Shown here: in pieces, positions 1-32,000 of the stretch | Numbering within the stretch: position 1 is the stretch's first letter | Layout: each line of letters opens with the position of its first letter | Position numbers and translations under genes: made by a program | Origin: Nitrososphaera viennensis EN76 | Lineage (GTDB): Archaea > Thermoproteota > Nitrososphaeria > Nitrososphaerales > Nitrososphaeraceae | Length of the DNA: 32,000 nt | NCBI RefSeq assembly: GCF_000698785.1 | Contig: NZ_CP007536.1 | Span: forward strand, 2,400,001 to 2,432,000 | Direction of reading: 5' to 3' | Notes under the pieces: model-generated | Seen by the model: only the letters and a program-made list of their open reading frames with translations | Database searches by the model: none | What the model was told of the DNA's origin: nothing

Positions 1-531
1 TGTAACGATGATCGCACCCCTCCTGTCAAGATTGCGGCCAGAAGCCAGCTTGTCCCGTCGCTTGCGTCGCTTGCAGGCGCGCTGGCCGGGATCGTCGCGG
101 TGGGCTTTGTTGCCTCTTATTTTTCTCTGCCTCTTCTCATTGCGCCCTTTGGGGCATCGGTCGTCCTGCTCTTTTCTGTGTACGACAGCCCACTTGCGCA
201 GCCGCGCAACACCGTCCTTGGGCACGTGATGTCCGGGGCAATAGGGGCCGCCGCGGCCCTGCTGCACATCGCCTATTTTGCTTCAGGTGGCGAAGAAAAA
301 TACGTCTTGATAGCGATCTCTGTGGCAGTCTCTATCTTTGCAATGCAGATCCTGAGGCTGACGCACCCGCCGGCCGGAGCGACCGCGTTTCTGGCGTCAA
401 CGGCGGTGACTGACGCAAGCTCCCTTGTCTGGTTCATGATCCCTGTGGCCGCCGGCGCCCTGATTCTGGTTGCGGTGGCGATCGCATTCAACAACGCAAT
501 CCCGAAAAGAAGGTATCCCGTGTATTGGTAA
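1..531 (+). CDS. HPP-family integral membrane protein, 5' end off-window
   Basis: The frame is open from base 1; track ORF 100..531 only begins at an internal GTG. Multi-TM hydrophobic sequence with the family signature LTHPPAGATAF. TAA stop at 529-531. Confidence 0.8.
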   Translation, partial: CNDDRTPPVKIAARSQLVPSLASLAGALAGIVAVGFVASYFSLPLLIAPFGASVVLLFSVYDSPLAQPRNTVLGHVMSGAIGAAAALLHIAYFASGGEEKYVLIAISVAVSIFAMQILRLTHPPAGATAFLASTAVTDASSLVWFMIPVAAGALILVAVAIAFNNAIPKRRYPVYW

Positions 532-746
532 TGACGGCCTTTTGAGCCCATAAAGCCGTGTGCCCTGGCGGAAACGCTTTTACTTTTTTGCGCCGTATAA
601 AGGCCATCCTGTGAAATGGCGGCCCGGGTTTCGGCTCCGTTCACCGCAGGCCGCTATTGCGGTAAAGGGGATAGGCCAAACACGGAGCTGGCCCATAAAA
701 GCCCCTTTACCAACAGGCTCGCTATTGCCAGCGTCACCTGTGCGCT

Positions 747-1079
747 TTAAAGCGGCCCTGTCACGGTGGGAAGCAAAAGCCCGACTATTGCAGCCATTAT
801 CCATATTATTACGGCCACTGCAAGCGCCCTGAGCCATCCCATGTCGTACAGCCCCTTTAGCGCAAGGAGCCACACAAACCCGCCTATTATTGCGGCCAGC
901 CAGCCCGTGCCAAACAGAAAATAGCTCACAGAATAGACGATCGCGCCTATTATGGCGGCCAAAAAGGCGCGGCCTATACCCTCTTTTTCCCCAAACAGCT
1001 TTGTAACAATGTAGATTATGACCGTGGAAACGACCAAGCTTATGATGAAAGTGATGGCATAAGTGATTTCGTTAGCCAT
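747..1079 (-). CDS. Small integral membrane protein, function unknown
   Basis: 110-aa ORF made of Gly/Ala/Ile-rich hydrophobic helices (AAIIGAIVYSV, AAIIGGFVWLLAL, AVAVIIWIMAAIVGLLL). Competing ORFs at 560..873 look like GC-rich shadow frames. Confidence 0.6.
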   Translation of the reverse strand: MANEITYAITFIISLVVSTVIIYIVTKLFGEKEGIGRAFLAAIIGAIVYSVSYFLFGTGWLAAIIGGFVWLLALKGLYDMGWLRALAVAVIIWIMAAIVGLLLPTVTGPL

Positions 1080-1234
1080 TCAGGCTATCGTGTGGTGCTA
1101 ATAATAAAAAAGAGTTTGATTAAATGCTGCTTGATCCACCGCGCAAGAAACTGCCGGATGGCAGATTTAAAACGCTTTGTTATTTTCCCCGTGGGCATCT
1201 AAACTCCTTAATAATTTAAAGCCGAAATTCAGAC

Positions 1235-1771
1235 ATGGAGACTGCAAAAGGGACAACAACACACACGCTTGCCGGCAAGAGTCCGGAAGAAATAGCTGAA
1301 GCGATAAAAACTATTGCCAAAAACATACGCGAATCTTCTATGCAGATAAGGGAGACCGTAAGGACGCTCAGGGAAAGCGGCGGATTGCATGAGATAAGCG
1401 AGGCAGTGAGCATTGCGGCAATTGCCGCCCGGGATACCGCCAGGGACATTAACGAGACTGCCAAGGAGCTGCAGGAAAAAGGCGTAATCGATAACACCGT
1501 AAACGCCATAAGCGAGACGGCCAGCACCACAAAGGATACAGTAAAGCAGTTCAAGGGACAGGCCAGCAAGTCTGCTGGAACCCTGAAGGCGACCAAACAG
1601 GACTTGCAAGAAACGGGCAAGGACCTCAAGGAGATAGGTCAGAACCTGAAAGAGTCGGTAACCGACACGCCAGGTGCAAGGCAGGGATCCGGCGCCGACA
1701 GCGGGATGATGAAGGGTGAAAAGGAGCCCGCACAAAAAGACCGGGCAAAGAAAAGCGGCGAAAGGTATTGA
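1235..1771 (+). CDS. Helical-repeat (coiled-coil, LEA/apolipoprotein-like) protein; paralog of 3256..3759
   Basis: ATG start about 20 nt downstream of TATA-like TAATTTAAA (1212-1220). E/K/T/A-rich amphipathic repeats. Shares strings such as INETAKE and KDT-K with the product of 3256..3759. Confidence 0.65.
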   Translation: METAKGTTTHTLAGKSPEEIAEAIKTIAKNIRESSMQIRETVRTLRESGGLHEISEAVSIAAIAARDTARDINETAKELQEKGVIDNTVNAISETASTTKDTVKQFKGQASKSAGTLKATKQDLQETGKDLKEIGQNLKESVTDTPGARQGSGADSGMMKGEKEPAQKDRAKKSGERY

Positions 1772-2078
1772 GCAAGGAAACCAGGAATCCTGCAAAGCGG
1801 GATCAGGCGCTTAACGATGCGACCGAGGGGCAGTTTGGCGAAGAGCCGCGGCCAGAGGTCAGGCCAAACGTGGAAAAAAAGAAGGATCAAAGCAGAAACA
1901 CAGCAAAAGACATTCAAGAAAGAGCCAACCGAGAAAAACGCTACGCCATGTAGCGGGCGCAAAACTTTGGTGCCGGGAGCCGATCGCCAACAGTCTATCT
2001 GAAGAAAGCCAGAGACCCTGTCCTGACTGATGTGGCTCGGCAGGGATCCTGTCTTTGTGTGTGTATATTTTTAGCGCA

Positions 2079-2570
2079 TCAGCGCCGCCCGGCTTTTCCG
2101 GACAGGCCCATTATCCTTCTTATGATGCGCATGTTCTGCCTTATAGTTGCGTCAAGCTCCCTGAATTCGGAATCCCTTTCGTGCGCTTTTATTATGGATC
2201 TCGACCTTTCCACGTCGCCTGCCAGCTCTTCATAGGTGTACATGCTGTACGGAACGCCAACGTTTTCCATTTCTGATTCTTTCTCGCGCATATCCAATAT
2301 CCTGTTAAAGATCCTGCGGCGCAGCTTGCCGTACTTGTTGCTGTTTGAGTACATCTTTACCTTGTCTTTGCAGTGCTCACAGATGTTTTTCCTCTTTGAA
2401 ACCACAAGGTGGGTAAGAGGGTATATTCTGTTGCACGATGAGCACCAGTAATAGATCAAGCCTCTTACCTGTCGTGCATCCAGCGAATTGAAATCCATCC
2501 CTTCTTCCGAACACACGCTTCTTGCGATCTCGATCAGGAGCTGGTCGGGCTCGGATAAGGTCTGGTGCAT
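2079..2570 (-). CDS. Zinc-ribbon protein, function unknown
   Basis: 163-aa ORF with paired CxxC motifs (CSSCNRIY ... CEHCKDK) followed by a charged helical tail. Last gene of a minus-strand run with the ArsR gene. Confidence 0.6.
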   Translation of the reverse strand: MHQTLSEPDQLLIEIARSVCSEEGMDFNSLDARQVRGLIYYWCSSCNRIYPLTHLVVSKRKNICEHCKDKVKMYSNSNKYGKLRRRIFNRILDMREKESEMENVGVPYSMYTYEELAGDVERSRSIIKAHERDSEFRELDATIRQNMRIIRRIMGLSGKAGRR

Positions 2571-2651
2571 TAGTTCAGTATGTAATATCGATTAGATAAC
2601 TCTAATGAAATCTTGCTCTACTTCAATGATATGTTCGATTTTCCTGTACTA

Positions 2652-3206
2652 TTACTGCAACGCCATGAGATCCAGCTTTTTCCTCAGTAGGGCCCTTATC
2701 GCTTTTGTGTAAATCTCGTATATCAGGCCCTCGTCGCCATAATCGATTTCCTTGTCTACATAAGGTCCTGCCGCCTCGATAAGGTAGGCCGAGAGGTTTC
2801 TTGCGATAAAATCGGTCAGCTTGCAGTCGCGCATGAACGACTGGTTGTTTAGCGACAGCATCGAAATGACCCCTCTGGCCCTCTCCAAGCGTGCGGGATA
2901 GAAATAACCTGCGATGTCTCTGGGAAGGACGCTAAAATCGTAGAGCAGGAGGTACGAGTTTGCCGCAAAGAATTTCTGGACTATGCCGTGCGACTCCTCC
3001 TCCTTTTTCACTATGCTGACGAGCTCGTGCTGCTTGAGTATCTTCAGGTGGTGGCTGAGCGCGGCCTTGGAAAGTCCGAGCTCTTCTGCAAGCTGCGTCT
3101 GGGTCATGGGCCTGTCTCGCAACATCATGAGAATAGTCCGGCGTATCGTGTCTGTCATGGCCCTTGCCACGGCCTGATCGCCTACTATCTGGACGGCCTT
3201 CATCAT
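2652..3206 (-). CDS. ArsR-family winged-HTH transcriptional regulator with C-terminal extension
   Basis: N-terminal region RRTILMMLRDRPMTQTQLAEELGLSKAALSHHLKILKQHELV is a textbook ArsR/SmtB HTH. ATG-ATG start at 3201-3206. Confidence 0.85.
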   Translation of the reverse strand: MMKAVQIVGDQAVARAMTDTIRRTILMMLRDRPMTQTQLAEELGLSKAALSHHLKILKQHELVSIVKKEEESHGIVQKFFAANSYLLLYDFSVLPRDIAGYFYPARLERARGVISMLSLNNQSFMRDCKLTDFIARNLSAYLIEAAGPYVDKEIDYGDEGLIYEIYTKAIRALLRKKLDLMALQ

Positions 3207-3255
3207 GTCCTCTCACAATTATTATTAGAGAGTTCTAAATCTTGTCGCAATTTGC

Positions 3256-3759
3256 CTACGTCACGGATTCCTTTAAAGAAGATATCTCTTTGGCAGTTTC
3301 GTTTATGTTCTTTATGACGCCTGACTTTCGTGAATCTTGTACGGCTAGCTTTAATTCCTGCACAAGCTCCTTTATGGCCTGCACCGTCTCCCTTGATACC
3401 TGTATCATTTCACCACCACCGCCGCTGCTACCGCCCTCCGTGCTTCCAAAGGAATCCATGACGCCCCTTGCAGACTCGGACGTCTTCTTGATCTCTTCAA
3501 AGATGCCCGACGCCTTTAGTTCCCTGAACGTGTTTTCCATCCTGGACGCCGCGTCCTGCATCGACTCTGCCGTCAGCCGGATGTTCTCCATGTTCTTGAC
3601 CATCTCGGGAGTGCTAAGAGTTTCTATGATCTCCTTGACCTCTTTTGTGGTGTCCTTGATTTTGTCAAGGGAGCTTCGCACTTCGGGAGTACCTATTTCG
3701 TGAATTATTTCTATGGCGTTTGACGCCGTTTCTTTTATGTCCCTTAGTTTTCCGCTCAT
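3256..3759 (-). CDS. Helical-repeat protein; paralog of 1235..1771
   Basis: Track ORF extends to 3846, but the ATG at 3759 (MSGKLRDIKE) lies about 25 nt downstream of an AT-rich TATA-like stretch. Same amphipathic repeat style as 1235..1771, with an internal GGSSGGGG linker. Sits 49 nt upstream of the ArsR gene on the same strand. Confidence 0.65.
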   Translation of the reverse strand: MSGKLRDIKETASNAIEIIHEIGTPEVRSSLDKIKDTTKEVKEIIETLSTPEMVKNMENIRLTAESMQDAASRMENTFRELKASGIFEEIKKTSESARGVMDSFGSTEGGSSGGGGEMIQVSRETVQAIKELVQELKLAVQDSRKSGVIKNINETAKEISSLKESVT

Positions 3760-3976
3760 ACAGGTTGTTATTGCCGGATCTAATAATAATGACTTTGGGA
3801 CAAATTGCGCAGAAAGAGGGAGAAAGCTTTTTCGCACCAGATCCATTGTGCCATTGGAATGGCATCATCCCGGAAAAACCAGGAAAGAACTGCACGCAAC
3901 AAGGCAAAAGCGGCAAACAAGATCTCGGTGACGTCAACGACAAAATCAAAGGTGTGCCGCCAGCAGAGTAGGGTTT

Positions 3977-3994
3977 GTTTGCATGAATGCAAAC
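3977..3994. promoter_or_regulatory. Perfect 8-bp inverted repeat GTTTGCAT-GA-ATGCAAAC upstream of dps
   Basis: Read directly from the sequence. Further TGCAAA half-sites occur at about 4013 and 4083, between this palindrome and the dps TATA box. Confidence 0.4.
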
Positions 3995-4108
3995 GAAGGA
4001 AAAGACAAAAAATGCAAAAGCCGGGCATGCCTAGCTGATATGTGCATTTTCTAAATTTCTGGTGATTTCTATGCTTGTTTTTGCAAAATAAATTGTGTCT
4101 TAAAACTC

Positions 4109-4116
4109 TTTTATAT
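4109..4116 (+). promoter_or_regulatory. TATA box of dps (leaderless-type spacing)
   Basis: TTTTATAT is centred about 24 nt upstream of the ATG at 4137, and no Shine-Dalgarno-like sequence lies between them. Confidence 0.55.
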
Positions 4117-4136
4117 TTTTCAACTCTCTATTATGC

Positions 4137-4667
4137 ATGACCAAACAAAGTCTGGAAGTTTCAAGACTCATACACGCCGACAAGGAGCCAAAAATTGGCA
4201 TTCCCGAAAAAGACCGCGAAGGCGTCATCAAGATTCTGACCGAGTTGTTATGCGATGAATACGTGCTGGTAACAAAGACCAAAAAGTACCACTGGAACGT
4301 AGTCGGGCCGGATTTTAGCGAATTGCACAAGTTCCTCGAAGAGCAATATGAGGAGATGGATGAGATCGTAGACAAAGTGGCAGAGAGGATTCGCACGCTT
4401 GGCGGGCAGACAATCGCAACGCTTTCTGAATTTACCCAGTACACGCGTCTAAAGGAAGACCCCGGCAGCTACCCTGACACACATACAATGCTTGCAAACC
4501 TTCTGGACGCGCACGAAGCAACCATCCGCATCCTTCGCGGCAACGCAGACGAGGCCGACGAAAAATACCACGACATGGGCACCAACGACTTTCTCATAAC
4601 TTTGATGGAACAGCACGAAAAGATGGCGTGGATGCTCAGGTCCTACCTGACAGAAAAGTCCCATTAA
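4137..4667 (+). CDS. dps: Dps-family ferritin-like DNA-protection protein
   Basis: The stretch LLCDEYVLVTKTKKYHWNVVGPDFSELHKFLEEQYEEMDEIVDKVAERIRTLGG matches the Dps ferroxidase-centre helices (H-W-N-V-x-G ... H-x-x-x-E ... D-E). Confidence 0.9.
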   Translation: MTKQSLEVSRLIHADKEPKIGIPEKDREGVIKILTELLCDEYVLVTKTKKYHWNVVGPDFSELHKFLEEQYEEMDEIVDKVAERIRTLGGQTIATLSEFTQYTRLKEDPGSYPDTHTMLANLLDAHEATIRILRGNADEADEKYHDMGTNDFLITLMEQHEKMAWMLRSYLTEKSH

Positions 4668-4692
4668 CTTTTTCCTCTTTCTTCTTTTTTTT
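4668..4692 (+). terminator. Oligo-T/pyrimidine tract after dps
   Basis: CTTTTTCCTCTTTCTTCTTTTTTTT follows the dps stop directly. Archaeal termination uses oligo-T runs. Confidence 0.5.
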
Positions 4693-4697
4693 GTAAA

Positions 4698-4970
4698 ATG
4701 CAAATAATATCAAAAGCCGAGCTTGAAAGGATCGAATCGATGGTGCGCGTCCTAGAGATCGTGATCACGATTTTCAAGCTCCTTCCAATTGTAATTGGCA
4801 TCCTGGCAGGGATATCGCTCATTTTTGCCGCCCTCAATTTCGTGGAGAAAAACTATGCTTGGGCGATTGTCAACCTGCTCCTTGGGGTAGCTGGGATTCT
4901 CTTTGTGGTCCGCGTGAGCCGGAGTAACGCACCGCATTTTGAGCAGTTTCCTCATGCTGCGGATCAATAA
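4698..4970 (+). CDS. Small two-TM membrane protein, function unknown
   Basis: 90-aa ATG ORF with two clear hydrophobic helices (LLPIVIGILAGISLIFAAL; AIVNLLLGVAGILFVV). Confidence 0.5.
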   Translation: MQIISKAELERIESMVRVLEIVITIFKLLPIVIGILAGISLIFAALNFVEKNYAWAIVNLLLGVAGILFVVRVSRSNAPHFEQFPHAADQ

Positions 4971-5264
4971 TAGCAGCCGCCAACAGTTTTGCATAATCAC
5001 GCGATGAGGGCTGGCCATTCAGGCACTACGCCCTCATCCGCGGAGGGAGATAACCTCTGCCAATACTAGAAATGGAGAAAATAAAAGGGTTTAACCGGCG
5101 CTTGACAAAAGCCGCAAAGCGCTGCTACCATAGAAAAATTCCACTAGTTTCCTATAGACCTAGCCTTCAGTTGCTTAAACAATGATTGCTGCATAGACTT
5201 ACAAAAAGAGGCGACGCAGAACTTGCTTGATAGTGGTAGTACCAGTCTAAGGACGAACAGGAAC

Positions 5265-7832
5265 ATGCTGGCTTTTCTGATGGCCGTCCTGTTCTTTGCA
5301 TCCCTCAGCACGGTGCTGTTCGAGCTTGCGCTGACCCGCGTATTTTCCATAATCCTGTGGTACGACTATGCGTTCATGGCCATTTCAGTCGCGTTCTTTG
5401 GGCTTGGGATAGGCTCGCTCCTTGTGCATATGCAGAAGGACTACGGCAACAGCACGCGGCTCAGACGCAGCGGGATGTGGCGCTGGCTGTCGATGCCGCA
5501 GATGACTCCTGCAGCGCTTGCAAAAAAGATAACCGAGCATTCCATCGCGTACGCTATTTCTGTGCCATTGTTCATCCTGGCAGTGGCGCTAATCCCGCCT
5601 GACACATCGTACATCTATGTATTCTACCTCCTATCGTCGGTACCGTTCTTTTTTGCAGGGTTCATAATGGCGCTTGTGTTCTACGCCATGCCGCGGCAGA
5701 TAAGCAAGCTGTACTTTGCAGACCTTGTTGGCGCCTCCTCGGCGGCCTTGATGCTTGACCCACTCATGCTCGGCCTGGGAGCCGAGTCTGTGCTCCTGCT
5801 GACGTCGCTTCTGGTCGCAGGGTCTGCAATCGTTGGCATGCTCTTGCTCCTGAGAAACAAGAGAAAGGCAGAGCCGTCAGAGGTCATGACCAAACGGTCG
5901 AAAATATCTGCCGCCGCGGTCCTTGCGGGGCTCGCCGTCCTGCTACTGGTCAGCAGCCCTGCCGCAATGGCGGCGATGCAGCCGCAAGTGGCTAAAGGAA
6001 TTGACTACTTTGCCAAGGTGCACCCCGGGCCCAACAAGGGGCTGTACTGGCAGCTAATAGACCCCAACTTTGAGCACCTGTCGGCGCGGTGGAATTCGTT
6101 TTCACGGGTGGACGTCACAAAACAGAATTCCTTTGACAATGTCGACGTTGGCGCCGGCGGCACGCCCGTCAGGAGCCAGCGCGAGCTTGCCAACATCATC
6201 ATCGACGCCGATGCCGGCACGCCGATATACAGGTGGTCCGGCGACAGGGCAGAGCTTGCATGGATGCGCGACTACATGGACTACGTCCCGTACGATCTGA
6301 CAGCAAAAGCAGACCATGTCCTTGTAATCGGAGGCGGGGGCGGCGAGGACATCATGATGGCCCTTGCGGGGGGTGCGGACAAGGTGACTGCCGTCGAGAT
6401 AAACCCGATGATAGTGTCTGCTGTAAAGCGCTTTGGAGGGCCGGGCAACGTGTACGACAATCCGGACGTCGACCTGTTCATAGACGACGGCAGGCGCTTT
6501 ATCAGCTCCTCAAGCGACAAGTATGACATGATAACGATAAAACTGGTCGACTCGTGGGCGGCGCAGCTTGCCGGAGGCTACGCCCTGTCGGAAAACTACC
6601 TCTACACCGTCGAGGCATTCCAGCAGTACTACAGGCACCTGAGCGACGATGGGATGCTGGTCATGATCCGCTGGAACTTTGAGCTTCCCAGACTCATGCC
6701 AATAGTGGCCGAGTCGGTGGCGAGGGAGACCGGCCAGAGCATGGAAGACGCCAGCAGGCAGATAATGGTGGTGGAAGACCGCCCCGGCCTGTACTTTGGC
6801 CGCACGCAAGACTCGCAGATGTACTATCCTGTGCTTGTCATGGTCAAGGCAGTGCCTTTTATCGACGAGCAGGTAGACTTGGTAAGGCAAAAGGCCGAGG
6901 CAGGCCGCGCGGACGTGATGATGCTTGCCGACTCGATGATAAACCCGCCGTACGACAAGCTGTTCTCAAGTGCCAGCGCCTATGACGACTATGTAGCTGC
7001 GGCCGCTCTGGCAAACCCCAAGATCCCGACCGACGACTCGCCGTTCTACTTTGCAAAAGAGCCGGTGCCGCAGCAGATGGTCATACTGCTTGAAACCGTG
7101 CTTGCCATCTCTGCCGCACTGTCGGTGATTCTTGTGTACCATGCAAGAAGGACCGGGACGAGATTCAGGCAGAGCGAGCCGGGGATGGCTGCGCGCACGG
7201 CCGGCTTTGTCCTGTTTGCAATTTTTATTGGCCTTGGCTTTATGATACTGGAAATCACGTTCATACAGAAATTCCTGCTGCTCCTAGGCACCCCGATAAT
7301 GGCCCTGACGGTGATCTTATTCTCCATCCTGCTGTCAAGCGGCATCGGCGCGTACGTGAGCGGCAGGGTGTTTGGCGACAGGCCGCACAGGGCAGTGTTT
7401 TTGTCCGTGCCGATACTTGCAGGCATAATACTGTCCTACCTCTTTTTCCTGCAGGGGATAATCGACTCGAGCATCACGATGGAGCTACCTTCAAGGGCCG
7501 CGCTCACCTTCGCTCTCTTGTTCCCCTCCGGACTTTTGATGGGGTTCCAGTTCCCCTCGCTCATCAGGATGGCGTCAATGCCGCTGCGCTTTAACAACGG
7601 CACCGGCGATAAGAACAACAATAACAACACTACGCTATTGTGGGGGATAAACGTGGTTGCGTCCATACTTGGGACTGTGCTTGCCGCAATGCTGGCCATG
7701 ATAATAGGGTTCAACGGGAACCTGCTTGTCGGCCTTGCGATGTACGCCGGCGCAGGCGCGTCGGCGCTGTTGTCGTTTGTCGCCGGAAAAAGGTATGCAA
7801 ACCAGACGCTTCCGCTGACAGAGCGCGAATAA
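5265..7832 (+). CDS. Polytopic membrane protein with embedded spermidine/spermine-synthase-like (class I SAM-fold) domain
   Basis: Track ORF starts at TTG 5223; the first ATG at 5265 (MLAFLMAVLFF) is the likelier start. N- and C-terminal multi-TM blocks flank VLVIGGGGGEDIMMALAGGADKVTAVEINPMIV ... FIDDGRRFI ... YDMITIKLVDSW, the aminopropyltransferase-type Rossmann motifs. Confidence 0.8.
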   Translation: MLAFLMAVLFFASLSTVLFELALTRVFSIILWYDYAFMAISVAFFGLGIGSLLVHMQKDYGNSTRLRRSGMWRWLSMPQMTPAALAKKITEHSIAYAISVPLFILAVALIPPDTSYIYVFYLLSSVPFFFAGFIMALVFYAMPRQISKLYFADLVGASSAALMLDPLMLGLGAESVLLLTSLLVAGSAIVGMLLLLRNKRKAEPSEVMTKRSKISAAAVLAGLAVLLLVSSPAAMAAMQPQVAKGIDYFAKVHPGPNKGLYWQLIDPNFEHLSARWNSFSRVDVTKQNSFDNVDVGAGGTPVRSQRELANIIIDADAGTPIYRWSGDRAELAWMRDYMDYVPYDLTAKADHVLVIGGGGGEDIMMALAGGADKVTAVEINPMIVSAVKRFGGPGNVYDNPDVDLFIDDGRRFISSSSDKYDMITIKLVDSWAAQLAGGYALSENYLYTVEAFQQYYRHLSDDGMLVMIRWNFELPRLMPIVAESVARETGQSMEDASRQIMVVEDRPGLYFGRTQDSQMYYPVLVMVKAVPFIDEQVDLVRQKAEAGRADVMMLADSMINPPYDKLFSSASAYDDYVAAAALANPKIPTDDSPFYFAKEPVPQQMVILLETVLAISAALSVILVYHARRTGTRFRQSEPGMAARTAGFVLFAIFIGLGFMILEITFIQKFLLLLGTPIMALTVILFSILLSSGIGAYVSGRVFGDRPHRAVFLSVPILAGIILSYLFFLQGIIDSSITMELPSRAALTFALLFPSGLLMGFQFPSLIRMASMPLRFNNGTGDKNNNNNTTLLWGINVVASILGTVLAAMLAMIIGFNGNLLVGLAMYAGAGASALLSFVAGKRYANQTLPLTERE

Positions 7833-8089
7833 TACCTCTCTCTGTTTATTCATGCGGCCTTGATGGCATAACTAAACATGGCATATGCGCGTGGATTGCT
7901 GGGCTGAAACTTGTGTGTGGTGTTTTTATCTACTGCACGGCAATATTCTGAAGCAAGCACTAACTTGATAACAATTGGCTCTGCTTACGCAGCTCGAGTT
8001 ATTTATTACATATTTGCTCTTGCTTTTTACTAGTTTTATACAGACCGCTTTTGAAATAGTATAATATGTTGCCATACTTTGAATAACCC

Positions 8090-8097
8090 TTTAAAAT
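8090..8097 (+). promoter_or_regulatory. TATA box for 8113..8697
   Basis: TTTAAAAT lies about 20 nt upstream of the ATG at 8113, in an AT-rich spacer. Confidence 0.45.
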
Positions 8098-8112
8098 TTT
8101 GGCCTCTAGTAT

Positions 8113-8697
8113 ATGGTGATGTCAGGCCTTAGAGGAAACGGAAAAGTGGTTATCCTAGCCATATTGGCTACTACAGGATTAGCGGCTATATCGGGGACCA
8201 TAGTTGCACCGCTGGCTTTTGCGCAAAATGCAGTCACGCCAGCCGCACAATTGTCGTCTACGGAATCACTCCAACCAACTGATACTATGCCGGTAGTTGT
8301 TACCATGAACTCTAATGATTACATCAACGAGGGCATTACACACAGTAATACTACAAACACAGGCGACGTGATTGTCAATGAGGCTGGAGCTTATCTAATC
8401 GTAGCAGCAGGCCAGGTGGGCAAGACGTCGGGTGATACACTTTGCAATGTTGATTTGTGGCTTAGACAAAACGGTGAAGATGTAGCAAATAGCAACACTC
8501 GCGCTTCAGTCATTTCAGCAAATGATACCGTTGTGCTCGTATCACAAGCAATTTTACCGTTGAATCAGAATGATACCATAAATGCCATGATCTCAGTATC
8601 TGCTACGGACCAAGGCTGCGGTCTCATCAATACCACACCACCGGGTGAGCCTAATATTCCTTCAATGATATTTAGCATTGCAAAGATAAGTGATTGA
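8113..8697 (+). CDS. Secreted or membrane-anchored protein with C1q/TNF-like (BclA C-terminal-like) jelly-roll pattern
   Basis: N-terminal signal/anchor (VVILAILATTGLAAISGTIVAPLAFA). The C-terminal 130 aa follow the C1q/BclA-C pattern: GDVIVNEAGAYLIVAAGQV ... VDLWLRQNGEDVANS ... AILPLNQNDTINAMISV ... MIFSIAKIS. The gene is AT-richer than its neighbours. Confidence 0.55.
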   Translation: MVMSGLRGNGKVVILAILATTGLAAISGTIVAPLAFAQNAVTPAAQLSSTESLQPTDTMPVVVTMNSNDYINEGITHSNTTNTGDVIVNEAGAYLIVAAGQVGKTSGDTLCNVDLWLRQNGEDVANSNTRASVISANDTVVLVSQAILPLNQNDTINAMISVSATDQGCGLINTTPPGEPNIPSMIFSIAKISD

Positions 8698-8750
8698 TGG
8701 ATAAATAGCGAGACATATGCATATCTACCAGTTACACAATCCCCAAATGC

Positions 8751-8787
8751 ATAGGCTGGAAGATGGACTTTTTTTATTCCAGCCTAT
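8751..8787. terminator. Hairpin between convergent genes (10-bp perfect stem, T-run in loop)
   Basis: ATAGGCTGGA (8751-8760) pairs with TCCAGCCTAT (8778-8787). The loop contains TTTTTTT. It lies between the 3' ends of 8113..8697 (+) and 8858..9943 (-). Confidence 0.45.
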
Positions 8788-8857
8788 CTTCATTATTTTC
8801 CACTACTAATATGGCATATATCCTGATTACATCAAGACGAATATCCTTTTAGTGTTA

Positions 8858-9943
8858 TTATTTATCCGCCGCACCCGACTTCCAGTCGCGGCTGTAGATC
8901 TCGTCTCGCAGCTTTTGTCCTTTGAACATGTGGAAATACGCGTTCCTTACCTTGCTCTGCCTTTCAAGCTCTGCCTGTATCCACAGGTTCTCAAACATCG
9001 AGTAATACGTAAAGACCGTAGACTCGCTGTTGGAATACGTTGCAAGTCCCGTGGCGTCTGAAAACGTGTTCTTTGAATCGTCGCTCACTTCAATCGCAAG
9101 CGAGTAGGTCTGGTCTGTCACCAGCGTCGTGATCTTGCTCTTTACGGCTTTTTCGATAAATGCCACGTTGATGCGATCGTGCTTTTGCTTGATCTTTTGC
9201 TTGGAAGCGTCCTTCATGGTTTCGTCGTCGACCTTGACCAGCACCTTCACGGCCACCCCGCGGCCGCTGGCCTCTCCAAGCAGGTCCAGTATGCCGTCTT
9301 TTTCCGCCCTATAAAAGGAATTGATGGTTGAAAAGAGGACGAGGATGTCAAACGTAGCAGAATCTGCCAGCACCTTTGCAAGATGCAGAATCCTAGAGGG
9401 CTCTCTTATGGTCTCGATGAACTCCCTCTGGATTCCTCGCTCTATTTCGCGGAGCTTGTCCTTTGCAGGGACCGTCCTGCTCAGCAGGTTGTCAAACAGG
9501 TATTGCTGCATCCTGACAAACTGCGGGTGTTTGGTCACGAGCGCCTGATCAGAGCGCTTTTCATTGCCGCCGCTGCCTGCATGGCAAAAGATGTACATCG
9601 AGCCGTCAACAATGCAAAAGCTGCCGCCGGCAATAATTCCATCTCCATGATGCACGTCCGCGTATTTTATCAGCTGCCTGGAAGCCACGGCGGTGTCTTT
9701 GGTGATGTTGGTGATGATGCGCAACTGCAAGTTCTTTTTCTTCAGCTCTGCAAGAAACGCCGCCAACTGTTTTGCATTTGACCCCTGCCCGAACCCTGCA
9801 AGGGGATCAAGGCAGAAATCAATCTTGTCAGATGCGTCGGACAAGAGGCTGAAAATGTCAGGACCGTCGGCTAGCGCGACAAATCCTCCGCCATCGTCAT
9901 CAGCAGGATTGTTATACGACGACGATGATGATCCGCGACCCAA
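8858..9943 (-). CDS. Hypothetical protein with two TrmB-C-terminal/PLD-like repeats and no HTH
   Basis: 361-aa ORF whose only upstream start is TTG. Low-complexity N-terminus (GRGSSSSSYNNPADDDGGG), then two similar alpha/beta modules (LRIITNITKD...FCIVDGSMYIF and FDILVLFSTIN...TTLVTDQTYSLAIEV). The functional call is tentative. Confidence 0.6.
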   Translation of the reverse strand: MGRGSSSSSYNNPADDDGGGFVALADGPDIFSLLSDASDKIDFCLDPLAGFGQGSNAKQLAAFLAELKKKNLQLRIITNITKDTAVASRQLIKYADVHHGDGIIAGGSFCIVDGSMYIFCHAGSGGNEKRSDQALVTKHPQFVRMQQYLFDNLLSRTVPAKDKLREIERGIQREFIETIREPSRILHLAKVLADSATFDILVLFSTINSFYRAEKDGILDLLGEASGRGVAVKVLVKVDDETMKDASKQKIKQKHDRINVAFIEKAVKSKITTLVTDQTYSLAIEVSDDSKNTFSDATGLATYSNSESTVFTYYSMFENLWIQAELERQSKVRNAYFHMFKGQKLRDEIYSRDWKSGAADK

Positions 9944-10081
9944 CCTGTCTGTTTCTTGGAATGCTAAAGATATAAAGTAACAGTGCGTCTTATGTGAGAT
10001 TTTTATAGCAAGTTATGATCACGAAATTAATTAAATATATGATAGCAAGTCTTATATTCTAAATTTTCTGTTATAACCCCT

Positions 10082-10360
10082 GTGCCGATTTTTCTCGACG
10101 TCCACAAGGTGCCGTTCAGCGAATCAAACCTGAAGGAACTGTGCATGTCGCCGACCGACGAGTTTGGAGTCACACACGTCAACCTTTTCTACAACATGGA
10201 TTCCGGCGTGTGCTTTTGCCTGCTAGAAGGGCCTGACATTGATGCCATCGAAAAGCATCATTCCAAGGCCAACATCAAGTGCGAATGGATAACAGAAGTC
10301 ACGCTGGCACAGCCATTCCCGCCTAATAGTCCTGGCAAACCAACAAAAACAACAGCTTAA
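10082..10360 (+). CDS. DUF4242 (SCO4226-like) small protein
   Basis: GTG start. PIFLDVHKV ... GVTHVNLFYNMDSGVCFCLLEGPDIDAIEKHHSKANI..EWITEV follows the DUF4242 consensus (MPxFMDVH ... G.vfCL.eaP..eav...H). Confidence 0.7.
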   Translation: MPIFLDVHKVPFSESNLKELCMSPTDEFGVTHVNLFYNMDSGVCFCLLEGPDIDAIEKHHSKANIKCEWITEVTLAQPFPPNSPGKPTKTTA

Positions 10361-10366
10361 TCGCCT

Positions 10367-10903
10367 TCAAACCGTTTGTGCTGCACGAGGTCGTGCTGGT
10401 TCTGGAATTCTTTGCCGCGCGTATCGCATATGTAATTTGATGGCGTCGTGGGAGGGATCTCTGGATAGTCCTTTCTTTCCTCGCTCTTGTTTGCAACCTC
10501 TCTTTTCATTTATGCTCCCGCCGCGTATCTCCCGCCTCGCAAAGTTGGGGCGTTTTCTTGTCTCGTCAGATATCTGGCTCTGCTGCTTGTACTTTTTGCC
10601 GTTTTCCTCTATCGCCTTGCGCAGGTGGTACGTGTCCCTGAACGCGATATAGCCGTCAAGGCCTTCAAACAGCCCGATGACGTCTTGATCCTGCGTTTTG
10701 TTTCTGGCGTGCTCCAAGATCTTGTGCTTGAACGCCGGGAACGGCAGGCCTTCCAGCTGGCCAATCGCGCTGTCTATGAACCGGTCGTCTCCTCTTGCGA
10801 CCCGCTCTATGGCGCGGTTGATTTTTTCGGTGTCAAATGTTGACCGGTGGGCCGCCGCGCTGATGGTGTCCTTGCTGCGGTCAGGGGCGCGTTCTGTCGT
10901 CAT
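10367..10903 (-). CDS. DUF2795-domain protein with basic C-terminal tail
   Basis: The ATG at 10903 (MTTERAP) is preferred over the track TTG at 10921. LEGLPFPAFKHKILEHARNKTQDQDVIGLFEGLDGYIAFRDTYHLRKAI matches the DUF2795 pattern (G..FPA.K..l...A). Confidence 0.7.
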   Translation of the reverse strand: MTTERAPDRSKDTISAAAHRSTFDTEKINRAIERVARGDDRFIDSAIGQLEGLPFPAFKHKILEHARNKTQDQDVIGLFEGLDGYIAFRDTYHLRKAIEENGKKYKQQSQISDETRKRPNFARREIRGGSINEKRGCKQERGKKGLSRDPSHDAIKLHMRYARQRIPEPARPRAAQTV

Positions 10904-11017
10904 GCATCTTATTCGCGCCAATTTTTAAAAGCAGTTTCCGGATGGCCTGCTTGCGTTGAAGAATGTTGCCGTAGTCAAAAATAGCCCTCTTACGCTTATT
11001 ATGTCGCGTCATCTCTG

Positions 11018-11680
11018 TTGGTGGACAAGAAGCTGTTCGTCGTAGTCATCGCAGCAACAAGCCTGATATTGATAGCTGTGGTTGTGGCTTTTGCGTCCGG
11101 GGTGTTGCAGCAATCATCCCTGTCGCCATCATCCTCATCGCCAGCTATGCAGAATGACAAGATTGGATTTTACACTGGCACAGACAACGGTAGCCTCATA
11201 GTTGATCAGAGAGGCGATGCAAGGCCAGACAAGCAATACAAAACGAGCACTGTGCCGGCTGTCATGGGATATCATGACATCCTGTGGGCCGGCGTCCGCA
11301 AGATCGATAATAGCGGCGCGTTTCTCCTGACAGCCGGGCTTGCTGGCGATCCTAACATGAATGAAAAATACGAAACAACCTATGTATGGCACATTATCAC
11401 TTCCACACACGTCTACACGGCAATCTTGCCAAATTTTGCGCCAGACTCTAATTTTGCCGCAAAGGGGTGGTATTTTGCTGTCTATAACAACACCCGTGAG
11501 AAGTACATAGTACCAATGACGCGAATATCGGACATGCCAAAAGACAGGGTTGAATTTCCGCTTGAGGCGTCGCTTATAGGCAATCCGCAGTCGTTTCACT
11601 ACTGGGTGAGCGTGCACGTGAGGGTTGATGCCCAGAACCTCGACAAACCTCCTGACTATTTGATGGATTATGCTCCATGA
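11018..11680 (+). CDS. N-terminally membrane-anchored extracellular protein, function unknown
   Basis: TTG/GTG start, TM helix LFVVVIAATSLILIAVVVAFA, a Ser-rich linker, then a beta-rich aromatic domain. Confidence 0.6.
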   Translation: MVDKKLFVVVIAATSLILIAVVVAFASGVLQQSSLSPSSSSPAMQNDKIGFYTGTDNGSLIVDQRGDARPDKQYKTSTVPAVMGYHDILWAGVRKIDNSGAFLLTAGLAGDPNMNEKYETTYVWHIITSTHVYTAILPNFAPDSNFAAKGWYFAVYNNTREKYIVPMTRISDMPKDRVEFPLEASLIGNPQSFHYWVSVHVRVDAQNLDKPPDYLMDYAP

Positions 11681-11790
11681 TGATTATGATGGCTCTCTGG
11701 TTCCTTCTTCAACATCTGTGCAGCCTTTACAAAACACAGTGATGAATGGACGGATGTGAAAGAAGAAGCTTGGCAAAGATAGATCTCTCT

Positions 11791-12270
11791 CTACATTGTC
11801 TTGCTGAAATCCCACGCAGAGAAGAATTTCGGCGTGATCTCGATCACGAGCTCTGTCCCATTTCTGGCGTTTTCCATCAACATCTTTGCCAGCGGGTGTT
11901 CAAGCGTGCCAAGGTACTTTAGGTTTATCTTTTCCATGACTGCCGCGTTCTTTTGCCTGTCTTCGGATATGCTTGCTTCTCCCCTTCCTTTTACCCCCTT
12001 GTACGGAAAGTTCTCGTCGTCAATGGAAAAGTAGATCTTGTCAGGGTTCCTCCGTATGTTCTGGATCTTTTTTGTCATCTTTTGTGTGCCGGCGTATATC
12101 TTGCCGGATTCCCTGTCGTAGTAGAACCAGATGGGTTGGATATTCGGGTAGCCTTCCTCGTCAATGGTGGCCAGCTGGATGTTGAGCTTGCTTTCAAGGA
12201 ATCTTTCGACTTCTGCTTCGGTGACCGGACTTGGCATGCCCGGCATAGCTTGTACAAGTTTCATGTGCAT
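11791..12270 (-). CDS. Pyridoxamine 5'-phosphate oxidase-like FMN/F420-binding split-barrel protein
   Basis: ATG at 12270 or 12264; the track TTG at 12318 is unlikely. FLESKLNIQLATIDEEGYPNIQPIWFYYD...IYFSIDDENFPYKGVKGRGEA is the PNPOx-like fold signature. Confidence 0.8.
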   Translation of the reverse strand: MHMKLVQAMPGMPSPVTEAEVERFLESKLNIQLATIDEEGYPNIQPIWFYYDRESGKIYAGTQKMTKKIQNIRRNPDKIYFSIDDENFPYKGVKGRGEASISEDRQKNAAVMEKINLKYLGTLEHPLAKMLMENARNGTELVIEITPKFFSAWDFSKTM

Positions 12271-12444
12271 ATACCTTAGAGTCAAATTTTGATATAAACA
12301 TTGAGAGCACCGTAACAAAAAATGTACGAACGTTCATTGTGTCAGTGATGATCTTTTTCGCGCGATTCTGGTGAAATAGCCCGTGTGGTAATGCATGGCA
12401 TGGTTGGTCAAACCCGTATATAGAAAGGGAGCACTATATGCTGC

Positions 12445-12804
12445 ATGGCAGGAGAAGCCAGAGGGTTTCAAAAAGTGGCAAACAAGGGCGACTTGAAGGA
12501 AGGCGGCCTTCTAGGAGTCGAGGTCGAAGGAAACAAGATTGTGCTGGCCCTGGTGGAAGGCAAGGTATATGCTATGGACGCGGTCTGCTCCCACGAAGGA
12601 GGGCCCCTAGAAGAAGGCGAGCTTATGGGGCACGACCTCAAATGTCCCTGGCACCATGCTCTTTTTGACGTGCGCAGCGGTAAAGTGTCTGATGCAACGG
12701 TGTGGGCGACCGACCAAAAGTCTTATCCTGTGCAGGTTGACCAGTCGACAGGTGACATTCTGGTAAACATTGGCAGCGGAGCAGCAACTACAAGCACAGC
12801 GTAG
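12445..12804 (+). CDS. Rieske [2Fe-2S] ferredoxin-type protein
   Basis: CSHEGGPL ... CPWHHALF supplies the CxH...CxxH cluster ligands. TATA-like GTATATAG lies about 25 nt upstream. Confidence 0.85.
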   Translation: MAGEARGFQKVANKGDLKEGGLLGVEVEGNKIVLALVEGKVYAMDAVCSHEGGPLEEGELMGHDLKCPWHHALFDVRSGKVSDATVWATDQKSYPVQVDQSTGDILVNIGSGAATTSTA

Positions 12805-12842
12805 CAGTATAGTGTACAAGTCGTTATTCTTGTAATGTCGTG

Positions 12843-13436
12843 TCATCTTGGGGTTCTTGGTTTGCGGAGCATCGGAAAGATGGTCGGCGACTTGCCCGCC
12901 TGGATGGTGCCAAGTAGCTCAAACCCGTGCCGTTCGTAGAGGGGGATATTCTTTGGATTTGAAGATTCAAGATAGGCAAGCTTGTGGTCGCGATCGCACG
13001 TGACAAGTGCATGCTGCATTAGAACAGAGCCGAATCCCTTGCCTTGTTGAGACGGGTCGACGCCTATGAGCGGCAAATACCAGTGCGGCTCGCTTGGATG
13101 ATAGCTGCCCATCTGCTCAAATACCGAAAGGACGTCCTTTTGAATCTCTGCAGGCACGGTGCGTCGCAACAGCGTGTCTAGACCTTCTTCGTCAGGGTGG
13201 ACGTCCGGTGGAAGCCACAGCGCTGCGCCGGCGTAGCCGTCAACATAGAATGCGCTCCCATGTGCAAACGCTCTTCCTCCGAATGCCTTGACAAAGCCAG
13301 GGAAATGCGTGAGGTACTGTTGCGGGTCAGGCCACGCCCAACGCGCAGCAGGGTCCGCGCTAAACGCCAGTACCAGGACATCAATTGCCGGAGCCTGGTT
13401 GGACGCTGTAGCGATCTTGATTAGTGGGGCTGTCAT
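12843..13436 (-). CDS. GNAT-family N-acetyltransferase
   Basis: QQGKGFGSVLMQHAL ... YLESSNPKNIPLYERHGFELLG is the acetyl-CoA-binding motif A/B region. ATG start at 13436. Confidence 0.85.
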   Translation of the reverse strand: MTAPLIKIATASNQAPAIDVLVLAFSADPAARWAWPDPQQYLTHFPGFVKAFGGRAFAHGSAFYVDGYAGAALWLPPDVHPDEEGLDTLLRRTVPAEIQKDVLSVFEQMGSYHPSEPHWYLPLIGVDPSQQGKGFGSVLMQHALVTCDRDHKLAYLESSNPKNIPLYERHGFELLGTIQAGKSPTIFPMLRKPRTPR

Positions 13437-13536
13437 AATTCTTGAGGTAGAAATAATGATTGCATAGCAAAAAATATTGTTTTCCTTTCACAGCAAGTGA
13501 GAGGATCTGTCGATTTAAGCATCTCTTGCTCGTAGT

Positions 13537-13656
13537 TTACTCTCTCTTTTTGTAAACATCAAGATGTTGGGTTTTCCAAACAAACACTTTGGTGTAAAAG
13601 TCGGCCATGTGCTTTCTGTCCTCTGCTGGAATTTTCAAAATGAACTGGATGTTCAT
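13537..13656 (-). pseudogene. N-terminal fragment (39 codons) of a glyoxalase/VOC-family gene
   Basis: My own translation: MNIQFILKIPAEDRKHMADFYTKVFVWKTQHLDVYKKRE*. The first beta-alpha-beta of a VOC fold (.....v.D....a.FY..vFGw) then ends abruptly, and no frame continues it. Confidence 0.45.
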
Positions 13657-13662
13657 CTTCTA

Positions 13663-14142
13663 TTATTGCCCTGCGTATGCTTTTTGCAGAGTGGCAATAT
13701 CAAACTTTTTCATTTTAAGAAACGCTTCGGTTACTCGCGCTATTTTCTTCTCGTCTTTATCCTTCATCATCTCGCCCATAACAGTAGGCACAACCTGCCA
13801 TGAGAGGCCATACTTGTCTTTGAGCCAGCCACACTGTTCGGCTTCGGGAACTGCAGAAAGCTTGTCCCAGTAGTAGTCAATCTCTTCTTGGGTGTCACAA
13901 TATATCATGAATGAGACAGACTCGTTGAACTTGAAAAGAGGTCCCGCACTTATGGCCATAAACGGCTGACCGGAGAGCTCAAATGAAACGACATCGCAAT
14001 CGCCAGATGGCGTGTCGCGGATTGTCGTCACATTCGTTATCCTTGAGTTCGGGAATATGGATGCATAGAACTCGGCCGCCTCCTTCGCTTCTTTGTCAAA
14101 CCATAAATGTGGTGTGATTTTTTGGATAATAGCTTTGTTCAT
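13663..14142 (-). CDS. PhnB-like VOC protein (3-demethylubiquinone-9 3-methyltransferase-domain family)
   Basis: The ATG at 14142 (MNKAIIQKITPHLWFDKEAKEAAEFYASIFPNS...) is preferred over the track start at 14343. CGWLKDKYGLSWQVVP and KMKKFDIATLQKAY match the family consensus closely. Confidence 0.8.
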   Translation of the reverse strand: MNKAIIQKITPHLWFDKEAKEAAEFYASIFPNSRITNVTTIRDTPSGDCDVVSFELSGQPFMAISAGPLFKFNESVSFMIYCDTQEEIDYYWDKLSAVPEAEQCGWLKDKYGLSWQVVPTVMGEMMKDKDEKKIARVTEAFLKMKKFDIATLQKAYAGQ

Positions 14143-14221
14143 AGGTGTCCTATAGCAAATGGGATAAAAGGCATTGCTCCCCAAGGGGAGTCTTGCTAGA
14201 AAGGTCACCGATGATATCTTT

Positions 14222-14647
14222 TCAATTACTTGCTTCAACGTATTTTTTAAAGTTGTCCAAAATAGCTTGCCATCCGCCACGCTGCATTTCAAGGGGATTA
14301 GTGCTTTCGGCTTCAAAAGTTTCCACCACTTTGGTTTCAACATCGTTATTCTTTGTGAAAGTAACCTTCACTTTTCTTTCATCGTCAAGAGTGTAAGCAA
14401 TCAATTCATTCCTTTTTATTTCGTCATATGCGCCGACAAAGTCAAAGCCAAAGCTGCCATCTTTTGCTTCCATTCGGTAAAGGAATTTTCCACCTGCCCG
14501 CAAATCATTTTCTGCCCGTGGTGTGTGCCAGTCGTCTGAAGCATTGTTCCATTTAGTAATGTGCTCGGGAGTAGTCCAAAGTTTCCAAACTTTTTCTACA
14601 GGAGCATTGATTACTGCTTGAACTTTGATTGTTTTTTTCGTGTCCAC
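14222..14647 (-). CDS. SRPBCC-superfamily protein (AHSA1/START-like)
   Basis: GTG start. VINAPVEKVWKLWTTPEHITKWN ... GGKFLYRMEAKDGSFGFDFVGAYDEI ... MQRGGWQAILDNFKKYVE is the typical Aha1-like pattern. Confidence 0.8.
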   Translation of the reverse strand: MDTKKTIKVQAVINAPVEKVWKLWTTPEHITKWNNASDDWHTPRAENDLRAGGKFLYRMEAKDGSFGFDFVGAYDEIKRNELIAYTLDDERKVKVTFTKNNDVETKVVETFEAESTNPLEMQRGGWQAILDNFKKYVEASN

Positions 14648-15024
14648 AATATTAATTATGTTCGTTAGTAAATAAAGTCTCAGCTAGCGCATAGTGTCAA
14701 GCGAAGAAGCAGAAAAACTGATAACAGAAGGCTGGAAGTTCATGTGGTTCTTCCGACCGGAAAAGTTATCGTAGAAAAAAGGTTTCTGAACCCAATATGA
14801 GAGCGGGCCCGTCGGGATTGCATCATGCGAGTTGGCATGATTTTTGGTAGAACCCCTTGACGGACTGGCAAGAAATTATTTCTTGTCTGGCTCCACAGTG
14901 CGTCGTATTCTCTTACGGCATTGTGGAACAACATCATTATCCGAAAACTACTGGAATGATATAAGGTTATAGAATAATTCTTCGTTTATAGCATGGTGGA
15001 CATGGTGGACACATTGCAACAGTT

Positions 15025-15624
15025 TCAGCCGTACTGTTTCAGTATAGCGACGTTGTTATTCTGAACGATTTTCATAGCGACACTCAAACGACGAACCGTC
15101 GATTCAAAGTCATAGAGAGCTTGCTGCCATAGGAAACCGCTCTTTTGCCATTGTTTGACAATACTACGTTTGCCCTTGTTCTTGTGAATTATCATTCCAT
15201 AAGTGATAGTATCGAAGATATCAGAGTGTGTCTTTGAAGGTAGTTCCCAGACTCCGCAGTTCTCTTTCAAATAGTCGTTGGTCTGTTTTTGGATGCCTGC
15301 GATATTGTCCTTGTATTCTTTGTCGATAGGCAGAGACTGGTACAACTCGTCCATCTTTCGCAGAGAAATCTTCTCTCTTCCGTCATTTGTGAACAACCGG
15401 ATTTTTAAAACAGCTGACTGAACATAATCTGAATCGTATCCTCGTCGTTCGTACGTGCTGATTTTCTGCCTCCCCTCCGGGGTAACATCACCAAACTTGA
15501 TGTCGAAGGAGTGTGGCTTTTCTGCAATCTCTTTTACCAAGCCAGAACCTAATAGTTCCTCCACAGTTTCATTGAAAAGCTCTAATCTCTCTATTGCAGT
15601 CTTATTCAGGACGCTCTTACCCAA
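15025..15624 (-). CDS. Orphan cytoplasmic protein (199 aa)
   Basis: TTG start with TATA-like AAATATAT about 29 nt upstream on the minus strand. Soluble mixed alpha/beta composition with no motif I recognise. Confidence 0.55.
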   Translation of the reverse strand: MGKSVLNKTAIERLELFNETVEELLGSGLVKEIAEKPHSFDIKFGDVTPEGRQKISTYERRGYDSDYVQSAVLKIRLFTNDGREKISLRKMDELYQSLPIDKEYKDNIAGIQKQTNDYLKENCGVWELPSKTHSDIFDTITYGMIIHKNKGKRSIVKQWQKSGFLWQQALYDFESTVRRLSVAMKIVQNNNVAILKQYG

Positions 15625-15828
15625 GGATTCCGAAAATTAGAACATGGAAGCTGATATATTTACTGTAAATTCCTCACTTATGAAAGGACTCGAAACCCGC
15701 CTGCTTTACACAAGGGTTGGCGTTATTTTCCCTCGTCATACTTCGCTAATAGAGACTGCGGTCAATATGCTTGCCTCGGCAAAATAACAATCGTTTTTGC
15801 GCAATGAAATCACTAACGTTCCGAGACT

Positions 15829-16455
15829 CTATTCAGCTATGTAGTTATACTCTAAGAGAACTTTGTTTATGCCCGAATCATGTAGCACCTCTATGACGAT
15901 CTTGCCTTTTGGCGCAAAATCCTTTGAAACAGTGATCGTTATGGGAAAGGACATAACTTTTGAATCTGGCTCAAGAACGGCATCAATCCTCTTTTGAAGG
16001 CTGCCTATCATGTTAGTAATGTTCGTACCGAGCTCCGGAACAATATTGACATGGTAAGAATCTAGGTATGCAACGCTATTTCCGACGTTCGTGAGAAATA
16101 CATTGATAGTGAATGTTTCATTTTCATGTAAACGCATTATATTGACTTGCGGGGATGTTGTTACATCAATTACGGAAGCAGTACCATTAGCTCCACCTTT
16201 GATAGTGTATGTGGTAGATTCCTCTTTATCAAAGCCCGTGCGAGGAATGGCGTACATTACAATATGGGATTGTTTAACCAAGGCCTCACGCATTAGACCT
16301 GTTTGATTTTTCATCACTGCAAGCTCTTGTTCTTGCACCCTGAACTCATTTGCTTGTTGGGTCAACTGAAGGATTGAAAAGATACCCGTGATCAGCCCTC
16401 CGACGGCGGCCACTGCAATGCCCACAAGCAGTGCGTCTTTTTTTGATTCAGACAC
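15829..16455 (-). CDS. N-terminally TM-anchored protein with beta-sandwich-like ectodomain
   Basis: GTG start. TM helix ALLVGIAVAAVGGLITGIFSIL, a short coiled segment, then a beta-rich domain with a CARDB-like string (FTINVFLTNVGNSVAYL). Confidence 0.6.
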   Translation of the reverse strand: MSESKKDALLVGIAVAAVGGLITGIFSILQLTQQANEFRVQEQELAVMKNQTGLMREALVKQSHIVMYAIPRTGFDKEESTTYTIKGGANGTASVIDVTTSPQVNIMRLHENETFTINVFLTNVGNSVAYLDSYHVNIVPELGTNITNMIGSLQKRIDAVLEPDSKVMSFPITITVSKDFAPKGKIVIEVLHDSGINKVLLEYNYIAE

Positions 16456-16458
16456 TAG

Positions 16459-16476
16459 GAATCTTGTAGAAGATTC
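16459..16476. promoter_or_regulatory. Inverted repeat GAATCTT-GTAG-AAGATTC between TATA box and start of 15829..16455
   Basis: Read from the sequence. The minus-strand TATA-like CTTAATAAG lies just upstream, and the GTG start is at 16455. Confidence 0.35.
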
Positions 16477-16528
16477 TTCTTATTAAGCTAGATACTACAT
16501 GCGGGAAAAAGCAAACTCGCCGAACCTG

Positions 16529-17521
16529 TTAAGTTTTGAAGCGTACAATTCTGTTGTCTTTGTCTGGTTTGTCAAGAATGGTAATCTGCTTCCAAACGGG
16601 AGGTCCATTCTTGGCAGTTACTATGACTCTGGCATCGCCCGGATTGATTATCCTATTTCTTGCTGGAGGATGAAGCCAGCCATCTTCAACAGGTGCAATT
16701 ATGTACGGAATGTCTTCGCCAGTCCTATAAGAGGAAAGGATAACATTCACGGAGTCGCTAACTATTGAAAGTCGTTGTTGAGTTTCAATTGACAAACTAT
16801 CAATGTATTTTCTAAGGGCTCCCATTTCCGAGATAAAGTGTAATACTATCTGATCGCGGTCATCTAAGAATACCGCACACAAATCAAGATATTCTAATGA
16901 ACATGAGTTAATCGTTATCTTGTTGCGCTCACTAGGAAGATGCCAACAAACTTTTAGCTTGGTTTTTTTAATTTCTAATACGCCCTTACAATTGTCGGCC
17001 GCATTTCTTCCCAAATTTTCTACGATAATTCTGCTAACATAGTATCTAAGGACAAATCTTCTATATCGCTTCGGTATGGCGGGATCGGTAGTCTCGAAAG
17101 CCACGAGGTCTATTGGCACAACTGGAATTTCTGAAGTATCTACACATAGCTTTGGCCGCCTATGCCTATCGAGGCCGATATTAGCTCCAAAGAGTGCTAA
17201 ACCTGCGACCGATCCGCTTATTACAAATTGCAATATCAGAAAGATGGGATTCTGACTGATCTCAATTCTAATTGGGGGGTTTGGTCCCTGAGAGGAGGTA
17301 GTTATACTATTTTGTCGATGATCGGTGCCTGAATCTATCATAGAGTCGTTAAGTGAAATCTTTTCGGCCACGTTAATCTGCTTACTTTCGGGAGCAGACG
17401 AGTTGAAGTCATTGGCGGATGTATTCGATAGTTGCGCAAAGACATCCTGAGAATTAAGCGGAAGCAAGGCAACCCATATGAAAAAGGTTAGCCAAAGGAC
17501 CAGAATAGGGCGCGCCAACAC
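16529..17521 (-). CDS. Bitopic membrane protein: signal peptide, Ser/Asn-rich linker, TM helix, about 200-aa C-terminal domain
   Basis: GTG start. ILVLWLTFFIWVALLPLNSQDVFA is signal-like. A second TM helix follows (IFLILQFVISGSVAGLALFGANIGL). The C-terminal domain carries IIVENLGRNAADNCKGVLEI (a beta-sandwich-like N-x-G-x-x-x-A string, as in 15829..16455). Confidence 0.6.
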   Translation of the reverse strand: MLARPILVLWLTFFIWVALLPLNSQDVFAQLSNTSANDFNSSAPESKQINVAEKISLNDSMIDSGTDHRQNSITTSSQGPNPPIRIEISQNPIFLILQFVISGSVAGLALFGANIGLDRHRRPKLCVDTSEIPVVPIDLVAFETTDPAIPKRYRRFVLRYYVSRIIVENLGRNAADNCKGVLEIKKTKLKVCWHLPSERNKITINSCSLEYLDLCAVFLDDRDQIVLHFISEMGALRKYIDSLSIETQQRLSIVSDSVNVILSSYRTGEDIPYIIAPVEDGWLHPPARNRIINPGDARVIVTAKNGPPVWKQITILDKPDKDNRIVRFKT

Positions 17522-17745
17522 CTATTTCCAGATAATTGTTCTATTATTTCTTATGCTGAAAATTGTACTTTACCATTAGAGTTTGACCTCTTTGCAACTT
17601 TTGCCAACAGTAAAATCATCTCCAGAGAGAAGGACTTGTTTCGCGGGCTCCAATCTCTTTTATGACTTGGAGCTATCGAGAGAATAGCCACCATGCTAGG
17701 TAATAAAGTTATATAACAAATTGTTTTTTATGAGAAGGTAGACAG

Positions 17746-17762
17746 ATTGCAACTATTGCAAT
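17746..17762. promoter_or_regulatory. Inverted repeat ATTGCAA-CTA-TTGCAAT, 29 nt upstream of 17791 ATG
   Basis: Read from the sequence. It lies in the 269-bp AT-rich divergent spacer between 17521 (-) and 17791 (+). Confidence 0.35.
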
Positions 17763-17790
17763 GGTTGTAACATTAGTGTTGGGTTGACAG

Positions 17791-19134
17791 ATGGCAAACA
17801 AAGATCGGAGCGAGGCAGAAGAACAAGAGCGTCTGGACTATATCTTTCAGCACAATTACAATCGCATCGAACAAGCGGCCAAAAGGCTTGAGCGAAAAGG
17901 GGGTCAGTTCTCGATGAAGATTTCTGCCGAAAAAGGAGAAAGCGTTCAAAGCGAATATACTGTTCCCGATGAAGATGCCACGATGGAGTTTGCCCTCGCC
18001 CTTGCCAGATTTGCACTTCCTGACACCTCATACACCATCGACCATTGGTTGAAATTCCTCCGCGAGTTAGCCGGTGAGAAACATTCTCTAGAGTTTGACA
18101 AGATTGAAAAAACATTACAACAGATCCGAGAAGGGAATACGCTCCTTACCCTGAACCAAGAGAAAATAACAGATGCCAAGGCATACGAAATAATGGCTCG
18201 GCAGGTAGTCTTTGCAAACGATACGGACGCAATAGCCTATGAGCAGGAACTGCTAAAACATGGCGATATCATTCGCCAATTCATGTGGATGAAGTACGAC
18301 AGCTACTGCCTTGGACTCTGGCAATTACTTCAATGGGTTCATGATTACCGCAAGAAACATGGAATCAGAGCCGCACATGTTAACCGCGAAACCATTTGCA
18401 TTTATTGCAAAGCAACGCAGGGCGACTTTGACCACGTAGAGCATACAATACCTGAGAGTCTTGGAAACGAATACGGCTTCCTTCCAAGAGGATATGTCTG
18501 TGGAGATTGCATGGCCGCCTTGAACAGCATAGAGGACGGCATCAATGATATGCTTCCGTTCTCTCTGGCCTTGATTACTACCAGCATCGGGAACAAGAAA
18601 GGCAAGCTTCCGTCACTGAAGTCACCCGAAATCCACATCCAGAAGAAGAGCCCCAACAAGCTGGTGTTCAAGTCCTTCGGAAAAAAGGGGGAACTCCGGG
18701 AAGAACCAGTGCAAGGTGGCGGTCATAAAATCAGCATCACTGTAAGCGGGCGCTTCGATGTACATAGAATTGCGCGGATGCTTTCCAAAGCTGCACTTGG
18801 AACCATCGCATTGGTGAAGGGTCGTGACGCAGTACTGGACGCCAAGTTCGATGACATAAGACGTTACATAATCAAGGGCGGTACATTTCCGAACAAGTTA
18901 ATGATATTCAAAGAGGGACTCCCTTCCCCTCGCATGGAAGCGGAGTGGTATGAGGTTGAGGGTGTCCCGGTGGTGAAACTCATTGTCTTGGGTTTCATTT
19001 TCATTGTAATCTTGGGTGAGAGACCTAAGTTCGATCCTCGTGATGAGCTTAAACCGCATATCATGATGTATGACTTGTCGCTTGAAAAACCAGAGGCAGC
19101 AGTTGAGAAGATGGATGGAACAAACCAAACATAA
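17791..19134 (+). CDS. HNH-nuclease-domain protein (HNH_5-like core) with about 200-aa N-terminal helical domain and C-terminal extension
   Basis: The core at nt 18397-18525 is CIYCKATQGDFDHVEHTIPESLGNEYGFLPRGYVCGDCMAALN, i.e. CxxC...EH.iPeslG...vCxxC. ATG start. Confidence 0.75.
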   Translation: MANKDRSEAEEQERLDYIFQHNYNRIEQAAKRLERKGGQFSMKISAEKGESVQSEYTVPDEDATMEFALALARFALPDTSYTIDHWLKFLRELAGEKHSLEFDKIEKTLQQIREGNTLLTLNQEKITDAKAYEIMARQVVFANDTDAIAYEQELLKHGDIIRQFMWMKYDSYCLGLWQLLQWVHDYRKKHGIRAAHVNRETICIYCKATQGDFDHVEHTIPESLGNEYGFLPRGYVCGDCMAALNSIEDGINDMLPFSLALITTSIGNKKGKLPSLKSPEIHIQKKSPNKLVFKSFGKKGELREEPVQGGGHKISITVSGRFDVHRIARMLSKAALGTIALVKGRDAVLDAKFDDIRRYIIKGGTFPNKLMIFKEGLPSPRMEAEWYEVEGVPVVKLIVLGFIFIVILGERPKFDPRDELKPHIMMYDLSLEKPEAAVEKMDGTNQT

Positions 19135-19170
19135 GGTGACGGATGCAAATCCCTACAGCAATGTTATATA

Positions 19171-19470
19171 ATGCTGTTACAATTTATCTCCGAAAAAGCG
19201 GTGGTAAAAAAGGTGGGCTCCGAGGGCACAGCAGATGATGATGCAAGAACAAGAAAGAAGAGCGCCAAGAAGGAGAGGATGAATAACGATTACGAAAGTC
19301 CTGCGGGGTACGCTGCTAGACTAAGAGGTGAACCAAATAATTTGGTGGATGTAAAGGAGATGACTGCAGAAGAATATGGACGTTATATAATAGAGAATCT
19401 TAGAAAATTAGACATGGAGTATGAGGAAGAACGCCGGCGTTTTGGAAGGGCCCGTATTGACATGCCATAG
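19171..19470 (+). CDS. Small highly charged protein; start uncertain
   Basis: ORF begins 36 nt after the HNH gene. Lys/Glu/Arg-rich. A TATA-like GTTATATAA at about 19163 could instead drive a start at GTG 19201 or ATG 19279. Confidence 0.4.
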   Translation: MLLQFISEKAVVKKVGSEGTADDDARTRKKSAKKERMNNDYESPAGYAARLRGEPNNLVDVKEMTAEEYGRYIIENLRKLDMEYEEERRRFGRARIDMP

Positions 19471-19482
19471 GTCGATATTGAA

Positions 19483-19950
19483 TTGGATCCTAATATCTTC
19501 ATCAAAAGTGTCCAGTTCCTAGGCACCCAAGGCAACAAAGGCGCTATCCAGATAGACTACATTCAAAGAATTATCAATAACAACCGTACAAATGTGACTG
19601 AAGAGGAACGGCGCAATCCCGTTATCTTTGACAAGCCATGCAAGAACTTTGTAGAAGTTGAGATTAGCGTAGTTACCGGGCGGGATTCCTCAAAATGGCT
19701 ATCAGGCGGCAACTTTGACTTCCAGACGAATACCGGCTCCGGGTATGTCTTGCATCTGCGCTATCCTGACTACGATGAGCCTGTAAAAGAGGTGATCGCG
19801 ATTATTCGTGGTATGGGCTTTGCCTGCTATCCCGGAAAGAAGAGTACTACTTGTTTTCTTGCAGGCAAGGAGCCTAACGAAAGGGAGGAAATTAATCTGC
19901 TAAACGAGGTGTGCGAGACGGTCAAGGCAAAGATGCCTGCTCAGAATTAG
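19483..19950 (+). CDS. Orphan protein (155 aa)
   Basis: TTG start 12 nt after the previous stop, an operon-like arrangement. Globular mixed composition with no recognisable motif. Confidence 0.5.
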   Translation: MDPNIFIKSVQFLGTQGNKGAIQIDYIQRIINNNRTNVTEEERRNPVIFDKPCKNFVEVEISVVTGRDSSKWLSGGNFDFQTNTGSGYVLHLRYPDYDEPVKEVIAIIRGMGFACYPGKKSTTCFLAGKEPNEREEINLLNEVCETVKAKMPAQN

Positions 19951-20057
19951 TTTAGCACCATTCAAAGTTGCACTTATCATAAGTAGTATAAACACGCTCT
20001 ACCCTGTTCTCTAAAATCAGGTGACTTTATTAGCAACGCTCTTTCTAGAAAAGTATT

Positions 20058-20213
20058 ATGAAACAAATATCACCACAACTCTTGGCAATGAAGAAAAGCG
20101 GAGGGAGGCGAACGGAAGAACAGAAGCAACTGTACCTAAAGATCCTTGCGGCGCGTCAGTCGCTGACGGAGGAACGCTGGTCCCGCCTGCAGGCAAAAGG
20201 CCAACGCGGATGA
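20058..20213 (+). CDS. Possible 51-aa basic helical protein (below the track's size cut-off)
   Basis: My own translation from ATG 20058: MKQISPQLLAMKKSGGRRTEEQKQLYLKILAARQSLTEERWSRLQAKGQRG*. It looks more protein-like than the overlapping track ORF 20021..20227. Confidence 0.25.
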   Translation: MKQISPQLLAMKKSGGRRTEEQKQLYLKILAARQSLTEERWSRLQAKGQRG

Positions 20214-20250
20214 CAAGCAGCACCTGAAAAAGAAAGGAAGAGTGCTAGGC

Positions 20251-20484
20251 TCAGCGTCCCTGTAATCTCTTGTTGATAACATCGATGTCTAACCATCTGC
20301 CTCTGCTACCTTTTACAACCCAACGCTTGCGATGGCCCTTCTCGATGTGCTCATCAACTTCTGAAAGCCCTAGCATCCTCTTATACAACCCATCGCCCAC
20401 GTACGACCGGTCAATAAAACGACGGTCGCAGAATGGACACTCTTCGTACTTAACATCCCTTGTTTCTTTTGGCTTGGATTCCAT
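20251..20484 (-). CDS. Small zinc-finger protein (CxxC ... HxxxxH)
   Basis: 77-aa ATG ORF with CPFCDRRF ... HIEKGH, consistent with a Cys2-His2 metal site. Confidence 0.55.
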   Translation of the reverse strand: MESKPKETRDVKYEECPFCDRRFIDRSYVGDGLYKRMLGLSEVDEHIEKGHRKRWVVKGSRGRWLDIDVINKRLQGR

Positions 20485-20837
20485 TACTCTTTTTCACTCT
20501 ACTTTGTTTGCACGTCCCAAGCCATACCATACCAAAACGGAAGGCCGCGCTGACATGCGAGCGACGGCAATCATCCTAATTGTTCTCATGCTAATATACT
20601 TTGCCGAGATATAGCATGGGACTTATGACAAGTGGAAAACGCTATAAGGTCAGGCGCTTAGAGATACTCGTACAGCCTTTGAAGCACTTGAATCGGATAG
20701 ACACATCCGCGCCTCTTGCAGGACTGTGAGAAGAAGATGATGATTCTGACGATACCGGTCGGGAAGGAGGAGAGAGCGCAGCATACGAAGAAGATGCACC
20801 TGACGCGATAACTGATCGATTGCCTGCGAGCGTGGTC

Positions 20838-21113
20838 ATGAAAATAGACAGCATGGCGACTGCAGAAGAGTTCATTTACTTTTTTGCAAGCTTTAGATCC
20901 TCCCTCGCTGCTACTTATTTCGCGCTGAAAGATGCTCAAAAAGCGGTACCTAGACCATACTTTTTTGGCAACTATCTGTACGATCTGGTAGCAGCTTGGA
21001 ATCTAACGCATCCGGAGCAATTATTAACACTTGGCTATATGATGACAGCAACAGAACGAATTGCAAACGAAGGAGCAGTTTATGAACGACTTGACGCGCC
21101 CTGCTATCGATAA
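20838..21113 (+). CDS. Orphan protein; frame stays open upstream to an in-frame TGA at 20727
   Basis: ATG at 20838 (MKIDSMATAEEF...); the track uses TTG 20820. An acidic in-frame extension (EEDDDSDDTGREGGESAAYEEDAPD) lies upstream. The minus-strand ORFs here look like antisense shadows. Confidence 0.45.
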   Translation: MKIDSMATAEEFIYFFASFRSSLAATYFALKDAQKAVPRPYFFGNYLYDLVAAWNLTHPEQLLTLGYMMTATERIANEGAVYERLDAPCYR

Positions 21114-21117
21114 TTAG

Positions 21118-21543
21118 CTAGTCCTTTCGAGGCCGGCCGCGCTGTTTGCGTGTTTTGATGCTCTCTGCCTTGCTGTATAGCTCGGGTACAGCCTTTCGCG
21201 CAAACTTGACGTACAGGTCAAGCGCCTGCACTCTGGTGCACGACAAATTGCCCTTCTTGTCTACCGAGACTGCGACAGGCACCTGCGCCTGCGTGTCGTA
21301 CATAACGACTCTCCCCGGACCCTTGCTGACGAGCATGAGCCGGGGAAGGTTCTGCCTGTTTATGTACAGCCTGACAAGCAGTTCGACGTAATCAGAAATG
21401 AGCGGGTTTCCGTACACTTCTCCCACTTCTTTCTGGAAGGCTTGAAACTCTGACTTTAGAGTATTCACAGTTGGCTTTAGCAGGTTTATTGTCTTGTACC
21501 CGTAGTTCGTCAGGTAGGGCCGCTGCTCCTTCTTTACTGCCAA
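21118..21543 (-). CDS. Putative DNA-binding protein with C-terminal AT-hook (RGRPRK), divergent from integrase
   Basis: TTG start, with minus-strand TATA TTTTATCTA at 21568-21576. C-terminus is KTRKQRGRPRKD. Confidence 0.55.
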   Translation of the reverse strand: MAVKKEQRPYLTNYGYKTINLLKPTVNTLKSEFQAFQKEVGEVYGNPLISDYVELLVRLYINRQNLPRLMLVSKGPGRVVMYDTQAQVPVAVSVDKKGNLSCTRVQALDLYVKFARKAVPELYSKAESIKTRKQRGRPRKD

Positions 21544-21576
21544 CTTGTCGGGAGTGCTCTACCCCAGTAGATAAAA

Positions 21577-21594
21577 CTTGTGACTTGTCACAAG
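21577..21594. promoter_or_regulatory. Inverted repeat CTTGTGAC-TT-GTCACAAG abutting the TATA box of 21118..21543
   Basis: Perfect 8-bp arms read from the sequence. Located in the 310-bp spacer shared with the integrase gene. Confidence 0.4.
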
Positions 21595-21853
21595 AATGGC
21601 AAAATGATTAATTATTTGAGAATATCGTTTCCTGCAAGCGTCTAATGCACCAAAAACGTTGTGTAACTTGTTGCATAGACGGGAAGATTCAAGCTAGCCC
21701 TGAAAATACACAAATACTAAACTTTTACTTCAGCGATCATAAAGCAATACTAACAATTTTTCCGACTTTATTATCTATTATCTGGTATATCTATCCCCCT
21801 ACTAGGCCAGTGATTCTGTCAGTTCTAGGTAATGCTACATCTAAAGGGGTAGA

Positions 21854-23233
21854 TTGCTAGTGGTTCAAGCACTCGTACGGAGAAAGAGCCGTCTAAGGGT
21901 CAAGGGTATCAAAGTCAAGGACAGGGGAAAGATCAAAGAAGCTATAACGATCAGCATACAAAACGGCAACTATACTACCAGAGAAATAGGCATTGACATT
22001 GGCAAAGACCATAGCACCATATCACGGTATCTGACGGAAATGGAAAGAGAAGAAAGGTGGGGAATCAAGCGCGATGCCAATGGCAATATCATCATATCGC
22101 TGCAAAAGCAAATAGCTCAACAGTACCAGAGATTAGACAAGGAACCGTTCAACCAGCTGCCATCCATTCAAAAATGGATAACCTACCTGAAATCTGGCAA
22201 GATTCCAGCTAGAAGAATAAGATACATGACAAACATGGTCCATGAGATATCCGACCAGCTAAAGGTCATGCCTGAAACCATTGTTAGCTTTGGAGTGCCG
22301 ATAGACGCTGCAAAGCGCAAAGAAATAGCTATAGAGTACTGGCAGCACTTTCTAGCTTGGTTCAACTCTGCATATCCACAGATGCAGAGGACGAGAAATA
22401 TCACTACATTCCGAAGCTTCCTTTCGGCGCACAACATCAACTTTGCCCACGGTGAAGGCAAGCGCTATGGGCTGTCAACTACGCCGGAAAAGCTTGGTGA
22501 ATACAAGGATATCATGCTCACACCGGAGCAGATAGACAGGATAAACAAAAGACTGGAAAACGAGGGCGACTGGCTATCTTGGAGCTTTATGAACATCGAT
22601 CTGCATACCGGAGCTAGAGCCTTTGCGATGGCATCTATGAGCTGGGACAGGATTGCCATGTCTCCTATCTTTAGAGTGGAGCAGTTCGAGCCCAAGATAA
22701 AGAAAGGCTCATGGTATCTTGGAAGTGAGGGCAAGTGGTGGGTCAAGTACCCGACTGAAGAATGCCGCGCTATTGTTGAAACTGCTTATGACAGGCTACC
22801 AAAAGAAAGAAAATTCCTGTTCTTTGAGGATGCCAAGAGCGACAAGGCAAACGCGCTGCAGGTGGCATATTTTATGAGAAAGATGGCAGTCAGGCTCAAA
22901 AAGATATTTTCAGAGCTTGACATAAGCAGCTGGCTAAATGAAAAGACGAGGATGTACGCGCTTGGAGACGGATTGTACTTCACCGGACATCCATTGCATT
23001 TGTTCAGGCATACAATGGCTCAATACTATCTTGCAGCGACAAACTGGTCACTCGCTTACGTGGCAAGCTTGGGTGGATGGGAAAATACCGAAGTGCTGAA
23101 CAAGTGCTACGGCGGCATTCCAGAGCATATCAAGGCACAGATTGCTAAGTCAGTTCATGTTAAGTTTGATAAACTAGATCTTTGTGTTGCAGTTGCTGCA
23201 GAATATACATCGTTAATTTCTCGCATCAGGTAG
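21854..23233 (+). CDS. Tyrosine recombinase (phage-integrase family) with N-terminal HTH
   Basis: Catalytic signature: HTGARAFAMASMSWDRI (Arg), HLFRHTMAQYY (HxxR), GGWENTEVLNKCYGG (Trp/Tyr). N-terminal HTH is TTREIGIDIGKDHSTISRYL. Only TTG 21854 or GTG 21860 can serve as start. The gene is intact, not split as in SSV-type integration. Confidence 0.85.
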   Translation: MLVVQALVRRKSRLRVKGIKVKDRGKIKEAITISIQNGNYTTREIGIDIGKDHSTISRYLTEMEREERWGIKRDANGNIIISLQKQIAQQYQRLDKEPFNQLPSIQKWITYLKSGKIPARRIRYMTNMVHEISDQLKVMPETIVSFGVPIDAAKRKEIAIEYWQHFLAWFNSAYPQMQRTRNITTFRSFLSAHNINFAHGEGKRYGLSTTPEKLGEYKDIMLTPEQIDRINKRLENEGDWLSWSFMNIDLHTGARAFAMASMSWDRIAMSPIFRVEQFEPKIKKGSWYLGSEGKWWVKYPTEECRAIVETAYDRLPKERKFLFFEDAKSDKANALQVAYFMRKMAVRLKKIFSELDISSWLNEKTRMYALGDGLYFTGHPLHLFRHTMAQYYLAATNWSLAYVASLGGWENTEVLNKCYGGIPEHIKAQIAKSVHVKFDKLDLCVAVAAEYTSLISRIR

Positions 23234-23315
23234 AACAGTCCAGAGGAACTCGGACTCGAACAATCAATACTTGCCTCAGAAAAATCTATAATATTGTTCC
23301 AATTTCAGTTGCAAT

Positions 23316-24536
23316 GTGGATATTAAACAGAGAAGAATGCTACTTCTTCAGAATCCCTCCACACTCAACCGCGAAGAAACTTGGCTTCGTGAAGCTTACG
23401 CCAACATAGTATCCAATCTGCTGGAGTACGCTACGGATCCTTCTTCTAACATTGATCCTTTCGCTGCAAAGTTCATGGGCATTGAGGCTCTTGAAAATAA
23501 TAAGGAAGAATATCGCGCCTTCATGGAGGTTACGTCCTACTTTTGGGGTTCCAAAGGAGGAAGAGGAGCTTTAATAGAAAAGATAATGGCTGCGGCTGCT
23601 GGCACCACCGCAGCTAATGGAATACTCCTTTCAAAAATACCCAAATGGATAGCGTCTATCAAAGGCATCCAAGATGTTAAGGAGTGGAAGTCTACTGGGA
23701 GTGATCCTAAGCTGAAGTTTGACTTATTGAATGTAATTGGCAACAGGCTCGTATTCTTGGAGATAAAGAATAGAGTGGATAGTGGCGGTACTGCTGCCAG
23801 AGAGGAGGCACTGGCAAAGAAATTCCTAAAACTAGCCGAGATGATTCAGAACGGAATCCCAATCTATATTGGCGATGGTGTTGACATGGATATTGCACAA
23901 ACCTTTCTCGGACTTGGTATCAAGAGATTGGAAATGCATGCAGGTTTCTTGTTTAACTCCAAAGGGGATGAAGCAACGATAGAAGATGATAAATCAAAGG
24001 GATTCTATGGACAGAGCAAGAGGCTACTGGAGGAATATTTTAAGAAACACAACAATCGCTTCTCTGTAAAGCTAACTTACGATACAAACAACCAAAGGCT
24101 GAGTTTTGAAAAAGACGGCTTGGCCGTAATTATCGATTTGCTATACGGAAGCGATGTTACCAAGAATTTTACCCATGAACAATTGAACCTTGGGAAAGTC
24201 ATGAACAAGGTGTTTAGGAAGAAATGGGATGACATTTGGTTGTCTGTAAAGATGGCAATCTCTCAGAGAACCCTTTTACTAAGAGATGGAAACAACATTA
24301 TTGGCGAAATAGGACGTTCATTAACTAAAAAAGCTGACCCGGGTTTCATTGTAAATTATGACAAATTTGTGGCGAACCCAGAAGATATCAAAAGTTTAAT
24401 GGAATGTGTTAGAATCATTAAACAAAAGATAGGCTCATCATCGTCAACAGCCGATGGCGAAATAGCTGATTGTGTTTATGCATACGCTGGCGTCCACTAT
24501 CCCTATAAAAAGTTTAAATCCTCTGTGGAGGTCTGA
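23316..24536 (+). CDS. Candidate type II restriction endonuclease (PD-(D/E)xK-like)
   Basis: Ends 21 nt before the methyltransferase gene on the same strand. FDLLNVIGNRLVFLEIKNR provides a D...ExK arrangement. Start is GTG 23316 or ATG 23337. Confidence 0.5.
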   Translation: MDIKQRRMLLLQNPSTLNREETWLREAYANIVSNLLEYATDPSSNIDPFAAKFMGIEALENNKEEYRAFMEVTSYFWGSKGGRGALIEKIMAAAAGTTAANGILLSKIPKWIASIKGIQDVKEWKSTGSDPKLKFDLLNVIGNRLVFLEIKNRVDSGGTAAREEALAKKFLKLAEMIQNGIPIYIGDGVDMDIAQTFLGLGIKRLEMHAGFLFNSKGDEATIEDDKSKGFYGQSKRLLEEYFKKHNNRFSVKLTYDTNNQRLSFEKDGLAVIIDLLYGSDVTKNFTHEQLNLGKVMNKVFRKKWDDIWLSVKMAISQRTLLLRDGNNIIGEIGRSLTKKADPGFIVNYDKFVANPEDIKSLMECVRIIKQKIGSSSSTADGEIADCVYAYAGVHYPYKKFKSSVEV

Positions 24537-24557
24537 CAAGATGGAAAGCTCATCTGG

Positions 24558-25700
24558 ATGATCTCCTATAATTTACTCAAAGGCGATTCCCTTAAGGTTC
24601 TAAGAGAACTCGCAAACGATCCTAATGAGAAAGGAAAATATCGCGTGATCATAACTTCTCCACCATATTATGGTCACAGACACTATGGCAAGAATGGTGT
24701 CGAAGAGGTAGGCCGGGAAAAGACAGACCAGCAATTCATCGACAAACTAGCCGAAATCTTTGGAACTTGTAGAGATTTACTGACGGAAGATGGTTCACTT
24801 TGGATAGTCATAGGCGATACTCGCCGAAATAACAGCAAACTTATGATTCCCCACAGGCTGGCACTGAAACTGGTTGAAAAGAGCTACACATTCAGGGAGG
24901 ATATAGTCTGGTACAAGAAAAATAATGTGTCAAGTAGTGCTAAGAACAATCTTTCTCAAGCTTACGAGTTTATTCTATTTCTGTCCAAGAATGATTCATC
25001 ATATACCAACCTCGACCTCATCAGGGTAAGAGGCAATGAGGCCAGAGAAGGAAGGAATAAGACTCCTCCGCCTGAACTCATACAACACAAGCCTATTAAT
25101 CCCGACAAGAAGAAAATTGCTCAATTAGAAGAAATTATCCACAATGCAGAGCCAGACACGCCATTTAGTGCGCTGCCTTCTACAAGCGAGATTTCATTGG
25201 CATACGGTTATGATCCAGAGAAGTATTGTCCTACTTGCTTTAGAAAGTTCAAGAGACACGCTACGCGCAAGAGAATTGGCGACCACAAACATTATCCGAT
25301 ATTTGCAGTATGCAATCCGATTGGCAAAAACCCCGGCAACGTCTGGGAAATATCTACGAAGGCACATTATGGTAACGAGCATTTCGCGATCTTCCCCGAA
25401 GACCTTGTTGCTCGCATAATCAATTTTGCATCACAGGAAGGAGACTGGGTTCTCGACCCTTTCATGGGAAGAGGCACAACTGGCATAGTCTGTGCGTTAA
25501 CTGGCAGGAACTTCAAAGGGATTGACTTATATGAAAAGAACGTGAAAACGTCAGAAGAAAACATTGAAGAAGCTATGAAAGGAACATACGACAACAAATT
25601 GATAAACGCAGTAGCGAGAGAAACGAAATTAGCGGAGTCCATAGAGGATAAGATGACGTTAGAAACTTACCTGCTAACAGATGGTTCATTTTCTAAATAA
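24558..25700 (+). CDS. Beta-class N4-cytosine/N6-adenine DNA methyltransferase (SPPY type, probably m4C)
   Basis: Motif IV VIITSPPYYG is N-terminal and motif I VLDPFMGRGTTG is C-terminal, which is the beta-class order. IVWYKKN also fits. The variable region between them has CPTC ... HKH. Confidence 0.9.
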   Translation: MISYNLLKGDSLKVLRELANDPNEKGKYRVIITSPPYYGHRHYGKNGVEEVGREKTDQQFIDKLAEIFGTCRDLLTEDGSLWIVIGDTRRNNSKLMIPHRLALKLVEKSYTFREDIVWYKKNNVSSSAKNNLSQAYEFILFLSKNDSSYTNLDLIRVRGNEAREGRNKTPPPELIQHKPINPDKKKIAQLEEIIHNAEPDTPFSALPSTSEISLAYGYDPEKYCPTCFRKFKRHATRKRIGDHKHYPIFAVCNPIGKNPGNVWEISTKAHYGNEHFAIFPEDLVARIINFASQEGDWVLDPFMGRGTTGIVCALTGRNFKGIDLYEKNVKTSEENIEEAMKGTYDNKLINAVARETKLAESIEDKMTLETYLLTDGSFSK

Positions 25701-25714
25701 ATAATGTCGTTACT

Positions 25715-25885
25715 TCAAAGTGCTTGTTCATTATCCAATTTGACGATTCTATCGAGTCTGCCGCTTATCCAATGAACCTTGTCTGTCATTTCATATACCA
25801 CATTCCAAATATGCAAGGCTTGCCGTGAACCGGTGATCATAAAGTGTGTGCCTGATTCTCGTATACGATATGTTTTATTTGCCAT
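25715..25885 (-). CDS. Possible 56-aa protein (below track cut-off)
   Basis: My own translation: MANKTYRIRESGTHFMITGSRQALHIWNVVYEMTDKVHWISGRLDRIVKLDNEQAL*. Minus-strand TATA-like TAATATAGA lies about 27 nt upstream of the ATG, with a palindrome between them. Confidence 0.3.
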   Translation of the reverse strand: MANKTYRIRESGTHFMITGSRQALHIWNVVYEMTDKVHWISGRLDRIVKLDNEQAL

Positions 25886-25892
25886 ATCTGGC

Positions 25893-25915
25893 AGAATACT
25901 CTAGAACTGTATTCT
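25893..25915. promoter_or_regulatory. Inverted repeat AGAATAC-N9-GTATTCT between TATA and ATG of the 56-aa ORF
   Basis: Read from the sequence. The position is typical of an operator overlapping a transcription start site. Confidence 0.35.
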
Positions 25916-26073
25916 ATATTAGTTTTACAAACATTAGAGAAATGAGCTTGAAACGAGGCCTACTTTTTTTTTAACAAAGAACAGACTTTCTTAACATAAG
26001 CCACTTTTTTTGACAAAGCCCCAAATTTCATAAGGGTTTTTAGTTGCCATTAGCAAGATTATTCGGCGATTAG

Positions 26074-26697
26074 GTGGAAAAAGAAGAGCCTACAGTCTAT
26101 ACTCCAGACAACGAACCTTATTTGGGCCGCGAGACGGTTTTGGCATTCGACAACGCCATTATCGCATGTTTGAACGCCAACAAGCACATCGCACCATATA
26201 CTCATAAGATTGTGAAATCTGATTTACAGTGGGTGGCTTGCCAAATAATTCCACAAGGTATCAGCATTGCCTTGTCAATTCGCGAATTGGTCAGGCAAGG
26301 GTATCTGTTTGGCGCATCTGTATTGACGCGATCGCTGATCGAGCGTGCAACAATAATGCTGTATCTTTATAAGAATCCAGAAAAAGTCGAGGTTTGGAAG
26401 CGAGGTTGGAAGTACAACGAACGCCCGAAACTGGCGGAGATGTTAAACTCAATTGGAAAAGACAAATTTCCAAATATTGGACGTATGCTTACTCCTGTTT
26501 ACAATAGTTTAACACATGGAGATCCTGAAAGTGCACTTTGGAATTTAGTCCAAACCAGAGACGGTGGTGTAGGATACAGTGTTTCCAAGATTCTCAATAA
26601 CCCTTCATTGTGTGATAAAATCTGCTTTGAAGGTTCCACATGGCTTTTGGTTTTGACATCAATGGCAATTACGATATTTCCAAAAGCAACTGATTAA
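26074..26697 (+). CDS. HEPN-like (AbiV/DUF5677-like) protein with variant motif YNSLTH
   Basis: GTG start. Helical core SIRELVRQGYLFGASVLTRSLIERATIMLYL, and YNSLTH (nt 26500-26517) where HEPN proteins carry R-N-x3-H. The assignment is tentative. Confidence 0.45.
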   Translation: MEKEEPTVYTPDNEPYLGRETVLAFDNAIIACLNANKHIAPYTHKIVKSDLQWVACQIIPQGISIALSIRELVRQGYLFGASVLTRSLIERATIMLYLYKNPEKVEVWKRGWKYNERPKLAEMLNSIGKDKFPNIGRMLTPVYNSLTHGDPESALWNLVQTRDGGVGYSVSKILNNPSLCDKICFEGSTWLLVLTSMAITIFPKATD

Positions 26698-26778
26698 CAA
26701 GATCTGAATATATCAGATATACTTGATTATGACGAATTAGCTTAAAGATATGAATAGAATACCTATGATTAGAACAAC

Positions 26779-27276
26779 ATGAATGACGCTGTGATTTTGG
26801 AGAGGTCAAAACGTTTAGCAAATCATGCCATATGGACAGTGACGCTACAATACAGAAGAATGAGGACTAATGAACCGGAAGACAGTAAATTCATGCTTAG
26901 GTGGTGGGCTGATCTGCAATTTTTCATTTTGAGTCTGCACAGGCTTCGCACTGCAGTAAAAATAGCACTCAATGTTTCAGATATTACAATCTCCACTCGT
27001 ATGGCTGTCGCTATCGAAGAATTCGACAAAGCAATACCTGACCTTAAGAAACTTCGTGACATTGGAGAACACATAGATGCCTATGCTGTTGACAATCCGA
27101 AAAGACATAGACCAGAAGTCAACCGCAGACAGCTCGAAGTTGGTTCATGGAATGGCACCGTTTACGAATGGCTCGGTATCAAGCTAAATGTGGATGAAGC
27201 TAATACTGCTGCGCAAAAACTTTTCAAAACCTTGCTGAGTGCCTACCGAAATTTTGCGCGCCCAGAAATGAAATAA
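26779..27276 (+). CDS. HEPN-domain protein (Rx4H: RDIGEH)
   Basis: ATG about 28 nt downstream of TATA-like CTTAAAGATAT. All-helical. LKKLRDIGEHIDAY (nt 27055-27072) fits the HEPN Rx4-6H RNase motif. Confidence 0.5.
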   Translation: MNDAVILERSKRLANHAIWTVTLQYRRMRTNEPEDSKFMLRWWADLQFFILSLHRLRTAVKIALNVSDITISTRMAVAIEEFDKAIPDLKKLRDIGEHIDAYAVDNPKRHRPEVNRRQLEVGSWNGTVYEWLGIKLNVDEANTAAQKLFKTLLSAYRNFARPEMK

Positions 27277-27401
27277 GGTTAAGATAGATAAACAAGTTAG
27301 CATCTAGATATTTTGCATATAGAATTACTCCCGGTCTAACTGCATCTCCTTGTGCAACAAAAACGAAAGATAATTAATTCCCGCCATACTTAGTTGCATC
27401 T

Positions 27402-28118
27402 TTGATCGATTTTCACTACCCTGACGAAATGGAAGATTCACTTTTTGGCACGCTGCCGCACTGGAGCAAGCTCACGCCAAAGGTGGAAAAAAGCGCCAAT
27501 CAAGTAATGATCCTTGGTCACATGACTACAAAGCACAAACTCGTTGCGGCGGGCGTCAGCAGTAATTTCATGCACCAGTTATACCAAAAGGAGGGATGGT
27601 TTACAGCGACAGACCAATTCTTGATCAGGGTATTCGCAGAAAACATCTTCTTCCATCTTTCCAGTTGCCTTGATGCTCTTGGACACGAGGTCAGCCAGAT
27701 TTTTCAGGTTCAGCTGCCCTTTGAGAGGGTACAGATTGACCATATGAATAATCAAAAGAATTGCTTGCGCTGTCTACTCCAACGAAAGGACGTGGCCTTT
27801 GCTTCTTTCCTTGATTCTGAATTGCCACAGAAGGGCAGTCAACCCGGCCACTGGTACCATGCTTTTACAGAGTATCGGAATCAAGTTGTGCACCGCACTC
27901 TGTACGTAGTCCTTGCCGGGCCTAAAGCAATGGTATTGCCCGACAATCCGACAAACTTGAATCCAAGGGTTTCATTAAAGGACCATACTTCTCCCACGTA
28001 CTATTTTGACCCGGACTATCATGAGCAAAGAGAAATCAGAAAATATACGCTTGACTGCATTTATGAAGTAAGAGATACCGTCGAAAAGATCTATGCCAAG
28101 CTTGACGGCAAGATTTAG
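27402..28118 (+). CDS. HEPN-domain protein (RNx3H: YRNQVVHR), Abi-like
   Basis: TTG start about 25-30 nt downstream of GATAATTAATT. FFHLSSCLDALGHEV helix plus FTEYRNQVVHRTL (nt 27876-27893), the classical R-N-x-x-x-H HEPN motif of AbiD/F-type proteins. Confidence 0.6.
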   Translation: MIDFHYPDEMEDSLFGTLPHWSKLTPKVEKSANQVMILGHMTTKHKLVAAGVSSNFMHQLYQKEGWFTATDQFLIRVFAENIFFHLSSCLDALGHEVSQIFQVQLPFERVQIDHMNNQKNCLRCLLQRKDVAFASFLDSELPQKGSQPGHWYHAFTEYRNQVVHRTLYVVLAGPKAMVLPDNPTNLNPRVSLKDHTSPTYYFDPDYHEQREIRKYTLDCIYEVRDTVEKIYAKLDGKI

Positions 28119-28122
28119 ACTA

Positions 28123-28533
28123 CTATGCAGCCTGACAAGGCCCTCTCCCTAGATCGACAATAACGTTTGCAAAAGTACTATCAAGCTCTGTCTGCACGCA
28201 TTTCTTGCACACTCTTTTGTCCTCTAGCAAGCTTCCGAGAGTAATAGCGCGACGCCCGCTACAGCGCTCACAGTTGGCTTTCACACCGTCTTTTAGCTGC
28301 AGGGCCTTCACTGCCATTGGAATGTCAAGCTTGTAAGCGACAAGAGGATGCAGCGACCTGTTTGTCATAGCGTCATCATATCGTGGGACTTGTGCGAGCT
28401 CTCTGCGACGCACAACATCAATTGCAAACAGCTCCGATATGCGTCCGGAGAAGGCTCTATCTGTAGACATACCAAGAAGCTTATGCCACTCGTCCTCAGT
28501 CTTTTCTGCATATACGGTGGATGTGACAGCCAC
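28123..28533 (-). CDS. Zinc-ribbon protein (C-terminal part of a possibly frameshifted gene)
   Basis: Protein-like frame with GTG at 28533 or ATG at 28470. CERCSGRR ... CKKC. Overlaps 28365..28664 in the -1 frame. Confidence 0.5.
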   Translation of the reverse strand: MAVTSTVYAEKTEDEWHKLLGMSTDRAFSGRISELFAIDVVRRRELAQVPRYDDAMTNRSLHPLVAYKLDIPMAVKALQLKDGVKANCERCSGRRAITLGSLLEDKRVCKKCVQTELDSTFANVIVDLGRGPCQAA

Positions 28534-28664
28534 TTTGCAAGCAACTCCTCATGCTTGTCTCCGATCCTTGTTAGCAGCAGTCCTTGCTTGCTGCCCTTCT
28601 GGTTGCGTGGAAGATCAATACTCCAAGTATGACGGCAATTAGGACAGGTTATGCGGCCCTTCAT
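28365..28664 (-). CDS. Zinc-ribbon N-terminal ORF; only the first 45 codons or so look protein-like
   Basis: ATG at 28664 overlaps the upstream stop (ATGA). MKGRITCPNCRHTWSIDLPRNQKG... After ...HEELLAKW the frame turns into C/S/L-rich sequence, while the -1 frame (28533..28123) looks genuine. Confidence 0.35.
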   Translation of the reverse strand: MKGRITCPNCRHTWSIDLPRNQKGSKQGLLLTRIGDKHEELLAKWLSHPPYMQKRLRTSGISFLVCLQIEPSPDAYRSCLQLMLCVAESSHKSHDMMTL

Positions 28665-29515
28665 TGTCCAGTCCCCTGCCTGATTTTTTCTAGCAACTCC
28701 TTGTTCAATTTCACGTTAACTCCAAATACCCCAGACTCTACTTCATCAACGATAATCAGTATTCCACCGGCCATATCTTCTCTGACGTATTTGTAGTAGG
28801 TTTTGCTTGACCCCAGAGCCTTCCCACTTTCACCGCATCCATAGGGAGCTGCTTCGGCGAGCTTTCTTGGATTCCATGAATGTTGCTGCGCAAAAGGACC
28901 GTTCACAAGGTCACGAACCCACCTGTCATACCTAGGACGCATGATGGCGTGTTTCATCCCTTCCCTGCTTGAGAAGGGCACACTGTTCATCTCATCATCG
29001 AGCGAACCAAGGCCACCGACAACCACTGCCACCCCGCCAAGCGCTCTCTCTCCCTGACGTGGATCAGTCAGCCTGTTTCTGCCTAGCACCGTAGCCAGGT
29101 GTTTTTTGTTGTCGGCGTCGTTGCAAGTTATGCAAGCTACTCGTAGTTGCTGCAGTTCGTTCTGATTGATTATGTAAGTTGGGTGATGGACCTGCAATTC
29201 TCCAATAGACATTCGGCGTTTGCAGAAGATACAGATAGCTTCGCTGCCGTCATAGCCCTGTTCTAGCGAGCGAATTATCTTGAAGTGGTCCTTATGGGGC
29301 TTCTTCAGTCGCTGTGGATTGGTCCATCTGGATTTTAGTTGCTGAAGAAGGTTTTCTCTCCCGGTGCTAGCTAGCACCATCTGGGCCAGCATACTGACCA
29401 CCTTCGGCGCAATATTCATCTTTTCCAACGCTTTCAGGGTTAGGTCGTCAGGCATAGCAACTGGACCCGTACCTGTGTCAATTGTCTGATTCTTGAAATT
29501 GCGTTCTTCGGTCAT
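28661..29515 (-). CDS. HNH endonuclease-domain protein with C-terminal winged-helix-like region
   Basis: ATG at 29515 (MTEERNF) is preferred over the track TTG at 29554. The HNH core at nt 29120-29233 is CIFCKRRMSIGELQVHHPTYIINQNELQQLRVACITCN. The C-terminus (KLAEAAPYGCGESGKALGSSKTYYKYV...GGILIIV) is wHTH-like. Confidence 0.7.
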   Translation of the reverse strand: MTEERNFKNQTIDTGTGPVAMPDDLTLKALEKMNIAPKVVSMLAQMVLASTGRENLLQQLKSRWTNPQRLKKPHKDHFKIIRSLEQGYDGSEAICIFCKRRMSIGELQVHHPTYIINQNELQQLRVACITCNDADNKKHLATVLGRNRLTDPRQGERALGGVAVVVGGLGSLDDEMNSVPFSSREGMKHAIMRPRYDRWVRDLVNGPFAQQHSWNPRKLAEAAPYGCGESGKALGSSKTYYKYVREDMAGGILIIVDEVESGVFGVNVKLNKELLEKIRQGTGQ

Positions 29516-29582
29516 TCGCCCGCACCCCCTGTTACACTTATGACAAGAACACAAGCTTTATGAATAGGGTAGAGAATACTCA

Positions 29583-29804
29583 TTATAGTTCAGCCCTCTG
29601 TTCTGCAGTTGGTTGACTGGAGTCGCTGCCCGCCCTCCCAGAGCTAGGCACGCTCCGACTTTTCTTTTTACCAAATTGCTTATTGCCTTCCAGTTTCCGC
29701 CTCAGGTGCGTTATAACGTCATTGAAACTGTCTCCAGCTTGGCCTTTACTCTTCAACCAAAAGTAGTTTTTCGGCTCGACTACGATATGGTGCATTTTTA
29801 CCAT
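29583..29804 (-). CDS. VapB-type (PF02697-like) putative antitoxin/small DNA-binding protein with basic tail
   Basis: HHIVVEPKNYFWLKSKGQAGDSFNDVITHLRRKL follows the archaeal pattern TItVsdevYe.LkklKg..eSFSdvI..Ll. ATG start. Confidence 0.6.
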   Translation of the reverse strand: MVKMHHIVVEPKNYFWLKSKGQAGDSFNDVITHLRRKLEGNKQFGKKKSRSVPSSGRAGSDSSQPTAEQRAEL

Positions 29805-29827
29805 AATTAATCTGATTGAGTAAGTTG

Positions 29828-29835
29828 AATATAGA
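29828..29835 (-). promoter_or_regulatory. TATA box for the 29804->28123 operon
   Basis: Minus-strand CTCTATATT lies about 24-29 nt upstream of the ATG at 29804. Confidence 0.45.
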
Positions 29836-29922
29836 GATGATGGCGCTTGTCATAAGTTAGGTATAACTGCGTTGTGGTGAACGACAAGCTTAAAAAGTAC
29901 TTTCTATAAGATTCATACATAC

Positions 29923-30228
29923 ATGCGTCTCTTCGGCAAGGAGAAAAGAACTTTCACACTGCAGAGCGGCGTGGTCGTTGATAAATTCGACATCGAGCGA
30001 GATTGCGGATGGTGCGGTGAGCGCCTCCACGAGGGTCACCGCTTTAGCGTATACTGTGAATATGACGAAAGCATGAAAGATTTTCACGCTAAACTCATTC
30101 AGGCGAAAGACATACCAGTCGAGGCCGGCCTCGGCTTGCCCCGGGAAACTAAACTGATTGTTTTTAATTTTCACGGCCGCTGTGCAAACACAATGTACGG
30201 CAGGCAGGTTGCGGCGTCTGAGAAGTAA
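29923..30228 (+). CDS. Orphan Cys/His-rich protein (101 aa)
   Basis: ATG ORF with TTAAAAAG about 27 nt upstream. CGWCGERLHEGH ... HGRC suggests metal binding. More protein-like than the antisense ORF 29890..30267. Confidence 0.45.
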   Translation: MRLFGKEKRTFTLQSGVVVDKFDIERDCGWCGERLHEGHRFSVYCEYDESMKDFHAKLIQAKDIPVEAGLGLPRETKLIVFNFHGRCANTMYGRQVAASEK

Positions 30229-30254
30229 ACTCGTTTCGTTTAGTTTCAGTGCCT

Positions 30255-30893
30255 CTAGTAAAACCACCGCGAAATAATATCGTCATCAGCACGTTGCCGT
30301 CTATTTCCGCTGCTGTGACGGGCGTACGGGTCAAAATTCGATAAGTAGCTGGCGTACGGATTCTCGAAAACGACAGAATCAGGTTCCGGTTCTGCACCGC
30401 GTTGCACTCGGTCGTATTGGACATCTGACTCGTAGCGCCTGCCAGTCGGCCTGCCGCTCCAGTCTAGACGAAAAGCAGGAGGGCTGAAGGCGGCAGCGAA
30501 ATTTGCAATATTTTGCTGTTCGTAATAATCCGCGAAGTCTGACTCTGTTTCGGGAAGTTTAAACCGTTGCCGTCTCTCACGCCGTGACGATCTCCTGCCG
30601 CCGCTCGTGTAATAATCGCCGGCCTCTTGGATTTCTTCTCTGACAGTGCTAGCTACCTCATATGCTGCCTCTTTTGCGCGCACAACCCTTTCACTTGGCT
30701 CGTATCTTGCCGCCTTTTGAATCGCGCCTCGTACGCGCTCGCCGGCGTCGGCTAGTTTTTCCCGGCTCAAACTGCCTCTGACGGAGCCCTTGATTTTATC
30801 AACATCAAAGCGGGTCTTTTTCTCGTTCAAGAACTTTCGTCGCCTCTCTTCGTCTCCAGTTCTTTCACGCTTTATGAAGTCGTCCTTCCTCAA
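30255..30893 (-). CDS. Orphan Arg/Glu-rich protein (212 aa)
   Basis: TTG start 3 nt after the upstream stop, so likely operonic. Charged helical N-terminal half and an aromatic/Pro-rich C-terminal half. GC-rich like the core genome. Confidence 0.55.
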   Translation of the reverse strand: MRKDDFIKRERTGDEERRRKFLNEKKTRFDVDKIKGSVRGSLSREKLADAGERVRGAIQKAARYEPSERVVRAKEAAYEVASTVREEIQEAGDYYTSGGRRSSRRERRQRFKLPETESDFADYYEQQNIANFAAAFSPPAFRLDWSGRPTGRRYESDVQYDRVQRGAEPEPDSVVFENPYASYLSNFDPYARHSSGNRRQRADDDIISRWFY

Positions 30894-30896
30894 GTC

Positions 30897-32000
30897 CTAG
30901 GATCGCCTCTTGCTCCTGCCCTTCTTAGCACCCGGCAAGAAAGCACGCACAAAGTCCCCGTAATCGTCGCGCCCGAATCCGGGCAACTTCTTTGCAGCCT
31001 TTTTGCCATATGCCAGTGTGAGCACGTCAGGTATCTGCCATTCCCGCTCGAAATAATCCGTCCGGTCCATTCTGGAACGTTGCGCATACTTGCCGGGTGT
31101 CTCGACAGTGGGCCAAAATGTAAAGTCCGGCGGTCTGACTATCCTCTCCGGTGTAGGTCTGTTTGGCACATCGAAACGTGGCACAAGCTGTTGCTGAAAT
31201 CTAAAGAGCGGTGTCTGCAATGTAGTTTGGAGATCTTGCTGCCTAATCAAAGTGCCCGTATCTCTACTCACGCCAAAGTTGAACGACTGCTTCAGAAATT
31301 TCTCTGAGACTTCTGTCGGCGTGCGGAGCTGGCCTAAACCTTGTTGGCTGATAATCAGCTCCAGGGTATTCTTGCGCAGGGCCCTATCGAGATCGCTTTC
31401 GCCAGTGAGAGCAATATTACCTATCAAAACTTGCACTGCGCGTTGCCGCTCCCTACCTTTCGTGTTTTGTACGGCAGTCAGCGCGTCAAGCATCCTTTCT
31501 GACGCTTTTCTAGCCTCTCCTCCCACTTGCCCCGGCCTCTCAACGAGTTTTGCAAGTGAATCTTGTACGCGGTTGTTGAAAATCTGATCCATGGTTGGCG
31601 GGCCCCGGCCTCCTGCTTCAGGTCTGACATCGAACGTCAGGCCAAACTGCTGCTCTGTTGCTGTTTCAGCGGCAGCATAGCCAAAACCGCCAAAGGTGTT
31701 AGAAGCTGCCATTGCAGCGCCTCCAAGGAATGTGCCGGCGCTTTTTGCTGCTTGCTTTTCGCGGTCTATGATCTTACGTACAGAGTCAAGCGTCTTTGTA
31801 GCTGTTGGGCCTGCTCCTCCACCTACACCTCCGGATGCGCCGGGCCTAAAGCCAACTTGCTCACCGGTTCCAAGAAATTCTTTGATTCCCTTTTCGGTGG
31901 AAAGCGCCTCTTGAATCTCTTTTACAGTCCAGCCCTCACTTGAGGAAACTCCCTTTTCTACCACCTGGACCTTTACATTCACATCTCCGCGCCCGGGAAT
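30897..32000 (-). CDS. Orphan protein with Gly-rich segment and basic tail; N-terminus probably off-window
   Basis: The frame remains open from the track GTG (31982) to the window edge. Gly-rich GASGGVGGGAGP, a Q-rich central region, and C-terminal KKGRSKRRS. Confidence 0.6.
   Translation of the reverse strand: MPGRGDVNVKVQVVEKGVSSSEGWTVKEIQEALSTEKGIKEFLGTGEQVGFRPGASGGVGGGAGPTATKTLDSVRKIIDREKQAAKSAGTFLGGAAMAASNTFGGFGYAAAETATEQQFGLTFDVRPEAGGRGPPTMDQIFNNRVQDSLAKLVERPGQVGGEARKASERMLDALTAVQNTKGRERQRAVQVLIGNIALTGESDLDRALRKNTLELIISQQGLGQLRTPTEVSEKFLKQSFNFGVSRDTGTLIRQQDLQTTLQTPLFRFQQQLVPRFDVPNRPTPERIVRPPDFTFWPTVETPGKYAQRSRMDRTDYFEREWQIPDVLTLAYGKKAAKKLPGFGRDDYGDFVRAFLPGAKKGRSKRRS

Follow-up and report, generated by a model that had tools for sequence, protein, structure and literature searches.

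Three consecutive genes in Nitrososphaera viennensis EN76, here called A, B, and C, raise the question of whether neighboring HEPN-like genes make up one defense system or are genes that each stand alone in a shared island. The window is the whole 32,000-nucleotide stretch of DNA that was analyzed. All three genes lie on its forward (+) strand. Gene A (26074..26697) starts with GTG and encodes a helical protein of the DUF5677 family with 207 amino acids (aa). Gene B (26779..27276) encodes a 165-aa protein of a Pfam-unmodeled family, predicted to be an HEPN-type RNase. Gene C (27402..28118) encodes a divergent Cthe_2314-like HEPN protein of 238 aa from a TTG start or 229 aa from the ATG at 27429. 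An earlier sequence-only reading had described three consecutive same-strand genes, and the open reading frames (ORFs) agree with that description. The hexapeptides that it had pointed out are also exactly placed: YNSLTH at 26500-26517, RDIGEH at 27055-27072, and RNQVVH at 27876-27893.

An integrase-bearing, low-GC island

On the same strand upstream of the three genes lies an integrase-like gene (21854..23233) with a weak match to tyrosine recombinases (Pfam Phage_integrase, E 1.4e-4, below the family cutoff; PHROG integrase, E 5.9e-4). It is followed on the + strand by a gene for a 406-aa protein (23316..24536) and, after a spacing of 21 nt, by a gene for a Type II-like N6/N4 DNA methyltransferase (24558..25700; Pfam N6_N4_Mtase, 157 bits; PADLOC MTase_II, 193 bits). 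These two genes had been read as a restriction-modification (R-M) pair. The methyltransferase half of that claim is solid, but the 406-aa protein is a putative restriction endonuclease by position only, and it gave zero matches in Pfam, PADLOC, NCBIfam, PDB, and the plasmid database.

The GC content is 0.40 to 0.43 across 23-27 kb versus 0.47 to 0.57 in the flanks, and the integrase-like gene, with its weak match, marks this island as belonging to an integrated mobile element. A search of a phage database gave no DNA match, and no att-type flanking repeats were found around the locus. PADLOC, PHROGs, and NCBIfam returned nothing for A, B, or C, and B and C are absent from the plasmid database. 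The public assembly CP103305.1 and several metagenome contigs are called with the same A-B-C order. A/T-rich strings, which would be the TATA-like elements that had been assigned to each gene, are present in the gaps of 373, 81, and 125 nt located 5' of A, B, and C, respectively. The string 5' of C sits within a conserved non-coding element on the + strand (27313..27376) that travels with gene B, and CATATAGAA is found there at 27316-27324.

The explanation that we favor, with moderate confidence, is a small defense-type cluster in an integrase-bearing, low-GC island of a Nitrososphaera-like chromosome. In this explanation, the genes for a Type II-like methyltransferase and its putative cognate endonuclease precede three stand-alone genes that evolve independently of one another. 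B and C would be metal-independent HEPN-type endoribonucleases, each acting as a homodimer in which the R...H motifs of both subunits combine into a composite active site, and they may serve as abortive-infection or toxin-type effectors that cut cellular or viral RNA once triggered. A would be a DUF5677 helical protein that is either noncatalytic or employs other residues, because its family is without the HEPN arginine.

HEPN-type motifs of B and C and the Arg-less motif of A

The hexapeptides of B and C had been taken as HEPN RNase motifs, and this assignment held up: both are of the R-[ND]-x3-H type and both are conserved family-wide. The bare motif is common by chance, with Rx4-6H occurring in 40 and R[NDHQ]xxxH in 7 of the 85 ORFs of at least 100 aa in the window. 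It is family conservation, not the bare motif, that carries the weight.

The B family has no Pfam, NCBIfam, or PADLOC model, and its homologs fall into 49 clusters, none with a Pfam domain. The family motif [LM]R[ND][VI]GEH is invariant, and R93, E97, H98, and D45 are invariant across 40 homologs. The AF2 model of B (pLDDT 92.9) is a helical bundle with a small beta hairpin, in which motif residues 93-98 end the helix 89-97 and D45 falls inside the predicted helix 41-65 (helix 2). This predicted layout agrees with the published HEPN rule, according to which the motif ends helix 3 and an acidic residue is located in helix 2 (PMC3710099). Sequence-profile searches gave no link between B and HEPN families. 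A marginal PDB profile match of B to ApeA (E 1.3) vanished when the profile was trimmed and was dismissed as noise.

C matches the Pfam model HEPN_Cthe2314 (PF18730) at E 2e-4 with 21.9 to 22 bits, below the gathering cutoff of 27.1. Its 42 remote relatives, located on low-GC soil contigs, conserve YRNQ[VI]xHR; in the numbering of the 229-aa form, at least 90% of them have R150, and H155 is mostly kept. HEPN_Cthe2314 is matched at E ≤ 0.01 by 14 of the 28 relatives scanned (best, 2.5e-6), and HEPN_LA2681 is matched by 2 of the 28. Since C itself is below the cutoff and half of the scanned relatives match the model, C is best placed as a distant relative of HEPN_Cthe2314 and not as a curated member. 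The C family also has a conserved DH...CxRC insert, with H105, C112, and C115 nearly invariant. The conserved motifs of both families, together with the HEPN_Cthe2314 matches of the C relatives, make B and C credible HEPN-type RNases.

A matches Pfam DUF5677 (PF18928) at 30.3 bits, above the gathering cutoff of 27.1, with only aa 54-110 covered, and 38 of 38 aligned homologs match the same model. The alignment takes in profile positions 3-58 of 166, i.e., the N-terminal third only, which makes A's clade a divergent branch of DUF5677. The motif YNSLTHGDP of A, which is the hexapeptide plus GDP, has the conserved N and H and no arginine. It had been explained as a degenerate R-to-Y copy of the HEPN motif. 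However, all 120 homologs listed have the motif [F/Y/L]NSxxHGDP: every one of them has F, Y, or L, and never R, at position 143, H148 is kept in 119, and N144 and H148 are the conserved residues of the motif region. Two copies on Vibrio plasmids, 35% identical to A, retain the motif with L at position 143, and C32, H148, C180, and C184 are invariant even at this identity. Conservation of the HEPN motif Rx4-6H is thus absent from the A family in these 120 homologs and the Vibrio plasmid copies. A hydrophobic residue at position 143 is fixed clade-wide, in a different and much larger family than that of B or C, and the missing arginine is a family trait, not local degeneration. An HEPN fold could still apply to A, as Arg-less HEPN families that keep the H exist (HEPN-T/PaREP1) (PMC3710099).

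The three proteins had been described as all-helical. AF2 does model A (pLDDT 89.6) and B as helical bundles, but with small beta hairpins in both. The two models share a layout of three long helices, a short motif helix, the beta hairpin, and a terminal helix; in A, motif residues 143-148 come after helix 135-147. Foldseek searches of B against PDB and BFVD and of A against PDB gave no match at E ≤ 0.001 and returned generic helical bundles only. The best E-values of the two models were 0.16 to 0.98. The HEPN structures HepT, AbiV, 4nqf, 1ufb, and sacsin appear in the Foldseek lists only at nonsignificant E-values of 0.4 to 2, with HepT (6m6u) among the top matches of B (E 0.36, nonsignificant). 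No PDB profile search with A, B, or C returned a significant match. Profile-profile comparison of A, B, and C with hhalign found zero similarity, in keeping with their earlier description as mutually divergent.

The distribution of the B family is patchy and includes Actinomycetota, Acidobacteriota, CPR bacteria, Nitrospinota, and Nitrososphaerota. At one locus (L071), an integrase is located directly 5' of B and AbiEii is nearby, and the 129 ORFs neighboring B include Type I methyltransferases, PifA/KAP, PbeA, a transposase, and integrases. The neighbors of B are often housekeeping genes; uvrABC, kdpABC, and tRNA synthetases occur among the neighbors of B and C. The association of B with defense islands is anecdotal because so many of its neighbors are housekeeping genes.

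Such neighbors would also fit a different explanation, in which one or more of A, B, and C are neither RNases nor defense genes and the conserved His, Arg, and Cys residues are structural or ligand binding. For example, the invariant H148, C32, C180, and C184 of A might together bind a metal as a Cys3His site, and H105 and the CxRC of C could form a zinc knuckle. The lack of a significant HEPN fold match for the A and B models in Foldseek points the same way, as does the DUF5677 candidate without reported phage protection: the gene assayed in Enterococcus is not among the phage-protective ORFs (PMC12632615). We nevertheless consider this explanation unlikely. The R-[ND]-x3-H spacing, the helix-end position, and the invariance in B and C constitute a textbook HEPN signature, the C family repeatedly matches two Pfam HEPN models, and the patchy cross-phylum spread with links to integrases and a transposase fits mobile conflict genes.

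Occurrence of A, B, and C in other genomes

The sequence-only reading had proposed that all three genes make up one HEPN defense system of three components, linked to the R-M pair, in which A would be the catalytically dead member. In its favor, the genes are neighbors on one strand and lie beside an R-M-like pair, and clustering of HEPN genes with R-M operons is known (PMC3710099). The same reading had held that independent occurrence of the three genes in other genomes would argue against conservation of the trio as a unit, and independent occurrence is what we found. The full trio was seen only at this strain's locus. About 30 B loci elsewhere are without A and C. B lacks these neighbors in 24 genome loci and in five further distinct contexts, namely, L002-L006, L070, L071/L072, L073, and L001, the last of which is without C. 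Profiles of A and C match nothing within approximately 8 kb of B in the 24 genome loci and nothing in L002-L006 and L070-L073. In each of the 22 bacterial genome loci, an intact B stands without A, and the two archaeal ones (L017 and L040) have no A either. Conversely, about 18 contigs of the C family, gathered by a degenerate DNA pattern scan, are without A and B, and seven other contexts of A are without B and C, as are the A homologs in L061-L069. The family sizes are also unequal, with more than 1,053 matches for A across bacteria and archaea, 49 clusters for B, and 42 relatives for C.

The closest relative has A and B without C and without the R-M genes, the block common to both stops before C, and the only pair to co-occur elsewhere is A-B, within one lineage. 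The missing arginine of A, being family-wide and not local, likewise speaks against a partner that died here. With this evidence, a three-component system is very improbable. Each family normally occurs alone, indicating that stand-alone HEPN(-like) genes have accumulated at this locus as in a defense island and do not make up a new system of three parts.

Within one Nitrososphaera lineage, a 1.36-kb block with A and B was inherited or transferred as a whole. The block (26024..27378, + strand; 1,355 bp) is common to the window and another Nitrososphaera-like contig (L001), at 92.3% identity by blastn and with unrelated flanks. It ends 24 nt before C, which lies outside it. A third A-B juxtaposition (L074) has 73% identity, with A truncated at the 5' end and B intact. 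A and B could thus be a functional two-gene module, in which an Arg-less HEPN-like regulator or antitoxin is paired with an HEPN RNase toxin, or the reverse, and C is an unrelated neighbor. In addition to a single block of A, B, and the conserved 3' tail in two genomic contexts and the third juxtaposition, the 81-nt gap between A and B on the same strand and the similar layouts of their predicted models would support such a module. We doubt it, however, in view of the many loci, bacterial and archaeal, where B is found without A, and of the truncated A beside an intact B in L074. A is also more than 20-fold commoner than B and solitary in every other context examined. B has no conserved alternative partner either, as all-against-all clustering of the neighboring ORFs gave only shadow ORFs and the synteny of close relatives. 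That intact B stands elsewhere with a truncated A or with none shows that B is not dependent on A.

The absence of an obvious antitoxin, remarked upon earlier, was borne out for the types that were looked for. No neighboring ORF has an MNT-like NTase domain. Intergenic tandem repeats of a Type III antitoxin RNA are absent from 25600-28300, and Rfam gave no match. The sole TRF match in this interval is a 2-copy, 12-nt repeat at 26388-26412, inside gene A.

The conserved element 3' of B contains a 25-nt core, TTGCATATAGAATTACTCCCGGTCT, that is single copy in the window. The window and L001 share this core at 100% identity with L002-L006/L017, whose B coding sequence is just 75% identical. The element gave no stable RNA fold. 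The A-B block and the 25-nt element might together be an undescribed mobile archaeal module, in which the Arg-less DUF5677 protein would tune an HEPN RNase of a new family and the tail would be an outward promoter for the downstream gene (here C) or a recombination site. We regard this as a long shot, and the preferred reading is still that of three stand-alone genes.

Relation to known HEPN systems

The stand-alone genes of the preferred reading share features with several known systems. The matches of C and half of its scanned relatives to the Cthe_2314-like HEPN family (PF18730) span the region holding RNQxxH. The 2013 survey of Anantharaman et al. lists the conserved partners of that family as "None detected" (PMC3710099), and the C family is likewise partnerless here. 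However, the Cthe_2314-like family is described as bacterial, whereas C comes from an archaeal genome, has the DH...CxRC insert, and scores 21.9 bits versus the 27.1 of the cutoff.

HepT/DUF86 (MNT-HEPN) and AbiV resemble B and C in their small size, and B and C are likewise predicted to be helical bundles with R-x4-H at a helix end and dimeric RNases. In contrast to these systems, the locus has no MNT nucleotidyltransferase gene and no upstream repeats resembling an RNA antitoxin. Sequence-profile matches to HepT and AbiV are absent, and the Foldseek E-values are nonsignificant.

PrrC and RloC, which are R-M-linked HEPN anticodon nucleases, are large proteins that contain ABC-ATPase domains and belong to Type I R-M operons. 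The proteins of B and C, in contrast, are small and have a single domain, the methyltransferase next to them is Type II-like, and a link to R-M genes is not a consistent feature of their families. The likeness lies in the presence of an HEPN-type gene beside restriction-modification genes (PMC3710099), which by analogy suggests a back-up suicide function. A is located near an integrase both here and on the Vibrio plasmids, and DUF5677 is reported to be enriched beside serine recombinases in Bacillota (PMC12632615).

The defense systems of ammonia-oxidizing archaea are poorly charted. New here are the B family, which is Pfam-unmodeled and shows the textbook catalytic signature of HEPN proteins, and a divergent Cthe_2314-like HEPN branch that includes the archaeal copy C. 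Three HEPN-like genes do not become a system by lying side by side, which is a caution for guilt-by-adjacency annotation. The gain is modest: the families may provide seeds for HEPN family models.

Anatomy of the locus

Genes A (26074-26697, 207 aa from a GTG start), B (26779-27276, 165 aa), and C (27402-28118, 238 aa from a TTG start) are consecutive on the + strand, and all three appear as described in the sequence-only reading in both ORF calls and public gene calls, the latter also starting C at an ATG at 27429 (229 aa). The hexapeptides singled out there were also placed correctly on the DNA, with YNSLTH in A (26500-26517), RDIGEH in B (27055-27072), and RNQVVH in C (27876-27893). Of the 85 ORFs in the window that reach 100 aa, 40 contain the pattern Rx4-6H and 7 the stricter R[NDHQ]xxxH, and a HEPN-type motif is weak evidence by itself.

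Upstream of the trio lie a solidly assigned N6/N4 DNA methyltransferase, a 406-aa protein for which no family was detected, and an integrase-like gene with weak Pfam and PHROG matches. GC content falls to 0.40-0.43 across 23-27 kb of the window. NCBI assembly GCA_024760425.1 (CP103305.1, 2.52 Mb) contains the identical locus, as do several metagenome contigs, and its relatives carry the label Nitrososphaera.

Between the methyltransferase and gene A sits a small ORF with no known function (25715-25885, - strand, 56 aa; 41 aa in several public assemblies), with two T-runs in the surrounding gap, TTTTTTTTTAACAAAG and TTTTTTTGACAAAG. Beyond gene C, a - strand run (28123-32000) encodes proteins of 136, 284-297, 73, 212, and at least 361 aa without Pfam or PHROG matches; the gene for the last continues past the window end and encodes a Gly/Ala-rich protein of 835-932 aa, depending on the public gene call. 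Products encoded elsewhere in the window include a PLD-like nuclease/phospholipase-domain protein (8858-9943, -), a 447-aa protein that matches HNH_5 weakly (17791-19134, +), and an 869-aa protein whose methyltransferase fold is spermidine-synthase-like (5223-7832, +).

Families of the three HEPN-like genes

Homologues of gene B formed 49 clusters, none with a Pfam domain. Pfam HEPN models were reached by 0 of 40 family members, and B itself had no match in PADLOC, NCBIfam, or PHROGs; the family is one without a model in any of these four collections. In the 40-sequence alignment, R93, E97, and H98 are invariant within the consensus [LM]R[ND][VI]GEH, as is D45 within WWADLQFF. AF2 modelled B confidently (pLDDT 92.9), with long helices at 3-29, 41-65, and 69-85 and a short helix (89-97) ending at the motif; a loop then leads to a three-stranded sheet, and the model closes with a terminal helix (138-160). 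Foldseek returned no significant match for this model, with generic four-helix bundles prevailing and HepT (6m6u) at an E value of 0.36, and a BFVD search gave a single unnamed match (E value, 7e-3). Gene B is a probable, not a proven, HEPN RNase.

A word-indexed search with gene C retrieved only C itself, and an exhaustive HMMER search found 42 representatives with a top identity of 40%. These relatives conserve W-Y-x2-F-x2-Y-R-N-Q-[VI]-x-H-R, an LDSLAHEIN segment, and DH...CxRC. The Pfam model HEPN_Cthe2314 was matched by 14 of 28 relatives (best E value, 2.5e-6) and by C itself at an E value of 2e-4, with a score that falls short of the cutoff; HEPN_LA2681 was matched by 2 of 28. By its sequence, C is a divergent Cthe_2314-like HEPN protein. 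Several family copies on soil metagenome contigs (L043 1778-2327, L048 1585-2305, and L052 3-633) are broken into a pair of overlapping ORFs or reduced to fragments and look like pseudogenes.

The gene A family is large and strongly conserved, with >1053 matches in bacteria and archaea and 53-94% identity among the 120 homologues listed. All 38 aligned members matched Pfam DUF5677, over the first third of the profile only. A had been read as a degenerate R-to-Y copy. However, this position is F, Y, or L in 120 of the 120 listed homologues, and Vibrio plasmid homologues (35% identity) carry LNDIVHGKP, indicating that the Arg was already missing in the ancestor of the clade and was not lost by local decay. 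The biochemical part of the earlier claim is partly right, in that two probable HEPN RNases, B and C, lie beside a methyltransferase. N144, H148, G149, and P151 are conserved in the family. C32, H148, C180, and C184 are invariant down to the Vibrio homologues, which raises the possibility that H148 is a metal ligand in a putative Cys3His site; the "HEPN" His would then be structural. In the AF2 model of A (pLDDT 89.6), the motif closes helix 135-147, and a hairpin and a terminal helix come after it, a predicted layout that resembles that of B. Foldseek hits to AbiV, 4nqf, 1ufb, and the sacsin HEPN domain were all at E values of 1-2 only. A study in Enterococcus tested nine candidates, including a DUF5677 gene, which was not one of those reported to be phage protective (PMC12632615). 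In the homologue-bearing locus L066 (2115-4639), an A homologue lies directly 3' of a reverse transcriptase gene (RVT_1, 507 aa) and of an ORF of 94 aa, the stop of which overlaps the A start, possibly a retroelement or defence-RT setting.

Linkage among A, B, and C

Profile-profile comparison of the three families showed no similarity in any pairing. For co-occurrence, an HMM for each family was run against six-frame ORFs of every fetched locus. Neither A nor C was found beside B in 24 GTDB genome loci (Solirubrobacterales, Gaiellaceae, Lysobacterales, Terriglobales, Bryobacteraceae, CPR bacteria, Nitrospinaceae, Dehalococcoidia, Polyangia, and Nitrososphaerota) or in L002-L006, L070, L071/L072, and L073, with flanks of up to ~8 kb. 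Neither A nor B was found on about 18 C-family soil contigs (GC, 0.28-0.39), where C has neighbours such as kdpABC, uvrABC, and a Schlafen/AlbA_2 gene and where some C copies are split. A homologues were solitary in seven further contexts. The trio is therefore not conserved as a unit. Clustering of B neighbours yielded no conserved partner. Besides housekeeping genes, these neighbours include some of mobile or defence type, namely Type I MTases, PifA/KAP, PbeA, AbiEii, integrases, and a transposase. In L071 (1850-3504), a B homologue (67% identity) begins 39 nt past a tyrosine integrase gene and has AbiEii in its vicinity; in L031 a B homologue comes after a Mutator-family transposase, and in L024 after an AAA_16 ATPase.

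The sole real linkage is that of A with B. Contig L001 and the window (26024-27378) share one 1,355-bp block at 92.3% identity, which starts ~50 nt before A, runs on for ~100 nt past B, and ends 24 nt short of C. The L001 flanks are unrelated to the window, with neither C nor R-M genes. A third copy, on soil metagenome contig L074 (73% identity), has the same gene order and an intact B, directly preceded by a 5'-truncated A remnant (95-484) that is ~80 codons short with an in-frame stop upstream. The remaining Nitrososphaera-clade B genes lack A, indicating that the linkage is lineage specific and decays through loss of A. This argues against A as an essential antitoxin of B.

A noncoding stretch 3' of gene B, the tail of the block (27313-27376), is better conserved than the coding sequence. 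Its 25-nt core (27313-27337, TTGCATATAGAATTACTCCCGGTCT) is identical in the window, L001 (2388-2412), L002 (5327-5351) through L006, and L017, whereas the B coding sequence is merely 75% identical across the loci sharing it. The core is single copy in the window, was absent from viral contigs, and had no predicted stable RNA fold. The tail precedes different genes in each genomic context and contains the TATA-like string previously assigned to gene C; it could be a promoter that faces outward or some other signal at the DNA level.

We infer RNase activity, dimerization, and any defence phenotype for these genes. The proposal that the three tandem genes form one HEPN system with a degenerate member is not borne out, since the A, B, and C families each usually occur alone. 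The reading that fits best is a defence-island-type accumulation on an integrated element, made up of the A-B block and the separately placed Cthe_2314-like gene C.
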